From: a virus
IMG/VR virus record: IMGVR_UViG_3300030328_002692
Span: 1 to 64,000 of that record
Reading direction: 5' to 3' (one strand)
Length of the DNA: 64,000 nt
Part shown: positions 1-64,000 of the stretch, piece by piece
How positions within the stretch are numbered: the first letter of the stretch is position 1
Layout: the number at the start of each line of letters is the position of its first letter
The notes under the pieces: generated by a model
Databases searched by the model: none
What the model was told of the DNA's origin: nothing
What the model saw: the letters and a program-made list of their open reading frames with translations, nothing else
Made by a program: the position numbers and the translations under genes

Positions 1-214
1 TTTTGCGCCGAGTAGTAAAAGTAGTAAAAGTATTAGTGTCCCCTGCGCCAGTGAGAAAACTGAAGTGAGAAAACTCAAAAGTCCGTGTGATCCTTTGGCG
101 CCGAAGGCGCCAGTGTGAAAGTCTAGTAATTACACGAGAAGGTGTCTGTGAGGCTCTCAGAGGCTCTCTAAGCAACGATATGTCTGAGGCAAGGGAGGGG
201 TACGCCCCGCAGGG

Positions 215-277
215 CCGACTTATCCACAGGTTATCCACAGGCAAACCCGACTTATCCACAGGTTATCCACAGGCAAA
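215..277 (+). repeat. Direct repeat (32-bp period) carrying four perfect DnaA boxes
   Basis: TTATCCACA at 220, 231, 252, 263; unit ccgacTTATCCACAggTTATCCACAggcaaa occurs twice. Confidence 0.9.
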
Positions 278-362
278 ATAAATTGAAAAAAACGCTTGAC
301 TTTTTGCTCAATTTCTGATAGGAAATTGACCCGAAACATTTGATAAATGTTTAGCTAAACAT

Positions 363-392
363 TTGCATTATGTTTGGTTTTCGGGTTATAAT
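363..392 (+). promoter_or_regulatory. sigma70-type promoter
   Basis: TTGCAT-18-TATAAT upstream of the 399/423 start codons. Confidence 0.6.
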
Positions 393-422
393 ACTCTCAT
401 GATAAACAAAAAGGAGAAAAAC

Positions 423-827
423 ATGAATTTTAAAAACACATTTATTTTATATGTTGGTGTTGGTATGCACAGACTAGACCCTATAGATACGCTCACCGTA
501 GGCACTACAAGGCTTGATTTAATCAACTGTAGGTCTAATCAAAAGACTATGCAAATCGTCCACGTGTTCACGCTCTCACGCTCTGACGTGACCAAAGGAC
601 AATTTGAATATTGGGAAAGCCACACACTTTCACCAAAGCTAGATAAGATGTTGGAAAAAACAAGAGTTATTTATGACACCTTGTCTATGAATGGAAAATG
701 TCAAGGTAGAACTAATAACTGGTGGCTACTTAACGATACTAAACTAGAGGAGGTAATATTGTATGTCAAAAAAGAATTTGAAGCCTATGACAAAGGCACA
801 ACTGATACAGAGGATAAAGAGGACTAA
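423..827 (+). CDS. Hypothetical protein, possibly GIY-YIG/T5orf172-like fold
   Basis: AAGGAG SD before ATG 423 (in-frame ATG also at 399); N-terminal LYVGVG strand; weak resemblance only. Confidence 0.55.
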   Translation: MNFKNTFILYVGVGMHRLDPIDTLTVGTTRLDLINCRSNQKTMQIVHVFTLSRSDVTKGQFEYWESHTLSPKLDKMLEKTRVIYDTLSMNGKCQGRTNNWWLLNDTKLEEVILYVKKEFEAYDKGTTDTEDKED

Positions 828-835
828 AAATCCTC

Positions 836-923
836 ACCTCAAAATGAGGTTGCTCAAACTCCTACATTCAATGTAGGAGGTAGGGCTGGCTCGATCGAGC
901 CAGCTCGCTGAGTGCGCTCAGCG
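836..923. repeat. Cluster of four adjacent inverted repeats/palindromes
   Basis: acctca/tgaggt 836-850; ctcctacatt-c-aatgtaggag 859-879; perfect 20-bp palindrome gctggctcgatcgagccagc 885-904; cgctgag-tgcg-ctcagcg 906-923. Confidence 0.85.
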
Positions 924-1067
924 CCAGTGGTAAAGTGAAGTAGTAGATCGATAGTGCGCGCAGCGCCAGTGCAAAAACGAGTGCAAAAATGAAAGGTCTA
1001 CGAGTGCGAAAGCGACATATGTTCCCCTTTTAGCGGGGTCTTGTCCTTCCCTCCCCTCCACCCCATT

Positions 1068-1096
1068 ATTATAACATACTTCTTCCCGCTTGTCAA
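1068..1096 (-). promoter_or_regulatory. Leftward consensus sigma70 promoter with no obvious ORF
   Basis: TTGACA-17-TATAAT on the minus strand. Confidence 0.8.
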
Positions 1097-1123
1097 GGGT
1101 TTTTTTGAGAAAATTTAAAAAAG

Positions 1124-1143
1124 TTATCCACAGGTTATCCACA
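1124..1143 (+). promoter_or_regulatory. Tandem pair of DnaA boxes
   Basis: TTATCCACAggTTATCCACA. Confidence 0.85.
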
Positions 1144-1175
1144 GGAAATTAACAGAAAATACACAGGATATTCAG

Positions 1176-1204
1176 TTGACAAATCCTATTTGGCTCTATA
1201 TAAT
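1176..1204 (+). promoter_or_regulatory. Consensus sigma70 promoter
   Basis: TTGACA-17-TATAAT. Confidence 0.85.
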
Positions 1205-1211
1205 ACTCATT

Positions 1212-1361
1212 ATGGAAAACAAAAAAGAAACTGCAAAAAGACCAAGCAAAAAAGTTTTAATGGCACAAATAGAAGCTAAAGGCGTAGACAAAACAATTGT
1301 CGCTTCTTTAAGCAGAGCTAACATTGAAACAATGGTTTGGGTCAAAAGTCTACTTGACTAA
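1212..1361 (+). CDS. 49-aa protein resembling the C-terminal domain of A2-like proteins
   Basis: ATG 7 nt after the -10 box; PSKKVLMAQIE...SLSRAN parallels TKAQLVENLA...GLEKAP and RKAELVSVVE...TLVKAS. Confidence 0.65.
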   Translation: MENKKETAKRPSKKVLMAQIEAKGVDKTIVASLSRANIETMVWVKSLLD

Positions 1362-1512
1362 TTTCGCTGAACGCTACTAACTCGTTTACTACTCAAGGTT
1401 AGGAACACATGTGGGACAGATGTCTAAACTGTCCAAGCGAAAGCGACAAAGCCGACAAATGTTGTGTAGCATGGTGAGGGAAAAGCCTGAAGCAACAAAT
1501 GTCGGTTTTTTT
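1362..1512 (+). ncRNA. Candidate structured RNA/3' UTR ending in an intrinsic terminator
   Basis: Stems tttcgct/agcgaaa, ggacag/ctgtcc, gccgaca/tgtcggt followed by a T run. Confidence 0.4.
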
Positions 1513-1538
1513 ATGCGACAAAAGTCGCGTTGGCGCCC

Positions 1539-1567
1539 ATTATATCATAGCGGGGATGTTTTGTCAA
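1539..1567 (-). promoter_or_regulatory. Leftward consensus sigma70 promoter with no obvious ORF
   Basis: TTGACA-17-TATAAT on the minus strand. Confidence 0.8.
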
Positions 1568-1852
1568 GGAAAATTTTGTTTTTTTAACGCGACCCTACTT
1601 TTCATTGGTCTTTTACTCTTTTTAGACGCCTTTTAGACTTAAAAACCCCGCCCAAACTCCTTTTAAGACACTTTTTGATGGTTTTACAGGGCTTTTTTGC
1701 TTTAAAATCGCTGTTTTTGGCTCATAGGGGCTGCGCCGGCCTGCGCCAGTGCGAAAATGAAGTAGTTTTTCTATGGCTACGCGTGCGCCGACGCGCGCTA
1801 GAGTAGAAAAATGAGGCTTCCGCCGGCGCGGGGATATAATAATGTTATTGAT

Positions 1853-1881
1853 AGTATAACATATTAACCCCCGCCTGTCAA
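1853..1881 (-). promoter_or_regulatory. Leftward sigma70 promoter with no obvious ORF
   Basis: TTGACA-17-TATACT on the minus strand. Confidence 0.75.
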
Positions 1882-2033
1882 GAGAAAACTTATGCGGGGT
1901 TAGGCGCAGATTTACGGCGATTTGCGACTAATTTTCCTCTTTTTGCGAGATTTTCCACGAAGATGGACGATTTCGCGACCGGCCCCCCGGAATTCGCTAG
2001 CGTTATTTTATTATGCTAAGCGTAAGATTCTTC

Positions 2034-2062
2034 TTGACGCCACAGAATACGCCCTATATAAT
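2034..2062 (+). promoter_or_regulatory. sigma70 promoter
   Basis: TTGACG-17-TATAAT. Confidence 0.75.
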
Positions 2063-2068
2063 ATAGAT

Positions 2069-2248
2069 ATGAAATTGAGAAATATACAGCAAAAGATAGA
2101 AGCGACATGCTACAAGTGGAAATACACCACTAAAAGTGGCAAGTGGTGGAATAGAAGAACTAGCGAAGAAAGATTAGTTATCTGGCTAGTAAGTCTTCAA
2201 GCGATATGTATTTCTTCGCTTCTAGTGTTGGACAAGTGCTTCAATTAA
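2069..2248 (+). CDS. Small basic protein with hydrophobic C-terminus (59 aa)
   Basis: ATG 6 nt after the -10 box, in frame with track ORF 1922..2248. Confidence 0.6.
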   Translation: MKLRNIQQKIEATCYKWKYTTKSGKWWNRRTSEERLVIWLVSLQAICISSLLVLDKCFN

Positions 2249-2271
2249 CAGAAAAAACTTCGGCCAACCTA

Positions 2272-2301
2272 TTGACAGGCGTAAGAAAACTATAGTATAA
2301 T
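2272..2301 (+). promoter_or_regulatory. sigma70 promoter
   Basis: TTGACA-18-TATAAT. Confidence 0.75.
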
Positions 2302-2343
2302 ATACTCATAATGAAAATAATAAACTACATCAAGGAAAAGATT

Positions 2344-2670
2344 ATGGCAAATACAAATGCAAAAGCTAGACCTAAAAACTATACAGATGAGATGGTCGCT
2401 CAGATGACAGAGGCTTACACAGCTAATCCAACAAGAGAAACTGTGGACACTCTAGCCAAAGAACTTGGCAAATCTGTAAGAAGCATTATTGCTAAACTTT
2501 CAAGAGAAGGCGTTTATGTAGCTCAGCCTAAAGTAACCAAAACAGGCGAGCCCGTAGTAAGAAAAGCAGAACTAGTATCAGTAGTTGAAGCTCACTTCGG
2601 TATAGCATTACCAACTCTTGTAAAAGCTAGCAAAGCTGACTTACAAAGATTAGTTGATAACATCAGCTAA
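2344..2670 (+). CDS. A2: T5 A2-like DNA-binding protein
   Basis: NYTDEMV...LAKELGKSVRSIIAKLSREGVY HTH motif of the T5 A2 family; AAGGA SD before ATG 2344. Confidence 0.8.
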   Translation: MANTNAKARPKNYTDEMVAQMTEAYTANPTRETVDTLAKELGKSVRSIIAKLSREGVYVAQPKVTKTGEPVVRKAELVSVVEAHFGIALPTLVKASKADLQRLVDNIS

Positions 2671-2784
2671 GAACTCCCAAAGGCAGAGGGCGGATTGAAA
2701 ATAAACGCCCTCATAAGCCCGAACTGTTTTCGGAGTGCTTAAAGAAATACGCAGTAAATATCTTAAGCAATCCAAAAAAAGTTC

Positions 2785-2813
2785 TTGACTTGGCAGTTAA
2801 AATTTTGTATAAT
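2785..2813 (+). promoter_or_regulatory. sigma70 promoter of the large ncRNA
   Basis: TTGACT-17-TATAAT with upstream A tract. Confidence 0.85.
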
Positions 2814-2819
2814 ATATAT

Positions 2820-3712
2820 AGAAATTGAGAGAACAAGGGAAGCCTCAAAAACGCAAGTAGAAATATGAGCATTAGCCATCATCTCTACAGCAAGAGGCTC
2901 CCAACTCCGAGCTCTAACCACATTAAGAGCTGTAGCAACAAAACCATGTGGCGCAGACTGATAGCGATAACAATAGTAGTAATTGAGCCGTAGATTATGA
3001 CTAGACAATCTCGGGAGTGGAACGCTCTTTTATAAGGCAGTAATCCTACAACGCGTGGAGATAGTATCAATAAGCAGTTGGTAGTAGTAAGCCCAAGTAA
3101 GAAAACTATCCCCACATCACTTGGCGATGGGATATAAAAAAGTGGCAGTCCTATACGGCATAGCCCACCTAAGAAGGAGCCCCAAGCGTCTTGCAACACG
3201 AAAGCAACGAGCACTCTGATAGATATTGGCGACCACCTGTGTAAACAGTAAGGATAGCAAGGTTGGGCAAGAAGAACGCTCCCAACATCAGCGACAATAA
3301 TCCGAAAGGAGAGCAAAGCGAAGTTGAAGAGAGTAGCCACAATCGTTTGAGGTTAGCTGTAAAGAAATCCGAGATACAGGCAAAGAGAGTAGACTTATAC
3401 GCAGGACTAACCCAAAGGGATTAACACGCCTCTGTAACCAAATTGCCTGTGTGGTAGACTTGGTAGACAAGCGATAACAAAGTAGCTAGACAGATTGAGA
3501 GTGCTATAGTTATGAACTTACGGGGAAGACCTAAACCAATGTGCGAAATAGCTTAAGTAAGCATTGGCAAGGGCAAAGTAGTCATAAGTCCTTTACTCAC
3601 GCAGGCAGACACAGTAGTAGGGTATGAGTTATCCCACGCTGAAGGAATAAAACTTGGAGTAGCAAATTGCGAAACATACTTTTTCAACCCAGCCAAGTCG
3701 CTGGGTTTTTTT
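2820..3712 (+). ncRNA. Large ornate ncRNA (~890 nt), ROOL-like candidate
   Basis: No plus-strand ORF of 60 aa or more; own promoter and terminator; multiple 7-10 bp long-range helices and pseudoknots; family resemblance recalled, not searched. Confidence 0.75.
3686..3712 (+). terminator. Intrinsic terminator
   Basis: aacccagc-caagtc-gctgggtt followed by a T run. Confidence 0.85.
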
Positions 3713-3733
3713 ATGCCCAGCTGAAAATAAATC

Positions 3734-3762
3734 TTGACATATTAATAAAGGCGTGATATAAT
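3734..3762 (+). promoter_or_regulatory. Consensus sigma70 promoter
   Basis: TTGACA-17-TATAAT. Confidence 0.85.
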
Positions 3763-3808
3763 ATACATATTAAAAAATAAAATAGAAAATTTTAGAAGGA
3801 GAAGCGAT

Positions 3809-4024
3809 ATGAACTTAACATTTTTAAGCAAAACAGACAAAGACCTTCATGCTATGCGTTTACAACAAGACAGCGATGGCAAAGAGGCAAGACGCGAAAT
3901 CCAAAGAAGAAAATTAGTAGGATATTGCGATGGCACAAACATCACTTGGGTAGACCCTAAAGCCGAAGTTGAGACACAGTCACGAGTTGGCACAGTTATC
4001 ACTTACACTAAAGGGAGTAGATAA
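3809..4024 (+). CDS. Hypothetical protein
   Basis: AGGAG SD; first gene of a coupled operon. Confidence 0.75.
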   Translation: MNLTFLSKTDKDLHAMRLQQDSDGKEARREIQRRKLVGYCDGTNITWVDPKAEVETQSRVGTVITYTKGSR

Positions 4025-4411
4025 ATGATGTGGGACGAGCTACAAAAGTGGGAAACTAGAAACAATGCGAAAGTATTTATGGTTATCACCACAGAAGAAG
4101 TTAGGAACGATTTATATGATTATAACGCTTTTGACCCAGAGAATGAAGAAGATTTCATCTGCAAAATAGATGATGTTCGCGAGAGTCTAATGCTAGAGGC
4201 ATTAGACCACGCTTACGAAACAGTAAACTATGAATGGGGCTTAACTTTTGAAGATATAAACGATATATGCTACGAATACATAGTAGAAAAACTAAGTAGC
4301 AAAACTAAGGGGCTAGACAAAGGACAACTTTGGAATAGCGAAACAAAAACATTTGAAAGTGTAAAAGACTTTCAGGCTAGATATAATAAGGAGAAGAATA
4401 ATGCCAGCTAA
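4025..4411 (+). CDS. Hypothetical acidic protein
   Basis: GGGAG SD; abuts both neighbours. Confidence 0.75.
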   Translation: MMWDELQKWETRNNAKVFMVITTEEVRNDLYDYNAFDPENEEDFICKIDDVRESLMLEALDHAYETVNYEWGLTFEDINDICYEYIVEKLSSKTKGLDKGQLWNSETKTFESVKDFQARYNKEKNNAS

Positions 4412-4637
4412 ATTTAAACCAAGCCAGAGGGTTTATGACAGAAACCAGAGAGGCGTTAGAATGAATACTCAAAATCCTGTCAAAAAATACAAGCACGAAT
4501 ATTTAAAGTGCCAAAGTAAAGAAACATTATTCGCTGAAATTAACAAGTATAATGTTAAGCCAAAACAAAGACAAAAATGCTTAAACGAGTTAGCTCGCAG
4601 AGGTATCAAAGTAGTGTGGAGGGAAAAATGCGAGTAG
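4401..4637 (+). CDS. Hypothetical basic phage protein
   Basis: AAGGAG SD; MPAKFKPSQ...KCLNELARRGI. Confidence 0.75.
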   Translation: MPAKFKPSQRVYDRNQRGVRMNTQNPVKKYKHEYLKCQSKETLFAEINKYNVKPKQRQKCLNELARRGIKVVWREKCE

Positions 4638-4810
4638 TAAATCTAAAACAAGCAGAATACAAGCAGTTCAAAAGACGAGTAGCAATTCTACAGGAGAAAG
4701 GCATAGAACTAGACTTCTCAGTAGCGCAACCCAATAAAAGAGTAGTGAAAATCACTTTAAATAAAGAATACGATTGGAACAAATTAGATGAGGTGTGCGA
4801 AAATGGCTAG
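4628..4810 (+). CDS. Hypothetical protein
   Basis: Probable start ATG 4628 after GGAGG; frame of track ORF 4577..4810. Confidence 0.65.
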   Translation: MRVVNLKQAEYKQFKRRVAILQEKGIELDFSVAQPNKRVVKITLNKEYDWNKLDEVCENG

Positions 4811-5060
4811 AAGTAAGATAGAAACAACAAGAGATGGCTATACACTTTTAGACGGAAAATTAGTAGGAAAGCGAAAATTTCTAGTCAAGGGCGAGTTCAG
4901 TATCACATTAAACGAAGAATTGATATTACTCGCTCATGACAAAGAAAGCGCAGAAGATAGATTTACAGAACTATGTAGTAAGAAAGCTAAGCAATTAGGT
5001 GGAACTATAGATACTGTATTCGTAGACTTCGCTGAGCCAGAGGAGTATTTCAGTGGCTAA
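4803..5060 (+). CDS. Hypothetical protein
   Basis: GAGG SD before ATG 4803. Confidence 0.7.
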   Translation: MARSKIETTRDGYTLLDGKLVGKRKFLVKGEFSITLNEELILLAHDKESAEDRFTELCSKKAKQLGGTIDTVFVDFAEPEEYFSG

Positions 5061-5382
5061 AAAGTATAAGGATAATATTATAGAATTTCCAACGAAGCAT
5101 AAGCCTAGTAATAAGTTTATGCTTCAAACTATTGAAGCCAGAATTGGTGAAATAGAGTTGGAAAACGATATGATGCGAGCAGATATAGATTATCTTAGTG
5201 GCGCTATAAACAAAAATGTAAGTGAGCTTGAAGACCTCTTGAAACAGATGTCTTTACTTGCTGGCTTAGAAAAACCAATAGTAGAGTTGAAAGAAGATGA
5301 GCACGGGCAAATGGAGTTTGAGTTCAATTTAGGTCAGCTAGACGATATTTTAAACAATAAAAACGATAAGGAAGAAGATTAA
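5053..5382 (+). CDS. Hypothetical coiled-coil protein
   Basis: AGGAG SD, GTG start, NIIEFP motif and heptad pattern. Confidence 0.7.
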   Translation: MAKKYKDNIIEFPTKHKPSNKFMLQTIEARIGEIELENDMMRADIDYLSGAINKNVSELEDLLKQMSLLAGLEKPIVELKEDEHGQMEFEFNLGQLDDILNNKNDKEED

Positions 5383-5591
5383 TGGAAGAAAAAGGAACAT
5401 TTATGGGTAAAGACAGCTCGCTTCATGTTTATGAAGATGACGGGCTATTATATATTGTAGTGGACACAAATACAGAGCTGGGCCCATCAGCTAGTGGTAA
5501 ATCTACAATGGTGGCGAGTAGTGGTGGCAATATCCCTATTTCGCTAGAGAATGGTAAACAAGTTAAGTTAGGGCTTAACCTATATTACTAA
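5382..5591 (+). CDS. Conserved small phage protein
   Basis: GPSASGKSTMVASSGGN motif; coupled TAATG junction. Confidence 0.75.
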   Translation: MEEKGTFMGKDSSLHVYEDDGLLYIVVDTNTELGPSASGKSTMVASSGGNIPISLENGKQVKLGLNLYY

Positions 5592-5692
5592 TGGAAGTAT
5601 TATTTTATATTGGCTTACTCATATTTGGACTATATTGCCTAGTCACTGAAGATATAGAGAAAGTCAAGAAAGATTTTGGAGTAGACGAATGA
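5591..5692 (+). CDS. 33-aa membrane peptide
   Basis: Manually translated MEVLFYIGLLIFGLYCLVTED...; coupled at both ends. Confidence 0.55.
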   Translation: MEVLFYIGLLIFGLYCLVTEDIEKVKKDFGVDE

Positions 5693-5799
5693 CAATAGGA
5701 ACTTTAATGATGACAATAGTATTATTTATCGGCATAACAGTTGTTATACCTTTTGCCTTGCTAACGCGAGAAGATGGGGATTGTGAAGATGGCGAGTAA
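5689..5799 (+). CDS. 36-aa membrane peptide
   Basis: MTIGTLMMTIVLFIGITVVIPFALL...; ATGA overlap. Confidence 0.5.
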   Translation: MTIGTLMMTIVLFIGITVVIPFALLTREDGDCEDGE

Positions 5800-6112
5800 T
5801 TATACTAACGAACAAGTAGAGCATATGATTGAAGCTTATAGTGCAAATCCTACGAGAGAAACAGTAGATGATTTAGCTATAAATTTTGACAAGAGTGTAA
5901 AATCTATAATTGGAAAGCTTTCACGCGAAGGCGTGTATCAAAAAGCCGTCTATAAAACAAAGACTGGCGAAATCCCAATAACAAAAGCACAACTAGTAGA
6001 AAACCTAGCAGAGTTGCTAGAAATTCCAAGTAGTAAAATTATGGGATTAGAAAAAGCTCCAAAGCAAGATATTAAATTTTTGCACGATACAATAGGAGGT
6101 CTAAATGGCTGA
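5789..6112 (+). CDS. Second A2-like DNA-binding protein (paralog)
   Basis: Shares YxANPTRETVD and KSVxSIIxKLSREGVY with 2344..2670. Confidence 0.8.
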   Translation: MASNYTNEQVEHMIEAYSANPTRETVDDLAINFDKSVKSIIGKLSREGVYQKAVYKTKTGEIPITKAQLVENLAELLEIPSSKIMGLEKAPKQDIKFLHDTIGGLNG

Positions 6113-6362
6113 CCATATAATGAAGAAATACACAGCAAAAGTAGAAAAAACTATATATGTAGTAGAAGAACTAGAGATAATTTGCGAAACTGAAAAAGAG
6201 GCAGAGGAATTACTAGATGACTATTGCTGTGATGAACATAGTGCTAAAGTGAAATTAGTGGATATTGAAGAACAGGAAACAAAAATAAATATGCGCTGGG
6301 TTGATGAAAGCACAGTATTGTCTGTAGATGAATTTATGGACTATAAAGATGGGCTTCACTAG
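6105..6362 (+). CDS. Hypothetical acidic protein
   Basis: AGGAGG SD. Confidence 0.7.
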   Translation: MADHIMKKYTAKVEKTIYVVEELEIICETEKEAEELLDDYCCDEHSAKVKLVDIEEQETKINMRWVDESTVLSVDEFMDYKDGLH

Positions 6363-6853
6363 ATGTATGAAAGGTGCGGGGCAGTTGTGCGTCAACATAA
6401 GAACCATACCATCCCCGCCATACATTCTTAACTAAACCGTAGCGGGGCTGTTCAGCCCTCAACGCTATAACCTTAACTAAAACTGCAACGGGGCAGTATA
6501 ATTTCTATAAGTCTAGGGGAAATTTGCACAGGTATAGTTGCAATTTGATGTAGTCCATTAAGTTTTATGGACAAAAATAAATTTTGAATTGGCGTAAGTT
6601 ATTGGGATTAATAAGTGGATAAATTAGAGGGTTTTGTAGTAAATTAGTTTAGATGTTGATAACCCCGTTGAAGTGGAGTTTGAATCGTGGTATAATTGAT
6701 TGCTTTAATCGCATAACAAACAACGATTAACGAGATATCGGCTTTCGCTTCATCTCCTTCTAGGGAAGGATATTCGCTCGGCGATACTCTTTCGTTAGAT
6801 TTTGTTGAGTGTATGAATTGTGGTTAGCTAGGTTATTATCAATTTATGTATAT

Positions 6854-6882
6854 ATTATACCACAATTTTAACAAAATAGCAA
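6854..6882 (-). promoter_or_regulatory. Leftward sigma70 promoter firing into a non-coding region
   Basis: TTGCTA-17-TATAAT on the minus strand. Confidence 0.6.
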
Positions 6883-6965
6883 GAGGTGTTTTTGATGACC
6901 TCATCGAAACGCGGGTCTGGGAAGGTTTTAATTAACAGAAAAAAGTGTAATTTTTAAGTAGGAAG

Positions 6966-7199
6966 TTATAATTTACCCCGTTTGGAGAAGAAGCCTCGCT
7001 GAGGTTTTAACATTTGTTCCTTTTGTCTGCGTAATTCTCTCCTGCGAGCAGCGTTTTTTAGGCGTTGTTTCTTCTGTGCAGGTTTTTCATAAAATTCTTT
7101 CTCTCGGAGTGCTTCTAGTTTGCCACTTCTTTTAACTTTATTCCTAAATTGCCTTAACATTCTGTCAAAGTTGGGTTGTTGTGGTCTGCCTCTCCTCAT
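6966..7199 (-). CDS. rpsU: Ribosomal protein bS21 homolog
   Basis: FDRMLRQFRNKVKRSGKLEALREKEFYEKP...AARRR signature. Confidence 0.9.
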   Translation of the reverse strand: MRRGRPQQPNFDRMLRQFRNKVKRSGKLEALREKEFYEKPAQKKQRLKNAARRRELRRQKEQMLKPQRGFFSKRGKL

Positions 7200-7456
7200 C
7201 TATGTTTGCTTTTGCGTGGAATAATTTTCGTTCTGTCTTTATGTATGCTAGTGATAGCGTGAGGTGGTGTTGTCTTGCGAACTTTGATATCTCGCTTGGT
7301 GTCAAATGTCCAACCACGCTTTCTTAAGTAATGAACTTTAGAATGTATCGCTGAAACCGATTTGTTAAAGTGTTTGGCACACTCAGCGGCTGAATGCTTG
7401 CCATACAGTTTCTTTAGTTCGCGAACTTGCTCGTCTGTCCATTTATTATTTTTCAT
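7196..7456 (-). CDS. Small HTH (GcrA/Myb-like) DNA-binding protein
   Basis: WTDEQVRELKKLY...AKHFNKSVSAIHSKV. Confidence 0.75.
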   Translation of the reverse strand: MKNNKWTDEQVRELKKLYGKHSAAECAKHFNKSVSAIHSKVHYLRKRGWTFDTKRDIKVRKTTPPHAITSIHKDRTKIIPRKSKHR

Positions 7457-7462
7457 GAGTGT

Positions 7463-7551
7463 ATTATAGCAAAATTTAAGGTAGAAGTCAAGAACTATTT
7501 TCAGTTGGGGTCAATATATTTCTTGACTTGGCTTCAATATTTTAGTATAAT
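7463..7551. promoter_or_regulatory. Divergent sigma70 promoter pair
   Basis: Minus TTGACT-17-TATAAT at 7491-7463; plus TTGACT-17-TATAAT at 7523-7551. Confidence 0.85.
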
Positions 7552-7557
7552 AATAGT

Positions 7558-8196
7558 ATGAAAAAAGAAATGAACATAACCAAATTAGAAGAACAACAAA
7601 TTCTGCTCAATCAAATCGTAGAGAAAGATTTTGGCAGAGTTGCAGTTATTTTAGAAGGACGCGATACCGCTGGCAAAACAGGGACTATTCGTGAGCTAAC
7701 GCACTACCTTCCGACAAGTAAGTATTCTATATCGCTTAGTACTAAACCTAGTGCTTGGGATATGAAACACTGGCTCAAGTCATGGAAGAAGAAGTTGCCT
7801 AGCAAAAACCAAATAGTATTCTTTGACAGAAGTTGGTATTCTCGTGCTATGGTTCAAAAACTGAATGGCTGGTGCACAGACAAGCAGTATGATAAGTTCA
7901 TGTCTGAAGTAGTAAAGTGGGAAAACAAGCAAAAGGATATTACTTTTATCAAACTATGGCTTAGCATTTCGGAAGAAGAACAAGCTATTAGAATTGGCAC
8001 TAGACAAATATCTCCTTTAACAAAGTGGAAATTCTCACCAAATGACGCTGTTGCACTCTCAAAGTATGACCAAATGACTATCTTAAAAGAGAGAGTATTT
8101 ACAACACTTGGAGAGTGGCACAGTATAGATTACAACGATAAGAGAGCAGGTAGACTTTCTTTGATAACTAGAATAGTTGAAGAACTAAACAAATGA
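7558..8196 (+). CDS. ppk2: Polyphosphate kinase 2
   Basis: EGRDTAGK Walker A, FDRSWY Walker B, KLWLSIS, KWKFSPND. Confidence 0.9.
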   Translation: MKKEMNITKLEEQQILLNQIVEKDFGRVAVILEGRDTAGKTGTIRELTHYLPTSKYSISLSTKPSAWDMKHWLKSWKKKLPSKNQIVFFDRSWYSRAMVQKLNGWCTDKQYDKFMSEVVKWENKQKDITFIKLWLSISEEEQAIRIGTRQISPLTKWKFSPNDAVALSKYDQMTILKERVFTTLGEWHSIDYNDKRAGRLSLITRIVEELNK

Positions 8197-8627
8197 AAAA
8201 GAAAAAAGCAATAATAGTAGACATAGACGGCACTATCGCAACACACTATGATGAAGATGGCTCGCAAATGCGCGAACACCATGATTATAGTCTAGTGATT
8301 GATGATAGGCCGATTCCTGAAATAATTAAACTCGTCAGGCTATATCATGATGCTGGTTATAACATTCTGATAACCTCAGGGCGTATGGATAACAGTAGGC
8401 AATCTACAGTAAATTGGCTTGCGCTATGGAGAGTTCCATATACGGAACTAATCATGCGTAAATTTAAAGACTTCCGACCAGATGATGAAGTGAAGCTAGA
8501 CCTATATGAAGAATATATAGAGCCAGATTACAAAGTAGAAGTAGTGCTAGATGATAGGCAGCGAGTAGTAGATATGTGGAGGCGTATAGGACTCAGATGT
8601 TTGCAGGTTGATTATGGCGATTTTTAG
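8193..8627 (+). CDS. HAD phosphatase (T4 PseT/PNKP phosphatase domain-like)
   Basis: DIDGT, TSGR, RPDDEVK, LDDRQRVVDMWR motifs. Confidence 0.85.
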   Translation: MKKKKAIIVDIDGTIATHYDEDGSQMREHHDYSLVIDDRPIPEIIKLVRLYHDAGYNILITSGRMDNSRQSTVNWLALWRVPYTELIMRKFKDFRPDDEVKLDLYEEYIEPDYKVEVVLDDRQRVVDMWRRIGLRCLQVDYGDF

Positions 8628-8665
8628 TAGTATTAAAACGAAATAAATTTTAAAAGGAATGGTAT

Positions 8666-8809
8666 ATGGATTGGCAAACAGAGATTTGGATTGCTTTCAT
8701 AATATGTGCAGTAGCGCACATATTTTATGGATTAGGCAAAAGACAAGGTATCGGAATGACGCTAGACTATCTTAAACAAGACGGCCAGATAGACTTTGAT
8801 GAGGACTGA
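8666..8809 (+). CDS. 47-aa membrane-anchored protein
   Basis: Manually translated MDWQTEIWIAFIICAVAHIFYGLGKRQG...; AAGGA upstream. Confidence 0.6.
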   Translation: MDWQTEIWIAFIICAVAHIFYGLGKRQGIGMTLDYLKQDGQIDFDED

Positions 8810-8819
8810 AAAATAGTTC

Positions 8820-8848
8820 TTGACATGGTGGTATTTTTTTGATATAAT
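8820..8848 (+). promoter_or_regulatory. Consensus sigma70 promoter
   Basis: TTGACA-17-TATAAT. Confidence 0.85.
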
Positions 8849-8884
8849 AGTATAGTGAAATTGTGATAATTTTACATAGATTTA

Positions 8885-9065
8885 AGCGCAGTAGTGAGTC
8901 TGCCGAAAACAAAACTCACATATGTCTGGCACGAGTAGGAAACACAACGCTTTCCGAGGGCGCGGCAGGAGCCTCACTTCCACCAGTGAGCGGGATTTGT
9001 TAGACATATTTAATATTAACCCGAGTCGCCGAAAGGGACTCATAGCGTGTACCGAAAGGACACAA
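8885..9065 (+). ncRNA. Structured 5' leader/ncRNA upstream of hsp20
   Basis: 12-bp helix 8920-8931/8998-9009, pseudoknot ctgccg/cggcag, two GAAA-tetraloop hairpins. Confidence 0.6.
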
Positions 9066-9078
9066 ACAGGAGAATGAA

Positions 9079-9504
9079 ATGACAGGATTAACTGCATTTA
9101 ATGACTTTGACAAATTATTTGTCGGATTTGATCGCTTAAATAGAGAATTAGCAAACAGGATTGAAAGAGCCCCAGTAACTAACTATCCAAGATACAACAT
9201 AGTGGCTGTAGGTAAAGAAGCCTACAGAATAGAAATGGCACTGCCAGGTTGGTCAAAAGATGATATCGACATTAAGCAACACAAGAATAAACTTACCATA
9301 GAGGGAAAAGAGAAACAAGAATTAGATTCTGATAAGGAACACTATATCCATAAAGGGTTAAGTGGTAAGACCTTTAGTAGAATTTTTACATTGGGAGATT
9401 GGGTAGAGATATCCGATGCTGGTTTTCAAAATGGTATGTTAGTTATAAACCTACAGGTAAACTTACCTGATGAAGAAAAGCCCAGAACGATAAGTATAGG
9501 CTAG
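9079..9504 (+). CDS. Small heat shock protein Hsp20/IbpA family
   Basis: NYPRYNI, YRIEMALPG, YIHKGLS, F.RIFTL, NGMLVI motifs. Confidence 0.95.
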   Translation: MTGLTAFNDFDKLFVGFDRLNRELANRIERAPVTNYPRYNIVAVGKEAYRIEMALPGWSKDDIDIKQHKNKLTIEGKEKQELDSDKEHYIHKGLSGKTFSRIFTLGDWVEISDAGFQNGMLVINLQVNLPDEEKPRTISIG

Positions 9505-9513
9505 GAGAACGCA

Positions 9514-9660
9514 ATGCAAAAGGCAAAACGATTCTTTAATCGTCTTGCTAGTTCGCAGGCGATCAAAGAAGTAAATAGAAATAGTGATGAATTATGGTCT
9601 TTAACAATGATGATATTTGTTTTTTGGTTTATGTTCATTGCTATGCTACCAATAATGTAG
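9514..9660 (+). CDS. 48-aa protein with C-terminal TM helix
   Basis: AGGAG SD; ...LWSLTMMIFVFWFMFIAMLPIM. Confidence 0.6.
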   Translation: MQKAKRFFNRLASSQAIKEVNRNSDELWSLTMMIFVFWFMFIAMLPIM

Positions 9661-9738
9661 CAAATGAAAACTAGAGCCATCTCAGTAGCAATTCAGTTCT
9701 TGAATCAGCTATTGAGGTGCTCACCTAATAGGAGAATT

Positions 9739-10164
9739 ATGAAAATAGGACATGAAGGACTTGAAATGATAAAACATTTTGAAGGACTAGAATTAGAAGC
9801 GTACAAATGCCCAGCAGGTGTTTGGACAATAGGTTATGGGCATATTAAAGGTGTGCAAGAAGGCGACGTAATTACAGAGCAACAAGCAGACGATATGCTA
9901 GTAGAGGAACTAAATGAGTATGAAAACTATATAAATGATATGGTTAGTTGTCCTTTATCACAAAATCAATTCGACGCGTTGGTTTCATGGGTTTATAATC
10001 TTGGACCCGCCAACTTAAAAGCCTCAACACTTTTAAAGGTGTTAAATGCAGGCGACTATGCTGGAGTCCCAGCACAAATTATGAGATGGAATAAGGCAGG
10101 AGGTAAAGTTCTTGAAGGACTTACTCGCCGTAGACAAGCGGAGGCTGACTTATTTGAAAATTAA
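9739..10164 (+). CDS. Endolysin, GH24 phage lysozyme
   Basis: FEG...AYKCPAGVWTIGYGH, QFDALVSWVYNLG, GLTRRRQAE; AGGAG SD before ATG 9739. Confidence 0.95.
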   Translation: MKIGHEGLEMIKHFEGLELEAYKCPAGVWTIGYGHIKGVQEGDVITEQQADDMLVEELNEYENYINDMVSCPLSQNQFDALVSWVYNLGPANLKASTLLKVLNAGDYAGVPAQIMRWNKAGGKVLEGLTRRRQAEADLFEN

Positions 10165-10315
10165 ATTTGAAGGTAAAGAATACGCAATAGGACAAGAAAT
10201 GTGGGACGCTATGAACGCGCAAGCAGCAGAAAGAGGAATGACTATTGATGAGTATATAAGTGAAGCCTTCACATTACTAAAGGAGAAAGATGCCAAACAC
10301 AAACCAGAACAATGA
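10154..10315 (+). CDS. Small protein, possible ribbon-helix-helix
   Basis: GGAGG SD plus TTG; AAERGMTIDEYI. Confidence 0.55.
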   Translation: MKIKFEGKEYAIGQEMWDAMNAQAAERGMTIDEYISEAFTLLKEKDAKHKPEQ

Positions 10316-10526
10316 GCATGAAGAATATTCTACCTATGTTAAAGGTAATAGAATAGCTCATGTAATAAAACATAGAAAGAGCGGAAGTTGGGGTGTTCAT
10401 TTAATACAAGATAATAAGCTACCCGGGCTAATTGAATACTACCCTACTAAAAGCGAAGGGTGGGCAGAAAACTGTGCCGAGAATTTTGTAGAAGGAATAA
10501 AGAATTGGACAGTAGACTACCGATAG
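10290..10526 (+). CDS. Hypothetical protein
   Basis: AAGGAG SD; KSEGWAENCAENFV. Confidence 0.7.
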   Translation: MPNTNQNNEHEEYSTYVKGNRIAHVIKHRKSGSWGVHLIQDNKLPGLIEYYPTKSEGWAENCAENFVEGIKNWTVDYR

Positions 10527-10622
10527 AAAATGAAGTAGTAATTCTACGAAGCAATTTAAAAATGCTTCAAGGACAACTACAAGACGCATACAAACGGGTG
10601 CACGAATTAACGGAACAAATAA

Positions 10623-10919
10623 ATGACTTGGATAAACGACAAGAAATGGCAAAAAGAGTCAGATGAGTGGATAAAAATGACAGACAAAAACAGGGAAATG
10701 AAAGAAAAAAGGAACAAAAATAAACAGATTCAGGGATATAAAGTTGAAATTATATTTACACAACCTTTAAATGCCCCAGACCCCTTTGATTGGATTTCAG
10801 AGGCAATGGACGAAGGAAATTTTAAGTATAAAACTGAAGCAGTTCACGCAACATCAGTAGAGCCTATTGATATTGAAAGTGATGAATATAAGTGGTTGCG
10901 TGATGCAAGCACAAGCTAG
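10623..10919 (+). CDS. Hypothetical protein
   Basis: ORF track; fits operon packing. Confidence 0.6.
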   Translation: MTWINDKKWQKESDEWIKMTDKNREMKEKRNKNKQIQGYKVEIIFTQPLNAPDPFDWISEAMDEGNFKYKTEAVHATSVEPIDIESDEYKWLRDASTS

Positions 10920-10942
10920 GTAAAACTAGAGAGAGAACTAAA

Positions 10943-11314
10943 ATGGCAGATGAAAGATTTTCTGGAGATATGAGCCGTAATGAAGTTGAGATAGACCTTA
11001 ACAAGTTCATGGCAATGGTTTCCGAAATAGGAGAACTTAAGCAGACCATAATGGAAATGGAAAATGAGAAAGAGCCTGATAATCCTTATCAAAAATGGAT
11101 TTGGCTTTCAAATATGATAGACGCATGGAGAATATTCCCAAGAGCGTTTTTAAGTATTTATATTTTCTTACTTTACTATTCAACAATGTGGTTTATGGGA
11201 CTTGAAGACCCAACATTAGAACAGTCAGGTTTGATTTCGGTTATAGTTGGAGCAGGCGCAGCTTGGTTTGGACTATATGCTGGAACAGCTAAAGATAAAA
11301 TAAACAGTAAGTAA
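10943..11314 (+). CDS. Two-TM membrane protein, possible holin
   Basis: IDAWRIFPR plus two hydrophobic helices; near the endolysin. Confidence 0.55.
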   Translation: MADERFSGDMSRNEVEIDLNKFMAMVSEIGELKQTIMEMENEKEPDNPYQKWIWLSNMIDAWRIFPRAFLSIYIFLLYYSTMWFMGLEDPTLEQSGLISVIVGAGAAWFGLYAGTAKDKINSK

Positions 11315-11320
11315 GTGAAA

Positions 11321-11440
11321 ATGGACGACATAGAGAAAGTTCACCCAATGAGGCAAATAGTAGCAGTATCTATAATTCAGGTATTAATATTAGCTTTCAT
11401 GGGTGTTTCTATGTCGCTCATTAATTACTTTTTCTCATGA
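11321..11440 (+). CDS. 39-aa membrane peptide
   Basis: Manually translated; ATGA overlap with the next gene. Confidence 0.45.
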   Translation: MDDIEKVHPMRQIVAVSIIQVLILAFMGVSMSLINYFFS

Positions 11441-11736
11441 GTAAAGGCAGTACTAGACGCCCAGGCAATCAAAATGATTATGCTAAAGCATGGGATAAAA
11501 TATTTGGAAAGAAGATGAAAGTAGAAATTTATAGTAAAGACCATTGTCCATTCTGCGACAAGGCAATAGCGTTAGCAAAGATGAAGGACATGGACTTAAC
11601 AGTTAAAAAGTTAAGTGTAGATTTTAATCTTCACGACTTACTTGAAGTAGCTCCCAACGCTAGAACATTCCCACAAATTTTTATAGATGGGGAGAATATT
11701 GGTGGATATACCGAGTTCTCTAAAATGTATGGTTAA
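11437..11736 (+). CDS. Glutaredoxin with N-terminal extension (alternative start 11515)
   Basis: CPFC, TFPQIF, IGGY motifs. Confidence 0.9.
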   Translation: MSKGSTRRPGNQNDYAKAWDKIFGKKMKVEIYSKDHCPFCDKAIALAKMKDMDLTVKKLSVDFNLHDLLEVAPNARTFPQIFIDGENIGGYTEFSKMYG

Positions 11737-12271
11737 AATATTTGATAATGTATTAACAGAAGACGCTAGAGAAGGATTATATATGTTCTCGGTGGAAGCT
11801 GATTATCAAATAGGTTGGGGCGACTTATCTACTTTTGAAACAAGGCAATACCCTTGTCTACACCACACATTAACTAAAAGTGAGTGGTCTAGTAGTAAGT
11901 TTATAGAGAGCATAATAAACCCGAAGTTAATGACTGAATTAGAAGGATTAGTCTTTGATTCAGCAACTATTAACCTTAGCTTCCCTTCTTCAATTCAATT
12001 TCCCCATACACATGGAGATATTAAAGTATTAGTTTACTATATAAATCCTGATTGGAGAAATGAATTTTATGGAGAAACTATCTTTTATAACGATAGTATG
12101 AGTGAAGCTGAACAAAGTGTTTTATATAAACCAAATAGAGCAATTCTTTTCGATGGAAGTGTCCCCCACTCCATTAGACCTGCCTCACACATAGCACCAC
12201 AATACAGATTCACTCTCGGAATCTTTTTCAAACAACCCAACTTTATAGAAGAAGCAAAAAATAATACTTGA
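11729..12271 (+). CDS. 2OG-Fe(II) oxygenase-like protein
   Basis: VYYINPDW...YGETIF...PNRAILFDG..PH...R. Confidence 0.8.
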   Translation: MVKIFDNVLTEDAREGLYMFSVEADYQIGWGDLSTFETRQYPCLHHTLTKSEWSSSKFIESIINPKLMTELEGLVFDSATINLSFPSSIQFPHTHGDIKVLVYYINPDWRNEFYGETIFYNDSMSEAEQSVLYKPNRAILFDGSVPHSIRPASHIAPQYRFTLGIFFKQPNFIEEAKNNT

Positions 12272-12296
12272 CACAGCACTCAAAATTTAGTATAAT
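12268..12296 (+). promoter_or_regulatory. Consensus sigma70 promoter
   Basis: TTGACA-17-TATAAT. Confidence 0.85.
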
Positions 12297-12302
12297 ATCA
12301 TT

Positions 12303-12842
12303 ATGAATATTTTTATACTTGACGAAAACATAGAGCAGTGTGCGAAAGCTCATGTGGACAAGCATTGTGTAAAAATGATATTAGAGTCTGCGCAAATGCT
12401 TTGCACGACACATTGGATTAACAAGTATCTAGGACATATACCGAGAAAATTAACAACAGATGAATGGAATGAAGTCAAAAAACAAAAACAAAACGAGCCT
12501 AGGGATTACCCTTACCTTCCTGTTATGCACAATCACCCTTGTAGTATATGGGTACGCGAAAGTCTCGACAACTATGAGTGGCTCTACAATTTGGCATACG
12601 AACTCAATGAAGAATACGGACATAGATATGGAAAATCACATAAATCAATGCGTGAGGTTATCGCTAACTTACCCGACATCGCCATACCACAACTTGGACT
12701 TACACCATTTGTACAGGCTATGCCAGAGGAGTTACAAGGCGAAGACGCAGTCGAAGCTTACCGAAGATACTACCGAGTAGAAAAATCACGGTTAGCATTT
12801 TGGACTAAAAGAAAACAACCAGATTGGTGGGAGATAAATTGA
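12303..12842 (+). CDS. Pyrimidine-dimer DNA glycosylase-like protein
   Basis: MNIFILD...HVDKHCVKMILESAQML, HNHPCSIW, AYRRYY. Confidence 0.85.
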   Translation: MNIFILDENIEQCAKAHVDKHCVKMILESAQMLCTTHWINKYLGHIPRKLTTDEWNEVKKQKQNEPRDYPYLPVMHNHPCSIWVRESLDNYEWLYNLAYELNEEYGHRYGKSHKSMREVIANLPDIAIPQLGLTPFVQAMPEELQGEDAVEAYRRYYRVEKSRLAFWTKRKQPDWWEIN

Positions 12843-13006
12843 GATTATTAGTAGAAACATTTAAAGACGGAAAAGTCAGAGTATTTAGGGACAGGTCATT
12901 AGTTGGCATACCTAGATGGATAGTAGAAGATAAAATAAATAACAGCACAACAATATATAATAAGTTGTGGTATAAGTGGACAGACATAAGGAAAATATAC
13001 GAATGA
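12824..13006 (+). CDS. Hypothetical protein
   Basis: Fills the gap, ATGA-coupled to mazG. Confidence 0.5.
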   Translation: MVGDKLRLLVETFKDGKVRVFRDRSLVGIPRWIVEDKINNSTTIYNKLWYKWTDIRKIYE

Positions 13007-13455
13007 CAGAAGAAAAATTTAACGACTACGCAAGATTCGTAGCAACAACAACATCAGAAATGAGCAAGAACACATTAGGACTTTCTAGCAGAATATTAAG
13101 ACTAGAAGGCACTACATCGCACACCACCGATAATAGTGGTGAAACTATAAGAACAGCCGACATACACATGGCAACACTACTAACTTCAGTAATAGGAATG
13201 TTAGCAGAAAGTGGAGAATTTGCAGAAGTAGTAAAGAAAAAACTATTTCAAGCAGATACAAATTTCACTGATGATGAAATATTCCATATGAAAAGAGAGT
13301 TGGGAGATGTTTTATGGTATTGGGTACAAGGCTGCACAGCATTAGGTTTTACACCTGATGAAGTGATGGACGAAAACATCAGAAAACTAGAGCAAAGATA
13401 TCCTAACGGATTTGAAGTAGTTCGCTCAGAAGTGAGAGCTGATGGCGATATTTAA
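13003..13455 (+). CDS. mazG: MazG-like NTP pyrophosphohydrolase
   Basis: GMLAESGEFAEVVKK, ELGDVLWY, NIRKLEQRYP. Confidence 0.9.
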   Translation: MTEEKFNDYARFVATTTSEMSKNTLGLSSRILRLEGTTSHTTDNSGETIRTADIHMATLLTSVIGMLAESGEFAEVVKKKLFQADTNFTDDEIFHMKRELGDVLWYWVQGCTALGFTPDEVMDENIRKLEQRYPNGFEVVRSEVRADGDI

Positions 13456-13726
13456 CAAGAAAAAACCTATTGAGTATAAATTTGACGAAGATAGGATACT
13501 CACAGTAGCACAATTATATATTGATAAAACATATAATGAACACTATGCAGGTAAAACACAAGCAACTGAGTTTATTTCAGATTCAGGGCATGGAGAGGGT
13601 TTTTGTGTCGGTAATATCATAAAATACGCAAGTAGATTTGGTAAGAAATCGGGCAAAAACAAGTTAGATATTTTAAAGATAATACATTATGCAGTAATAT
13701 TATATAGTATAGATGAAACAGACTAG
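13442..13726 (+). CDS. DUF3310/T7 gp1.7-like protein
   Basis: HY...GFCVGNIIKYASRFGKK...DILKIIHY. Confidence 0.75.
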   Translation: MAIFNKKKPIEYKFDEDRILTVAQLYIDKTYNEHYAGKTQATEFISDSGHGEGFCVGNIIKYASRFGKKSGKNKLDILKIIHYAVILYSIDETD

Positions 13727-14426
13727 AAAAAGAGATTATGAAAAACTAGACGAGGCTAATATCAGTAGAGTAATTACTCTATTAGAAGATGAAAAACCTA
13801 TAACTAAAAAAGTTGCCTGCGAAATGTTAAATATTAGTTATAATACTACTAGATTAGGAAATATTATAGCTGAACATAAAGATATAGTAGAGTATAGAGC
13901 CACTCGTAAGGCTCAGAATAGAGGTAAAAGAGCAACAGACCTTGAAAAGAAAGACGCTATTGAGAGATACCTAGATGGACAGGCAATCTCAGAAATAGCA
14001 CAAGGTATGTATAGGTCTACTACTTTTATTCGTAATTTAATTGATAACATTGGTGTGCCGCAGAAAGTAGCAAAATCAGAGTTGTCAGTATATAGGAACA
14101 AAACACCTATGCTGCCAGAACAATGTGTAGCAGATAGTTTTGAAATTAATGAAAGGGTATGGAGTGCCCGCTATAACTCCATAGCTATAATTAAGAATGA
14201 ATTAACTCTTGCTTATCAACAAGAAAGAGCAGGATATAGTAATCCCATAGATTACGAAGAAAAATATGGAGCCAAGTACTATAATATGTTTGTTATTACT
14301 ATGACAGACTTTGATACAAAGTATTTTGGCTGGCAAGAAATTGGCGGATTTTGGTCTGGAGCACTCGCTTACGATTTAGGTAGTTTAAGACATTTAAAAG
14401 AATACGGAATAGACATCTATAAATAA
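13713..14426 (+). CDS. D2: T5 D2-like protein
   Basis: TKKVACEMLNISYNTTRL, DLGSLRHL; syntenic position. Confidence 0.75.
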   Translation: MKQTRKRDYEKLDEANISRVITLLEDEKPITKKVACEMLNISYNTTRLGNIIAEHKDIVEYRATRKAQNRGKRATDLEKKDAIERYLDGQAISEIAQGMYRSTTFIRNLIDNIGVPQKVAKSELSVYRNKTPMLPEQCVADSFEINERVWSARYNSIAIIKNELTLAYQQERAGYSNPIDYEEKYGAKYYNMFVITMTDFDTKYFGWQEIGGFWSGALAYDLGSLRHLKEYGIDIYK

Positions 14427-14437
14427 GGAGAAACGCG

Positions 14438-14695
14438 ATGGACGTACTAACAGGTATTGGTGCGTTTTGGTTGTCGACTTGGGTTATGATACTTTTTAGA
14501 ACAGTAAGTATTGTAGACAAATTAGTTGACACTTATGAAATCACTTTAATACAAAAATATAGAGCATTTCATTATATTATATATGCTTTTTCTACATTAC
14601 TGATAGCCCCTTTACTGTGGCAAATAGTAGTGTCAGATTATAGTAGGAAAAAGTTTATAATATCTTATGTAGATGCCTTAAGGAAAAGAAAATGA
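14438..14695 (+). CDS. Membrane protein
   Basis: AAGGAG SD; two hydrophobic segments. Confidence 0.7.
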   Translation: MDVLTGIGAFWLSTWVMILFRTVSIVDKLVDTYEITLIQKYRAFHYIIYAFSTLLIAPLLWQIVVSDYSRKKFIISYVDALRKRK

Positions 14696-14904
14696 ATTAT
14701 TTATTAATAGCACTTTGTGATAAACTAGAAGCTGAGATAGCTGTGGCTGAAGCAAATATACAGGTATATATGAGCAACCCTGCGGGGATTGGCGAACACC
14801 CTGATATAGTTCAAGCTATAGAAACTCAGGTCGAGGCTATTGCTAATGCAGAAGACAAACTTCATGCAATTCATGAGCATTTTGGTCATGGAAAAGAAAA
14901 ATAG
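14692..14904 (+). CDS. Conserved small phage protein
   Basis: NPAGIGEHPDIV motif. Confidence 0.75.
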   Translation: MNYLLIALCDKLEAEIAVAEANIQVYMSNPAGIGEHPDIVQAIETQVEAIANAEDKLHAIHEHFGHGKEK

Positions 14905-14907
14905 TTC

Positions 14908-14936
14908 TTGACTCGGCACTTATAATATTGTATAAT
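14908..14936 (+). promoter_or_regulatory. sigma70 promoter
   Basis: TTGACT-17-TATAAT. Confidence 0.85.
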
Positions 14937-14943
14937 AGATATT

Positions 14944-15390
14944 ATGAGTGATAGATTTTATCAACAAATGAGAGATGCGACAGGTTGGGCACCAGGCCTA
15001 CCTGAGCACTACAAAAAAACTAGGAGAAGACGAATGGCATGGACAGATGAATCCAAAGCACAAGCCGTTGAAATGTATACAGACGCTGAGGCAACCCCAG
15101 AAACAAGTATGGAGATTGTCAAGGATATAGCTGAAGAATTAGGAGAAAGTCCTAATGGAGTCAGAATGATTCTTACCAAAGCTGGTGTGTATGTTAAGAA
15201 ATCCCCTGCTACAAGTTCTAGCAAATCATCAACAGGTGGTGGAACTAGAGTTAGTAAAGCTGATGCAGCCGCTGCTTTAAGCGCAGCTATCAGTGACGCA
15301 GGTCAAGAAATTGATGATGACATTATCAGTAAATTAACTGGTAAGGCTTCAGTATATTTCACAGGGATTATCAACGCAATCAACGACTAA
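14944..15390 (+). CDS. D3: T5 D3-like DNA-binding protein (SD-led internal start 15034)
   Basis: MAWTDE...SMEIVKDIAEELGESPNGVRMILTKAGVYVKK. Confidence 0.8.
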   Translation: MSDRFYQQMRDATGWAPGLPEHYKKTRRRRMAWTDESKAQAVEMYTDAEATPETSMEIVKDIAEELGESPNGVRMILTKAGVYVKKSPATSSSKSSTGGGTRVSKADAAAALSAAISDAGQEIDDDIISKLTGKASVYFTGIINAIND

Positions 15391-15447
15391 TTAATACAAC
15401 CAATTACTAACGAGAAAGAGTTTTCTTAATAGTAATTGGAGTATTAA

Positions 15448-15714
15448 ATGAAAAAAGATGAGTTCATACGAACTGTAAAAGATTGTGGCGACGCAATCAT
15501 CACATACAGAAGTACCAACTCTCGAAAACTAAAGTACAATGTTTGTACGCTAGATTTCGATAACAAATATATCCAAAGCAAGAAAAACAGGGCTAAAGAA
15601 AGTAATGATACAGTCCTGCTATTTTGCTGGGATACGGACTCTTATCGCCTATTGATGCCCAAGAATGTAACGAGCATTGTTCCCCTCAGTGCAATTCTGA
15701 GGAATAAAAGATGA
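15448..15714 (+). CDS. Conserved T5-like protein (SH3/WYL-like)
   Basis: VCTLDFDNKYI, LLFCWDTDSYR; synteny. Confidence 0.7.
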   Translation: MKKDEFIRTVKDCGDAIITYRSTNSRKLKYNVCTLDFDNKYIQSKKNRAKESNDTVLLFCWDTDSYRLLMPKNVTSIVPLSAILRNKR

Positions 15715-16013
15715 AGTTACATGAGGCGCCTGAGATTTATGAGAAAATCATCTCAGAAGCTGAAGATGGCACAGAACAGATAAGACTCACAATAAATACC
15801 TTTAGAGATATAGAATACCTACATCTCAGAAAGTACTATTTAGATTTTGATGGAGATTTCAAACCCTCCAAAGACGGTGTTGCAATGAAATTAGACTTTA
15901 ACAACTCAAAAGGTCTATTTGAAGGTTTAGTAGAAATACTTTCTCTAGCAGAAAGTAAAAATATCTTAGAAACTCACTTCAAAGATATTTTAGATGAAAT
16001 TTACCTAAACTGA
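15711..16013 (+). CDS. PC4/p15-like ssDNA-binding protein
   Basis: FRDIEYLHLRKYYLDFDGDFKPSKDG. Confidence 0.8.
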   Translation: MKLHEAPEIYEKIISEAEDGTEQIRLTINTFRDIEYLHLRKYYLDFDGDFKPSKDGVAMKLDFNNSKGLFEGLVEILSLAESKNILETHFKDILDEIYLN

Positions 16014-16022
16014 AAATATTTC

Positions 16023-16051
16023 TTGACATCGCAAGTTATTTTTGATATAAT
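16023..16051 (+). promoter_or_regulatory. Consensus sigma70 promoter
   Basis: TTGACA-17-TATAAT. Confidence 0.85.
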
Positions 16052-16057
16052 ATAAAA

Positions 16058-17020
16058 ATGGAAAATATAAAAGCAAGTTTAAAGCGAGCAGCAATCGCAT
16101 ACTATAATGGCGACCCTATCATGTCCGATTCAGAATTTGATAGGTTAGCAGAATTATGTAATTATGAAGATGTTGGCGCGTCTAGTAAAGATAATCGCTT
16201 CCCACATGCTTTTCAGATGTTTTCATTACAAAAGGTTTTTAGTAATGAAATAAATACTAAAGACCCATTCAATAGTTATAAAGATACTGTAATCGTTAGT
16301 CCTAAACTGGACGGCGCTGCAGTATCTTTACTCTATGTAAGAGGTAGACTACACCGAGCCTTGACAAGAGGAGATGGTAAAAAAGGATTAGATATAACCT
16401 GTCAGATGAGGACATTAGCTCCTGCAAACTTTGGGTTAGATTATGTCAACTTACCAGAATATTTCCAAGTGACAGGCGAAGTAGTTGCTCCAAAAACAAT
16501 CAAAAACGCAAGGAACTATGCAGCTGGTGCTCTTAACTTAAAGGACATTGAAGAATTTAAGCAAAGAGAATTACACTTTATTGCATATGGATTAACCCCT
16601 TATCAAAAACCCGAATGGTCATGTGACCTACGCGAGTTATCAAAATTGGGATTTGACACAGTTATGGATAGTAATTGGTCTGAGTACCCTGATGATGGCA
16701 TAGTGTTTAGAATTAACTCTAATAAAGAGTTTGAGAAAAGGGGTTATACTTCGCATCACCCAAGAGGAGCATACGCACTTAAACAGATACAAACAGGAGT
16801 AATCACCACTCTCCTTGATGTAGTATGGAATGTAGGTAAATCAGGAGTAGTTGCTCCAGTAGCAATGTTAGAACCTGTTGATATTGATGGTGCGACAGTA
16901 AGTAAGGCAACTTTACACAATGCTAAATACATAGAAGATATGTGCTTAGAGCTTGGTTGTAAAGTAGAAGTAATAAGAAGTGGTGAGATTATACCAAGAA
17001 TAGTTAGGAGAGTAGATTAA
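16058..17020 (+). CDS. ligA: NAD-dependent DNA ligase subunit A (adenylation and OB domains)
   Basis: YYNGDPIMSDSEFD, KLDG, TRGDG, NARNYAAG, ATLHN, SGEIIP. Confidence 0.92.
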   Translation: MENIKASLKRAAIAYYNGDPIMSDSEFDRLAELCNYEDVGASSKDNRFPHAFQMFSLQKVFSNEINTKDPFNSYKDTVIVSPKLDGAAVSLLYVRGRLHRALTRGDGKKGLDITCQMRTLAPANFGLDYVNLPEYFQVTGEVVAPKTIKNARNYAAGALNLKDIEEFKQRELHFIAYGLTPYQKPEWSCDLRELSKLGFDTVMDSNWSEYPDDGIVFRINSNKEFEKRGYTSHHPRGAYALKQIQTGVITTLLDVVWNVGKSGVVAPVAMLEPVDIDGATVSKATLHNAKYIEDMCLELGCKVEVIRSGEIIPRIVRRVD

Positions 17021-17599
17021 ATGGCAAATCATGTAAGTAATTATATAACATATGAAGGAAATGACGCTGTAACAAGGCAGTGGAATATGTTATTCGCAGA
17101 ATATGGAGAATTAGTAGAAAGACCAAGTTATCGTGGAGATGACACTATAGAAATGTGGGAACATGGAGAAATCCAAAAACACCCATTCCTAGAAGGTTAT
17201 GATGAAGATAATTGGTATCAATGGGGTTGCGACAATATCGGAGCCAAATGGGCTAACTTAGAAGATGCAGACGAAGGACATGCTTATATAGTAAGTGCTT
17301 GGTCACCAATAATTCCTTATATGGAATCTCTCTATGAACATCTATTAAAATTTGATGAAGAAGTAATACTTCGATGTCAATATGAAGATGAGTTCAGAAA
17401 CTTCATAGGAGTCTGGGAAAATGATGAGTTAGAGGAAATAGAAAGTGGCGAACTAGCAGAAATGTTCGAAACTAAATATGGCGTTGATATGGACGCTGAT
17501 GACTTTGATTGGTCTGATGAACATGAAGAAAGTGGTTGTATGTATGATGAGCTATATGATGGTATAGTATATAACTGGTTCGAAGATGCCCTACAGTAA
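17021..17599 (+). CDS. Acidic protein, DUF1281/YubB ferredoxin-like
   Basis: MANHVSN...WYQWGCDNIGAKW...SAWSP. Confidence 0.65.
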   Translation: MANHVSNYITYEGNDAVTRQWNMLFAEYGELVERPSYRGDDTIEMWEHGEIQKHPFLEGYDEDNWYQWGCDNIGAKWANLEDADEGHAYIVSAWSPIIPYMESLYEHLLKFDEEVILRCQYEDEFRNFIGVWENDELEEIESGELAEMFETKYGVDMDADDFDWSDEHEESGCMYDELYDGIVYNWFEDALQ

Positions 17600-17876
17600 A
17601 GAAGAACTAAAGAATAGTAATAGAATATTCAAATCGGCAACTCCGAAGTTTGATGTATCATGGTATATCAAATGGATTGCTAGTATATTTGTACTATGTG
17701 CTATGGCTATAAGAGGTATTGAAGGATTACAATTATATGACTTAATATTCTCTATGATAGGAGTATCAGGCTGGCTAGTAGTAAGTATTCTATGGAAAGA
17801 TAGAGCATTACTTGTGTTAAATGGAGTAGGCTTAGCATTTCTACTAAGAACTCTAGCAACTACATATTTAGCGTAA
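17586..17876 (+). CDS. Small three-TM membrane protein
   Basis: WYIKWIAS...GW...WKDRALLVLN. Confidence 0.75.
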   Translation: MPYSKEELKNSNRIFKSATPKFDVSWYIKWIASIFVLCAMAIRGIEGLQLYDLIFSMIGVSGWLVVSILWKDRALLVLNGVGLAFLLRTLATTYLA

Positions 17877-18058
17877 TGTTATTATATTTAGAAGAACAAT
17901 TAAAGAACGCATATTTAGTATATTGTGATAGCATACCTGAAGGATATGATGTCATGGACGTAGAAGATTTTAGAGAAACAGTTGAAAATGACGAAGAACT
18001 CTTTGAAATGCTATTAGCAGAACACGCTAAAAGAAAGGCAGAATTCCAAGTACACTAA
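17876..18058 (+). CDS. Hypothetical protein
   Basis: Coupled TAATG junctions. Confidence 0.65.
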   Translation: MLLYLEEQLKNAYLVYCDSIPEGYDVMDVEDFRETVENDEELFEMLLAEHAKRKAEFQVH

Positions 18059-18426
18059 TGAGCATAGGTAAGTATAATCAGACTTACTTCGACAATCACC
18101 CCGAAGAATGCGATAGGGACGGAGTTCTCTATGGGGTAGTTCTGGTCAATAAGAAAACATTTGAAAGAGAATGTATTAAGGTCGGAATTGCATCGGGCAA
18201 AGATTGGAGGCATATAATAAAGCGTAGTAGAGGGTTTAAGGGATATGATATTCGTATTCAAAAGACCTGGCACGCTCCATTATATATTGTATGGGCAACC
18301 GAACAAGACCTCCATGAAAAGTACCAACATGACAAACATGTTCCTATGTTCAAGTTTGGAGGTCATACTGAGTGTTTTAAAATTAATTCGCTCATTCTAC
18401 AGGACTTCCCGAAAAATAGTTCTTGA
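18058..18426 (+). CDS. GIY-YIG/T5orf172-like nuclease-fold protein
   Basis: GVLY...IKVGIA...EQDLH...FGGHTECF. Confidence 0.65.
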   Translation: MSIGKYNQTYFDNHPEECDRDGVLYGVVLVNKKTFERECIKVGIASGKDWRHIIKRSRGFKGYDIRIQKTWHAPLYIVWATEQDLHEKYQHDKHVPMFKFGGHTECFKINSLILQDFPKNSS

Positions 18427-18451
18427 CATGGCAACTGATTTTTGTTATAAT
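18423..18451 (+). promoter_or_regulatory. Consensus sigma70 promoter
   Basis: TTGACA-17-TATAAT. Confidence 0.85.
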
Positions 18452-18468
18452 ATATAAATAATAAAGAA

Positions 18469-19239
18469 ATGAGAGAAGAAATGAGAGAAATTATCCCGCC
18501 AACTAATTGCCCTTCATGTAATGAAGCATTAGTTTGGGAGAAAGACCAACTTTTCTGTCATAACACTAAATGTAGTGGAAAGACAAGTAAAAAGATTGAG
18601 CACTTTGCTTCTACTCTCAAAATTAAAGGTCTCGGACCTAAAACAGTAGAAAAACTTCAATTAATCGATTATTTTGATTTATATGAAATGCCTCTTGAAA
18701 CTATGATAGACGCACTACAATCCGAGAAGCTAGCCGTAAAGCTTTACCGAGAAATTAAAGCCAGTAAAAGTGTTGACCTAGTCGACTTAATACCAGCTTT
18801 CTCAATAAAGTTAATTGGTCGTTCCGCCTCAGCAAAGGTCTGTTCAGTAATTAAAAATATAAATGAACTTAATGAAGACAAATGCGAACAGGCAGGACTT
18901 GGCCCATCAGCTACGGACAATTTATTAGACTGGTATTACGAAGAATATACAAACGGACTAGATAGACTACCTTTTAGTTGGAAAACTACAGTACAACCAA
19001 AAGCACAAGTAGAACTCAAAGGAACTGTATGTATATCGGGTAAACTAAAAAGCTATAAAACAAAGGCGGCCGCAACCGAAGTATTAGAAAAAATGGGCTA
19101 CCTTGTAAAAAGCAGTTTGACCAAAGATGTAGATATCCTAGTCAACGAAAGCGGAATAGAATCCGCAAAAACACAAGCAGCCCGAGATAGGGGTGTTGAA
19201 ATAATAACAAACTTAAAAGAAATAATAAAAGGAAACTAA
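18469..19239 (+). CDS. ligB: NAD-dependent DNA ligase subunit B (Zn finger, HhH, BRCT)
   Basis: PTNCPSC...FC...C, IKGLGPK, BRCT motif VCISGKL. Confidence 0.9.
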   Translation: MREEMREIIPPTNCPSCNEALVWEKDQLFCHNTKCSGKTSKKIEHFASTLKIKGLGPKTVEKLQLIDYFDLYEMPLETMIDALQSEKLAVKLYREIKASKSVDLVDLIPAFSIKLIGRSASAKVCSVIKNINELNEDKCEQAGLGPSATDNLLDWYYEEYTNGLDRLPFSWKTTVQPKAQVELKGTVCISGKLKSYKTKAAATEVLEKMGYLVKSSLTKDVDILVNESGIESAKTQAARDRGVEIITNLKEIIKGN

Positions 19240-19240
19240 A

Positions 19241-19966
19241 ATGGCATTACCAAAATGGACAGACGAAAGAACACAACAACTAGTGGACTTCGTCGGTGAT
19301 AATTCCCCAATTTCTCAAGCTATGGTAGCTGACGCAGCTGAAGACTTAGAAACTTCAACTCGTTCAGTTTCTTCAAAGCTTAGAAAAATGGGTTATGATG
19401 TAGAACTTGCATCTTCAGTATCAAACAGAACTTTTTCTGAAGACCAAGAAGCTACATTACAAGCATTCGTTACTGACAACAGTGGTCAGTACACATACGC
19501 AGACATTGCATCTTCATTCGAAGGTGGAAACTTTTCTGCAAAATCAATACAGGGAAAAATTCTTTCTATGGAATTAACTTCTCATGTAAAACCAGCTGAG
19601 AAACCTGAATCGGTTAGAACTTACTCTCCCGAAGAAGAAAACACATTCACTACTATGGTGAACGATGGTGCATTTGTTGAAGAAATCGCAGACGCACTTG
19701 GAAAATCTGTTAATTCTATCAGAGGAAAGGCTCTTAGCTTACTTAGAAGTGGCGATATTAACGCTATACCTAAGCAAAAAGAAACTAAAGGTTCAAGCAA
19801 AGCTGATCCTTTAGCGGAAGTTAGTGATATCGAAAACATGAACGTTGAAGATATTGCTGATGAAATTGGCAAAACTGTAAGAGGTGTTAAAACAATGTTG
19901 ACCAGAAGAGGTCTAACTTGTGCTGATTACGATGGCGCTGCTAGAAAAGAGAAAGCATCTAGCTAA
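19241..19966 (+). CDS. D5: T5 D5-like DNA-binding/transcription regulator
   Basis: Tandem HTH repeats; KTVRGVKTMLTRRGL..ADYDG. Confidence 0.85.
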   Translation: MALPKWTDERTQQLVDFVGDNSPISQAMVADAAEDLETSTRSVSSKLRKMGYDVELASSVSNRTFSEDQEATLQAFVTDNSGQYTYADIASSFEGGNFSAKSIQGKILSMELTSHVKPAEKPESVRTYSPEEENTFTTMVNDGAFVEEIADALGKSVNSIRGKALSLLRSGDINAIPKQKETKGSSKADPLAEVSDIENMNVEDIADEIGKTVRGVKTMLTRRGLTCADYDGAARKEKASS

Positions 19967-19984
19967 ATCTTTTTTAATAAAAAC

Positions 19985-20008
19985 GAACAGGGGAATTATC
20001 CCCTGTTC
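19985..20008 (+). terminator. Hairpin after D5 (attenuator or processing site)
   Basis: gaacagggg-aattat-cccctgttc. Confidence 0.5.
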
Positions 20009-20031
20009 ACTTATATCTGGGAGGGTAGACA

Positions 20032-21387
20032 TTGAACTTAACTTCAGCTTTACTGAAGCAAATAATAACGCAGGAAGATTTCGAGTCTTGGGGCAACCTA
20101 AGGGAGAACTATTTATCTGCTGAATATCAATCGCTTTATAAAGTAATTGATAAACATATTAAAGATTTCAATGCTCTACCTACCTTTGAAGACCTTAAAC
20201 TATCCATTCGTGATAGAAAACTCCAAGAAAAAGTATATGCAGTAGAAGCCGTAGAGGTTGATGTTGATGCGTATGTACTATTAGAGTACTTAAAAAATGA
20301 ATATACGCAAGTAGAAATTCTAGATGAGTTAGATACTTTCATAGACAAGACTGTAGCTATATCTAATGCTGAAGAAAATGTAGAAGCATTACAAAATATC
20401 GTATTAGATATAGGTGACCGTGTTGATTTAAAACCACCCGAAGAAAGTATGCAAACTATACCATTATTTGATTCTGAAAAAGACTTGAAGAAATTCTTAC
20501 CACTAGGATTAAATGATGACTATGACCAAGGCATGAAGTTCTCGCCGAGAGACTTGGTATTAGTAGGTGGTCGTAGAGGTGCTGGTAAATCTTTAACTTG
20601 TGTAAATATTGCAAATAATGTTTATAATCAGGGAAGAAGTAGTATCTATTTTACGATAGAAATGGACAGTCGTTCCATTTTACAAAGAATGTGTGCACTT
20701 GGTGCACGAATACCTATATCCCGTTTAGCTACGCGTAACTTAACAACTGTTGAGTGGAATCGTGTGGGTGAATGGTGGGCAGGAAGATTTGAAGGTGGTC
20801 AAGAATTATTACCAGAGTTTTACGACAGTAAAGATTTTGACGCTTTCCACAAAAAATTACAAACACTACCTTTACATAAAGAAAGACAACTAGATGTAGT
20901 GTATGACCCAGTGCTTAGTCTAGCTAAAATAAGACAAGAGCTAGAGAGTAGAGTTTCGCAAAGAGAATATGGTGTTATTATAGTAGATTATCTAAACCAA
21001 GTTAAAAGAAGTAATGCACCTAGTCGTTCAGGACAATATGATTGGACAGAACAAATAGAAGTAAGTAAAACTCTAAAAAGTATGGCACAGGAATATGAAA
21101 TTCCTGTATTCTCTCCGTACCAGACAGACAACACAGGAGAGGCAAGATTTGCAAAGGGTATTTTAGATGCTGCAGATGCGGCATATACTATTGAAACATG
21201 GTCACCAGAAGACGAGTGTATCACATTCAATTGTACTAAAATGCGTAGTGCAAAAATGGAAGGATTTACAAGCGTCATGGATTGGGAAACATTAAAGATA
21301 GGCCCCCAATCCACAATGAATCCAAAGGATAGAGATGCGTTAAAAGATAGCTTATCTACAGGAGAAGATATACATGACTCAGTTTGA
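20032..21387 (+). CDS. D6: DnaB-like replicative helicase
   Basis: GGRRGAGKS Walker A, IEM, IIVDYLNQ; TTG start with GGAGG SD. Confidence 0.9.
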   Translation: MNLTSALLKQIITQEDFESWGNLRENYLSAEYQSLYKVIDKHIKDFNALPTFEDLKLSIRDRKLQEKVYAVEAVEVDVDAYVLLEYLKNEYTQVEILDELDTFIDKTVAISNAEENVEALQNIVLDIGDRVDLKPPEESMQTIPLFDSEKDLKKFLPLGLNDDYDQGMKFSPRDLVLVGGRRGAGKSLTCVNIANNVYNQGRSSIYFTIEMDSRSILQRMCALGARIPISRLATRNLTTVEWNRVGEWWAGRFEGGQELLPEFYDSKDFDAFHKKLQTLPLHKERQLDVVYDPVLSLAKIRQELESRVSQREYGVIIVDYLNQVKRSNAPSRSGQYDWTEQIEVSKTLKSMAQEYEIPVFSPYQTDNTGEARFAKGILDAADAAYTIETWSPEDECITFNCTKMRSAKMEGFTSVMDWETLKIGPQSTMNPKDRDALKDSLSTGEDIHDSV

Positions 21388-21652
21388 TGAAAGAGTACAA
21401 AAGCAACGAGATAGGCTCGCTGCTGAAGCTTGGGGTAACCAAGTAAAAGATTTACACGCTTTCGATTCTAATACAGTAAATGTTCCATATACTGATAGAA
21501 AAGACGGAAGTGTTATAGATATAAGATTTAATAACGGAACAATTAAAAGAACAATATCAGCAACAGATGAAGTTATTTGGTTTGGAAAGAAAGAAAAACC
21601 AAACTCTTTACTTCATAGTTTCTTTAGAGCAATGGCGGATTGGCGTGGCTAG
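21374..21652 (+). CDS. Hypothetical protein
   Basis: GGAG SD; overlaps the end of D6. Confidence 0.65.
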   Translation: MTQFDERVQKQRDRLAAEAWGNQVKDLHAFDSNTVNVPYTDRKDGSVIDIRFNNGTIKRTISATDEVIWFGKKEKPNSLLHSFFRAMADWRG

Positions 21653-22139
21653 TGATAGGATAGGCAAAACAGCCGCAGAATTAGTAGCAGTACCTCCTTT
21701 TGAAGTAAGGAAGGTAACTACAGACTTTATGTTAGAACAACCTCAAGTTGCAGAAAACATAATGAAAGTACCATTGAATGAAAAACTAATGAATAGTATC
21801 AGAGAAAATGGGATTGTCAATCCACATCTTTCTATGAAACAATGGTATCCACTAGCTGGTAGTCAAAGAATACGAGCAGTGGCAGAAATAAAGAAAGATT
21901 TTCCAGACTTTAACTTGGATATAACAGTCCATAGATTTTTAGAGGATTATCATAATTGTTTTTATCTTTGGCCTGATGAAGAATTTAGAAGTCAAGCTAT
22001 TGCTATTTGGTTTCAAATGCAAGAAGTAGTTTTTAAATCTCTTTATTATAAACATGAAAAAGATGAAGATGGAACTAAAATGACCGAATATGAAGATATC
22101 GGTGAAAAACTAAAATGGGAAAGAAATGAGAGTAGATGA
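21645..22139 (+). CDS. ParB/Srx-like protein
   Basis: LMNSIRENGIVNP...AGSQRIRA; probable GTG start 21645. Confidence 0.6.
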   Translation: MASDRIGKTAAELVAVPPFEVRKVTTDFMLEQPQVAENIMKVPLNEKLMNSIRENGIVNPHLSMKQWYPLAGSQRIRAVAEIKKDFPDFNLDITVHRFLEDYHNCFYLWPDEEFRSQAIAIWFQMQEVVFKSLYYKHEKDEDGTKMTEYEDIGEKLKWERNESR

Positions 22140-22962
22140 ATTACTACAAGAAAAGAGAATTGATTTCAAAGTCTCAGGACAAGACTTTGTAGTAAAGTGT
22201 CTCAACCCTGACCATGAGGATAGCAATCCAAGTATGCGTATTGATAGTATCACAGGTATATTTAACTGTTTTTCTTGTGGCTTTAAAGGTAATTTATTTA
22301 AACATTTTGGTGCAGCAGCAAACTTCTTAGAGATAAAAAGACAAAAGTTGAAAACCTCTATAGAAGAAAAACGCTCTGCAAGCGTAGGTTTTGAGTTCCC
22401 CAAAGGCTTTCAGCCTTATAAAGGCAACTGGAGGGGAATACAACCAGAAACATATAAGCATTTTGATGCTTTTATGCACCACGACTCGCAATTTAACGGA
22501 CGAATAGTCTTTCCGATTCGTGACATAACAGGGAAGGTGGTAGCTTTTAACGGTCGTCACATGACAATGACCGAGATACCTAAGTATCTAATATACCCTC
22601 CACAAGCTAAGCTACCACTGTACCCTTCTAATGCCAAACCAATTAAAGGCAAAGTAATATTAGTAGAGGGTATATTTGACATGATAAATTTATGGGACAA
22701 AGGATTACAAAATGTAATATGTTGTTTCGGAACAAAAAATATAGACATAGAAAAGCTATCAATACTAAAAATGCAAAATATTGCAGGAGTGGATATAATG
22801 TTTGATGGCGATACTGCAGGACAAGAAGCCGCAGAAGATTTAAAGATAATGGCAGAGAAAGTCGGACTAATACCTAGAAACATAAATCTAGGCTCTAATA
22901 TAGACCCAGGCGGACTTGCACAAGCAAAGGTTAGTAGTTTAAGAGATAGGTTATATGGTTAA
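22126..22962 (+). CDS. DNA primase
   Basis: CHC2 zinc finger (CLNPDHEDSNPS...CFSC); TOPRIM VEGIFD and FDGDTAG. Confidence 0.92.
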   Translation: MRVDELLQEKRIDFKVSGQDFVVKCLNPDHEDSNPSMRIDSITGIFNCFSCGFKGNLFKHFGAAANFLEIKRQKLKTSIEEKRSASVGFEFPKGFQPYKGNWRGIQPETYKHFDAFMHHDSQFNGRIVFPIRDITGKVVAFNGRHMTMTEIPKYLIYPPQAKLPLYPSNAKPIKGKVILVEGIFDMINLWDKGLQNVICCFGTKNIDIEKLSILKMQNIAGVDIMFDGDTAGQEAAEDLKIMAEKVGLIPRNINLGSNIDPGGLAQAKVSSLRDRLYG

Positions 22963-22975
22963 CCAAAAATATTAC

Positions 22976-23004
22976 TTGACACAGCGTTCAAAATTTGATA
23001 TAAT
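22976..23004 (+). promoter_or_regulatory. Consensus sigma70 promoter
   Basis: TTGACA-17-TATAAT. Confidence 0.85.
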
Positions 23005-23037
23005 ATATAAAATGAAAAAAGAAAGAAAAGGAAAACA

Positions 23038-23250
23038 ATGAAAAAATGGTATCACATATTATGGGGAAGTAAAGAGGAGGACGAGCTTGTACAAAAGCAA
23101 GTAGAGAAGTCGCCTGACCCCGCAGATTTAACAATAGAAAATGCTTACAAAACTAGATGGATTTGGTATCATACCATCTTGGCAGGACTTATGTTCTTTG
23201 CCAATATAATTCTGTTTGGCATTTTCATCTTATTAGCAGTAAAATTATGA
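23038..23250 (+). CDS. Small C-terminally anchored membrane protein
   Basis: AAGGA SD; hydrophobic C-terminus; ATGA overlap with pol. Confidence 0.7.
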   Translation: MKKWYHILWGSKEEDELVQKQVEKSPDPADLTIENAYKTRWIWYHTILAGLMFFANIILFGIFILLAVKL

Positions 23251-25517
23251 AAGTAGCAATAATTGAATCAAAGATGTCCAGAACTGATTGGGCAGACCGC
23301 TTTGATGGTGCGTTTGAGTTTGACAGGTATGCCCTGTGTTCAGACGCTAGAAAGAAAAAGATTTTAAAAGCAGACGTAGATATAGAGATTAACCTTGATG
23401 ATTACACTTGGGTAGTACTTGTTGGCTCAGAAGCCTTGAAGTATTACACAAGTGTAAATTCTATCACAGAATATAGTGGTAGATGTGTAGATGACAAGTT
23501 TCTTCCTGTAATCAATCCTGCTATGCTTTCGTTTAAACCTGAGGCAAAACCTTTATGGGACGAGAGCAAAAAGAACATACAAGAATTTATTAGTGGAGAC
23601 TTGGTAGTAGCGCAAGTAACAGAAGAACAAGCTTTGGGTATAGATACTGAAGAAGAAGCAAGAGAGTTCTTGCAGGAAGCATTAGACCACCCAAACAAGT
23701 TTATAGCACTCGACTCGGAGACAACAGGACTCTATCCAAGAGATGGATATATGATTGGATTTAGTCTATCTTATAAGAAGGATATGGGAGCTTATATACT
23801 AACTGATGTTATCACGCCAGACATTGAAGAAATAATGCAAAAGATATTTGACACAAAGATAGTAGTGTTTCATAATGCTAAGTTTGACTTGGCTTTCTTT
23901 GAGTATCATTTCAACTTCAAGTTTCCACGCTTTGAAGATACTATGCTTCTTCACTATTGCTTGGAAGAACAGCCAGGTACACACGGGCTAAAACAACTTG
24001 CAATGAAGTACACAGCTTATGGTGATTATGAGAAACCAATGCACGATTGGATTGATGGATATAGAAAGTCACATGGAGTACTTAAAGCAGACTTTCAATG
24101 GGATAGTATTCCATTTAGTGTTATGAAAACATATGCTGCAATGGACGCAGTAGTAACTCTATTGGTATTTGAAAAATTATATCCAGCAGTTAAAAAGAAT
24201 CCTAAGCTATGGTCAGTATATGAAAATATACTTATACCTGGCTGTCGTTTTCTAACAGATTTGCAAGACAATGGAGTGCCTTTTGATAAAGACAGATTAG
24301 AAAAGGGTAGAGATTTAATGCAGGCAGATATTGATGCAGCAGTAAACGAACTATACGAATTTGACTCAGTAGAGAAATTCGAACAAACAATGCAAAAACA
24401 ATTTAATCCAAACAGTACAGTACAGCTAAGACAATTACTGTTTGATTTTGCAGGTTTAAAACCAACAGGCAAAAAGACTGGTACAGGCGCACATTCAACA
24501 GATGCGGAAGTACTAAAACAATTAGCAGAAGAACACGAAATACCAAAGCATATTCTTAGCATAAGACAAAAGTCAAAGATTAAGAATACATATTTGGATA
24601 AGATATTACCACAACTTGATAGAGATGAGAGGTTGCGTACAGGCTTTAATCTGCACGGCACAACATCAGGTCGTTTATCTTCTAGTGGTAAAATGAATAT
24701 GCAACAAATACCTAGAGATAATCCTATTGTAAAGGGCTGTATAAAAGCTAAAGAAGGTAATAAGATTGTTGCAATGGACTTAACAACTGCAGAAGTGTAT
24801 GTTGCTGCTGTACTTGCTGATGATAAAAATCTTATGAATATATTTAGAGAGGGTGGTAACTTCCACTCTAATATTGCAAAATTAGTATTCTCACTCCCAT
24901 GTGAAGCTGATGAAGTTGCAGAATTATATCCAACACAAAGACAGGCAGCTAAGGCTGTCACCTTCGGCATAATGTATGGTGCTGGGGCCGCTAAAATATC
25001 TCAGCAAGTTACAGCAGACTCAGGAAAATACTTTAGTAAACAAGATGCGCAAGAAGTAATTGATGATTACTTTAGACAGTTCCACAAACTAAAAGCATGG
25101 ATTGATAAGAGTAGTAAATTTATTATGGATAATGGATTTATTTATGGCGCTACAGGAAGAAAGAGAAGACTGCCGAATGTTAAGTCTGATAATCAAGGAA
25201 TACAAGGTCATGAAGTTAGGTCTGGATTGAATTTCTTAGTTCAATCAGTAGCTTCTGATATTAACTTACTTGGTGGAATAGATATGCAAGAATACATAAA
25301 AAGGACTGGAATGAAGTCCAAAATATTCGCTCTAGTACATGACTCAATTCTAGCAGAAGTGCCAGAAGATGAGATAGAACATTATTCAGAAAAATTACAA
25401 AGTTTTATTCAGCAAGATAGAGGATTCAGTATACCAGGTGTGCCAGTAGGGTGTGACTTTGATGTACATGATGATTATTCTCTAGGCAAGTTTGAGAAAA
25501 TGTATGAGGGGCTGTAG
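23247..25517 (+). CDS. polA: DNA polymerase family A with 3'-5' exonuclease
   Basis: DSETTG, HNAKFD, TSGRLSS, RQAAKAVTFGIMYG, VHDS; start MKVAII at 23247. Confidence 0.95.
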   Translation: MKVAIIESKMSRTDWADRFDGAFEFDRYALCSDARKKKILKADVDIEINLDDYTWVVLVGSEALKYYTSVNSITEYSGRCVDDKFLPVINPAMLSFKPEAKPLWDESKKNIQEFISGDLVVAQVTEEQALGIDTEEEAREFLQEALDHPNKFIALDSETTGLYPRDGYMIGFSLSYKKDMGAYILTDVITPDIEEIMQKIFDTKIVVFHNAKFDLAFFEYHFNFKFPRFEDTMLLHYCLEEQPGTHGLKQLAMKYTAYGDYEKPMHDWIDGYRKSHGVLKADFQWDSIPFSVMKTYAAMDAVVTLLVFEKLYPAVKKNPKLWSVYENILIPGCRFLTDLQDNGVPFDKDRLEKGRDLMQADIDAAVNELYEFDSVEKFEQTMQKQFNPNSTVQLRQLLFDFAGLKPTGKKTGTGAHSTDAEVLKQLAEEHEIPKHILSIRQKSKIKNTYLDKILPQLDRDERLRTGFNLHGTTSGRLSSSGKMNMQQIPRDNPIVKGCIKAKEGNKIVAMDLTTAEVYVAAVLADDKNLMNIFREGGNFHSNIAKLVFSLPCEADEVAELYPTQRQAAKAVTFGIMYGAGAAKISQQVTADSGKYFSKQDAQEVIDDYFRQFHKLKAWIDKSSKFIMDNGFIYGATGRKRRLPNVKSDNQGIQGHEVRSGLNFLVQSVASDINLLGGIDMQEYIKRTGMKSKIFALVHDSILAEVPEDEIEHYSEKLQSFIQQDRGFSIPGVPVGCDFDVHDDYSLGKFEKMYEGL

Positions 25518-25583
25518 CTCAGTTGGGAGAGCGACTGCCTTGCACGCAGTAGGTCGCAGGTTCGACTCCTGTCAGCTCCACCA
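25508..25583 (+). tRNA. tRNA-Ala(UGC) with encoded CCA
   Basis: 76-nt cloverleaf: GGGGCTG/CAGCTCC acceptor with G3:U70, anticodon TGC, GGTTCGACTCC T arm, ACCA end. Confidence 0.97.
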
Positions 25584-26062
25584 TGATTTACGATAAATTA
25601 AAATTTCCGATATTTACAATCCATACTGATGATGTGATAGAATCAGATGGATTGCTTTGGATTGAAAACAAAGTATTAGACGATACTAATATGAAAGGCG
25701 AGACTTTAGGAATTAGAAGATTGCAGTCCCCAATGAAAAGTATATATCCTTTAAAGTATATGATAAAAGATATATCTTCTTTGCTTAGACATAAAGGAGA
25801 ACATTATATTGACAGTACAGGATATGTATTTACAAAAGAAAAAACAATAACAACACAACTAAAATATCATAAGATATTAAGAACAGATAGAAAAGGAATT
25901 GCTAGTATACTATGGATAAAGGATTGTCCTTTTCCATTTACTTTAGAAAGACCTTTAAAAGATACAGAAACTTGGGCAGGTATATTATACAGGCAAGGAA
26001 TGCCTTGGATATTATATTCTACCTCAAATAAAAAAGAAAAAGACTCTTGGAGAAAGATATAG
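25583..26062 (+). CDS. Conserved T5-like protein downstream of pol
   Basis: FPIF...LDDTNMKGETLGIRRLQ; syntenic position. Confidence 0.8.
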   Translation: MIYDKLKFPIFTIHTDDVIESDGLLWIENKVLDDTNMKGETLGIRRLQSPMKSIYPLKYMIKDISSLLRHKGEHYIDSTGYVFTKEKTITTQLKYHKILRTDRKGIASILWIKDCPFPFTLERPLKDTETWAGILYRQGMPWILYSTSNKKEKDSWRKI

Positions 26063-26063
26063 A

Positions 26064-26573
26064 ATGATACATATAATAGATGATATATTTCCAAAACACC
26101 TATTGGAGCATTTTGGAACTACTATAAACAGAAGTATGGAACCTTTTGTTAGTGGTTATGCTTCAAAAGAAGGAGAAGGATATTTTGAATGGGAAGAACA
26201 ACACCCACATAAAGCTATGTGCAGAACTATTTTAGATAGAGCTTCTCACTATGAAAATATACCTAGTGATGTTGATGGTTATGAGTATTGGACTCATATA
26301 AACACAAGACCAAATGATACACACCAAGACAAAGACGAAGTAGCATATCTCAAACATGGTATAAGTAGATTTCCTTTATTCTCTACAGTATTTTATTTAG
26401 AGATTAAAGACCTGTATGGAGGAGAGCTTGTCTTTGAAGATGGAGTAGAGGTTATACCAAAAGCAAATAGACTAGTAGTATTTAAAAAAGGACTGGAACA
26501 TAGAGTTCGCAGTTTTAGTGGTCACAGAGTATCAATAGCAGTAAACCCTTGGAGTACAAAATTATATAAATGA
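26064..26573 (+). CDS. 2OG-Fe(II) oxygenase
   Basis: HQD, STVFYL, GGELVF, PKANRLVVF, H, R.SIAVN. Confidence 0.8.
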   Translation: MIHIIDDIFPKHLLEHFGTTINRSMEPFVSGYASKEGEGYFEWEEQHPHKAMCRTILDRASHYENIPSDVDGYEYWTHINTRPNDTHQDKDEVAYLKHGISRFPLFSTVFYLEIKDLYGGELVFEDGVEVIPKANRLVVFKKGLEHRVRSFSGHRVSIAVNPWSTKLYK

Positions 26574-27148
26574 AAAGTGTAGCAGACATACCATATTATT
26601 TTTGGGATAAAGCATTGCCAGATGAGGCTTGTGATGAAATAATAAATGCAGGATTAGCCCTTGATAATTTTAAACCAGCAGGAGTAAATTCTGATAATAC
26701 AATTGACTCTGAATTAAGACAGGGAAGTATAGGTTGGTTTCCAAAAGACCATACAGTAGATAAACTATGTCAAAGTTATGTAGGACTTGCTAATGTTGAG
26801 ACAAAATGGAATTTTATAATATCACAATGTGAAAAGGTACAGTTTTCTATATATGGATTACAGTCAAGATATGGGTGGCATAGAGATACTAATGTCACAT
26901 TACCAGAAGGAAGTCCTATAAGAAAACTATCAGTTTCGGTTCAATTAAGCCACCCAGAAGATTATGAAGGTGGTGATTTTCAAATAAAAAACTTTTTTGG
27001 AACTGAAATAACTGAAAATGCAAATGAATTAAGAAATAGAGGCACTATAATAGTATTTCCATCATTTTTGGAACACCAAGTAGTACCTGTAACAAAAGGC
27101 ACTAGGTATTCATTAGTGCAATGGTATAGCGGGCCTGATTGGAGATGA
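26570..27148 (+). CDS. 2OG-Fe(II) oxygenase, PKHD/prolyl-hydroxylase type
   Basis: WHRD, RKLSVSVQLS, YEGG, FPSFLEHQVVPVTKGTRYSLV. Confidence 0.9.
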   Translation: MKSVADIPYYFWDKALPDEACDEIINAGLALDNFKPAGVNSDNTIDSELRQGSIGWFPKDHTVDKLCQSYVGLANVETKWNFIISQCEKVQFSIYGLQSRYGWHRDTNVTLPEGSPIRKLSVSVQLSHPEDYEGGDFQIKNFFGTEITENANELRNRGTIIVFPSFLEHQVVPVTKGTRYSLVQWYSGPDWR

Positions 27149-27633
27149 GAAGTCCTTATGATTATTACCCAACACCAGAGTGGTGTTATGAAAACTTACC
27201 TATAGATTGGAGTCAATTTAAGACTGCAATGGAACCTTGTGAAGGAGATGGTAGAATAACAAAGTTTTTACAAAGTAAAGGAATGGAAGTAACTACCTGT
27301 GAAATACAACATGGTAAAGACTTTTTAGAGTATGGGCATGATTTTACAGAAGATCATGGCTTTGACTTAATTTTTACAAACCCACCCTTTAGTATAGCAG
27401 AAGAATTTATTGAGCATAGTATGATGCTTTCTACAACAGTAGTAATGTTATTAAGAATAAATTTTTTAGGGAGTCAAAAAAGATATGACTTTTGGAATCA
27501 GTTTCCGCCCGATGGATTGTTTATTCTTAGTAAAAGACCTTCATTTACAGGTAAGGGCACAGACGCAACAGACTATGCATGGTTTGTATGGAGTGATATA
27601 AAAGAGTTGCAAGGACTCCATTGGATAAAATGA
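27145..27633 (+). CDS. Small N6-adenine/N4-cytosine DNA methyltransferase
   Basis: DYYPTP, EPCEGDG (motif I), TNPPF (motif IV), YAWFVW. Confidence 0.85.
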   Translation: MRSPYDYYPTPEWCYENLPIDWSQFKTAMEPCEGDGRITKFLQSKGMEVTTCEIQHGKDFLEYGHDFTEDHGFDLIFTNPPFSIAEEFIEHSMMLSTTVVMLLRINFLGSQKRYDFWNQFPPDGLFILSKRPSFTGKGTDATDYAWFVWSDIKELQGLHWIK

Positions 27634-28910
27634 AAGCAGTACTCAGCGACAGAATATATCTAGAAGTTCTTCCACATACACAGAAGAAAATTGATGATGA
27701 ATTAACTTATTCAATCCCTTCATTTAGATTTAATGACCCGCCTCTTATAATTAAAAATATGGCGTTAATTAAACAAGGACTAGTAGCTATACCTATTGGT
27801 AGGCAGGATTTAATACCCAACGACTACGAAATAGTAGATAAACGAACGGAGAAACCAGTAGAGTTTCCTGAATTTGCATTTGAATTAAGAGAAAGCCAAC
27901 AGTCAGTTTATAACGAAGTAGACGACAGCGCAATAATTAACGCTTGGGTCAGTTGGGGAAAGACATTTACAGCTTTAGCAATAGCAGGCAAGTTAGGTCA
28001 AAAGACACTTGTAGTTACACATACCGTCCCTTTGCGGAAACAGTGGGAAAATGAAGTAAAGAAAGTCTTTGGTTTTGAACCCGGAATAATTGGTAGTGGA
28101 AATTTCAAAATTTCGCCTCCCATTGTAATAGGGAATATACAATCATTATACAAAAAAATTAAAGAGTTGAGACAAGAATTTGGGACAATCATCTTAGATG
28201 AAATGCATCACGTTTCCTCTCCTACATTCTCACGAATTATTGATAAGTCCTGCGCTAGATATAAGATAGGACTTACAGGCACTTTACAGAGAAAAGATGG
28301 TAAACATGTTGTCTTTAGAGATTATTTTGGAGACAATGTCTTTAAACCACCAAAGGAAAACTTTATGGTGCCAAAAATTGATATCCTACAACTACCGATA
28401 AGGTTTATTGACGGAACATCAATCCCATGGGCTAATCGAATAAATGAATTAGCCTATAACCCAGAATACCAACATTCTGTGGCAATGGCTGCTGCATCAT
28501 ATGCTGCCAAAGGTCATAAAGTGTTAGTGGTATCTGATAGAGTAGATTTCCTAAAAAACTGTGCCAAACTCACTGGTGATAATGCAGTTTATGTAACAGG
28601 AGATATACCACACGAAGAAAGACCAGATATACTTCAACAGATTTATGAAGATAAAGACATACTGTATGGGACACAGTCAATATTCTCAGAAGGTATTTCT
28701 TTAAACATTCTAAGCTGTTTGATACTGGCCACACCAGTGAACAACGAGCCTCTACTTACTCAGCTAATTGGTAGGGTAATTAGGGATTATGAAGGAAAAC
28801 AACAACCCGCAATAGTAGATATTAATTTAATCGGAAAAACTGCAAAGAGACAGGCTAGTCAACGACTAGGGTACTATATCAAACAAGGATATGAGATATC
28901 AACCCTGTAA
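27630..28910 (+). CDS. D10: SF2 helicase (T5 D10/UvsW-like)
   Basis: WGKT, DEMHH, LTGT, QLIGRVIR. Confidence 0.9.
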   Translation: MKAVLSDRIYLEVLPHTQKKIDDELTYSIPSFRFNDPPLIIKNMALIKQGLVAIPIGRQDLIPNDYEIVDKRTEKPVEFPEFAFELRESQQSVYNEVDDSAIINAWVSWGKTFTALAIAGKLGQKTLVVTHTVPLRKQWENEVKKVFGFEPGIIGSGNFKISPPIVIGNIQSLYKKIKELRQEFGTIILDEMHHVSSPTFSRIIDKSCARYKIGLTGTLQRKDGKHVVFRDYFGDNVFKPPKENFMVPKIDILQLPIRFIDGTSIPWANRINELAYNPEYQHSVAMAAASYAAKGHKVLVVSDRVDFLKNCAKLTGDNAVYVTGDIPHEERPDILQQIYEDKDILYGTQSIFSEGISLNILSCLILATPVNNEPLLTQLIGRVIRDYEGKQQPAIVDINLIGKTAKRQASQRLGYYIKQGYEISTL

Positions 28911-28930
28911 GCACCTCCGAAAAATATTAC

Positions 28931-28959
28931 TTGACACGAGTTTCAAAATTTGTTATAAT
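28931..28959 (+). promoter_or_regulatory. Consensus sigma70 promoter
   Basis: TTGACA-17-TATAAT. Confidence 0.85.
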
Positions 28960-28961
28960 AT

Positions 28962-29360
28962 ATGATAAAATATAATTGGGAAAAGATATTTAGAGAAGCG
29001 AAAGGCGATAGTGTTTCAATTCTCACTATTATTCATCTCTTAACTTATAAGAGAATCCCAGCCAGCCGAAAGGATAAGACATACAAGTACTTCGGGAAAA
29101 GTTTTCTCGGGGATAGCTTTCTGTGTAATCCACGACAACTGCTGGTAGAAAGAAGAAATTATAGTAATAAAGAGGCTGCCGAATATATTGCAGTCGCTTC
29201 ATACCGTAACTACTTCGAATTTATGCAATCAGGTAAGACAACACTAGAGTTGTTACACTTGCCTGTTGACACAACGATAGTAAATCGCAACAGATTGCTT
29301 CAGATTAAAGATGGTCTAGTACACTTTAAGTTTGAAGATAACGCTAATTGGAGAAAATAA
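28962..29360 (+). CDS. Conserved T5-like protein between D10 and D11
   Basis: GDSFLCNP, AEYIAVASYRNY, NRLL. Confidence 0.75.
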   Translation: MIKYNWEKIFREAKGDSVSILTIIHLLTYKRIPASRKDKTYKYFGKSFLGDSFLCNPRQLLVERRNYSNKEAAEYIAVASYRNYFEFMQSGKTTLELLHLPVDTTIVNRNRLLQIKDGLVHFKFEDNANWRK

Positions 29361-29995
29361 TGGCAATAAAATTTAATCAAGCGCAAGGTAGCGCAAAAAA
29401 AGAAAAGATAGACCAGTATACTTACAAAGAAGGAGATAACAAGTTCCGTCTAGTAGGAGATATACTGCCTAGATATGTTTACTGGATTAAAGGCGAAAAC
29501 AATAAAAATATTCCTATGGAATGTTTAGCTTTCGATAGAGATACAGAAACTTTCAATAATAAGGACAAGGATTACGTAAGAGAGTTCTTTCCTGATTTAA
29601 AATGTGGTTGGGCATACGCTATTCAGTGTATAGACCCTTCTGATGGCAATGTAAAAGTTGTTAATCTTAAGAAAAAACTCATGGAACAGATAATGGTAGC
29701 CGCTGAAGATTTAGGCGACCCGACTGACCCTGAAACAGGGTGGGACGTTCACTTCCAGAGAGTTAAAACTGGGCCTATGGCTTTCAATGTAGAGTACAGA
29801 TTACAAGCTCTTAAATGTAAGAATAGACCTTTAACCGAAGAAGAACAAGCATCAGTAGCAGACCTAAGGTCTATGGACGATGTTCTTCCTAGACCAACAG
29901 CAGATGCTCAGTTAGAGCTACTGCAAAGAGTAACTCAACCATCTGATGGAGCAGAAGCACCTTCCGATGTCGATAGTGAGTTCAGTATTAGTTAG
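29360..29995 (+). CDS. D11: T5 D11-like ssDNA-binding protein
   Basis: RLVGDILPRYVYW, DPTDPETGWDV, acidic C-terminal tail. Confidence 0.85.
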   Translation: MAIKFNQAQGSAKKEKIDQYTYKEGDNKFRLVGDILPRYVYWIKGENNKNIPMECLAFDRDTETFNNKDKDYVREFFPDLKCGWAYAIQCIDPSDGNVKVVNLKKKLMEQIMVAAEDLGDPTDPETGWDVHFQRVKTGPMAFNVEYRLQALKCKNRPLTEEEQASVADLRSMDDVLPRPTADAQLELLQRVTQPSDGAEAPSDVDSEFSIS

Positions 29996-30005
29996 GAGAG
30001 ATAAT

Positions 30006-30512
30006 ATGATAGGAGTAGGTGACTTATTCCCAAACTTCCACTTAACAGGAGTAGAAAAAGATAATTCTATAATAGATATAGATATCTTAACTCCTAATAT
30101 GTGGAGTGTAGTATATTTTTATCCTAAAGACTTTACTTTCATTTGCCCGACTGAAATATCCGCTATGGATAAATTAACAAATAATGCAGATGTTATTGGA
30201 GTCAGCGGAGATAATGAGTATTGTAAGATTGCATGGAAAACATCAGTAGGCATGATAAGAGATATTAAACATATCTTAGCCGCTGATTGTGGGTTAAAAC
30301 TCGCTAGTAAACTAGGAATTGTAGACCCAGACGAGGGTGTATGTCTTAGAGCAACTTACATAGTCGATCCCGAAGGAGTAATCCAACATGTATCAGTTAA
30401 TGCGCTAGATACAGGCAGAAATGCTGATGAGATTCTTAGAACTTTACAAGCACTTAAAGCTGGTGGTCTCACCGCGTGTGCTTGGCAGGAAGGAGATGAC
30501 TTCGTAGCATGA
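30006..30512 (+). CDS. ahpC: Peroxiredoxin (AhpC/TSA)
   Basis: FYPKDFTFICPTEI, GRNADEILR; AGGAG SD. Confidence 0.92.
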   Translation: MIGVGDLFPNFHLTGVEKDNSIIDIDILTPNMWSVVYFYPKDFTFICPTEISAMDKLTNNADVIGVSGDNEYCKIAWKTSVGMIRDIKHILAADCGLKLASKLGIVDPDEGVCLRATYIVDPEGVIQHVSVNALDTGRNADEILRTLQALKAGGLTACAWQEGDDFVA

Positions 30513-31462
30513 TTTTATTTACAGCAGATTGGCACTTAAAGTTAGGTCAAAAGAATGTACCAATGGCATGGGCGTGTACTCGTTATAAATACTTTTTTGA
30601 AACATTACATGAAATAGAAGAAAGCATAGATATGCACATTATTGGAGGGGATTTATTTGATAGAGTTCCTTCAATGGACGAACTCACACTTTATTTTGAT
30701 TTTATCAAAGAAGTAGAAGTTCCTACTATTATCTATGATGGAAACCATGAAGCTACTAAAAAGTACAAAACTTTCTTTTCTAATTTAAAGAGAGCCACAT
30801 CTGATGTAAACGACTTAGTCGAAATTGTAGATACAACTACTGAGTATCCTTGGGGTACTATCCTTCCTTATGCAGATTTGCATAGAAAAGGTGGAATAGA
30901 ATTCTGCAATAAAAACAAACCTCTATTTACTCATGTGAGGGGAGAAATCCCACCTCATGTTACACCAGAGGTAGACCTAGATAGATTTAATGACTTTCCT
31001 GTAGTTTTTGCGGGTGACCTACATAGCCACTCCAACACGCAGAGAAATATAATCTATCCAGGAAGTCCTATGACTACTTCTTTTCATAGAGAGTTAGTCA
31101 AAACAGGATACCTTATGATTGATGAAGATAATGATTTCAGTTGGGAATGGCATGAATTTGATTTGCCACAGCTTCTTAGAAAGACTGTGGACAATCCAGA
31201 TGAAATGATACCAACAGAATATCATCACACAATATATGAGATAGAAGGGGACGTAGCTGATTTAGCAAATGTTAAAAACTCTGAACTTCTTGACAAAAAA
31301 GTTGTTAAAAGAAGTTCAGAAGCTACACTTAATCTCAAAGATTTATCAATGGAAGAAGAACTGGTAGAGTACTTAAGTGCTATACTGAATTTAAATGATG
31401 AAAAAATAAAACAAATAATGGGAGTGTTTAATGATTACTCTAAAAACGCTACGTTGGGATAA
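30509..31462 (+). CDS. D12: SbcD/Mre11-like nuclease
   Basis: ADWH, GGDLFD, GNHE, GDLH. Confidence 0.92.
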   Translation: MILFTADWHLKLGQKNVPMAWACTRYKYFFETLHEIEESIDMHIIGGDLFDRVPSMDELTLYFDFIKEVEVPTIIYDGNHEATKKYKTFFSNLKRATSDVNDLVEIVDTTTEYPWGTILPYADLHRKGGIEFCNKNKPLFTHVRGEIPPHVTPEVDLDRFNDFPVVFAGDLHSHSNTQRNIIYPGSPMTTSFHRELVKTGYLMIDEDNDFSWEWHEFDLPQLLRKTVDNPDEMIPTEYHHTIYEIEGDVADLANVKNSELLDKKVVKRSSEATLNLKDLSMEEELVEYLSAILNLNDEKIKQIMGVFNDYSKNATLG

Positions 31463-33221
31463 TTGTTTTAGTTATGGGTCAGATAATGTTCTTGAATTAA
31501 ATGACACAAACCTTACTCAACTTGTAGGAACAAACGGACAAGGAAAGTCTAGTATTCCTTTAATACTTGAAGAAGTATTATTTAATAAAAATAGTAAGGG
31601 AATTAAAAAGCAAGAAATACAAAACAGATTCATTAACAAAGGATATTCAATTAATCTCACATTCTCAGTAGACGAGAATGAGTACGAAATTGATGTAAGT
31701 AGAAAAGCTAGTATAAAGTGTAAACTCTATGAAAATGGAGAGGATATTTCTAGTCATACTGCAACCAACACATATAAGACAGTCCAAGAACTACTTGGTC
31801 TTGATTTTAAGACTTTCACACAACTTGTATATCAAAATACGAACACATCATTACAGTTTCTAACTGCGACAGATACAAACAGAAAAAAGTTTCTAATTGA
31901 TTTGTTAAAGCTAGAAGAATATGTTGAGTTCTTTGAAATATTCAAGGACGCAGCAAGAGAGATTTCTTTTGAAGTGAACAGTCTAAACAGTAAATCTGAC
32001 ACAATTGTGAAATGGTTAAATGAAAATAAATTGGAGAGTATAGAACTACTCCCGATAAAAAACTTACCAAAATATTCACAAAAAGACGAAGATGATTTAC
32101 AGCAGTTACGAAGCGATTTTGAAAAAATCTCCGAAAATAATAAAAAAATTATAGACAATAATTCAAACCGTGAGCAGTTGCAACAGGTTGAAAAAAGTAA
32201 ATTTCTTTCTTATAAAGGCGATAAGATTCGTGTTGACGCTATGTCGCAGAAACTTGGAAAGTATTCTTCCCAATTGTCTGAATCCATAGCACACTTAGAT
32301 AAATTATCGGAACTCGAAGGGCTATGCCCAACTTGTGAGCAACAAATAGATTCCGAAAATCGCGAACGACTTATAAAAGGTTATGAAAGACTACAACAGT
32401 CGGCGCAGAAAGAAATAGCAAATGTCCGCGTGGAGATTGAAGACGCTCAAGAGCACAATGCGAATATAGTGCGTAGGGAAGTGCAACAACGCGAGTTTGA
32501 AGAACTTATGAAAATTGTGGACAACAGTCTACCTTCTCAAATTTTAGACGGTGACTTACTTTCTTCCCAAATTGACGAACTTACTTCCAAGATTGCGAAT
32601 ATTCGTTCTGAAATAGAAAATGTGAGTGCAGAAAATCAAATGGCGGAACGCCATAATACTCGTATCTCTATTATACAGGAACAAACAAGTGATATGGAAT
32701 CGCAACTGGAAGAGATTGTCGCAGCTTTGGGTAAGGTTGAAGAAAAGTCTGCACACTTAGAAATACTGAAAAAAGCATTTAGTACAAACGGACTACTTGC
32801 ATATAAAATCGAAAATCTAGTAAAAGATTTAGAACAATTAACAAATGAATACCTATCTGAACTATCAGATGGAAGATTTAGTTTAGAGTTTGTTGTAACG
32901 AACGACAAGTTAAATGTAGAGATTACAGATAATGCGAAAGTAGTAGATATTCTAGCATTATCCTCAGGAGAACTCGCAAGAGTTAATACAGCAACGCTAC
33001 TAGCGATACGAAAATTAATGAGTAGTATTTCTAGTTCAAGGATTAATACCTTGTTTCTTGATGAAATAATCAGTGTGCTTGATGATGAAGGAAAGGAAAA
33101 GTTAGTAGAAATATTACTAGAAGAAGAATTAAATACTTATCTAGTGTCTCATGGCTGGACTCACCCATTACTTGCAAAAATTGAAGTTATTAAGGAAGAA
33201 AATATTAGTCATTTAGAATGA
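31431..33221 (+). CDS. D13: SbcC/Rad50-like ATPase
   Basis: GTNGQGKS, CPTC zinc hook, LSSGE, FLDE. Confidence 0.92.
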   Translation: MITLKTLRWDNCFSYGSDNVLELNDTNLTQLVGTNGQGKSSIPLILEEVLFNKNSKGIKKQEIQNRFINKGYSINLTFSVDENEYEIDVSRKASIKCKLYENGEDISSHTATNTYKTVQELLGLDFKTFTQLVYQNTNTSLQFLTATDTNRKKFLIDLLKLEEYVEFFEIFKDAAREISFEVNSLNSKSDTIVKWLNENKLESIELLPIKNLPKYSQKDEDDLQQLRSDFEKISENNKKIIDNNSNREQLQQVEKSKFLSYKGDKIRVDAMSQKLGKYSSQLSESIAHLDKLSELEGLCPTCEQQIDSENRERLIKGYERLQQSAQKEIANVRVEIEDAQEHNANIVRREVQQREFEELMKIVDNSLPSQILDGDLLSSQIDELTSKIANIRSEIENVSAENQMAERHNTRISIIQEQTSDMESQLEEIVAALGKVEEKSAHLEILKKAFSTNGLLAYKIENLVKDLEQLTNEYLSELSDGRFSLEFVVTNDKLNVEITDNAKVVDILALSSGELARVNTATLLAIRKLMSSISSSRINTLFLDEIISVLDDEGKEKLVEILLEEELNTYLVSHGWTHPLLAKIEVIKEENISHLE

Positions 33222-33222
33222 T

Positions 33223-33399
33223 ATGGCAAAAAAAGAAGGAGATACCTTTTGGTATCACGAGTGTCCTCATACGGACAAAAAGGTGTATCTGCCTGTAGAT
33301 ATGAAATGTCCCGACTGTGTGTTGGCAGACATGAATCCTACTGAAAGGGCTTCGGTACAAATGAAACGATATTTAAACGAAATAGAAGGAACTGATTAG
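33223..33399 (+). CDS. 58-aa zinc-ribbon-like protein
   Basis: Manually translated ...WYHECPH...MKCPDC...; fills the gap exactly. Confidence 0.6.
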   Translation: MAKKEGDTFWYHECPHTDKKVYLPVDMKCPDCVLADMNPTERASVQMKRYLNEIEGTD

Positions 33400-33890
33400 T
33401 GGTCAATTCAAGACAAAAAGGGAGTAAAGCAGAACTTCAAGTCGCTGCTATGCTCAAAACATATACAGGACTTGAATTTACAGGAACGCCCGGAAGTGGT
33501 AGTGGTAAAATTAAGGGAGATTTGTATGTAATAGATAAACATAATATCTTTCTTATAGAAGTAAAACACTATAGGGATATGGCGTTCAATCAAAAGATTT
33601 TTACACAAAAGAATAATAATTTTGTAAAATGGTGGACAAAGGCAATTTCACAGGCAAAAGATATGAAACAAGAGCCTCTACTGATTATGAAACAGAATTA
33701 CTCGCAATGGTATATTGCGACTACAAGAAAGCCTGTGAACACAAAACGATATATGTACATAAACTGGCTCGGTGCGTATATTGTATTAGCAGATAAGTGG
33801 CTGGAATACGAAAAAGTGGAATTTACAAATGGCGATAAACTTCTCAAGCCTTGGGAACCAGATCCAGAATGGGAACTTACTGATAGTTGA
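33399..33890 (+). CDS. D14: Holliday-junction resolvase-like PD-(D/E)XK nuclease
   Basis: SRQKG..AE, KGD, IEVKHY. Confidence 0.85.
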   Translation: MVNSRQKGSKAELQVAAMLKTYTGLEFTGTPGSGSGKIKGDLYVIDKHNIFLIEVKHYRDMAFNQKIFTQKNNNFVKWWTKAISQAKDMKQEPLLIMKQNYSQWYIATTRKPVNTKRYMYINWLGAYIVLADKWLEYEKVEFTNGDKLLKPWEPDPEWELTDS

Positions 33891-34692
33891 TGGTCTTAAT
33901 GTTGCATTTAGATGGAAACATTCAAGACAATTAGAATTTAAACACGACTATGTAAGAACTGTTGAGAGTCTGGCAAAATCCTACAACTGTGGGAACATTA
34001 TAGTACTAGCTGATGGTGGCAGTACTTATAGAAAAAATATCTATCCTGAATACAAGGCGAATAGAAAGGAAAGATATTCAGAACAAACAGAACAAGAAAA
34101 AGCTGAGTTTGCTCAATTCATGGGCGAATTTAGTAATGCCTTTACAAATTTGAAAAAGAAAGGGCATTTAACAATAAAACAAAGCGGCTTAGAAGCTGAT
34201 GATTTGGCTGCTTGGATAGTTGGTAAAAAAGAAGATTTTGGTATAGATGAAATTTGGTTGATATCGTCAGATAAAGACTGGGATTTACTTATATCAGATA
34301 AAGTATCTCGTTTTAGTACAGTAACTAGAAAAGAGATTACAATGAATAATTGGGACGACCATTATGATGTTGAGCCAGATAAATATCTAACGCTCAAATG
34401 TCTAGCAGGCGATACAGGAGATAATGTTCCTGGAATTGCTGGTATCGGTCCAAAGAGAGCTGTATCATTAATTGAACAGTATGGAGATTTGTTTGATATA
34501 TACAATGCCTGTCCAATAGATAGTCATTATAAATTCATACAAAGTCTTAATGAACACGCAGACAGACTGTTGCTCAACGCGGAACTCATGGATTTAGAGA
34601 GTTATTCCGAGCAGGCACTCATAGAAGCAGACATGAATTTAGAGGATTTATCCTCACAAATATTGGAGTATTTGAATGAAGTTAGAGATTGA
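33829..34692 (+). CDS. D15: 5'-3' exonuclease/flap endonuclease
   Basis: IVDG, YKANR, EADD, SSDKD, GDTGDNVPGIAGIGPK. Confidence 0.93.
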   Translation: MAINFSSLGNQIQNGNLLIVDGLNVAFRWKHSRQLEFKHDYVRTVESLAKSYNCGNIIVLADGGSTYRKNIYPEYKANRKERYSEQTEQEKAEFAQFMGEFSNAFTNLKKKGHLTIKQSGLEADDLAAWIVGKKEDFGIDEIWLISSDKDWDLLISDKVSRFSTVTRKEITMNNWDDHYDVEPDKYLTLKCLAGDTGDNVPGIAGIGPKRAVSLIEQYGDLFDIYNACPIDSHYKFIQSLNEHADRLLLNAELMDLESYSEQALIEADMNLEDLSSQILEYLNEVRD

Positions 34693-36442
34693 TTATAGCA
34701 AAGATAATTTGCTAACAGAATTTAGTAAGAAAACTCTAAAAGATAGATATTTAGTAGGTGATGAACAATCACCGCAGGAAGCATTTGCACGGGCAGCTTC
34801 AGCATTTGCTGATGACCAAGACCATGCACAAAGAATTTATGATTACGCAAGTAATTTATGGTTTATGTTTGCTACTCCTGTACTATCAAATGGAGGCACT
34901 CAGCGTGGCCTACCAATTAGTTGTTTTCTTAATTATGTAGATGACAGTAGAGAGGGTATTACTGGTCATTATACAGAGAATGCTTATCTATCATCAATGG
35001 GTGGTGGAATAGGCGGTAGCTGGAGTGATGTTCGTTCACAAGGAACAAAAACATCAAAAGGCTCAGAAAGTACAGGGGTTATTCCCTTTATGAAAGTAGT
35101 AGATGCGGAAATGCTTGCATTCTCGCAAGGTGTAACTCGTAGGGGTAGTTATGCATCTTATTTACATATGTCACACCCCGAAATAGAGGAATTTTTAGAT
35201 GTTAGAAAACCAACTGGCGGAGATACTAATCGTAAGTGTATTAATTTACATCATGGTGTTGTTATCCCAGATAAGTTCATGGAAGTTATCCACAAGGCGA
35301 CGAAAGAGCCAAACTTCAATGATGACTGGGAACTTATTGACCCGCATAGTAAAGAAGTTAAAAAGGTAGTAAGTGCAAGAACACTTTGGGTAAAACTATT
35401 ACAAAACAGAATGGAAACAGGAGAGCCTTATCTCATGTTTGAAGATGCTGTAGATGCAGATTTACCTGATTTTCAGAAAAAGAAAGGTTTAAAAGTAAAT
35501 CATAGTAATCTTTGTTCTGAAATTACACTTGCAACAAATGAAGAAAGGACAGCAGTATGTTGTTTATCTAGTGTAAATCTGGAGTATTTTGATGAATGGT
35601 CAAAAGTCCCAGCATTTATACCCGATTTAATAAGATTCTTAGATAATGTATTAACATATTTTATAGAAAATGCTCCAAATGAACTAGAAAGAGCTAGATA
35701 TAGCGCTTCTAGGGAAAGGAGTATAGGTTTGGGAGCTATGGGATTTCATGCTTATTTGCAAAAGAATAACATGGCTTTTGAAGGAATGTGGGCAAGTGCT
35801 AAAAATCATTTGATGTTTAAGCATATAAAAGACTACGCTCAAACAGAAACACAAAGACTTGCAGCAGAAAGAGGAGCCTGCCCAGATGATGATTCTTGTA
35901 CAGTAAGAAATGCACATCTATTGGCAATAGCTCCAAATGCAAGTAGTTCTATTATATGTGGTAATACATCTCCAAGTATAGAGCCTTTTAGAGCAAATGC
36001 TTATAATCAAAAGACTAAGTCTGGTTCGTATTTGCAGAAGAATAAATTTCTTGAAAAAGTATTAGAAGAATATGGACAAAATACAGATAATATATGGTCT
36101 AGTATTATTTCTAATAAAGGTAGTGTTCAGCATTTAGAATTCTTATCTGCAGATGAAAAAGAAATATTTAAAACAGCTGTAGAAATAAATCAGGCATGGG
36201 TAGTAGAACACGCTAGTGAGAGGCAGGAGTATATTTGTCAATCACAGAGTGTTAATCTTTTCTTCCCACCTGATGTAAATAAAGGCGACCTACACAATGT
36301 GCATATGCTAGCGTGGGCTAAAAATATGAAAACACTTTATTATTTACGAAGTGAGGCTATTAGTCGTGCTGATAATGTATCTAATGAAGTAAAAAGAGAG
36401 ATAATCTTTGAACAATCAGATTGTCTAAGTTGTGAGGGTTAA
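34676..36442 (+). CDS. nrdA: Class I ribonucleotide reductase alpha subunit (no ATP cone)
   Basis: ATPVL, ISCF, SNLCSEI, IAPNASSS, KTLYYLRS, C-terminal CLSC. Confidence 0.95.
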   Translation: MKLEIDYSKDNLLTEFSKKTLKDRYLVGDEQSPQEAFARAASAFADDQDHAQRIYDYASNLWFMFATPVLSNGGTQRGLPISCFLNYVDDSREGITGHYTENAYLSSMGGGIGGSWSDVRSQGTKTSKGSESTGVIPFMKVVDAEMLAFSQGVTRRGSYASYLHMSHPEIEEFLDVRKPTGGDTNRKCINLHHGVVIPDKFMEVIHKATKEPNFNDDWELIDPHSKEVKKVVSARTLWVKLLQNRMETGEPYLMFEDAVDADLPDFQKKKGLKVNHSNLCSEITLATNEERTAVCCLSSVNLEYFDEWSKVPAFIPDLIRFLDNVLTYFIENAPNELERARYSASRERSIGLGAMGFHAYLQKNNMAFEGMWASAKNHLMFKHIKDYAQTETQRLAAERGACPDDDSCTVRNAHLLAIAPNASSSIICGNTSPSIEPFRANAYNQKTKSGSYLQKNKFLEKVLEEYGQNTDNIWSSIISNKGSVQHLEFLSADEKEIFKTAVEINQAWVVEHASERQEYICQSQSVNLFFPPDVNKGDLHNVHMLAWAKNMKTLYYLRSEAISRADNVSNEVKREIIFEQSDCLSCEG

Positions 36443-37402
36443 ATGAATTTATTAGAAGAAAGAGATTATTACAAACCTTTTAACTATCCGTGGGCATTTG
36501 AGTTTTATAAAAAACAACAACAAATGCATTGGCTTCCTGATGAAGTTCCACTTCAAGATGATATAAAGGATTATAAAGAAAAACTTACACCTGAAAATAG
36601 AGCATTGGTAGATAATATCTTCCGATTCTTTACACAAGCAGATGTAGATGTATGTTGCGGATATGCTCAGCATTATCTTCCAACATTCAAACAACCAGAA
36701 GTAAGAATGATGCTAGTTAGTTTTGCTGCTATGGAAGCAGTGCACCAAGAAGCATACTCCCTACTTCTAGAGACTCTAGGTAAATCGGACGAAGAGTATC
36801 AGATGTTTACCCAGATTCAAGCAATGTCAGATAAACATGACTATCTCACAGATTTTAATATGAGAAATGAGCATGAAATGGCAAAAACAATGGCAGTTTA
36901 TAGTGGATTTACAGAAGGAGTACAACTATTTAGTAGTTTTGCTATCCTTCTTAATCTGCCTAGACATAATCTTATGAAAGGCATGGGACAAATAGTAACA
37001 TGGTCTATTAGGGACGAGTCCCTTCATGTAGAGGGAATGTCAAAACTGTTTAGAACGTTTATACAAGAAAGACCACATTTGTGGACTGACAAGTTAAAAT
37101 ATGAAGTATACTGTGCTGCAGAACGAGTAGTAGAACTAGAAGATAGTTTTATTGATGTTTGTTTTGATGGTGCAGATATTCCTGATTTGACTGGAAAAGA
37201 AGTGAAAGAATATATAAGATATATCGCAGACCGTAGACTATTAGGTCTAGGTATGAAAGCTATATTCCATAGTACTGATAATCCATTACCATGGCTGGAT
37301 CAACAGTTAAATGCTGTGGAACACGCGAACTTCTTTGAAAACCGTGCTACTGAATATGCCAAGAGTAGTACACAAGGTAATTGGCAAGATATATTTAAAT
37401 AG
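36443..37402 (+). CDS. nrdB: Ribonucleotide reductase beta subunit
   Basis: EAVHQEAY, EG, RDESLH, NFFE...EY. Confidence 0.95.
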   Translation: MNLLEERDYYKPFNYPWAFEFYKKQQQMHWLPDEVPLQDDIKDYKEKLTPENRALVDNIFRFFTQADVDVCCGYAQHYLPTFKQPEVRMMLVSFAAMEAVHQEAYSLLLETLGKSDEEYQMFTQIQAMSDKHDYLTDFNMRNEHEMAKTMAVYSGFTEGVQLFSSFAILLNLPRHNLMKGMGQIVTWSIRDESLHVEGMSKLFRTFIQERPHLWTDKLKYEVYCAAERVVELEDSFIDVCFDGADIPDLTGKEVKEYIRYIADRRLLGLGMKAIFHSTDNPLPWLDQQLNAVEHANFFENRATEYAKSSTQGNWQDIFK

Positions 37403-37411
37403 GAGAAAAAA

Positions 37412-37675
37412 ATGGCAACAGAAGTAACCAATAACGAGCCTGTATTAATGTTTAACGACAAAAAATACATAATCTCGGAACTGCATGACGATGCAAAGGT
37501 TATAGTAGCGTTATTACAAGGATTAGAGCAAGACTTAGCTCAAGCAAAGATTCAGCATGATAGACTATTATTAGCCAAAGAAGGATACACTAGTAGACTC
37601 GAGCAAGTCATAGACAAAGACCCAAATGAGGTCGAAGCAGAGCCTGTGGTAGATACACCAACAGAAGACGGTTAA
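37412..37675 (+). CDS. Small coiled-coil protein
   Basis: AGGAG SD; heptad pattern. Confidence 0.75.
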   Translation: MATEVTNNEPVLMFNDKKYIISELHDDAKVIVALLQGLEQDLAQAKIQHDRLLLAKEGYTSRLEQVIDKDPNEVEAEPVVDTPTEDG

Positions 37676-37689
37676 AGGCTTATAAAACG

Positions 37690-37715
37690 AAAAACCCGCC
37701 TAGTGCGGGTTTTTT
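37690..37715. terminator. Bidirectional intrinsic terminator between convergent early and late arms
   Basis: AAAAACCCGC-ctagt-GCGGGTTTTTT. Confidence 0.9.
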
Positions 37716-37731
37716 ATTGTCTATTGCGTGT

Positions 37732-37899
37732 TTAAGTATCGCTATAGTCCATTTCTTTTAGTACAGTTTCTTTTACTAAATTAGTATGTCCGTCTGAAGA
37801 AGAATTAGCCTCTTCTTTTATAAGTTTTACTGTCCATTTATCTCCAGACTTTACCCATCTAAGTATTTTTCCTGCTTCTATATTTGCCATTCCTTCCAT
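37732..37899 (-). CDS. 55-aa protein downstream of a tail fibre
   Basis: AGGAG SD; manually translated MEGMANIEAGKILRWVKSGDKW... Confidence 0.6.
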   Translation of the reverse strand: MEGMANIEAGKILRWVKSGDKWTVKLIKEEANSSSDGHTNLVKETVLKEMDYSDT

Positions 37900-37912
37900 T
37901 TGTGTCTCCTAA

Positions 37913-40900
37913 TTAAAAGTTGAAGTGTGCGTTCTCTTGGTGAGTTGTTACCATTCTGTTTGCTTCACCTGAATGTTGTGAATCCATCCACATAATATTA
38001 TATTGACTCCATGAACCGGTGTCCAAGTTTGTTATATTTGTTGCTAAAAGATAAAATTGTATTCTATCTCCAGCAGTTACATCAAAACAAGCTGAATTAT
38101 GAATAGAGTTCCATTGACTGTTTGTATTTGTTATTAATTGATATGCCATTACTGAATTATTTGCATCATTTGCAGGTGAACGGTATATACGAGATGTGGC
38201 ATAACTAGTTGCACCAGTGGTTATTATATCTTGGTTCATATCGACCCATACTTTTCCATCTCGTTTTATGTGTATACCATAATTTCCAGTTGTATCTATT
38301 TCAAATATATTTGGATTCATATATCCACCAGCGGCATGTTGTCTTAAATCTAAAAAGCCTGAATTATTAGTAGTAATCGCACTACTATTATCTAGCCTAA
38401 ACATAGCACATTCTACAGGTCCATATCCAGGCCCACCTGGATTGACAAGTTGCATATCTTCTGCCTCTGCCTCTAGTTTTAATCTTCTCCACCCTATTAA
38501 TGTGTCGTGACCACTTGAACCACCCTTAAACTCAAATCTAATATAAATGTCTCCACTAAATACTCCTCCGATAGACATTTGTCCTATAGTACTAAAGTTT
38601 AGGGTTGCGCTTTGGTCTAATGAACCTGCTCCAAAAGTTCCAGTAGCTGCGTTTGTCCAGTTTAAATCATCAAAAGAATAATCTATATTCATAGTTCTTG
38701 TTGTGCCATCAGCTGAATTTCCACACTCATGATTAAGAGCCATTGTTGTTGCTTTACTTAAAGAAACTTTAAATTTAATATATGAATTAGTTGTACTTGC
38801 TCCCTTACCTGCACCAACATAATATAATCCGTTACTATAAGAGCCAACATCAAAATTAACATTATATGAACCAAAGCAAGCTTCTTTTAATGCCTTTTTA
38901 ATATTAGCATTGACTTCAGAGCCATGACCGCCCATACCATTAAACTCAAATGGAGTATAATGAGTAGACCTAATACCAACACTTGAAGCTGTTCTAACTA
39001 CATCAGCGTCACTACTTGTAGCAGCACCACCTGTAATACGCATTCTTTCTGTGGAAGAGCCGCCAGTAGGTTGAGTACTAAAAACTAATCTTGCATTATC
39101 TGTTGCACCATCTGTTATTGCCGATATTGTTGCCAAGTCTGTATCAGTATTATTACCAAACATGATTCTACCAATACCTTGGTCGTTGTTTGAGTCATTT
39201 CTTCTTATTTGTATTCCATGACCGCCACCTGAAGCAGGGGTTTCTATTTGGAATAAATCATCAACATGACTAGCGGTATCTCCAATAATAACTTTACCTG
39301 AACTATCGATCCGCATTCTTTCAGTGCCACCAGTTGCAAGAGCCATAAATGCTGTAGTACCAAGTGCATCTAAATATTGCCCACCAGTTGCATTTTGATA
39401 TAGCTCAAATCTACTATTACCTGTTCTATGGGCTTCGAGTATACTACCTGATCCACCTGCACTATCAATGGTTAGCATATAACCCATAGCACTTCCTGCA
39501 TGATTTGTGCTTGTTGCAATTCCAACTTTGCCACCATCATCAATCCTCATTCTTTCAGTTGGTGCTGAATCAGTTACAACATCTCTTGTAAGAAAAATAA
39601 GTTCTCCTTTTGTATCTCCTGCTGTGCTTGTTTCTTGAAAACCTATATAAGCTGGTGAGTGAGTGTTGGTAGCATCTGTATAACCAAAACCAATCATAAA
39701 ATGACCAGTACTACCATCTGGTCCAAAATCATCACTACCAAGTTGTAGATAAGTATTGGCTGCTGTTATAGATGTTGGTGCATTTTGACCTGCTGCATTA
39801 GAAATTGTGAGTTTACCTAGGGGTGCTGTATTTCCAATTCCAACCTTACCTGCACTTGTAATACGCACTCTTTCTGAGCCATTAACAGTTGCAGCTAAAT
39901 GTGAACTTCCTGCATTAATACTTATGCTTGATCCTGAATAAGCTGTAATTGCATCAGTAAATAAAGTACCATTTTGAACGTAAGAGTTACCCACAACATG
40001 CAATGGTGCTGAAGGACTCGAAGTTCCTATACCAACTCTATCTGTGCTTGCATCAACATATAACATATAATCACTACCTGTGCTATATACTGCAAAGTCT
40101 TGATTATTATTTTCTTGATTTAATCTTACTAAACTATTAGTAATTTGTAATCTTGTACTATTACCTGTGACAAAGCTTTGTGTATCTGTATCAGAAAAAC
40201 GAAAATAGTTATCTACATCCCCTGAATGCATTATTTTTGAAGGTATTGTTAAATCACTAGAAAAAGTTGCCGCACCCCCAGCTGACATATCAAGAACTAA
40301 AGCATTTACACCCGAACCACCATCATTGCCTCTAAATATTATGTCTTTGTCTTGAACACTAGCTTTTATTTGGAAATCAGAACTAGAGTTTTCAAAAACC
40401 CCAATTTCAGTACCACCATCTTTAAATCTAATATCACCACCATCTGCGTCAAGAATAATATCTCCAGCACTGTCAAGTATCATGCTTGATGTAGCATTTG
40501 AAATCGTATTACTAGAAATTGCAATGTTGCCTGAAGTTAAATTTCCTGCAAGTGCAGTTGCTGTCAAAGTACCAGTAACTGTCACACCACCTGTTACTGT
40601 TTCTAATTTTTTACTATTATCATAATATAATTCGACTGCACCATTCTCTATGGCTGATATCATTTGTTCGTTATAAGCTGCATTTTTAAGGTAAATTGCA
40701 TTTGCAGCTACTACTAAATTTCCTGTTCCATTGTCTATAATATAAGAGTTGCTACCATCATGTGTTAGTAAAAAGTCTGAACTATCTCCTAATTTAATAT
40801 AGTCATTATCTCCCATTACTAAATGAGAGGTTAAAGTAGTTGTACCTGCTAGTGTTATTCCAGAAGCTATAGTATCTGAAGTAACAGAATTATCTGCCAT

Positions 40901-41140
40901 TTTTGCCGTTGTAACTGCGTCGTCAGCTATCTTTGCGGTTGTCACATTTGCGTCCGTAATCTTAGCTGTTGTTACTGCATCGTCGTTTAGTTTGGCAGTA
41001 GTTATATTACTATCTGCTATTTTTGCCGTTGTTATAGCGTTTACTGCGATATCTGCTGGCGATATTGTGCCATCGGATAAATGCGTTGCAGTTATCGCGC
41101 TATCGGCTATTAATTCACTTGGTATCTTTGTATTTGCCAT
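37913..41140 (-). CDS. Tail fibre/receptor-binding protein
   Basis: N-terminal AKIADxxVT repeats, ERMRI...GxVGIG repeats, distinct C-terminal domain. Confidence 0.8.
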   Translation of the reverse strand: MANTKIPSELIADSAITATHLSDGTISPADIAVNAITTAKIADSNITTAKLNDDAVTTAKITDANVTTAKIADDAVTTAKMADNSVTSDTIASGITLAGTTTLTSHLVMGDNDYIKLGDSSDFLLTHDGSNSYIIDNGTGNLVVAANAIYLKNAAYNEQMISAIENGAVELYYDNSKKLETVTGGVTVTGTLTATALAGNLTSGNIAISSNTISNATSSMILDSAGDIILDADGGDIRFKDGGTEIGVFENSSSDFQIKASVQDKDIIFRGNDGGSGVNALVLDMSAGGAATFSSDLTIPSKIMHSGDVDNYFRFSDTDTQSFVTGNSTRLQITNSLVRLNQENNNQDFAVYSTGSDYMLYVDASTDRVGIGTSSPSAPLHVVGNSYVQNGTLFTDAITAYSGSSISINAGSSHLAATVNGSERVRITSAGKVGIGNTAPLGKLTISNAAGQNAPTSITAANTYLQLGSDDFGPDGSTGHFMIGFGYTDATNTHSPAYIGFQETSTAGDTKGELIFLTRDVVTDSAPTERMRIDDGGKVGIATSTNHAGSAMGYMLTIDSAGGSGSILEAHRTGNSRFELYQNATGGQYLDALGTTAFMALATGGTERMRIDSSGKVIIGDTASHVDDLFQIETPASGGGHGIQIRRNDSNNDQGIGRIMFGNNTDTDLATISAITDGATDNARLVFSTQPTGGSSTERMRITGGAATSSDADVVRTASSVGIRSTHYTPFEFNGMGGHGSEVNANIKKALKEACFGSYNVNFDVGSYSNGLYYVGAGKGASTTNSYIKFKVSLSKATTMALNHECGNSADGTTRTMNIDYSFDDLNWTNAATGTFGAGSLDQSATLNFSTIGQMSIGGVFSGDIYIRFEFKGGSSGHDTLIGWRRLKLEAEAEDMQLVNPGGPGYGPVECAMFRLDNSSAITTNNSGFLDLRQHAAGGYMNPNIFEIDTTGNYGIHIKRDGKVWVDMNQDIITTGATSYATSRIYRSPANDANNSVMAYQLITNTNSQWNSIHNSACFDVTAGDRIQFYLLATNITNLDTGSWSQYNIMWMDSQHSGEANRMVTTHQENAHFNF

Positions 41141-41143
41141 AAT

Positions 41144-43570
41144 TTATCCTTCTAATGTTGTTATTCTTGCTTCAAGCTCTTGTATTGTTTTTACTAGTAA
41201 TGGAACTAATTTGCTATTATCCATCATTTGCATATCTTCTGCATCTTTTTCTCCTACAATTGCTTCAGGAACTATGCTTGAAACTTCGTGTGCTAAGAAT
41301 CCATCTACTAATGTATCTGAGGTATCTGATATGTAGTTAAATCTTTTTGGTTTTAATTGTTTGAGTCTAGTAGTAGCATTTGTCATATCTGTTACATTTT
41401 CTTTCAATCTATAATCAGAAGTTCCACCATAAGTTATAGTTGAACCATTTTGGCTAATTGAACCTATAGTACTACCATTATTTCTAATTATCACCATATC
41501 TCCAGAACCTAAACTTCTGTTTAAAAGTAAACAAACGTCATTATTAGTAGAATTTACTTGTTGTCCACCACCAAATGAATGACCATAAGTATCATTACTA
41601 TTTGATAACCCCGAAGATGTTGTATTACCAATTACTACATTACCGCCAGCTTCAATACGCATTCTTTCAGTAAATGATGAGCCTGTATTGAATGAAATAT
41701 ATCCACCATCTAATGAAAGTTCTGCACTGTTGCTTGCAACTCCATAGCCAGTTCTGATTGTAAACTTAGTAAATCCACTATTATCTGAGTGAATAAAATT
41801 GTTAGCCATTCTTATTTCAGAATCATCTCCATCTAGCTGAAGGTTTGCACCATTACCACCTATTCCTGCACTACTATAGGAATATTTATCAGCTGAACCC
41901 TTACTAAATTTAGCTACATCATTCCCAGCAACTTTTAATTGAATATAAGGGTTTGCACCATTTTCTGTATCTTGTGCATCAAATACTACACCAGCATCTT
42001 GCTGACCACCACTTGCTGCTGTTTGTAATGATAAACCTCTACCTGAGTTGGAAGCGCCTGTAAATACTGCTTGTTCTGAGTTTACTGCACCTCTAATATC
42101 TAATCTTGCAGTAGGATTATTTGTTCCTATACCAACATTTCCACCTCTAAGATTCATAGTTTCTGTTGTACCAGCAATAAATCTCATTCTGCCACCTTCA
42201 CCAGAAGAAGATGCAAATTGAGTTATGCTTCCATAATCAATATCACCACTATCTCCTAAATTTAAAATAGCACCATGACTTGTAGTTCCTGCTTGAATTG
42301 ACATGGTGGTATAATCAGCATCTAGAAGATGCAGGATTGTTGAAGGATTATTTGTTCCTATACCAACATTTCCACCTCTTTTAAAAGTCATAACATCATA
42401 ACCAGTAGTACTATTATTTTTATTCCATAATTGTAAGGAGCCATCAGAGTCGGAATCATACCAACCCCAACCATAAGTTGCATTAGCTATTGAGATATTA
42501 TTAAATAGACCTAGCCATGGAGATGTTCCACCAGCAGTACTATTACCCATATGCATACTAGCATAATATCCGCCACTTCCTGCATATAAATGAAGTGGGT
42601 GTACAGGAGCTGTAACTCCTATACCAACTCCAGTAGTAGTAATGCGCATTCGTTCACCACCACCACCATTAAAAGCTATGACGTTAGCTGCAACTTCGTC
42701 TATGTAAGTATCACCACCGCCATCTAGGTAAAGTTTTTTTGTAGGCTGTATTGATATATGGTCGTCAAACCTAGCTTCACCGCCAACCACATGAAGTTTT
42801 TGTGCAGGACTGCTAGTTCCAATTCCAACATTACCACTCTGAAGAATGACTAATCTTGGCGTGTAAGTATCATTTGTACCGTCTGCATCTGCAGCACCAC
42901 TTGATATTTCAAATCCTGTATTAACATTTTCCTGTGCAGCAATCTGCCAGTTATAGTGTGAGGCTCCAGTTTGAAATTGTAATTGAGGGGAGGTTGTACT
43001 AACTACTAAGTTTCCAGTTATTGTTCCACCTGTTGTTGCTAAGAAAAGGTCAGTGTCTGCTGTCCATGCTACATCTGTTCCATCTGACGTAAGTACATGA
43101 CCACTTGAGCCAATACCTAACAGTGATGGATCTCCTGCAGAATCTCCTACTATTATACTTCCACGAGTTATGCCTGCCAATTGTCCTATTCCTACTGCAT
43201 TATCTGCTATCTGGTCTGCTGTTACTTGGTTGTCGTCTATGTGTTGTGTAAGGATTGCATTATTTGCTATGTCTCCACTTCCTATTGCAGCAGATGCTAT
43301 TTTTGCTGATGTGATTGTACTGTCAGCTAGTTTTACAGTTGTAATCTGACCATCAGCTATATCTGCGGTAACTATTGTTCCGTCTGCTATTTTTGCTGAT
43401 GTGATTGTGCCGTCAGCTATCTGAGTAGCCGTTACTGCGTTAATCGCTATCTGAACTGCTGTAACATTATTCTGCGCTATATGTACTGATGTAATAGCGT
43501 TATCGGCTATTAACGTACCTTGTATCGCATTAATTGCTACTAGTTCTGCTGGTATTGTTGTGTTTCCCAT
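41144..43570 (-). CDS. Tail fibre with peptidase S74 intramolecular chaperone
   Basis: GNVGIGT repeats; TSDYRLKENV...GFLAHEV...LVKTIQEL. Confidence 0.88.
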   Translation of the reverse strand: MGNTTIPAELVAINAIQGTLIADNAITSVHIAQNNVTAVQIAINAVTATQIADGTITSAKIADGTIVTADIADGQITTVKLADSTITSAKIASAAIGSGDIANNAILTQHIDDNQVTADQIADNAVGIGQLAGITRGSIIVGDSAGDPSLLGIGSSGHVLTSDGTDVAWTADTDLFLATTGGTITGNLVVSTTSPQLQFQTGASHYNWQIAAQENVNTGFEISSGAADADGTNDTYTPRLVILQSGNVGIGTSSPAQKLHVVGGEARFDDHISIQPTKKLYLDGGGDTYIDEVAANVIAFNGGGGERMRITTTGVGIGVTAPVHPLHLYAGSGGYYASMHMGNSTAGGTSPWLGLFNNISIANATYGWGWYDSDSDGSLQLWNKNNSTTGYDVMTFKRGGNVGIGTNNPSTILHLLDADYTTMSIQAGTTSHGAILNLGDSGDIDYGSITQFASSSGEGGRMRFIAGTTETMNLRGGNVGIGTNNPTARLDIRGAVNSEQAVFTGASNSGRGLSLQTAASGGQQDAGVVFDAQDTENGANPYIQLKVAGNDVAKFSKGSADKYSYSSAGIGGNGANLQLDGDDSEIRMANNFIHSDNSGFTKFTIRTGYGVASNSAELSLDGGYISFNTGSSFTERMRIEAGGNVVIGNTTSSGLSNSNDTYGHSFGGGQQVNSTNNDVCLLLNRSLGSGDMVIIRNNGSTIGSISQNGSTITYGGTSDYRLKENVTDMTNATTRLKQLKPKRFNYISDTSDTLVDGFLAHEVSSIVPEAIVGEKDAEDMQMMDNSKLVPLLVKTIQELEARITTLEG

Positions 43571-43571
43571 A

Positions 43572-46500
43572 TTATCCTTCTAGTGTCTCTATTCTTGATT
43601 TTAAATCTTGTATTACTGTGTCTTGTTCTTTAATTGCATTTACTAATAATGGTACGACTGAAGCGTAGTTCATCGAATAAGCTGAATTCCAGTTTTCTGT
43701 TCCATCATCTTCGTCCTTATGATATTTTAATGATTCCGGTATTATACTTTCTATTTCCTGTGCTATAAAACCAAACTCATAATTGTCTGCCATTGACCTA
43801 TTTTGATTAATTTCTGATTGTCTATTAATAGTTTGGAATCTTTTTCCTGTTAGTTGTTTTACTTTACTCAAAGCACTAGAAATTGTTGTAATGTTTGTTT
43901 TTCTTCTTCTATCTGACCCAGTAACATAAGACCCGTCAGTTCTTACATCAACTGAAAAGTCGGAACCAGATGTGCCTGGGTATGCATCTGAACTAGAGTT
44001 TGTTCCATGAAATCTAAACTCTCCTTGTAATGAACTACCATAATGTGAGTCATTTAATACAGATATACCTGGATAGTTGTTCCATATTCTATCAATTGCA
44101 AGACCTTGATATGGGAATAAAACAGATTTTCCGTGTTGTCCACCTCCTGCTACTCCTGTTCCTGCTTTACCAATGATTTGCATTGCTAAAGTTTCAGTTG
44201 TTGAAATACCATTTCTAACATGAAAATCTATTGAACCTTCTTCTGAATTATTTGTACCAGTTAGTGCTGTAGAACCAATACCAGCATAGAAATTATCTTG
44301 AGCACTTGCTGTATCTCCACCCAACCATTGAAGCATTCCTAGTTTATATCCACTACCAACATATCCATAAGTATTTAAGGTCATTTTAAGTTCATAGTCA
44401 GAAGGTTGGTTTGTATTTGGTCTTGTTTTTGAAATCTCATAATAAGAAACAGGATCTTCTGTATTTGGCCCATATCCAAAATTACCACTTCCGTCAATAT
44501 GCCAAATTGAATCTCCTACATTACCATGAGCAATAGCTAAAGTATCAGTACCACAGCTATAAGGATTTATAGCTAAAGTGAATGCATTTGAAAAAGAAGG
44601 TGAACTATCTGATAAAAATTCAGTATTTGTAGCACCATTTAAAAAAGCAATTCCAACTTCAGCAACATTTGGGTTTGCAATTCTTAATTGCTCCCAACTT
44701 GAATCAGAACTTATGATACCCATTCTTCCACCTTCTACTTGTAAAGTACTTTTTGGGTCGGTTGTTCCAATTCCAACTTTGCCGTCATCTTTATATGTTA
44801 TAACATCAGTTTCTGTACCACCATTTAGAACTCCTAATACAGTTTTATCTGCGTCATTACCCCTGTATTCAAAGAAAGCTCCGTGTTGGGTTCCGGCTGA
44901 ATCTTCAGTTAAAGTTAGTCTTGCTACTTCATTATCTCCTGATGTAGCAACTCTTAGTTCTGCATTTGCACCATGAAGATGAAGAATTGATTGAGGAGTA
45001 GTCGTTCCAATTCCAACATTACCGCCAAATGGATTTAAAAGTAAACTCTTTGCAGCGTCATTAGCATTATTGATTGCTTGAAATCTTACATCATTTGTTG
45101 AACCACTTGTTTTTAAATATATATCCGAAGACCTTGGTCTAATTGTAAAAGCAGAATTACTAAACTCTGATAAGTTTGCAGCGGTCCAACCATAATTTGA
45201 TTCAATATATGCTGCGTTTCCTGTGCCGGTATTGTAAACATGAAGGTCACCTGCAGGTGAACTAGTTCCAATTCCAACGTTGCCTGAAGAATCAATACGC
45301 ATTCTTTCAGTGTCGCCAGTGACAAAATATAAAGCATTTACATTCGCTGGCATACCTATTTGTGCACCAGCTTGTGTATTTCTAAATCCTATTTTTGGTG
45401 CAACACTTGAACTAGCTGTTTCTACTTCTAATAAATGGTCTGGTGAAGTTGTTCCTATACCAACGTTGCCGTTAGACATAATACGCATCTTTTCAGAGTA
45501 TCCACCTGAGCCTCTAGTATTAAATGCCATATCACCATAATGATTTGTATGGTCTATATTCTGTGCATTAATAGACACAGTTTCTCCAGCATTACCAGAC
45601 TCAAAACTTAATTTGGCATAATTATTTGCTGTGGTATTTGCATTCTGTATAGTTACTGTTGGACCAGTACTTCCAATAGAAGTTTGTGTTCCATATCCTT
45701 TAAAGTAAGCTACTCTGCCATCTGTTCCATCTGTTTGCATTCCTGTGACTTGCAAAGTAAAATTAGTTGCTCCAGGAGTTTGTTTTATTCCAACTCTTCC
45801 TGAAGCATCAATACGCATTCTTTCTGAGCCACCATTATGAAATAGAGTAAATCCTGTACTTAAAATACTTAAATAATCACCATTATGAGAATAAGCTACC
45901 TTGCCTTGAACACTACCACCTGAATCACCAAAGAATAAATTACCATCACCACTTGTTCCTGAAAGAATAGATATTCCTGAACTACCTGAACCTTCTATAA
46001 CTAATTCATCGGCATTTGCATTTACACTAGCTCCACTATCTGCTGATTTAACATGAAGTGTGCCTAGTGGTGTAGTTTCTCCTATACCAACGTTGCCACC
46101 ATCTTGCACCACTAAAGCACTAGCATTATTGCCTACAATAGTATTTGTGGAACTTCTATAAATTATATTTGCAGTATTACCTACATTATTTACTGTATTT
46201 GTATTTACTCTACTAACTTCTATATCTTTATTAAATGACCATTTATCTCCAGAACTTTTATAAAGTAGTGTGGCACTTGCTCCTGTAACTGTAAGACCAG
46301 CATCATTTGCAGCGGCTGCATCAGCTGCTCCACTTGCTATTGTAATATTTTTATCTGCTACGCTCAGAGTAGTAGAATTCACTGTTGTAGTAGTTCCATC
46401 GACTTGGAGATTTCCTGCAATGACTACTGTTCCTGTGTTATCACCTACTGTGGCTGGGTCGATAGTAAAAGAAGCTGGGCCTCTTAGAGCACCTGTTGTT

Positions 46501-46868
46501 GTTATTGTTCCAAAAGTCGGAGCTGCTGAACTCGAAAGTTGAGTAGCTGTTATTGAACCATCTGGTATAAGTGCAGATGTTATAGCATTATTAGCTATTT
46601 TAGCTGTAGTTACATTCGCATCTAGTATCTTTGCAGTTGTTACTTGATCGTCTGCAATATGTATAGTATCAATACTTCCTGATACTAGTTCTGCAGTATC
46701 TACTGAATTTGCTCCTAGTTGTGTGGAAGTTATACTTCCATCTGCTATTTGTACAGAAGTAACCTGGTTTTGTGCAATATGTACAGCCGTGATAGCGTTG
46801 TCCGCTATCAACGTACCCTGAATCGCATTTACTGCGACTAAACTATTTGTTACTTTTGTTATTGCCAT
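43572..46868 (-). CDS. Tail fibre with peptidase S74 intramolecular chaperone
   Basis: GNVGIGT repeats; GSDRRRKTNI...GFIAQE...LVNAIKE. Confidence 0.88.
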   Translation of the reverse strand: MAITKVTNSLVAVNAIQGTLIADNAITAVHIAQNQVTSVQIADGSITSTQLGANSVDTAELVSGSIDTIHIADDQVTTAKILDANVTTAKIANNAITSALIPDGSITATQLSSSAAPTFGTITTTGALRGPASFTIDPATVGDNTGTVVIAGNLQVDGTTTTVNSTTLSVADKNITIASGAADAAAANDAGLTVTGASATLLYKSSGDKWSFNKDIEVSRVNTNTVNNVGNTANIIYRSSTNTIVGNNASALVVQDGGNVGIGETTPLGTLHVKSADSGASVNANADELVIEGSGSSGISILSGTSGDGNLFFGDSGGSVQGKVAYSHNGDYLSILSTGFTLFHNGGSERMRIDASGRVGIKQTPGATNFTLQVTGMQTDGTDGRVAYFKGYGTQTSIGSTGPTVTIQNANTTANNYAKLSFESGNAGETVSINAQNIDHTNHYGDMAFNTRGSGGYSEKMRIMSNGNVGIGTTSPDHLLEVETASSSVAPKIGFRNTQAGAQIGMPANVNALYFVTGDTERMRIDSSGNVGIGTSSPAGDLHVYNTGTGNAAYIESNYGWTAANLSEFSNSAFTIRPRSSDIYLKTSGSTNDVRFQAINNANDAAKSLLLNPFGGNVGIGTTTPQSILHLHGANAELRVATSGDNEVARLTLTEDSAGTQHGAFFEYRGNDADKTVLGVLNGGTETDVITYKDDGKVGIGTTDPKSTLQVEGGRMGIISSDSSWEQLRIANPNVAEVGIAFLNGATNTEFLSDSSPSFSNAFTLAINPYSCGTDTLAIAHGNVGDSIWHIDGSGNFGYGPNTEDPVSYYEISKTRPNTNQPSDYELKMTLNTYGYVGSGYKLGMLQWLGGDTASAQDNFYAGIGSTALTGTNNSEEGSIDFHVRNGISTTETLAMQIIGKAGTGVAGGGQHGKSVLFPYQGLAIDRIWNNYPGISVLNDSHYGSSLQGEFRFHGTNSSSDAYPGTSGSDFSVDVRTDGSYVTGSDRRRKTNITTISSALSKVKQLTGKRFQTINRQSEINQNRSMADNYEFGFIAQEIESIIPESLKYHKDEDDGTENWNSAYSMNYASVVPLLVNAIKEQDTVIQDLKSRIETLEG

Positions 46869-46874
46869 ATTATC

Positions 46875-47066
46875 TTAATCCGTATATGCGTGATTTTGAT
46901 TTGAGTGTTTTTCCCATTTATCACTGCTATTATATATTAATTTTAATGAGTCTCCTGCTATTATATTTGCTTTTCCTGGTGGAAACCAACATATATCTCC
47001 TGTTTTAGCTTCAGGTGTCCAAAATTCATCTGAATTTACAAATGTTAAAATTTCTGCTTCTGTCAT
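46875..47066 (-). CDS. Small protein downstream of a tail fibre
   Basis: AAGGA SD; tight packing. Confidence 0.65.
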   Translation of the reverse strand: MTEAEILTFVNSDEFWTPEAKTGDICWFPPGKANIIAGDSLKLIYNSSDKWEKHSNQNHAYTD

Positions 47067-47078
47067 AATTATTCCTTA

Positions 47079-49736
47079 TTATATTGCGCTAGCATTACTT
47101 GATGTTTCTGATTGTATGCTAGTATCTATTTTATTATATTGACTATACTGTACAAAGTCTATTGTGTACATATGATATGCCGATTGCTTTATTCTTAAAG
47201 TTACCCAACCATCACTTGAAATATACACTGCGGCATCTCCAGTCCAACTTCCTAAGTCATCAATAGTGTCATTATGTAATCCACCGCTCCAATTATGGAA
47301 TTGGTGAATCTTATACATATTAGAACCACTTGCATATCTATAGCCTTTTATAATGAATCCACCCATTATATATTCTGTATTACCGTGTGGAGAGCCTCCT
47401 CCCCACATATTTGTTTTGAGATGATACCAACTGCTTCCATTACCTGATATTTTTGGGCCCCACCAATTATGTATATATCGACCTTGATACCCTGAGGCAA
47501 CAGGTCCTTGTACTTGCATAAATTCTCCAGACCTTAACCATGCATTACCACTGTCTGATGATTCTTTACCAACATAAAAGGTTTGGTAATGCGTACCAGC
47601 TGATCCACCGTCTGCTATCCAAAAAGTTTCATTGCCAGAATTATCTTTAGTCTGGAATGATAAGGTATCTCCACCGCCCAGTCCTTTAACTGTTAATGCG
47701 GCAGAGGGTGAGTTTTCTCTTATTCCTACTTTTCCTGCATCTAAAAATCTAGTCATCAATGCTGAATCTGTTTCATTATAAAAATAAAATCCAGTTGTAT
47801 CATGTTCTAATGAGAAGCTCTTTCCGCCTGTTCTATGCCACCTGTATTTCTTATCAGCTCCTACATTATTAACACTAAGGGTTCCATTAAATGTGGCTGC
47901 ACCTCCTTCTGACATATCAATTCTTAATGCTTCAACAGAAGAACCACCATCATCTCCTGCAAATACTATGTCTTTATCTTGTGTTGGATTGTTAAAGTAA
48001 AAATCTCCACCTGATACATAAGTTTTACCAAAAATACTACCAGAACTATGAAAATGTATTTCTGCATTACCAGCATCAAGAATAATTGTACTAGAAGAAT
48101 CCAAATTTAAGTAACCATTATCAGCTTTAATAACAGCATTAGTACCGTCTGAATAAAGTGCTAAGTCACTACCGGCTCCAAATACTGCTCTATTAGTATC
48201 TCCAAACTTAGCCCAACTATTAAATATAGCTGTGCCTGAATCTGACATATCCAATGTAAGGGCTGTAATAGCACTACCACCATCATCGCCATGAAATGTA
48301 ATATCTCCATCTTGAATAGAAGCCATAAGTTGAATATTGTTGCCATTCTTTCTTATAGAGCCAAACTGTGTTCCACCGTCTTTAAATAAAACATCTTGTC
48401 CGTCTGCATCAAGAGTAATATCTCCAGTTGCATCTAGCTCTATTGCTCCAACTGCTTCTAGTGTTAGTTTGTTTCTTTTGTTACCAAGAGCTACTTCGGA
48501 ACCATTATGTTCTATATAGAACTGTTCTGAATCAGGATTAGTATTAGCATTATAGGTAGCAATTAATGAAGTACCATCTTCTGTTGCGGAAGTAACCTGA
48601 AATAAACGAGTTGGGGAAGCTCCTATACCAACTTTACTATTAAAAGTAGCTGCTCCAGCTGCTGACATATCAAACTCAACAGCAGTAATTGTTGAACCAC
48701 CATCGTTTCCTCTAATTAATATATCTTTATCTTGTACAGTAGATTCAATAAATAAATGACTTGAAGAATTTTTAATTACTCCGATAGCTGTTCCACCATC
48801 GTTAAACCATATATCTCCACCATCTGCATCAAGGACAATATCTCCTGCTACATCTAAAGTAAGATCTCCTACAGTTTGATTAAGAGTCATTGCAGAACCT
48901 GTATGGTATAAAGATGCGTCCCCACCTGAACCAAACACTATTTGACCATTATCAACTAATCTTATGTCATGGTTAAAATAAGCTGTTCCTGCATCTGACA
49001 TATCAAGGGTAAGAGCAGTGATTACTGAACCACCATCGTTACCTTTAAATATTATATCTTTATCAGATAGTAGAGACCTAATGTTAAAGTTATCATCTCC
49101 AACCTGTATTTCCCCAACAGATGTTCCTGACCTTTTATAGATTACATCACTACCTGCAGCATCAAGAATAATATCTCCTGCTACATCAAGAGTTAAGTCA
49201 CCTGTATTATTAGTAATTTGACCAGCTGAACCTGTATGTAAGACTCTTAAATCTAAATCTGCACCTATAAATATAGTTGCATTATCTGTTGCCATAGACA
49301 AATTGCCAGTTGCTGTAACAGTTCCAACATTAACAGCGTTAGAACCAGAACCTATTGGTCCTGTATGTGTACCCGCAAGTATAGAACTTACTGGAATTTT
49401 CTTTAGCGCATTTGAATCACTAATATCTGCAACCATAAGTAAGTCACCTGTAGCTGCCGTTACTTCTGTTAGTGATGTAATAACTGTTATGTCTAGGTGT
49501 TCTTCAGATATAGCATCATCAGCTATTTTAGCTGCTGTAACTGCGTCTGCTCCTAATTGGGAAGTTGTGACTTGACCGTCACCAATATGTTTAGTAAGAA
49601 TACTATTTTGTGCTATCCTGTTGGATGTAACTGCATTATTTGCAATATCTGCAGTCGCAATTCCGCCATCACTTATATGTGCTGATGTTACTGCGTCATC
49701 TTTTACAAGACTGCTTGATACTTTAGTTAGTGCCAT
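47079..49736 (-). CDS. Tail fibre-like protein with internal repeats
   Basis: Repeated DIxLDAxG...DKDIxFxGxDGGS.ITA..LDMS modules. Confidence 0.8.
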   Translation of the reverse strand: MALTKVSSSLVKDDAVTSAHISDGGIATADIANNAVTSNRIAQNSILTKHIGDGQVTTSQLGADAVTAAKIADDAISEEHLDITVITSLTEVTAATGDLLMVADISDSNALKKIPVSSILAGTHTGPIGSGSNAVNVGTVTATGNLSMATDNATIFIGADLDLRVLHTGSAGQITNNTGDLTLDVAGDIILDAAGSDVIYKRSGTSVGEIQVGDDNFNIRSLLSDKDIIFKGNDGGSVITALTLDMSDAGTAYFNHDIRLVDNGQIVFGSGGDASLYHTGSAMTLNQTVGDLTLDVAGDIVLDADGGDIWFNDGGTAIGVIKNSSSHLFIESTVQDKDILIRGNDGGSTITAVEFDMSAAGAATFNSKVGIGASPTRLFQVTSATEDGTSLIATYNANTNPDSEQFYIEHNGSEVALGNKRNKLTLEAVGAIELDATGDITLDADGQDVLFKDGGTQFGSIRKNGNNIQLMASIQDGDITFHGDDGGSAITALTLDMSDSGTAIFNSWAKFGDTNRAVFGAGSDLALYSDGTNAVIKADNGYLNLDSSSTIILDAGNAEIHFHSSGSIFGKTYVSGGDFYFNNPTQDKDIVFAGDDGGSSVEALRIDMSEGGAATFNGTLSVNNVGADKKYRWHRTGGKSFSLEHDTTGFYFYNETDSALMTRFLDAGKVGIRENSPSAALTVKGLGGGDTLSFQTKDNSGNETFWIADGGSAGTHYQTFYVGKESSDSGNAWLRSGEFMQVQGPVASGYQGRYIHNWWGPKISGNGSSWYHLKTNMWGGGSPHGNTEYIMGGFIIKGYRYASGSNMYKIHQFHNWSGGLHNDTIDDLGSWTGDAAVYISSDGWVTLRIKQSAYHMYTIDFVQYSQYNKIDTSIQSETSSNASAI

Positions 49737-49738
49737 AA

Positions 49739-52321
49739 TTAACTTACTATGGTTCTATCTGTACTTCTTCTCCAGTTAGTGCCATCGCTAAACGCTAATA
49801 CTGCACCGCCTGTTTCATCTGTTACAAATATAACTCCGCCTGCGACAGCAGTTGGCAATGAAGCAACTGCATAGCTTTTAACTTTTAATACATCAGGCAT
49901 ATCCAACCTAGCTGATGCTAATTTAGCTGAAGTAATACTTGCGTCTGTTGGAACATTTACACTTGTCTGTGTAAATATCATTACTTCTACTGTTGATGTT
50001 GAGGGTGGTGCTTCTGAGAAAGTTATTGTAGTACCTGAAGTACTATAACTTCCTTTCTGCTGATATACACCATCTATAAATACTTGTGTATTATTTTCTG
50101 TAATTGGGGCTAATGATAAAGTAAATGCTACTCTACTTCCATTAACGTTGTTCGGGCTTGACGTTGAACTTGTATAAGTATCAATATTAGTATTTCCACC
50201 AGAAATTAATGCTTTAATATGATGAACTACAATTGTTCTTCCGTTTGCTGGTGCTGTATCAAAGGTTAATCTTGCACTATTTAGTACATAGTCATTTTTA
50301 TTTTGATATACACCTTCTATAAATACCATTAAATTATCTTCGCTATTCGGTATTTGACTTAAATCTACATAGGCTTGAGACCCATCACCTGTGAAAGTTT
50401 GAGTGGTAAAGTTTGACTCTCCACCGCCAATTCCTCCCCAGCTACCAGAGTATCCCTCAAATAAATTATTATCAGTATTAAATCGAATCATTCCAACAGC
50501 CGCACTTCCAGGTCTTTGAGCGGTTGTCCCATCAGGCACTCTTATAGACCCAGTACCACTGAGTACTATATCGTCAGCAATTTGATCTCCTGTGATTTGA
50601 TTATCGTCAATATGTCTAGTTAAAATTGAGTTTGATGCAATTTTTGTTCCATCTACGGCATTATCTGCAATGTTTGAAGTTGCAATAGTATTAGCCGCTA
50701 TTTTTGCTGATGTAACTGAAGCGTTTACTATAGAAGCTGTGACTACTGAGCTAGCTGCTAGTTCGTCGGCTCCTACTGCGTCATCTGCTAAGTGTTCGTT
50801 TAATATGCTACCGTTTGGTATTTTTGCTGCTGTTACTGAGTTAGCTGCTATTAGTCCTGAAGTGATTGCTCCAGTTGCTATCATGCCTGTCTCTACTGCT
50901 TGTGAAGCTATAGTCATAGCACCTGTTGATGCTAGTGTTACATCTCCTGATATTACTTTGTTATCCCAACTGTTAGAGCCATCATAAATCATTAAGTGAC
51001 CTGCAGCTGGAGAAGATACTACTGTGTCTGTCAAAGCTGCTAAAGTTGATACAACACCTGTTAAGTTTGAGCCATCTCCATAAAATGCTCCACCATGAAT
51101 ATCTGCATAAGAACTAACAGTTACATTGCCTGCTGTTGTTCCATCTTCTGTTGTATTGATTGCTGACCATCTGTCTGCACTTTCGTCCCATATCCAACCT
51201 ACGTTGGCTGAGGTTCCTCTTTCGACTATTATACCTGAGTCTTTACTAGGTGTTCCTGTTTCTCCAGAGGAGTATACTGCTAGCGGGTCTGCAACTTTTA
51301 TATTTGTTGTATTTACAGTTGTAGTTGTTCCTGAAACAGTTAAGTTACCTTGAACTACTAAATTTCCTGAGATTGTTGGACTTGCATCTAAAGCGATACT
51401 TACTTGGTTGTTTGTAACTGTTGAAGTTAGGTTTGAGCCACCAGCTATTGTAAAAGTATCTGTACCTACAGTTAGTGTATCGTTAGAGCCTGAGTCTGCT
51501 CCTATAGTAAGAATACTACTTGTAGCTGCTGTTGAAGCTGCTGTAATTCTTCCATCTGCGTCTACTGTTAATACAGGTATTGCTGAACTTGACCCATATG
51601 AACCAGCTGTTACTGCAGTTGCGGTTAATTGAGTTGCTCCAATAGAGCCATCAGCTATTTTTGCTGAAGTTACAGAGTTATCTGCTAGTTTGGAAGTTAC
51701 TACTGCTCCAGTTGCTATTTTATCTGCAGTTACTGCATCATCAGCTACTGCTGAAGCTGTACCAGTTAAATTACCTGTAACATTACCTGTTAGTGTTGCT
51801 ACTAGAGTTCCTGTAACTGTTGCTCCTGTGTTTGTTGTTTCAAACTTTTTAGAATCATTAAAGTAAAGACTTACTGCTCCATCATCAACGAAAGTAGCCA
51901 TAGTTTCACCAGTTCCTAGTATATCTACTTGACTTCCTTTTATTTTTAAGTTTCCTGTTCCTGAATCTTCTACATAAGAATCCGAACCGTCATGATATAG
52001 TAGTAAATCTTGAGAAGTACCTAACTTAATTTGTGCATTATCATTAAATAATACATGACTTGTTAGAGTTGCTATTTGGTCAGCTGTTACAGCGTCATCT
52101 TGTATTTGAAGACTTCTTACTGCATCAGTTTTTATTTCTGAGGCATCTATTGCATTTGCTGCTACTAGTGCGCTTGTTACTGAATTTGCTGCTAATAAAG
52201 AAGTAGTTACAGCTCCTGTAGCTATTTCTCTTGCTGTGATGTTGTTTTCTGCGATTAAGTTTGATGTGATAGCATTTATCGCTGGAAAAGTATCTACTGG
52301 TTTCTTACCTATATATGCCAT
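49739..52321 (-). CDS. Virion fibre/adaptor protein
   Basis: AKIA repeats, GTTAQRP...GMIRFN, two VFIxGVYQ domains. Confidence 0.75.
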   Translation of the reverse strand: MAYIGKKPVDTFPAINAITSNLIAENNITAREIATGAVTTSLLAANSVTSALVAANAIDASEIKTDAVRSLQIQDDAVTADQIATLTSHVLFNDNAQIKLGTSQDLLLYHDGSDSYVEDSGTGNLKIKGSQVDILGTGETMATFVDDGAVSLYFNDSKKFETTNTGATVTGTLVATLTGNVTGNLTGTASAVADDAVTADKIATGAVVTSKLADNSVTSAKIADGSIGATQLTATAVTAGSYGSSSAIPVLTVDADGRITAASTAATSSILTIGADSGSNDTLTVGTDTFTIAGGSNLTSTVTNNQVSIALDASPTISGNLVVQGNLTVSGTTTTVNTTNIKVADPLAVYSSGETGTPSKDSGIIVERGTSANVGWIWDESADRWSAINTTEDGTTAGNVTVSSYADIHGGAFYGDGSNLTGVVSTLAALTDTVVSSPAAGHLMIYDGSNSWDNKVISGDVTLASTGAMTIASQAVETGMIATGAITSGLIAANSVTAAKIPNGSILNEHLADDAVGADELAASSVVTASIVNASVTSAKIAANTIATSNIADNAVDGTKIASNSILTRHIDDNQITGDQIADDIVLSGTGSIRVPDGTTAQRPGSAAVGMIRFNTDNNLFEGYSGSWGGIGGGESNFTTQTFTGDGSQAYVDLSQIPNSEDNLMVFIEGVYQNKNDYVLNSARLTFDTAPANGRTIVVHHIKALISGGNTNIDTYTSSTSSPNNVNGSRVAFTLSLAPITENNTQVFIDGVYQQKGSYSTSGTTITFSEAPPSTSTVEVMIFTQTSVNVPTDASITSAKLASARLDMPDVLKVKSYAVASLPTAVAGGVIFVTDETGGAVLAFSDGTNWRRSTDRTIVS

Positions 52322-52656
52322 TATGTTTGCTCCATTACTGATACGATAGTGTCTACCGATGCTGCTGTGTTTGAGACTACTTTTATTTTATCTCCTGTTT
52401 CTAATACGAGTTTTTGGTCTCCACCTACAGCCACTAATGCGCCTCCAGTATATATCTGGGCGTCTTTTACTATGTTAAAATTATTATTTGCGGAAGAATC
52501 GTAGAATTTTATAGTTACAAGTATAGGACTAGTACTTGACACATTTGCGCAAGTCAATCCGATTACTGTAGCCGTAACTCCACTTCCTGCTGTATAAGCG
52601 TCCGTTAAAGTTGTGCCTGTAGCTGCGATAGCAGCGTTTTTAAAAGTATTTGCCAT
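52321..52656 (-). CDS. Small virion structural protein
   Basis: MANTFKN...KLVLETGDKI; in the fibre operon. Confidence 0.7.
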   Translation of the reverse strand: MANTFKNAAIAATGTTLTDAYTAGSGVTATVIGLTCANVSSTSPILVTIKFYDSSANNNFNIVKDAQIYTGGALVAVGGDQKLVLETGDKIKVVSNTAASVDTIVSVMEQT

Positions 52657-52660
52657 TGTT

Positions 52661-52852
52661 TTATCCTAGTGCTATTGCGAGTGCTATTGCATCGTCTTCA
52701 GAAGCGTCTATTGGTTTTATAGTATTATCTGTTTGTCTAATATATAATTTTCCATCTACTGCGCTAATACATACTTCTCCTATTGCTATGTCATCTACAC
52801 CTGGTGCAGTAGTATTAGTGACGTTTCTTTTTAATTTAATTTGTTGTGTCAT
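52661..52852 (-). CDS. Small fibre-associated protein
   Basis: IKLKR...GE...DGKLYI domain; AIALAIALG end. Confidence 0.7.
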   Translation of the reverse strand: MTQQIKLKRNVTNTTAPGVDDIAIGEVCISAVDGKLYIRQTDNTIKPIDASEDDAIALAIALG

Positions 52853-54168
52853 TAGCTATATGTTCCACCGTCTATGTTCTGCATTTGAAAACCAGACCCT
52901 GTTGAGACCATTATTTGACCTGTAGAACCATGAGAAGTCATACCTGTTCCACCATATTGTGTACCTACTGCAGTACCATTCCAAGTACCGCTTCCTATTG
53001 TTCCAACCACTGTCAGATTAGTTAAACTATCTATTGCTGCTTCAAGTGTTGCTTCTGTTGTATTATCTATAACATCAATATTTTGTAGTGTTAAAGTACC
53101 TGAACTATCTGAGAAAGGAACTGAAGAACCAACAGTTAAACCTGTATTTCCTGTTTCAAGATTTGCTTTTAATGTACCAATACTTCCACTAAACACATTT
53201 GAAGTATCAGTAGCGTCTGGAATAAATGCAAATTTATTATCAGATTCATCAAATCCCATAAATGCAAATTTAGTTGCTCCACCTGCATTATATTTAAGTT
53301 TTAAACCTCTATCTAAATTATCATCACTAGAATCATCTCCTAGTTCAAAAATTGGGTCTTTGATTGAAACTGTTGTTGAATTTACAGTAGTAGTTGTACC
53401 ACTTACTGTTAAATTACCTGTAACTGTTAAGTTATCACTAACTGTTACTTCTGATGTGGTATGACCAATTGTTACTGGTATGCCTGATGTTGCTGTAGCT
53501 ACTTTAACACCATTTGTACTATCTGAAGTATCTATTGTAACAGCACCACTTGCATCAACGTCCATAGTAGTAGCATTTAAATCTACTGCCCCGTCTACTG
53601 TTAGTGAGCCGTCAATATCAGTATTATCTAAGTTTGCAACTCCATCAACATCAATATTACCTGATACGTCTAGAGTTGCTGCATCTAGCTCACCTGTTAA
53701 AGTAATATTTCTAAAACCTGTTACGTCTTTGTTAGAATCTACAATTACAGCTTTACTTGCAACTACTGTGCCTACTGTAGAACCGTCTAGTAGATTTAAT
53801 TCTGTTGCTGTAGAAGTTACTCCGTCTAATATATTTAGTTCTGCTGCTGTTGATGTTACAAGTGTATCTGAGCCACTTGTTCCTATGTATAATGCTGCTG
53901 TTCTTAACTCTGAAGTCGACTTATTTGCGTCTACAATTAATGCCGAACTTGCTGTAGTTGTACCATGAGCATGATCCATTAGATTGCTGAAGTAATTACC
54001 GCCTATTACTGTTACAGCGTTTGAGTTTGCAGGGTCACCAATAAATAGCCTTTGTCCCATGTTGGACTGTGTACCAGCCCCACCTGAAAACGCTAATTCT
54101 CCCGCATTTAAAGAACTGGGTGCGGTACTACCTGTCGTTCTTTTAATTTTAATTATGTTTGTTGCCAT
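52852..54168 (-). CDS. Tail fibre proximal/adaptor protein
   Basis: IKIKR...LNAGELAF N-domain; STAAELNILDG repeats; GNLTVSGTTTTVNS. Confidence 0.75.
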   Translation of the reverse strand: MATNIIKIKRTTGSTAPSSLNAGELAFSGGAGTQSNMGQRLFIGDPANSNAVTVIGGNYFSNLMDHAHGTTTASSALIVDANKSTSELRTAALYIGTSGSDTLVTSTAAELNILDGVTSTATELNLLDGSTVGTVVASKAVIVDSNKDVTGFRNITLTGELDAATLDVSGNIDVDGVANLDNTDIDGSLTVDGAVDLNATTMDVDASGAVTIDTSDSTNGVKVATATSGIPVTIGHTTSEVTVSDNLTVTGNLTVSGTTTTVNSTTVSIKDPIFELGDDSSDDNLDRGLKLKYNAGGATKFAFMGFDESDNKFAFIPDATDTSNVFSGSIGTLKANLETGNTGLTVGSSVPFSDSSGTLTLQNIDVIDNTTEATLEAAIDSLTNLTVVGTIGSGTWNGTAVGTQYGGTGMTSHGSTGQIMVSTGSGFQMQNIDGGTYS

Positions 54169-54177
54169 TTTATTTTC

Positions 54178-54579
54178 CTAGAATGAGCCACCGTCTAAGG
54201 TAAAGCTCGTAGGGGAAGATCCCCCTGCTGAGGCAATTGTATGCCATTCATATCCACCTGAAACTTGTCTATATACTAATAATTCTTCACTTGAAGTATT
54301 ATACCATAAATCTCCTTCTGCTAAGTTACTGCCTGAAGGAGTTGCAGATTGTCTAAAAAATTGGTCTGCTAAGTCTGCTAGTGCGTCCTGCACATTACCA
54401 CCAGGTAATGAGCCGTGTTGTGTGTAAGTTACATCAGCTGCTAATCCTAAAGCTGTTATCAAGTCTGTACTTGTTGTAACTGTAATAGGATTATCACTCT
54501 GATTAAGAGTTACTTCCGTATTAGTCTCATTAACTGTTACATAAGTTGGAGTTTCTGTTACAGTTACTTGAATCGACAT
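54178..54579 (-). CDS. Virion structural protein
   Basis: NVQDAL, EGDLWY, LDGGSF end. Confidence 0.7.
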   Translation of the reverse strand: MSIQVTVTETPTYVTVNETNTEVTLNQSDNPITVTTSTDLITALGLAADVTYTQHGSLPGGNVQDALADLADQFFRQSATPSGSNLAEGDLWYNTSSEELLVYRQVSGGYEWHTIASAGGSSPTSFTLDGGSF

Positions 54580-54914
54580 TATCTTGTTACTTGTGGTGTA
54601 AGTGTTACCTTACCCTGCAGTATTCTTGTTACTGCACCTGAAGATGCGGTGATTTCCACATCATATACATATATGCCTTCTTCTATTGCTCCTGTAGCCG
54701 ATGCCGTCATAGACAAAGTTATCTGCCCTGCACTCGCATTGGTTATGGACGCAGTAATTGTGCCCACCACGCTATTCGAATCGTGGCTTGATCGAAACTG
54801 CGAAGCAGCCGAGTACCCAGTTAAGTTCATAACTGAATCGTTTTCCTTAAGGGTAAGCAACCTTGTAAAAGTCGCTCCTTGCTCTATCGTGAAATTATAG
54901 GTTCCTGCTGCCAT
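54579..54914 (-). CDS. Collar/fibre-anchoring protein (T5 p132/LtfC-like)
   Basis: IEQGATF...YVYDVEI...RILQGKV. Confidence 0.7.
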   Translation of the reverse strand: MAAGTYNFTIEQGATFTRLLTLKENDSVMNLTGYSAASQFRSSHDSNSVVGTITASITNASAGQITLSMTASATGAIEEGIYVYDVEITASSGAVTRILQGKVTLTPQVTR

Positions 54915-54938
54915 TTTATTATTTTCTCCATGTTTATA

Positions 54939-54967
54939 ATTATACCAAAATTTAAGGTATGTGTCAA
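54939..54967 (-). promoter_or_regulatory. Internal promoter for the collar/fibre operon
   Basis: TTGACA-17-TATAAT on the minus strand. Confidence 0.85.
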
Positions 54968-55000
54968 GAAATATTTTCTAGATGGGGTATGCTAGAAGTA

Positions 55001-55186
55001 TTATTTTGGGTATTTATCCTTTACTGCCTTTCTACCTAAATAAAAAGTACCTGTTTTAGCGTCTGCTCCGAATTTGCCCCCATCAATATCGTGATAAAGT
55101 TTGTCTAACTGTGTAGCTAGAGTTTCATAATAAGCTGCTCGCTTAGTAGTATTATTTGCACTTGGTTTTAATAAATTTATATTCAT
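55001..55186 (-). CDS. Small tail assembly-type protein
   Basis: R..Y..L..QLDKLYHD...KAVKDKYPK. Confidence 0.7.
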   Translation of the reverse strand: MNINLLKPSANNTTKRAAYYETLATQLDKLYHDIDGGKFGADAKTGTFYLGRKAVKDKYPK

Positions 55187-55605
55187 GTGTATCTCGATAC
55201 TTGTATCTTTTGTGTAAAGTCATAGTATTTATCTTTTACAAATTTTATTATAAAAGAGCCTGCCATACTTCCTGTTAATGTTAAAGCCCCGTTAGAGTAT
55301 GTTCCTGCGGAGACATCGTCTAAGAATATCTCCGTTCCTGCGGGACAACCTGTTATTGTTACTGTGCCATCTATGGCTATTGTTGTTGCTGAAAAATTCA
55401 AACTAAAACTATGATAGGCTACTAGGCCGTTTTCTGCATCGTTTACATACCACTGGTCGCATGGTGGTATTTGCTCTAAGCTTTGGGTCATATGTGAAAT
55501 ACCCGCTGCTGCCTGTGTACTTATTATAGTTGAGTCTACAGGTGCATCTGTAGCCCACTTAATGTTTTTGTTTGAATCATAAAAAATATTATATGTAGTG
55601 CTCAT
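55183..55605 (-). CDS. Tail-associated protein
   Basis: ATGA coupling within the tail operon. Confidence 0.65.
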   Translation of the reverse strand: MSTTYNIFYDSNKNIKWATDAPVDSTIISTQAAAGISHMTQSLEQIPPCDQWYVNDAENGLVAYHSFSLNFSATTIAIDGTVTITGCPAGTEIFLDDVSAGTYSNGALTLTGSMAGSFIIKFVKDKYYDFTQKIQVSRYT

Positions 55606-56183
55606 AAGCCTAATCCTCCTGTAAAATCCTTTGCTTTAAAAATAACATAAGCATAATATATTGTTTGTTTGTTTGTTCCAAATTCTTCAGCAGGTGCTAC
55701 TCCTGCATCATCATCTCCTACTTCTATACTATGACCAAATTCATGATTATAAATAATTAAATTACTAGTATTAGCAGTTGTTGATACTCCACCAAGATCA
55801 CTCTCTTCCCAGTCACTTTGTTCCTCATCATCAGCAAAATAATAATTCCCCTCTTTGTAGCTATAATCTGAAGGAGTGTACATTCTTGTAGCTACTCCAC
55901 TTGATAAATCACTTGCATAACACCATCTTACTGCGTATAGTGGAACATATCCTAGTCCATGAGAGATTGTTACTGATGTAGGATTATCAACACCACCCGA
56001 ATTATTAGAAGCATATGGTGCTAAAGAACCTTCTCCTTTTGCATGTAGTACCATTCCTCTTACTGACCTTGAATCAAAAGCAAGAGGTGTTGTAAGTGAT
56101 GTATTTGTAACATCTGTATCTTTTTGAGATACAAATAGTCCATAAGTACCGCCTCTGTTTCCTAATAATACTCTGTTTGCCAT
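55602..56183 (-). CDS. Tail-tip protein, MANR paralog 3
   Basis: MANRVLLG...GLFVSQ..TDVT...LAFDS. Confidence 0.7.
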   Translation of the reverse strand: MANRVLLGNRGGTYGLFVSQKDTDVTNTSLTTPLAFDSRSVRGMVLHAKGEGSLAPYASNNSGGVDNPTSVTISHGLGYVPLYAVRWCYASDLSSGVATRMYTPSDYSYKEGNYYFADDEEQSDWEESDLGGVSTTANTSNLIIYNHEFGHSIEVGDDDAGVAPAEEFGTNKQTIYYAYVIFKAKDFTGGLGL

Positions 56184-56185
56184 GA

Positions 56186-56653
56186 TTAGTACAAAGCCGC
56201 GCTAGAAAACCCACCCATTACTGTGAGTGTGAATGTTGCCGCAGTATTTCCTCCATTACTTATAGTTCCTGAACTTGCTCCTGTTAAACCACCATTTATA
56301 AACCTACTAACAGTAGTTGTACTACCACCATCTGATAAGTTAGCATAGCTAGTAGAGGGGTTTGTAAAGAAAAAATTATTGGCACCTAAATTTGCAAAAT
56401 TGATTGTAGAACTAGAACTTGCATTGACAGTAAACGAAGCTGTTGCAGCTGTGCCTGAAAATGGGACTATTTTATATTGCCCTATATCAATGGCTCCTGA
56501 AACGGAGCCTACATTATCTGTATTAAAAATTAATTGGTCTTTCGTACAATTAGTAATATCATCGCCTGTTCTAGATATGTATAAACCGTATTTTCCTCCA
56601 GAGTGTCCTAAATTTGAATTTGTGCTTTTTCCTACTATGATTCTATTTGCCAT
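56186..56653 (-). CDS. Tail-tip protein, MANR paralog 2
   Basis: MANRIIVG...GLYISR.GDDIT...LIFNT. Confidence 0.7.
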   Translation of the reverse strand: MANRIIVGKSTNSNLGHSGGKYGLYISRTGDDITNCTKDQLIFNTDNVGSVSGAIDIGQYKIVPFSGTAATASFTVNASSSSTINFANLGANNFFFTNPSTSYANLSDGGSTTTVSRFINGGLTGASSGTISNGGNTAATFTLTVMGGFSSAALY

Positions 56654-56654
56654 A

Positions 56655-57116
56655 TTAACTCCAGAGACTCGCGTCAGTCATTTTTCCATATTGTAGAGGT
56701 ATTTTTATAACTTGAAATCTAAAATTTGTTGCTGTTCTACTATTACCTGCCATACCATTGGCGTGTGCAGACTGCCTAAATTTTATAGGATTGACATTAG
56801 TAGTAGTTGCTTCATGCATTCCTGCCCTGTCTTGATATTCCTCTATCATATTAGCAGCATTATAAGTTTCAATTGTTCCTTGTTTATCGTCCATTGAAAT
56901 TATTAAAGGAATATACCCTAATGTTCCTTTTGTTGCTGACCAATTGACTCCTGTAGTGTTACCCGATATATTCCCTCCAGCATAAACCATTCCACTTCTT
57001 GCTGAAGTAGAATCAAAAATTAAAGGCTCACTTGGACTAAGTACATTATCTCCTGGTTGAGATACTTTCAATACATAAGTACTTCCATCATTTCCTAGTA
57101 ATATTCTATTTGCCAT
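56655..57116 (-). CDS. Tail-tip protein, MANR paralog 1
   Basis: MANRILLG...LKVSQPGDNV...LIFDS. Confidence 0.7.
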   Translation of the reverse strand: MANRILLGNDGSTYVLKVSQPGDNVLSPSEPLIFDSTSARSGMVYAGGNISGNTTGVNWSATKGTLGYIPLIISMDDKQGTIETYNAANMIEEYQDRAGMHEATTTNVNPIKFRQSAHANGMAGNSRTATNFRFQVIKIPLQYGKMTDASLWS

Positions 57117-57118
57117 AA

Positions 57119-60100
57119 TTAATCCGTTATTAAAATTCTGTTATTTCCACCGTCCAATACGATGTTTCCTCCACCAACTGTTATAGTTGATGCTGCGTTT
57201 ATTCTGTCTCCATTTACTGAGCCTGTTACTACCATATCTCCATGAACCATTCCGACTACAGCTGACCACGAACTTCCATTATATTTGAAAGCATTAGTAT
57301 CTGAAGAAGAACTATTTGTAGTTACTGTAACCACATCATTTGCTATTGGGGCTCTTCCAACTGCATTAGTAAATTCAGTATTTGTAGGAGCGTCTGTGTT
57401 TCCTAGTACTAATACAAAGTGAGCTGCCATAACAGCATTTGAGCCTGCAGGTCCTGGACCTCCTGTCGGTCCTGGGCCTCCTGTTGGTCCTGGACCACCT
57501 GGAGGTCCTGGATTACCATTAGTACCATTAGTTCCATTAGTCCCATTAGTTCCATCAGTACCATCAGTACCATCAGTTCCATCAGTACCTGGACTACCTG
57601 GGCTACCTGCTGGTCCTGCTAATGAGAAGTTACCTGCTAAAGATAGAGCTCCTGAACTTGCAGTATATTTTAAATGGTTTGTAGAATCTCCTAAATAGAA
57701 GTTACCACTTGTATCTAAGTAGAATCCATTATCGTTGTCTGTAAATGAAGTCTTATTTGGAGTATAGAAAGCACCACCATTTGCTAATACCATATTACTT
57801 CCTACATTTAAATTATTTGTTAGAGTAGTATTTGCTGTAAGTTTACCTGCACTTAATGTGCCGTCTACAATTACACTTCCATCAAAAGTTTCTGTAACTA
57901 ATGAACTGAAATCAGCTGCATCTGCTTCAGATGCTGTAGCAGTTGCTGTAGCTGTATACACTCTTGTGCCTGCTTTATTTGCACTATTGTCTGTTATTGT
58001 TATTCTGTCGTTTGGTTGTATTTTACTGTCTGAAGCTGCTGCTATTACTAAGGCTGCTATTGCATTAGCATTAGCATCATCTAATGACCCTACCCAGTTT
58101 GTTACGTTTGATGCACTCAACCCACTAGTGCTTGATTCTTCAAAATTAAACACACTTCCACCACGAGAACCTGCTGCTCCTGCACTACCAGGGCTACCTG
58201 CACTACCGTCTGCTCCTTCTGCTACTTTTGTAATAGTTGAGGAACTAGTATAAGTGTTGGCTGCTCCAGCATTTCTTTCTGCAGTAGTACTTGTTACAGT
58301 TGCAGTAACTACAACTGAAGCATTACTATTGCCCATGTTTGCTTTTGATAATACTCTAGTATCTCCACTTCCTGTTAATGTTACGGAAGGACTGGTTGTA
58401 AATACTGGACTTGCTGATAAATTATGTCTGTTTGCTGTAAATGTTATATCGTTTGGACTTTGTAAAACACCACTTGAATTAGCTAAAAATGCTCCTGCAT
58501 CTGATTGTAATACTACATCATATAGAGTACTTGGTATAACTGTTGTTGCATTTGCAGGCCCGTGAAATGATGAGTATAGTACTTTTGATTTATTTTGTCC
58601 ACCCGAAGTTAGTACTACTCTTTTACCATGTCTAATCCAATAATACCTCTGTGCATTATCTGCTCCTAGAGCGTGGGCAAATACCTTAGTTGCTCCATCT
58701 GTTTTATGAAGTAATGTTCTATTATTTACATTAGTATCTGGACTTATATGTATTTCTGTAAACATATTATCAGTAAATGCAGTTGCGTTTGTCCAAGCTA
58801 AATCTATTGTTCCAATGTTTGTAGCTGTTGCAGTTAAACCATTAGGGGCTCCTGGTGATGCTGTTATACCACTTCTTTGGTCATTTCCAGATACACTTGG
58901 TAATGCTGGTTTTGATATAGTGTAAAAACTATCATCATATTCTTCAGCTGTTATTGAGGCTGTACAGTTTTGATTAAAGTTAATATTAGTTACTCTGAAA
59001 TATTTTTGGTCAAAGCCAAACTTATCATGGCTTACAGTAATTGTATCGCCTACAGTAAGTAGTAAAGCTTTGGGCCCAAGCTTAAAGCTTATTACCATAT
59101 TAAATCTAGACTTTCTTAAAAAGTTTTCTACATTTATACGAGCATTATAGTAACTTGAAATAGAAGCTACATTTACCGTACCTGATTTAATAACGTTCTT
59201 ATCTGCTCTCAAATAATTAGAATCATAGAATGAAACAGCAGTTCCTTTAAATTGGTTTCCTGGGTCTAGTATGGAAGATTTTACAGTATTATATGATTTA
59301 GAAGGGCCTTTATCATCAACTTTTACAGTTCCTATAATGTCTTCTTCTCTTATTACTCTTGGGTTGTGTTCTACTCCTATAGTATATCCAGTATAACTTC
59401 CTATGTTTGACGAAGTCACTTTTGTGCTTGTAATTACATCAGAAGTAGTTTCTATTTTGAGAATATATTTACCACCTTCATATGATAATATACCGTTGAA
59501 CTGTTTTAAGAAACCATTTATATTTTCAAATACAGATTTAGAAGTATCTACAACACCTGAAGTCTGGTGTCTTGTAACCTCTCTTTGATGGGGAGAGTTC
59601 CACCCTAAATATCTCCAATATTTTACAAAGTCTGCATCAAATATACTATATCCAGTATCAAAAGTTTTATTATCAGCATTATATTCAGACACATAATTTC
59701 TATACTCACCACTAGAAGACCTAGATAGACTTATAGTTGTACTTGAAATAGTGCCATTAGTATTTAACTTATATAAAGGTATTGAAGTAAGTGGACCTGT
59801 AAATCCTGTAGGGTTAGTTCCAGTTGGTTTTGTTGTTTTTGTACCTGCTGATGTTACTCTATAATATCCTGCATCAGTATAAATTATATCTCCTACAGTA
59901 TAAGAGTGATGATTCTTCATAAACATTTTTGAGAATTTTCCAAAACATTCTTCAAATACTGTATAGTCTGTCCCAGCTGAATCTGTGAAGTCACCTTTAG
60001 ATTTTACTTTACCCATAGATACCACAGTTCCTGAACTTGTACCATCTGAGGTTAATACATACCTATCTCCAACTGTAGCTGTTTTAGAGCCTGTAACCGT

Positions 60101-62899
60101 TTGAGTTCCTCTAGTATCACAAGTTCTTGCTGCTAATAACCAGTCTGATAATGAGATGTCTTTTTCTAAATCTAAACCTTTCCCGTATATATTGGAAATA
60201 GAATAGTCTAATAACTGTATAGCTGGGTTAATACTTATTCTTTTATCGCTTGTTGTTAGTTTAGTTAATAATTCATAAGTATAAACAGCATTATCAGAAT
60301 CAATAACATCATCTGGGTCTGGTTCTAAACCAGCGTCCCACATCTGAGATACTGTTGCTACTCTTTCACTTCCATCATAATCTGTTATTTCTCTTATTTG
60401 TTCTTGTCTTTGTTTTACGCCATCTATAGTAGTGGTTTTTATTAGTTTAATATCATATCCATTATAAGCATCGTCTGTTGAACTAGCACTACTAGCTAAT
60501 TTTATTTTATCGTTTGAAACTAATGTTTGTGAGCCTGAAGTAGCACCTGTAGAGTTTCCACCTGTATGAGTTAATGTTGTTCCTGAAGTATCAAAAACAA
60601 AACTTTTTCTAAAATAAGGCAAAGAATTGCTTGCCCAAGTAAAGTTCATTAATCCTGCTATACCATCAAAACCAGTTGCAAACCAGTTAGGGTTACTTCC
60701 TGTAGCAGCTGTTAAAGGAGCATTGGTAGGAGTACTTACTGTAACATCTACTGATAAAGTTGCTGGAACTGTTCCTGTATGTAGCTTATGATTATAAGTT
60801 ACCATATTCCAGGTATTAGAGCCATCTGTCATATAGAAAGCAGTAATTGCTGGAATTCCGTCAGTGTAATTTAATTCTGGTGGAGCGCTGAATCTGAATC
60901 TTTGTCTTATATTTGCATCTGAATCCACAAATGTCCATTTATCTATAATGGTAACAGCACTATTTATTGTTGCATTAGTATCTGTTCTTTTTAAATCTAC
61001 TACATCTCCTACTTTGAAGTTTGCTGCGTCTTCTCCACCTGCTCCTGTGTGGTCATAACTATAGTCATAGTTATAACAATCTAGTTCTTTACCTCTAACA
61101 ACGTACTCTATTTCAGGTACTGTTGTAGAATCTTCAGCAATCTCGCAATCTAATACTATATATGCTGTATCTAATAATCTGTGATTTGGACTCCAATATT
61201 CTTCATCTCCTGTAAAATAGTCGTTTTGTCTTTTAAATCCAGGACTTTGAGCAATTGAAACCAAAGTATCGTCTGCTTTTTGGAAAGGGCCTCCAGTATG
61301 GAGAGTTAACTGCATATTGTTAGGGTTACTAACTCTTATAGTTTCTCCATCAAGAACACCACCACCATTAGCATCAGTAGCTGTTAAACTTGGTAGATTA
61401 TTATTTGTATTGTAATAATGATTGTAATATGCGTCTATATATTCTTCTTCATAATCATATCCAGAGTCTCCATATCCAGCAAAACTTCTTTTTGGTGTAT
61501 AGTTACTTGCATTAGACCCACTTACTCCTGACCCTGATTTTCTGACTCCTCCTAGAGTATTTCCTAAATCTTGTCTGCCTCTACAAAATACTTCTATCCC
61601 ATCAACAGGAGTTGTTATTGAGTCATCTCTATCGTCTGAATCTTCTTTATTTATACAAACTAAAGGACTGCCATCAATGTATAAATCATATATTCCACCA
61701 ATTTTTCCTTCTGAAAGTGCATATGCTATGTATATGTTATTAGGGTCATTTGATTTTGTATCAACAAAAACAGGTAATCCAGCAACCCGGTCGATTCCAT
61801 AAACTACCGGAATTGTTCTTGAAGCTAGTGAGAAATTTAAATTTACATCTCGTTCTACTTCGACATCTTCCATGTAAGTAGATACTTTAACTTTACCGTA
61901 CCACTTTTTCTTTGTTTTTACGCGCATTTCCTGCTCTATAGCAGTATATGTTGCTAAAATATTTGTGGTTTGTTCTGCGTGCAGAAATCCTAAATCATTT
62001 GCATACTCAGGACGAATAGCAGCCTCTGGCTGTCCCCTATTATTAGCGTCTGCAGCCCTGTGAATTTTATCACTGGTCATTCTTCCTTTTATTTGGGCAA
62101 AATCTCCCCAATGACTTGTAAGGTTCCATTTTACTCTAAGACCTTGTGTAGGATTATCACTTATGCTAGTGGCATTTATAATCCCTTTAAATATGAGTAA
62201 AGGAGCTCCTGTGATTACCCCTGTTTCTGGATTTAAAAATGCTTTATATACAAATACTTCTCTATTGTGATATGATTTTAATGAACCATCATTTATCTCC
62301 CCGATCGGACCTTTTAGTTCGTCTGAGGCTACACTTATGGTTATGCTTGTACCACTTGACTGATTTCCAACAGCATGGTCTATAGCAGCTAAGGTTAATG
62401 CTGTATTATTTGTTTTTATTCCTGTTATTTTGTAATATTTTCCACTATTAGTACCACCTGAAATTAATATTTTATCTCCTTCCCTGAATCCTTTTTGAAC
62501 AAAATCTATACCAGAGGTAGTAGGTACACTAAGCACTGAGGAGCTTATAGTTACTTCTGAACTAGTAACACTTAGATTTAGGGATTCTGCAGCGAACTCT
62601 AGACTCATTCCAGAGGCTCTTGCCTCTATAGTCTCTTGATAAGTTCCTACTTTTAATATTTTGTCTGCTATATAAGTTTGTGAGCCATTTGAATTTCCAT
62701 CAGTATCTAAACTTCCATCATCAAAAGCTATATTATGTCCTGCATCAGTATAGTATGCATATCTTACTGCATCAGTACTGAATTTACCATTGAGCATGGC
62801 TTTACTAGGTCTTTCGAATTTAATTAAATGACAATAAGAAAACGGCTCATTATTTATGAGTACTTTTCTTAAATTTGCGTTTAAACTTCTTTCTGCCAT
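57119..62899 (-). CDS. pb3: Baseplate hub/central fibre (pb3-like) with FN3 and collagen-like segments
   Basis: Follows Dit; IPVVYG, NPAIQLLDY motifs; FN3-like APNGLTAT...W; G-X-Y repeats. Confidence 0.75.
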   Translation of the reverse strand: MAERSLNANLRKVLINNEPFSYCHLIKFERPSKAMLNGKFSTDAVRYAYYTDAGHNIAFDDGSLDTDGNSNGSQTYIADKILKVGTYQETIEARASGMSLEFAAESLNLSVTSSEVTISSSVLSVPTTSGIDFVQKGFREGDKILISGGTNSGKYYKITGIKTNNTALTLAAIDHAVGNQSSGTSITISVASDELKGPIGEINDGSLKSYHNREVFVYKAFLNPETGVITGAPLLIFKGIINATSISDNPTQGLRVKWNLTSHWGDFAQIKGRMTSDKIHRAADANNRGQPEAAIRPEYANDLGFLHAEQTTNILATYTAIEQEMRVKTKKKWYGKVKVSTYMEDVEVERDVNLNFSLASRTIPVVYGIDRVAGLPVFVDTKSNDPNNIYIAYALSEGKIGGIYDLYIDGSPLVCINKEDSDDRDDSITTPVDGIEVFCRGRQDLGNTLGGVRKSGSGVSGSNASNYTPKRSFAGYGDSGYDYEEEYIDAYYNHYYNTNNNLPSLTATDANGGGVLDGETIRVSNPNNMQLTLHTGGPFQKADDTLVSIAQSPGFKRQNDYFTGDEEYWSPNHRLLDTAYIVLDCEIAEDSTTVPEIEYVVRGKELDCYNYDYSYDHTGAGGEDAANFKVGDVVDLKRTDTNATINSAVTIIDKWTFVDSDANIRQRFRFSAPPELNYTDGIPAITAFYMTDGSNTWNMVTYNHKLHTGTVPATLSVDVTVSTPTNAPLTAATGSNPNWFATGFDGIAGLMNFTWASNSLPYFRKSFVFDTSGTTLTHTGGNSTGATSGSQTLVSNDKIKLASSASSTDDAYNGYDIKLIKTTTIDGVKQRQEQIREITDYDGSERVATVSQMWDAGLEPDPDDVIDSDNAVYTYELLTKLTTSDKRISINPAIQLLDYSISNIYGKGLDLEKDISLSDWLLAARTCDTRGTQTVTGSKTATVGDRYVLTSDGTSSGTVVSMGKVKSKGDFTDSAGTDYTVFEECFGKFSKMFMKNHHSYTVGDIIYTDAGYYRVTSAGTKTTKPTGTNPTGFTGPLTSIPLYKLNTNGTISSTTISLSRSSSGEYRNYVSEYNADNKTFDTGYSIFDADFVKYWRYLGWNSPHQREVTRHQTSGVVDTSKSVFENINGFLKQFNGILSYEGGKYILKIETTSDVITSTKVTSSNIGSYTGYTIGVEHNPRVIREEDIIGTVKVDDKGPSKSYNTVKSSILDPGNQFKGTAVSFYDSNYLRADKNVIKSGTVNVASISSYYNARINVENFLRKSRFNMVISFKLGPKALLLTVGDTITVSHDKFGFDQKYFRVTNINFNQNCTASITAEEYDDSFYTISKPALPSVSGNDQRSGITASPGAPNGLTATATNIGTIDLAWTNATAFTDNMFTEIHISPDTNVNNRTLLHKTDGATKVFAHALGADNAQRYYWIRHGKRVVLTSGGQNKSKVLYSSFHGPANATTVIPSTLYDVVLQSDAGAFLANSSGVLQSPNDITFTANRHNLSASPVFTTSPSVTLTGSGDTRVLSKANMGNSNASVVVTATVTSTTAERNAGAANTYTSSSTITKVAEGADGSAGSPGSAGAAGSRGGSVFNFEESSTSGLSASNVTNWVGSLDDANANAIAALVIAAASDSKIQPNDRITITDNSANKAGTRVYTATATATASEADAADFSSLVTETFDGSVIVDGTLSAGKLTANTTLTNNLNVGSNMVLANGGAFYTPNKTSFTDNDNGFYLDTSGNFYLGDSTNHLKYTASSGALSLAGNFSLAGPAGSPGSPGTDGTDGTDGTDGTNGTNGTNGTNGNPGPPGGPGPTGGPGPTGGPGPAGSNAVMAAHFVLVLGNTDAPTNTEFTNAVGRAPIANDVVTVTTNSSSSDTNAFKYNGSSWSAVVGMVHGDMVVTGSVNGDRINAASTITVGGGNIVLDGGNNRILITD
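57445..57616 (-). repeat. Tandem repeats encoding collagen-like GTD/GTN/GPT units
   Basis: 9-nt periodic ccatcagta/ccattagtn units. Confidence 0.85.
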
Positions 62900-63642
62900 T
62901 ATGCCTGTGCTTCTTCTAGATTGAGTGAGAATTGGTACAAGTTATTAGTACCAAGACTATACTGTTGAACATCTGCTTTCAGTATGACTCTAATTAAAGG
63001 TTGGTAATAATCAATTGTTGCACCTGAAGAGACAGACCTTTGAAGGTTTGGTGTAAAATACACTATTCTTTGTGATGTGCTTGGTTGACTGTGTAATCCT
63101 GAGTGATAAGTTGCATTATTCATAACTCTAGTTACTCTGTAGCTTTTAGTATGCAAACTATCATTACTATCCGTTATTGTGAACATATCGCCTACTTGAG
63201 GCTCAGTTGTTTGTGTTGAGGAATGTGTTGCTTGAACCATAAACTCTCCGCCTTGGTTATAAGCAGCAGCTGAAGTAGGGCTAGTACTTTGTGTGTATGT
63301 TGTAAAAGCTGAATTTCTTGAATTAAATTGATTTGGTAATTGTATATAAAATGGATTTAACTTCCCTTGTTGTATTAAAAAAGAATAAACTGGTTCGAAT
63401 TGGTCTCGTGTCATTGGGTTGTATTTTATACTAATATCCCATGAATGAGCTCCAGTACTCCTGGTAATAACTCTTCCACTATTTGTTCGTGATATTTGGG
63501 TAGGGCTCTTTGATGAGAAGTCCATTGAAGCATATCCAGGACCTGCTGTTCCTCCATTTCCTGTAGTTAAAGACTGGCCTCCATCTCCTATTGCATTATT
63601 TGGGTCTGGAAGTATATTTGTAAATGCTGTAAATGTTGCCAT
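62899..63642 (-). CDS. pb9: Distal tail protein (Dit)
   Basis: LPDP, GPGYAS, WDISIKYNPMT; lies between tape measure and hub. Confidence 0.8.
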   Translation of the reverse strand: MATFTAFTNILPDPNNAIGDGGQSLTTGNGGTAGPGYASMDFSSKSPTQISRTNSGRVITRSTGAHSWDISIKYNPMTRDQFEPVYSFLIQQGKLNPFYIQLPNQFNSRNSAFTTYTQSTSPTSAAAYNQGGEFMVQATHSSTQTTEPQVGDMFTITDSNDSLHTKSYRVTRVMNNATYHSGLHSQPSTSQRIVYFTPNLQRSVSSGATIDYYQPLIRVILKADVQQYSLGTNNLYQFSLNLEEAQA

Positions 63643-64000
63643 TATCCTCCGTATGCTCCTGTATTAACTTCTTCCATGAATTCTTCTCCATGTTCATTTG
63701 CTGCTTCTCTAATCATGCCTATGATGTTTCCTCTTTGCTCTAGTAGTAAATCTTCTACGCCTGCAGCGTCTACAGCATTGATTGAGAAGTTAACATTAGT
63801 TGTTCCACCTAATTTATCATTAGGTACAACTTCATATCCTGCTGTTGTAGGTTTCACTATTTCTGGACCTCTTTCTCCTACTAATATTTCTCCGCCTGCT
63901 GCATATCCTCTCTTCATTCCAGCTGCTCCGCCAGGTGTAAAGTTGTTTGCATTACTACCGAATCCTTTTTGTCCTCTAAGGAAGGCTAATTCTCCTGCAG
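63642..64000 (-). CDS. pb2: Tape measure protein, C-terminal end (partial)
   Basis: Frame open to the window edge: GELAFLRGQKG...VGERGPE...INAVDA. Confidence 0.8.
   Translation of the reverse strand, partial: AGELAFLRGQKGFGSNANNFTPGGAAGMKRGYAAGGEILVGERGPEIVKPTTAGYEVVPNDKLGGTTNVNFSINAVDAAGVEDLLLEQRGNIIGMIREAANEHGEEFMEEVNTGAYGG

Follow-up and report, generated by a model that had tools for sequence, protein, structure and literature searches.

Introduction

To our knowledge, the non-coding RNAs of bacteria and phages that exceed 500 nt fall into only a few classes, among them OLE, GOLLD, ROOL, HEARO and the self-splicing introns. Each such class has opened structural or mechanistic ground, most recently in the form of RNA-only nanocages. 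ROOL, which assembles into an octameric RNA-only nanocage, has several pseudoknots and a conserved core together with poorly conserved segments, and no known protein partner; GOLLD exceeds 800 nt, is phage-borne, with some examples from marine metagenomes, and has one well-conserved and one variable part (PMC12286853). On a smaller scale, Fremin and Bhatt (2023) described 8,495 unnamed structured-RNA candidates, averaging 67 nt, in the intergenic regions of IMG/VR (PMC10690425).

How does the present locus compare? The window analysed here, 64,000 nt in length, comprises bases 1-64000 of a 91-kb linear record. We conclude that positions 2820-3714 of its plus strand very probably encode a large, highly structured non-coding RNA, the founding member of an uncatalogued family of uncultured marine T5-like phages. 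Like ROOL (RF03087), it would be a large, ornate non-coding RNA of a phage or prophage, with pseudoknots and a conserved core. Like GOLLD (RF01998), it is phage-borne, falls in the same size range and combines conserved with variable parts.

A transcription unit near the left end of a T5-like phage genome

The initial annotation had proposed that a dedicated promoter and a terminator enclose the RNA, and scans for both signals bear this out. The sigma-70 promoter (TTGACT-17-TATAAT, 2785-2813, plus strand) matches 11 of 12 consensus positions and places the predicted start of transcription at about 2820. Among plus-strand terminators of the area only one is strong, an intrinsic terminator with a stem at 3686-3707 and a U-tract running to 3714. 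The RNA gene, about 890 nt from inferred start to U-tract, is given here as 2820-3714; transcript, ends and abundance alike are predictions from these signals. The GC content of the unit (0.43-0.47) exceeds that of its flanks (about 0.35-0.38). Between subfamilies the terminator stem covaries, reading CCCAGC/GCUGGG, CCCCGC/GCGGGG, CCCUGC/GCAGGG and others.

A second consensus promoter (3734-3762) follows at once and opens a unit (3734-4024) with a conserved plus-strand gene for a 71-aa protein (3809-4024). In 73 of 113 loci a homolog of this protein lies directly 3' of the RNA. Searches of Pfam and PHROG gave no match to it, and its AlphaFold2 model (mean pLDDT 73.6) is helical over the N-terminal 40 residues and of low confidence in the remainder, without a recognisable RNA-binding fold. 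For a downstream 128-aa protein, the search of related loci found no relatives. The phage also encodes its own bS21 (6966-7196, minus strand).

The gene upstream of the RNA (2311-2670, plus strand) encodes a 119-aa helix-turn-helix DNA-binding protein that resembles A2 and D5, with matches to phrog_1725 (DNA binding protein) and phrog_323 (D5-like regulator). At least 145 of its relatives come from IMG/VR, and metagenome contigs supply at least 430. The DNA polymerase is 44-45% identical to those of Demerecviridae over 96% of its length. The earlier proposal of a T5-like phage is supported by this polymerase and by the A2/D5-like neighbour; they fit the early region of T5-like phages, with its T5-type replication genes and an A2-type pre-early gene near the genome end. 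That the RNA belongs to a pre-early region was also proposed: the RNA gene lies at the left end of the genome, which is probably injected first, and pre-early expression is argued by analogy with T5. Neither blastn of 2700-3800 nor tblastn of the A2-like protein found a match among 50,697 GenBank phage records, and so no close relative appears to be in culture.

A family with an internal core

The A2-like gene served as a synteny anchor for locating related loci, and 161 marine viral and metagenome loci that hold it were compared. In 118 of these the order is the same: A2-like gene, consensus sigma-70 promoter, ORF-poor unit, terminator, next promoter. A consensus promoter occupies the equivalent position in nearly all related loci, and the unit measures 599-1649 nt (median 997). 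Full-length homologs of the RNA are found at loci L111, L106, L108, L112-L116, L158 and L143.

What do the more distant members have in common? The most widely spread element is a core at 2979-3027 (plus strand), which lies internally, about 150-450 nt from the 5' end. It begins with the invariant GURAUUGA (2979-2986; GTRATTGA in the DNA), followed by hairpin P1 (2988-2996 with 3007-3014; loop UAYGAC.A.ACA) and hairpin P2 (3015-3018 with 3024-3027; loop GGAAY). A model of the core, R1, gives one match per locus, always on the plus strand, in 57 of 81 and 56 of 80 sources, and a single match in the whole 91-kb genome; T5, Aeromonas AhSzq-1 and Proteus PM135 have no match to it. In the model-based alignment the covariation of P1 is 0.270, against 0.093 in shuffles, none of 500 of which scored as high; one of its pairs is CG in 16 sequences and GC in 16. 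A scan of IMG/VR for the exact core pattern returned 24 stretches, of which L089 and L099 were the only new members, most of the new matches being chance occurrences inside coding genes of unrelated phages. The family is spread across hundreds of uncultured marine T5-like phages. An antisense role for GURAUUGA was considered and rejected, its complement occurring once in the 64 kb.

Around the core the family varies. A 3' pseudoknot domain is restricted to some subfamilies, and variable arms have been inserted, deleted or swapped among lineages. Alignments identify one lineage-specific inserted module (3299-3410, plus strand), present only in the window sequence, L111 and L118, which contains a TCC-GAAA-GGA hairpin. 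Within it, the 38 nt at 3338-3375 are 92% identical to a segment of a distant subfamily (L008/L009/L035), which points to the exchange of modules between lineages.

Local helices and pseudoknots

How does the transcript fold? The minimum free energy of the single sequence, -224.8 kcal/mol, is unremarkable (z = -1.29), and the structure was read from comparison. In a curated structure of 108 pairs, 12 homologs show two-sided change in 36 pairs against 17.9 in shuffles, to be read with the caution that the structure was derived partly by eye from the same alignment that was used for counting, so that the percentage of paired cells is inflated. For covariation it scores 0.166, compared with 0.087 in shuffles (none of 500 as high) and 0.04-0.08 in slid controls. 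These shuffle and slide controls, together with RNAalifold and the model-based alignment, lessen the bias of derivation by eye; they do not remove it.

At the 5' end, helix H1 (2837-2846 with 2894-2902) is kept by compensatory changes, reading GGGAGCC/GGCUCCC, AGGAAA/UUUCCU, GGACA/UGUCC or GGGAAU/AUUCCC. It is followed by an H-type pseudoknot (2910-2951), in which the loop (2918-2923) of a hairpin (2910-2915/2926-2931) pairs with 2946-2951. This loop helix is found as CCACAU/AUGUGG, CCAUGA/UCAUGG, GCAGAAG/CUUCUGC and CUACGAA/UUCGUAG. Its first four-pair block changes two-sidedly at three of four pairs; in its two-pair block both pairs do so, with only 54% of cells paired. Beyond the core, the helix 3028-3033/3097-3102, with inner GGC/GCC, is paired in 98.6% of cells and covaries at two pairs, an inner pair being AU in four sequences, GC in three and CG in three. 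It encloses a variable, often deleted arm (3040-3080). Two further hairpins follow, 3107-3112/3129-3134 and 3142-3145/3165-3168, the second with 3151-3154/3160-3163 inside it. In the 3' half, the hairpin at 3483-3506 (UAGC/GCUA, with a conserved CUAGACA loop) becomes UGGC/GCCA or CGAC/GUCG and changes two-sidedly at three of four pairs. The conserved CUAG of its loop (3487-3502) is a candidate for palindromic loop-loop pairing, which could be inter-molecular. All these elements are on the plus strand.

Further along lies the 3' pseudoknot domain (3581-3641, plus strand). Its hairpin (3581-3583/3608-3610 plus 3590-3592/3603-3605) presents a loop, 3595-3599, that pairs with 3625-3629 to form S1; the 3' strand of S1 lies inside S2, formed by 3612-3614/3639-3641 and 3620-3622/3633-3635. 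S1 is paired in 100% of cells and covaries at three of its five pairs, and within the domain GUC/GAC becomes GUG/CAC in five sequences. The domain scores 0.274 against 0.109 in shuffles, with none of 500 as high, and RNAalifold independently recovers S1 and the terminator. Taken together, the compensatory changes show that the fold of the predicted RNA has many local helices, with two or more pseudoknots of the H type.

What, then, of the helices proposed initially from the letters of the window? The five long-range helices are present letter for letter. They occur, however, at the frequency expected by chance (perfect inverted repeats of k=8, 5 observed against 4.9 expected; of k=9, 1 against 1.1) and do not covary, scoring 0.043 in 12 close homologs against 0.050 in shuffles, 454 of 500 of which score at least as high. 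Four of the five are incompatible with local helices that covary or with deletions seen in homologs. The pairing 3210-3217/3498-3505 is refuted by the covarying hairpin at 3483-3506, and the helices 3008-3014/3369-3375 and 3376-3383/3443-3450 each have a strand in the inserted module. Of the proposed local helices, GUUGGG/CCCAAC (3262-3286, plus strand) covaries to GCUGAG/CUCAGC and GAUUGG/CCAAUC, the MAFFT register being partly off here in the formal count, and CCAAUG/CAUUGG (3536-3567, plus strand) becomes GCACUA/UAGUGU and AAGU/ACUU. UAUCCC/GGGAUA reads UAUCAG/CUGAUA in L158 and L143 by eye in a genafpair alignment, whereas the formal count on alignment A4 (helix 10) gives it no two-sided change, and the TCC-GAAA-GGA hairpin exists only in the window sequence, L111 and L118. 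Pseudoknots had been predicted from the crossing of several helices; pseudoknots are indeed present, but they are local and different ones.

One RNA or several?

Might the unit instead be a string of independent smaller RNAs or modules (5' pseudoknot, core, 3' domain) that are co-transcribed and perhaps processed? Conservation is modular: L021, L027, L043 and L050-L052 share the 3' domain only, and other subfamilies share the core only. The 38-nt module common to distant subfamilies and the insertion or deletion of large arms are in keeping with such a string. So is the outcome of an all-against-all column scan of 27 sequences in a noisy, gappy 1566-column MAFFT alignment, which found no long-range covarying helix and confidently recovered only S1 and the terminator. 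Since no long-range helix joining the domains has covariation support, a single globular RNA is unproven. On the other hand, every locus has one promoter and one terminator per unit, with no internal signal of either kind, and 5' leader, core and 3' domain always come in that order. A variable periphery around a conserved core is also typical of GOLLD and ROOL, which are single large RNAs (PMC12286853), and long-range pairs may have been missed through the poor MAFFT alignment. We consider a string of separate RNAs unlikely, and prefer a single large RNA.

Strand-specific motifs

Does selection act on the RNA or on the DNA? Hairpins closed by GNRA and UNCG tetraloops number 117 and 63 on the plus strand, against 42 and 8 on the minus strand, and CUUCGG occurs 86 times, against 15 for CCGAAG and 9 in shuffles. 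UUCG and GNRA tetraloops are thus enriched on the plus strand only, which shows RNA-level selection there. It is this asymmetry that decides the strand, and not the counts of G-U against A-C in helices (20 against 15).

These data bear on the suggestion that the region works mainly as DNA or by being transcribed, for example as a polymerase-loading or DNA-pulling unit in genome entry, an injection-stop-like signal or an origin, the transcript being a by-product. Such a role would suit its very strong promoters and its left-end location in a T5-like genome, the part in which T5 has its first-step-transfer signals. However, neither helices kept by compensatory changes nor tetraloops enriched only in the plus-strand reading are expected of a DNA element or a functionless transcript, and the injection-stop signal of T5 has no promoter-terminator frame. 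We regard a DNA-level role as highly improbable.

Several motifs were considered as binding sites. GGA motifs of the CsrA type (1230 against 1229) and runs of four consecutive A-purine-any (ARN) triplets of the Hfq distal-face type (168 against 161) are not enriched, which argues against a sponge for either protein. AGUAG and AGUAGUA are strongly enriched over shuffles; because AGTAG is frequent across the plus strand of the genome, we do not read them as binding sites. An antiterminator role for the invariant CCAGCGA (3289-3296) was rejected: it complements the 3' strand of the terminator only in the clade of the window sequence, and the complementarity is lost in subfamilies with other terminators.

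Relation to ROOL and GOLLD

The RNA had first been labelled ROOL-like or, alternatively, a new class. Could it be a divergent or enlarged member of ROOL or GOLLD? Like them it is large and phage-borne, has pseudoknots, and combines a conserved core with variable segments that resemble linkers (PMC12286853), and some related loci have tRNA genes 3-4 kb downstream. Yet cmscan against Rfam 15 found no ROOL, GOLLD, OLE, HEARO, raiA or IMES match, whether in the 64-kb window (gathering score), in 2600-3900 (permissive filters, E<=10) or in 17 homologous loci of different subfamilies. The motifs that had suggested ROOL fall in lineage-specific or variable segments, and the nearest tRNA, the only one in the window, is 22 kb away (25508-25580). 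As no Rfam 15 family matches the RNA, the ROOL label fails, and membership of either family seems to us exceedingly improbable. The evidence favours the alternative, a new class of large ornate phage RNA.

Coding potential

On the plus strand of 2820-3712 the open frames reach at most 59 aa, within the range of shuffles (65 +/- 16), in agreement with the initial claim that the unit has no plus-strand ORF. Variability by codon phase is flat in the unit, at 0.183/0.184/0.188 in the frame of the minus-strand ORF and 0.169/0.180/0.168 in the plus frames; the adjoining A2-like gene gives 0.091/0.045/0.200, a coding pattern. That the unit codes for protein, through a minus-strand frame of 151/155 aa (2885-3352) that is longer than most dinucleotide shuffles (p about 0.012) or through small plus-strand ORFs, has a negligible chance of being right: the minus frame is lost in homologs (the longest minus frames of close relatives being 62-115 aa), its tblastn matches (155-aa query) are limited to DNA-conserved patches and sit in differing frames, substitutions have no codon periodicity, neither a Pfam match nor a notable minus-strand promoter was found, a plus strand poor in T is in itself enough to lengthen antisense frames, and L106, L107, L108, L111 and L113 have a deletion or frameshift of the 42-aa plus-strand ORF (2865-2993).

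The locus thus shows the general features of a structured non-coding RNA gene, namely its own promoter and terminator, no coding signal, compensatory changes and strand-specific motifs. In this respect the original proposal of a discrete, highly structured large RNA running from promoter to terminator is upheld by the transcription signals, the covariation and the codon phase.

Proposed role

What might such an RNA do? It is probably made first after DNA entry, if the analogy with T5 holds, and it probably acts in trans during host takeover. In the scheme we favour, host RNA polymerase would make it abundantly as soon as the genome's left end has entered, and it would act in trans as a folded particle during takeover or counter-defence. 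The most likely mode would be the binding or sequestering of a host or phage macromolecule, and the RNA might form a homo-oligomer in the manner of ROOL and GOLLD assembly. A bolder reading, which we offer tentatively and hold to be somewhat doubtful, is that of a class of ornate RNAs of about 0.6-1.6 kb, abundant in the ocean virome and the first product of the first-injected end, each an RNA-only or RNA-protein machine that would disarm some host function, be it a defence system, a nuclease or the translation apparatus, ahead of the entry of the remaining genome.

If the role in early takeover is true, the family would offer an uncommon example of a phage weapon that consists of a large structured RNA and, for marine virologists, a marker of a widespread uncultured T5-like lineage. 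The hundreds of natural variants in public marine data are enough for covariation-guided 3D modelling, and the defined transcription unit is easy to make in vitro.

Comparison with known systems

Single hairpins of the RNA may be among the candidates of Fremin and Bhatt, which share with it the IMG/VR source and evidence from covariation in phage intergenic regions; no RNA of roughly 1 kb, from promoter to terminator, is described in that work (PMC10690425). The locus resembles the pre-early (first-step-transfer) region of T5, which contains the A2 gene, in its A2-type gene, its very strong sigma-70 promoters and its left-end position. In T5, however, A2 precedes the protein genes T5.005 and A1, and no comparable non-coding unit is annotated in the first-step-transfer region.

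From ROOL and GOLLD the family is set apart by the lack of covariance-model similarity to either. ROOL often lies beside a tRNA island, in prophages of Firmicutes-type hosts, and measures about 0.6 kb, whereas the present RNA, with a median of about 1 kb, belongs to marine T5-like phages and has its own sigma-70 promoter and terminator after a left-end A2-like gene. In GOLLD it is the 3' region that is universally conserved; here the internal core is the most widespread part, and the 3' domain is confined to certain subfamilies. Finally, GOLLD expression rises late, at lysis, whereas the present RNA is predicted to be made first. In contrast to the late or prophage context of GOLLD and ROOL, its genomic position suggests that it serves the phage during the first minutes of lytic infection.

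The transcription unit and its relatives

What lies 3′ of the A2-like gene? The window comprises bases 1–64,000 of a linear IMG/VR virus record of 91,133 bp, 93% complete. On its plus strand the promoter scan gave TTGACT-17-TATAAT at 2785–2813, the terminator scan gave an intrinsic terminator followed by a U-tract at 3686–3707, the sole strong one nearby on that strand, and a perfect consensus promoter at 3734–3762 starts the next unit. The longest plus-strand open frame in 2820–3712 is 59 residues, ordinary for the composition (65 ± 16 in shuffles). The GC content of the unit is 0.43–0.47 versus about 0.35–0.38 in the flanks, and its plus strand is A-rich and T-poor. Since the signals were found and the plus frames are ordinary, the initial annotation was correct in framing the unit as a promoter, a gene-free stretch and a terminator.

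Relatives of the protein encoded upstream number 145 in IMG/VR and at least 430 among metagenome contigs, nearly all marine, Tara included. Of 161 loci examined with an A2-like gene, 118 have the order gene, consensus σ70 promoter, unit, terminator, next consensus promoter; the remainder are mostly truncated contigs. In these 118 loci the unit measures 599–1649 nt (median 997). Related units are A-rich, with a GC content of 0.39–0.46 and without long plus-strand frames. By nhmmer, homology to the window's own copy (W) is full-length in L111, L106, L108, L112–L116, L158, L143, L006, L007, L002 and L003. A blastn search against 50,697 phage records gave no match. At many other loci nhmmer homology is restricted to the 5′/core part or to the 3′ part, which indicates a modular family. 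The main rival to a single RNA is a set of smaller modules transcribed together.

Two further observations concern the make-up of these loci. A 38-nt segment in a W-specific insertion (3338–3375) is 92% identical to one in a distant subfamily (L008 7456–7493; L009 2892–2929; L035 2655–2691), a likeness suggesting that lineages have exchanged RNA modules. In many related phages, moreover, the A2-like gene and the large RNA are separated by an additional small unit, 75–270 nt long and flanked by two consensus promoters (for example L008 6539–6676, L013 679–928, L022 858–1162 and L062 4622–4745); such units may be small RNAs or mini-genes.

Could the minus strand encode a protein? Its 155-residue frame (2885–3352) exceeds those of 98.8% of shuffles. 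It is not preserved: the longest minus frames of close relatives reach 62–115 residues, its tblastn matches are confined to DNA-conserved patches with differing frames, and it has no Pfam match. Columns of the 12-sequence alignment vary evenly across codon phases in the minus-ORF frame (0.183/0.184/0.188) and in the plus frames (0.169/0.180/0.168); for the adjacent gene at the same loci the values are 0.091/0.045/0.200. A protein from this frame is rejected on these grounds, and the unit is, as first claimed, non-coding.

A covarying core and two pseudoknots

Most subfamilies share a core motif, the invariant octamer GURAUUGA with hairpins P1 and P2. P1 consists of a 3-bp outer and a 4–5-bp inner stem with a bulge or mismatch between them, capped by a conserved UAYGAC.A.ACA loop; P2 has a GGAA-containing loop, and its stem measures 3–4 bp in W but 6 bp in other subfamilies. 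The covariance model R1, built on the octamer and P1, matches 57 of 81 viral and 56 of 80 metagenome sources, with a single match per locus, always on the plus strand. It matches one place only in the whole 91-kb genome, and nothing in T5, AhSzq-1 or PM135. In the model-based alignment 5 of the 7 pairs of P1 show two-sided changes, one pair being CG in 16 and GC in 16 sequences. The covariation score of P1 is 0.270 against 0.093 in shuffles, none of 500 being as high, and at most 0.08 with partners slid.

How is the rest of the RNA folded? We drew a structure of 25 helices on 12 full-length relatives (alignment A4). The 5′ helix H1 (2837–2846/2894–2902) occurs as GGGAGCC/GGCUCCC, AGGAAA/UUUCCU and GGACA/UGUCC. 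The 5′ pseudoknot forms where the loop of hairpin 2910–2915/2926–2931 pairs with 2946–2951, as CCACAU/AUGUGG, GCAGAAG/CUUCUGC or CUACGAA/UUCGUAG. Helix 3028–3033/3097–3102 covaries, GUUGGG/CCCAAC changes to GCUGAG/CUCAGC and GAUUGG/CCAAUC, and UAGC/GCUA to UGGC/GCCA and CGAC/GUCG. By eye UAUCCC/GGGAUA becomes UAUCAG/CUGAUA in L158 and L143, although the A4 count gives no two-sided change there. A second pseudoknot makes up the 3′ domain. Its hairpin (3581–3583/3608–3610 with 3590–3592/3603–3605) presents the loop ACUCA, which pairs with UGAGU at 3625–3629, inside helix S2, to form helix S1; the outer pairs change from GUC/GAC to GUG/CAC, with longer variants in other subfamilies.

Drawn partly from the same alignment used for its counts, the A4 structure has 36 pairs that change on both sides (17.9 in shuffles) and scores 0.166 against 0.087, with 0 of 500 as high and slid controls at 0.04–0.08. 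Some variable hairpins are misaligned by MAFFT, so that their paired percentages come out lower. Over 13 diverse sequences the 3′ domain scores 0.274 against 0.109, a value that none of 500 shuffles reaches; S1 is 100% paired, and 3 of its 5 pairs covary. RNAalifold recovers S1 and the terminator independently.

The initial annotation had instead proposed five long-range helices, (a)–(e). All are present letter for letter; on A4, however, they score 0.043 against 0.050, and 454 of 500 shuffles score at least as high. Inverted repeats of 6–9 nt are exactly as frequent in the RNA as in shuffles, and the single-sequence folding energy is ordinary (z = −1.29). Helices (a)–(d) are contradicted by the homologs. 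In (a) (2995–3003/3579–3587) position 3583 varies between C and G, uncompensated in the P1 loop; it covaries with 3608 (CG:7, GC:5), the G of GAC/CAC at 3608–3610. The 5′ strand of (b) is the 3′ strand of P1, and its 3′ strand lies in the insertion 3299–3410, which is restricted to W, L111 and L118 and wholly contains (e). The 5′ strand of (c) is deleted in 7 of the 12 relatives and its 3′ strand is part of S2; the 3′ strand of (d) varies uncompensated and forms a covarying local hairpin (3483–3506).

Hairpins of a 3-bp stem and 4-nt loop were surveyed in 92 distinct units. GNRA loops number 117 on the plus-strand reading versus 42 on the minus, UNCG loops 63 versus 8, and CUUCGG occurs 86 times, its complement 15 times; dinucleotide shuffles give about 9 for CUUCGG. 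These sequence biases argue that RNA-level selection acts on the plus strand. AGUAG and AGUAGUA are 3- to 7-fold over shuffles, often just 5′ of helices. We treat AGTAG as a genome-wide strand-biased oligomer and the AGUAG enrichment as unexplained, because the pentamer is also common on the plus strand throughout the window (191 versus 96 for CTACT; AGTAGTA, 42 versus 8 for its complement).

The module AGUAGUAGGG-loop-CCCACGCU, which is S2 in W (3613–3640), reappears as an insertion inside the terminator hairpin loop in members of another subfamily (L017, L026, L036, L038, L040 and L041) and is a recurrent structural module. The invariant (C/U)CAGCGA(C/U) at 3289–3296 is complementary to the terminator 3′ strand (3698–3705) in the W clade. 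This complementarity is confined to that clade and absent from subfamilies with other terminators, so an antiterminator reading is unsupported; no antiterminator pairing is conserved.

Relation to known RNA families

Rfam 15 at gathering score gives one tRNA and nothing else in the whole window; at E ≤ 10 with permissive filters it gives no ROOL, GOLLD, OLE, HEARO or IMES in 2600–3900, and in 17 homologous loci of different subfamilies it gives tRNAs only. Because Rfam 15 gives no family match, the ROOL label first suggested fails its one testable defining feature. The RNA family is absent from Rfam 15, and we found no description of it in the literature. An IMG/VR intergenic-region screen from 2023 yielded 8,495 unnamed candidates, on average 67 nt long, among which single hairpins of the RNA may occur (PMC10690425). 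We rate the RNA as a new class within a known kind, the large ornate phage RNAs.

Possible role and neighbouring genes

What might such an RNA do? CsrA-type GGA motifs are not enriched, nor are four consecutive A-purine-any (ARN) triplets, the Hfq distal-face motif; no antisense targets were found for GURAUUGA, and the RNA holds no tRNA or tmRNA-like element. With modest confidence we propose a role in host takeover or counter-defence, because the strong promoter, the end position, the constant synteny with an A2-like gene and the conserved core with its exchangeable arms fit an early trans-acting RNA. It would be made at the very start of infection, from the presumed first-entering genome end, and would act in trans; its mode would be to bind or sequester a macromolecule, perhaps in oligomeric form like ROOL and GOLLD (PMC12286853).

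Ribosomal protein bS21 is encoded by the phage 3.3 kb downstream of the RNA (6966–7196, minus strand; Pfam PF01165, E = 8e-11), preceded by a weak GcrA-like HTH protein (7196–7453, minus strand; E = 1.5e-4, below cut-off). A link between bS21 and the large RNA is conceivable, given the proposal that OLE RNA binds bS21 (PMC12286853). At 73 of 113 related loci a 71-residue protein (3809–4024, plus strand, in the window) is encoded directly after the RNA. Neither Pfam nor PHROG gives a match for it, and its AlphaFold2 model (mean pLDDT 73.6) is helical over the N-terminal 40 residues, with a low-confidence C-terminus. Very basic mini-proteins of 47 (DUF7230, E = 1e-11), 44 and 61 residues occur just after the RNA in 24–36 loci each (e.g. 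L007, L008, L002) and are possible nucleic-acid binders.

The DNA polymerase (23157–25514) is 44–45% identical over 96% of its length to those of the Demerecviridae Aeromonas AhSzq-1, Proteus PM135 and Enterobacter KKP_3711, and no cultured phage closer by this protein was found. The gene just 5′ of the RNA (2311–2670) has PHROG matches to a DNA-binding protein and a T5 D5-like regulator. The claim of a T5-like phage is supported; from position and promoters we infer 'pre-early' expression. The left 2.3 kb (1–2300) holds few convincing genes and several perfect or near-perfect σ70 promoters, at 1176, 2034 and 2272 on the plus strand and at 1096, 1567 and 1881 on the minus. The first-step-transfer region of T5 contains A2, with protein genes next to it downstream, whereas here the A2-like gene is followed by a non-coding unit.

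What the first reader, a model, noticed from the sequence alone, without database searches (positions are those of the whole stretch)
25508..25585. tRNA-Ala overlapping both the DNA polymerase stop codon and the next start codon
Seen: the first 10 nt of the tRNA (GGGGCTGTAG) supply the end of pol (GAG GGG CTG TAG, stop ending 25517). The last A of its encoded CCA (25583) is the A of the next gene's ATG, and that gene has no separate SD region. Knowledge: RNase P cuts at tRNA +1 and 3' maturation trims to CCA. Inference: maturing the tRNA leaves a non-stop pol mRNA (a tmRNA/ribosome-rescue substrate) and destroys the downstream start codon. tRNA release and expression of the two genes would then be mutually exclusive on a transcript, which could act as a processing-based timer on replication. 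It is also the only tRNA seen in the window, whereas T5 carries a tRNA cluster.
Basis: partly seen in the sequence, partly recalled or inferred. Interest (0 to 1): 0.82.

Follow-up and report, generated by a model that had tools for sequence, protein, structure and literature searches.

The report
tRNA gene wedged between two genes
A working alanine tRNA gene was recently inserted, to the exact base, into the short overlap between a marine T5-like phage's DNA polymerase gene and the next gene, so it now shares bases with both; this looks like a by-product of the insertion, not a conserved timing device.

Summary
tRNA-Ala(UGC) lies at 25508-25583. The polymerase ORF ends at TAG 25515-25517, which is tRNA nt 8-10. 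The next gene's ATG (25583-25585) uses A76 of the encoded CCA, and 52 relatives confirm that start.

The regulatory reading is not supported. None of 78 related contigs that reach the polymerase 3' end (68-91% polymerase identity) has a tRNA there. In 52 of them the polymerase stop and the next gene's start overlap by 11 nt (TATGAyaTATGA type). The window equals that junction plus 75-76 nt, exactly tRNA +1 to CC(A), flanked by a 3-4-nt duplication (ATGA/TGA). Only one other contig (L089) shares the insertion.

An identical 76/76 tRNA sits after the DnaB-like helicase gene in distant relatives. No donor flank came with it.

Family-wide, tRNA-Ala is sporadic (0-2 per genome) and occupies at least five junctions. 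Its 5' end usually overlaps the upstream stop: TA|G, or the tRNA's own T8-A9-G10. ORFs ending "-GL*" inside a tRNA-Ala recur in unrelated phages. The 3' overlap with a start codon is unique among 98 contexts.

Most likely this is a young, tolerated insertion in a polycistronic operon, where tRNA excision and translation compete on each transcript. Processing was not tested.

The parts
22976..23004 (+). Sigma-70-type promoter-like site (TTGACA, 17 nt, TATAAT, with TG) between primase and polymerase; the likely start of the transcript that carries polymerase, tRNA and downstream genes
   Evidence: 12 of 12 consensus matches. No + strand promoter-like site was listed between 23876 and 25986. The only + strand terminator-like hairpins after the promoter are weak ones inside ORFs (23877-23893, 25994-26007). 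The next perfect promoter is at 28931-28959. This is a consensus match only, not shown to be active.
23157..25517 (+). Family-A DNA polymerase gene (786 aa, 3'-5' exonuclease plus polymerase domains). Its last 10 nt (G GGG CTG TAG) are tRNA nt 1-10
   Evidence: PF00476, 2e-78; PF01612, 1e-26; about 44% identity to Demerecviridae polymerases. The C-terminus is ...GKFEKMYEGL here and ...KYD[IL] in relatives.
25504..25507 (+). 5' copy of the duplicated ATGA (target-site-duplication-like), the last bases of ancestral sequence before the insert
   Evidence: relatives read ...TATGAyaTATGA...; the window reads ...TATGA, then the tRNA, then ATGATTTACGA...
25508..25583 (+). tRNA-Ala(UGC) gene, 76 nt with encoded CCA, G3:U70 and A73; this is the inserted unit
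   Evidence: It is identical 76/76 to the tRNA found after the helicase gene in L148, L190, L206 and L212. Family tRNAs show 100% pairing, and 11 of 21 pairs have compensatory changes.
25515..25517 (+). TAG stop of the polymerase gene, formed by tRNA positions T8-A9-G10
   Evidence: The same use of the tRNA's TAG by upstream ORFs is seen in L040 and in unrelated phage contigs.
25583..25586 (+). 3' copy of the duplicated ATGA. Its A is A76 of the tRNA and the first base of the downstream start codon. Its TGA is in the polymerase frame, 23 codons after the TAG
   Evidence: frame counted from the sequence.
25583..26062 (+). Conserved 159-aa gene of unknown function (phrog_4386). In relatives it overlaps the polymerase gene's end by 11 nt

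Best explanation
This is a functional, phage-borne tRNA-Ala(UGC) gene that recently moved as an exact unit into the 11-nt overlap between the polymerase gene and the conserved downstream gene of a marine T5-like phage. The unit is tRNA +1 to C75/A76 with no donor flank, bordered by a 3-4-nt ATGA/TGA duplication.

The double overlap follows from where and how the tRNA landed.
- The polymerase gene lost its own TGA and now stops at the tRNA's near-universal T8-A9-G10. Its C-terminus changed from YD[IL] to YEGL.
- The retained ATG of the next gene abuts C75, so its A doubles as A76.

The tRNA has no promoter of its own. It is therefore inferred to be cut out of the polymerase operon transcript by host RNase P and 3' processing enzymes.

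On any one RNA molecule, cutting destroys the polymerase stop codon and, if the 3' end is trimmed to CCA, the next gene's start codon. A ribosome finishing the polymerase ORF covers tRNA nt 1 to about 20 and prevents the cloverleaf from forming. The transcript pool is therefore split between molecules used as message and molecules used as tRNA precursor (inferred).

The arrangement is tolerated rather than designed. The tRNA itself probably serves the usual role of supplying the phage's commonest alanine codon, GCA.
For: Shown:
- The tRNA is canonical. The family's tRNA-Ala genes are under structural selection: 100% of cells paired, 11 of 21 pairs with compensatory changes, and G3:U70, A73 and CCA invariant.
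- The 80 closest IMG/VR relatives (68-91% polymerase identity; 78 reach the polymerase 3' end) have no tRNA at that end. Their junction reads TAT GAy aTA TGA, with the next gene's ATG 11 nt inside the polymerase gene; 52 show this form.
- BLAST alignments to L003, L004 and L005 break at window 25495 and resume at 25583.
- The window equals the ancestral junction plus the tRNA plus an ATGA duplication.
- The insertion is shared only with L089. That contig is 98% identical over 1.9 kb, carries a different module after the 159-aa gene, and is then 92.5% identical.
- An identical 76/76 tRNA sits after the helicase gene in phages whose polymerase is only about 65% identical. Its flanks there (..TAAT before, GTATAAAA.. 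after) are absent from the window.
- Closely related helicase-site tRNAs differ at 3 of 76 nt, so full identity implies a recent transfer.
- tRNA-Ala is sporadic in the family. The closest empty-site contigs have none, and a complete 104-kb relative has none.
- The 5' overlap is a common, labile state. TA|G or the internal TAG is used at five or more junctions in the family. Ten of 98 phage tRNA-Ala contexts have an ORF ending at the tRNA's TAG, including a UvdE gene.
- GCA is the top alanine codon.
- There is a perfect promoter upstream of the polymerase gene and none before the tRNA.
Against: - No RNA data exist.
- The exact insert boundaries are not explained by selection alone, so the mechanism of insertion is unknown. 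A multi-step route (a larger insert followed by deletions) cannot be excluded.
- The insertion has survived 2-7% sequence divergence in two genomes, which is also compatible with a benefit from the arrangement itself.
- How the 159-aa gene is translated is unresolved. It has no SD, its upstream flank is a folded tRNA, and it now lies 66 nt from the polymerase stop.
Confidence: 0.72

Rival explanations
1. One reading: the double overlap is an evolved device. RNase P and 3' processing of the tRNA deliberately turn polymerase mRNA into non-stop mRNA (rescued by tmRNA) and delete the next start codon. tRNA release would then time or limit replication-gene expression.
For: - The overlaps are real and the tRNA is very likely co-transcribed with the polymerase gene.
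- Overlap of an ORF stop with the tRNA's 5' end recurs at several junctions in the family, for example TA|G at the helicase gene in 15 loci spanning 58-98% helicase identity.
- The arrangement persists in two diverged genomes.
Against: - It is absent from all 78 relatives with a polymerase 3' end, and a complete relative has no tRNA.
- The 3' overlap is unique among 98 contexts.
- At other sites the 3' side keeps a spacer, mostly with an SD-like motif.
- The 5' spacing flips between -2, -1, +1 and +10 among close relatives of another phage group, which looks like neutral drift.
- The overlap is fully accounted for by insertion into a pre-existing ORF-ORF overlap.
Confidence: 0.08
2. Origin rival: the insert came from a mature tRNA molecule. 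An RNA-templated or reverse-transcribed copy of tRNA-Ala-CCA was captured at a staggered break in the ATGA junction. This would explain why the insert runs exactly from +1 to CCA with a short target duplication.
For: - The insert boundaries coincide with the mature tRNA ends on both sides, with at most 1 nt of microhomology to any sampled donor flank.
- There is a 3-4-nt duplication.
- A zero 3' spacer is seen nowhere else in 98 contexts. That fits a one-step event better than gradual spacer loss.
Against: - The phage has no reverse transcriptase.
- The donor genes also encode CCA, so the CCA is not diagnostic.
- I know of no precedent in phages or bacteria.
- Copy-choice template switching at the base of the folded tRNA gene (1-nt A/A microhomologies), or insertion followed by deletions, gives the same product.
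Confidence: 0.1
3. The tRNA is a passenger or mainly an RNA-processing signal. It would contribute little as an adaptor, and would act (or merely be tolerated) as an RNase P cleavage site or structured spacer that uncouples the 159-aa gene from polymerase translation.
For: - The insertion is young, so an intact sequence does not prove use.
- The family does well without any tRNA.
- The insertion breaks the ancestral 11-nt translational coupling.
Against: - Family tRNA-Ala genes show strong compensatory evolution and invariant AlaRS identity elements, which indicates use as tRNAs.
- The anticodon matches the phage's most used alanine codon.
- The same tRNA is kept at another junction in other phages.
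Confidence: 0.07

Closest known systems
Animal mitochondrial tRNA punctuation with overlapping genes (reviewed in PMC3790967; tRNA-Tyr/tRNA-Cys 1-nt overlap and repair in PMC4787750)
   Same: The tRNA is embedded in a polycistronic transcript with no spacer and shares nucleotides with its neighbours. Cutting out the tRNA defines the ends of the mRNAs. One product of each cut is incomplete. Overlaps are tolerated because general repair and processing enzymes exist.
   Different: - This is a phage in a bacterium with one tRNA, not a genome-wide system.
- CCA is encoded here.
- The cut polymerase message would end ...GA, which A-addition cannot turn into a stop. At the family's helicase site the cut end would be UA, which A-addition could complete.
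- Nothing is shown experimentally.
Phage tRNA genes co-transcribed with mRNAs (T4 tRNA cluster; T5/Demerecviridae tRNA clusters) and E. coli mixed tRNA-mRNA operons such as thrU-tyrU-glyT-thrT-tufB (own knowledge)
   Same: tRNA and protein-coding genes share one transcript, and the tRNA is released by host RNase P and 3' processing enzymes. The tRNA probably matches phage codon usage.
   Different: Those tRNAs lie in dedicated clusters or have spacers. Here a single tRNA shares 10 nt with the upstream ORF and 1 nt with the downstream start codon. T5-type tRNA clusters are absent from this record.
Mycobacteriophage Fionnbharth tRNA-Lys overlapping the 3' end of gene 37 (PMC10865867)
   Same: A lineage-restricted phage tRNA gene overlaps the 3' end of a protein gene and alters that protein's C-terminus. 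A close relative (Boilgate) lacks the tRNA.
   Different: There the tRNA is on the opposite strand, has its own promoter and has a demonstrated role in lysogeny. Here it is on the same strand, is inferred to be co-transcribed, and also overlaps the next start codon.
Non-stop mRNA rescue by tmRNA/SsrA (own knowledge)
   Same: RNase P cleavage at +1 would create a polymerase mRNA without a stop codon, which is the classical tmRNA substrate.
   Different: No evidence that this occurs or matters here. Upstream cleavage products are normally degraded quickly.

Membership tests
Bacterial-type elongator tRNA-Ala | Cloverleaf that scores above the Rfam tRNA threshold, with anticodon UGC | tested here: met
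   70.9 bits against 29; anticodon tgc at position 34.
Bacterial-type elongator tRNA-Ala | AlaRS identity elements G3:U70 and A73 | tested here: met
   Read. Invariant in 10 distinct family tRNAs.
Bacterial-type elongator tRNA-Ala | Structure maintained by compensatory substitutions among homologues | tested here: met
   100% of cells paired, 11 of 21 pairs changed on both sides, 0 of 500 shuffles as high.
Bacterial-type elongator tRNA-Ala | Expressed, processed and aminoacylated | not testable with these tools
No host is known.
tRNA-punctuated polycistronic operon (mitochondrial type) | tRNA and flanking ORFs lie on one transcript with no promoter or terminator between them | tested here: inconclusive
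   perfect promoter at 22976-23004, none listed just upstream of the tRNA, and only weak terminator-like hairpins inside ORFs. This is a consensus scan only.
tRNA-punctuated polycistronic operon (mitochondrial type) | An incomplete stop codon (U or UA) left by tRNA excision is completed by A-addition | tested here: not met
   A cut at +1 leaves ...UAU GA, and adding A gives GAA, not a stop. At the family's helicase site the cut end would be UA.
Conserved regulatory overlap ('processing timer') | The same double overlap is kept in related genomes | tested here: not met
   none of 78 relatives; only L089; the 3' overlap is unique among 98 contexts.
Demerecviridae (T5-like) tRNA cluster | Many tRNA genes grouped in a dedicated region | tested here: not met
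   one tRNA in 91 kb; relatives carry 0-1 per contig.
Integrase attP carrying a tRNA fragment | A partial (3'-half) tRNA next to a tyrosine integrase gene | tested here: not met
   The tRNA is full length. There is no PF00589 match in the record.
Retro-inserted tRNA copy | Insert limited to the mature RNA ends and flanked by a short target duplication | tested here: met
   the insert is tRNA 1-75/76 and ATGA/TGA is duplicated. This feature alone does not prove an RNA intermediate.
Retro-inserted tRNA copy | A reverse transcriptase is available in the element | tested here: not met
   no PF00078 match in the record. The host is unknown.

The most novel reading that the evidence does not exclude
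tRNA genes in this phage family may move as exact structural units, from +1 to CCA. The mechanism could be capture of a mature tRNA at a staggered break, or copy-choice switching at the base of the folded tRNA gene. Such units would land in ATGA-type gene junctions. The tRNA's universal U8-A9-G10 would serve as a ready-made stop codon, letting it slot into overlapping genes. The resulting zero-spacer layout would create a bacterial analogue of mitochondrial tRNA punctuation. Ribosome traffic on the upstream ORF would gate RNase P access, and cleavage after C75 could yield a leaderless mRNA for the downstream gene.
Probability: 0.12. Interest if true: 0.75.

Novelty: new variant of a known kind. 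Interest (0 to 1): 0.42.

Why it matters
Same-strand sharing of bases between a tRNA gene and both neighbouring protein genes is usually treated as an annotation error in phage genomes. Here it is real, and the evidence dates it to a recent exact insertion.

The comparison also shows a more general rule that I did not find in my three literature searches. ORFs can end on the tRNA's own T8-A9-G10 and so finish in "-GL*". The stop codon TA|G can also share its G with tRNA position 1.

This helps annotators accept such overlaps. It also offers a natural test case for how translation, RNase P cleavage and ribosome rescue compete on one RNA. It does not support a new regulatory mechanism for replication timing.

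Tried and rejected
- **Assembly artefact:** rejected. An independent contig, L089, has identical junctions.
- **Later start for the downstream gene:** rejected. The MIYD.. N-terminus is conserved in 52 relatives with coding-type variability.
- **TAG recoding:** rejected. In relatives the helicase gene ends at the same YDL position with TAG, TGA or TAA.
- **attP or integrase origin:** no integrase.
- **Reverse transcriptase in the phage:** none.
- **Host origin of the tRNA:** no bacterial genome holds the 39-nt core. The 32-nt T-arm/acceptor pattern hit one unrelated MAG contig.
- **Simple homologous exchange with the helicase site:** the helicase 3' end (..GTATATGATTTATAAT) resembles the polymerase 3' end. 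However, a crossover there would carry donor bases (TTTATAAT before the tRNA, GTATAAAA after it), and the window lacks them.
- **Second copy or remnant of the tRNA elsewhere in the genome:** none.
- **More instances:** the metagenome scan found only the same contigs.
- **Megablast against cultured phages:** no match.
- **MFE folding of the 171-nt context:** uninformative. It did not recover the cloverleaf (z = 1.0).
- **MAFFT alignment of the junction:** it misplaced the gap. The manual register and the BLAST breakpoints were used instead.
Full report
**1. What is there**

The window is the first 64 kb of a 91,133-bp IMG/VR virus record judged 93% complete. Its family-A DNA polymerase is about 44% identical to those of T5-like Demerecviridae. 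No cultured phage matches at the DNA level.

ARAGORN finds one tRNA, tRNA-Ala(UGC), at 25508-25583 on the + strand. It is the only tRNA in the whole record. Rfam scores it 70.9 bits against a threshold of 29. The sequence shows a standard acceptor stem with G3:U70, discriminator A73 and an encoded CCA.

The polymerase ORF (23157-25517; Pfam DNA_pol_A 2e-78 and a 3'-5' exonuclease domain) ends TAT GAG GGG CTG TAG. tRNA nt 1 is the third base of the Glu codon, and the stop is tRNA T8-A9-G10.

The next ORF (25583-26062, 159 aa, phrog_4386, unknown function) starts with an ATG whose A is A76.

**2. Is the downstream start real?**

Yes. Fifty-two relatives encode the same N-terminus (MIYD[KRA]..FP...HTD...DG.LW). 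Variability by codon position runs 3 > 1 > 2 over the first 50 codons. No other canonical start lies before the conserved residues.

**3. Comparative evidence: the tRNA is a recent insertion**

A search of IMG/VR with the polymerase returned 80 loci at 68-91% identity. Seventy-eight of them reach the polymerase 3' end. None has a tRNA there, and only three carry a tRNA-Ala, 0.8-1.5 kb downstream.

In these relatives the polymerase gene ends ...TAT GAT (A/T)TA TGA. The downstream gene starts at the ATG inside that string, an 11-nt overlap of the kind associated with translational coupling.

The window reads ...TATGA, then tRNA nt 1-75, then ATGATTTACGAT.... This equals the ancestral junction plus the tRNA plus a second copy of ATGA. 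It can equally be read as a 76-nt insert with TGA duplicated.

BLAST alignments to the closest empty-site relatives stop at window 25495 and resume at 25583.

After the insertion, the base that had been the T of the old polymerase TGA became C (TAT to TAC). This change is synonymous for the downstream gene and is possible only once the polymerase no longer uses that stop.

Only one other contig, L089, has the same tRNA and both junctions (the metagenome scan added nothing new). L089 is 98% identical over 1.9 kb, carries a different gene module after the 159-aa gene, and is then 92.5% identical. The insertion is therefore real, has been inherited or exchanged between two distinct genomes, and is young.

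**4. Where the tRNA came from**

An identical 76/76 tRNA occurs in L148, L190, L206 and L212. The polymerase and helicase of these phages are only about 65% and 51% identical to the window's. There it sits right after the DnaB-like helicase gene, arranged TAA, T, tRNA, GTATAAAA, ATG.

Close relatives of those phages carry a version that differs at 3 nt, including a compensatory C5:G68 to G5:C68 change. The tRNA is therefore not frozen, and full identity points to a recent transfer.

None of the donor's flanking bases is present in the window, and microhomology is at most 1 nt on each side.

The record has no reverse transcriptase and no integrase, and no remnant of a second copy. No bacterial genome in the GTDB representative set holds the tRNA core.

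The mechanism is unknown. Three candidates fit:
- copy-choice switching at the base of the folded tRNA gene, using single A/A matches; this reproduces the exact product;
- capture of a mature tRNA copy at a staggered break;
- a larger insertion trimmed by later deletions.

The zero 3' spacer is unique among 98 contexts. That favours a one-step event, but I cannot decide between the candidates.

**5. Family-wide pattern**

tRNA-Ala is a sporadic accessory gene in this family.
- The closest empty-site contigs have none.
- A 100%-complete 104-kb relative has none.
- Others have one, sometimes with a tRNA-Asp or tRNA-Gly beside it.

The tRNA occupies at least five junctions.

At the helicase 3' end, 16 of 75 loci have it. 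In 15 of these the helicase stop is TAG and its G is tRNA nt 1. Near relatives without the tRNA have an ATGA overlap between the helicase gene and the next gene. One relative (L215) keeps TAG plus a short spacer, like a deletion scar.

The same TA|G sharing occurs at two other sites (L043/L044 and L211). In L040 a different ORF runs 10 nt into the tRNA and ends ...LEGL*, exactly as the polymerase does here.

The ten distinct family tRNAs pair in 100% of cells, and 11 of 21 pairs show compensatory change. They are therefore used as tRNAs.

On the 3' side, every other site keeps a 5-15-nt spacer, in most cases with an AGGAG-like motif.

**6. Beyond the family**

I examined 98 distinct IMG/VR contexts of tRNA-Ala genes that share the same 26-nt 5' part.
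- Ten have an open frame of at least 60 codons that ends at the tRNA's TAG. One is a genuine UvdE endonuclease gene (Pfam 1.8e-55), and several others exceed 190 aa. All end in -GL*.
- Twelve more have the upstream stop within 0-2 nt of the tRNA or sharing its first base.
- In one unrelated phage group, close relatives show spacings of -2, -1, +1 and +10.

The 5' overlap is therefore a common and labile outcome of compaction. The tRNA's built-in TAG acts as a back-up stop whenever tRNA nt 1 falls on the third base of an upstream codon, so that T8-A9-G10 is in frame. The overlap is not a rare designed feature.

**7. How it most likely works**

A perfect sigma-70-type promoter lies at 22976-23004 and the next one at 28931-28959. 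No promoter-like site is listed just upstream of the tRNA, and only weak terminator-like hairpins lie inside ORFs. The tRNA is therefore probably made from the polymerase operon transcript.

The steps below are inferred from established knowledge of RNase P, tRNA 3' maturation, translational coupling and tmRNA.
- Cleavage at +1 leaves a polymerase message without a stop codon.
- Trimming to CCA removes the A of the next AUG. A cut after C75 would instead give tRNA-CC, which the CCA-adding enzyme can repair, plus a leaderless AUG message.
- A ribosome terminating at the TAG covers the 5' acceptor strand and the D arm. Translated transcripts therefore cannot fold the tRNA, and their 3' acceptor strand and AUG are exposed.

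The result is a division of the transcript pool, not a clock.

Lack of an SD is not special here. The polymerase and primase genes lack one, and only 45 of 113 ORFs have a loose SD-like motif. GCA is the phage's commonest alanine codon, which fits the usual codon-supply role.

TAG is a true stop in this family. By a one-in-three chance, the TGA of the second ATGA lies in the polymerase frame 23 codons after the TAG.

**8. Comparison with known systems**

The closest analogue in function is mitochondrial tRNA punctuation with overlapping genes and repair of the shortened product (PMC3790967, PMC4787750). Other parallels are:
- phage and bacterial mixed tRNA-mRNA operons (own knowledge);
- the Fionnbharth tRNA-Lys, which overlaps the 3' end of a protein gene on the opposite strand and is missing from a close relative (PMC10865867).

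Three literature searches found no description of a same-strand tRNA that shares bases with both flanking ORFs in a phage. That is weak evidence of absence.

Earlier notes of this scan record tRNAs placed 3 nt from ORFs in bacteria. These are unchecked and only show that tight packing is seen elsewhere.

**9. Verdict**

- Observation: confirmed.
- Interpretation as a replication timer: not supported.
- Best reading: a young, exact insertion whose overlaps are by-products (confidence about 0.7).
- Novelty: a new variant of a known kind.
- Interest: moderate. The value lies in the clean before-and-after comparison, the -GL* and TA|G rule, and the open question of how a tRNA gene moved as an exact unit.

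Noticed in passing
L213, L214, L216, L218, L220, L221, L223, L224, L226, L234-L238 and L267 (helicase stop at locus position 2854-2856 in most): In 15 related contigs the DnaB-like helicase gene ends in a TAG whose G is nt 1 of a tRNA-Ala. RNase P cleavage would leave ...UA, which A-addition could complete to UAA as in mitochondria. Near relatives without the tRNA (L217, L219) have an ATGA overlap instead.
   Followed up: partly
L170:83-1030 (-), L110:8412-9329 (-), L175:1760-2470 (-), L188:5229-5804 (+), L040:6064-6750 (+): ORFs in other phage contigs, including a clear UvdE UV-endonuclease gene, run 10 nt into a tRNA-Ala gene and stop at its T8-A9-G10. All of them end in -GL*. This suggests a general annotation rule.
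   Followed up: partly
L215:2840-2880: A close relative of tRNA-bearing phages lacks the tRNA but keeps the TAG stop and a short GAAAGAA spacer before the next ATG. This looks like a scar from deletion of the tRNA.
   Followed up: no
window 22976-23004 and 28931-28959: Two perfect extended sigma-70 promoters (TTGACA, 17 nt, TG-TATAAT) bracket the polymerase-to-helicase operon. This suggests a proteobacterial-type host RNA polymerase.
   Followed up: no
window 25584-25586: The TGA of the duplicated ATGA lies in the polymerase frame, 23 codons after the TAG. Read-through of the TAG would end exactly on the next gene's ATGA. The chance expectation is one in three.
   Followed up: partly
window 26061-27626 versus L089:1952-3076: The only other genome with the insertion has a different gene module right after the 159-aa gene. 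The window's stretch here is about 1.6 kb and covers two 2OG-Fe(II)-oxygenase-like ORFs and a methyltransferase-like ORF. This is mosaic exchange next to the tRNA site.
   Followed up: no
L040:6744-6896, L221:1827-1979, L267:2856-3015: Some relatives pair the tRNA-Ala with a second tRNA (Asp or Gly) only 2-9 nt away.
   Followed up: no
G011 (contig of L260, 104,148 bp, 100% complete): A complete relative of this phage family has no tRNA gene at all, so the tRNA is dispensable for the family.
   Followed up: partly
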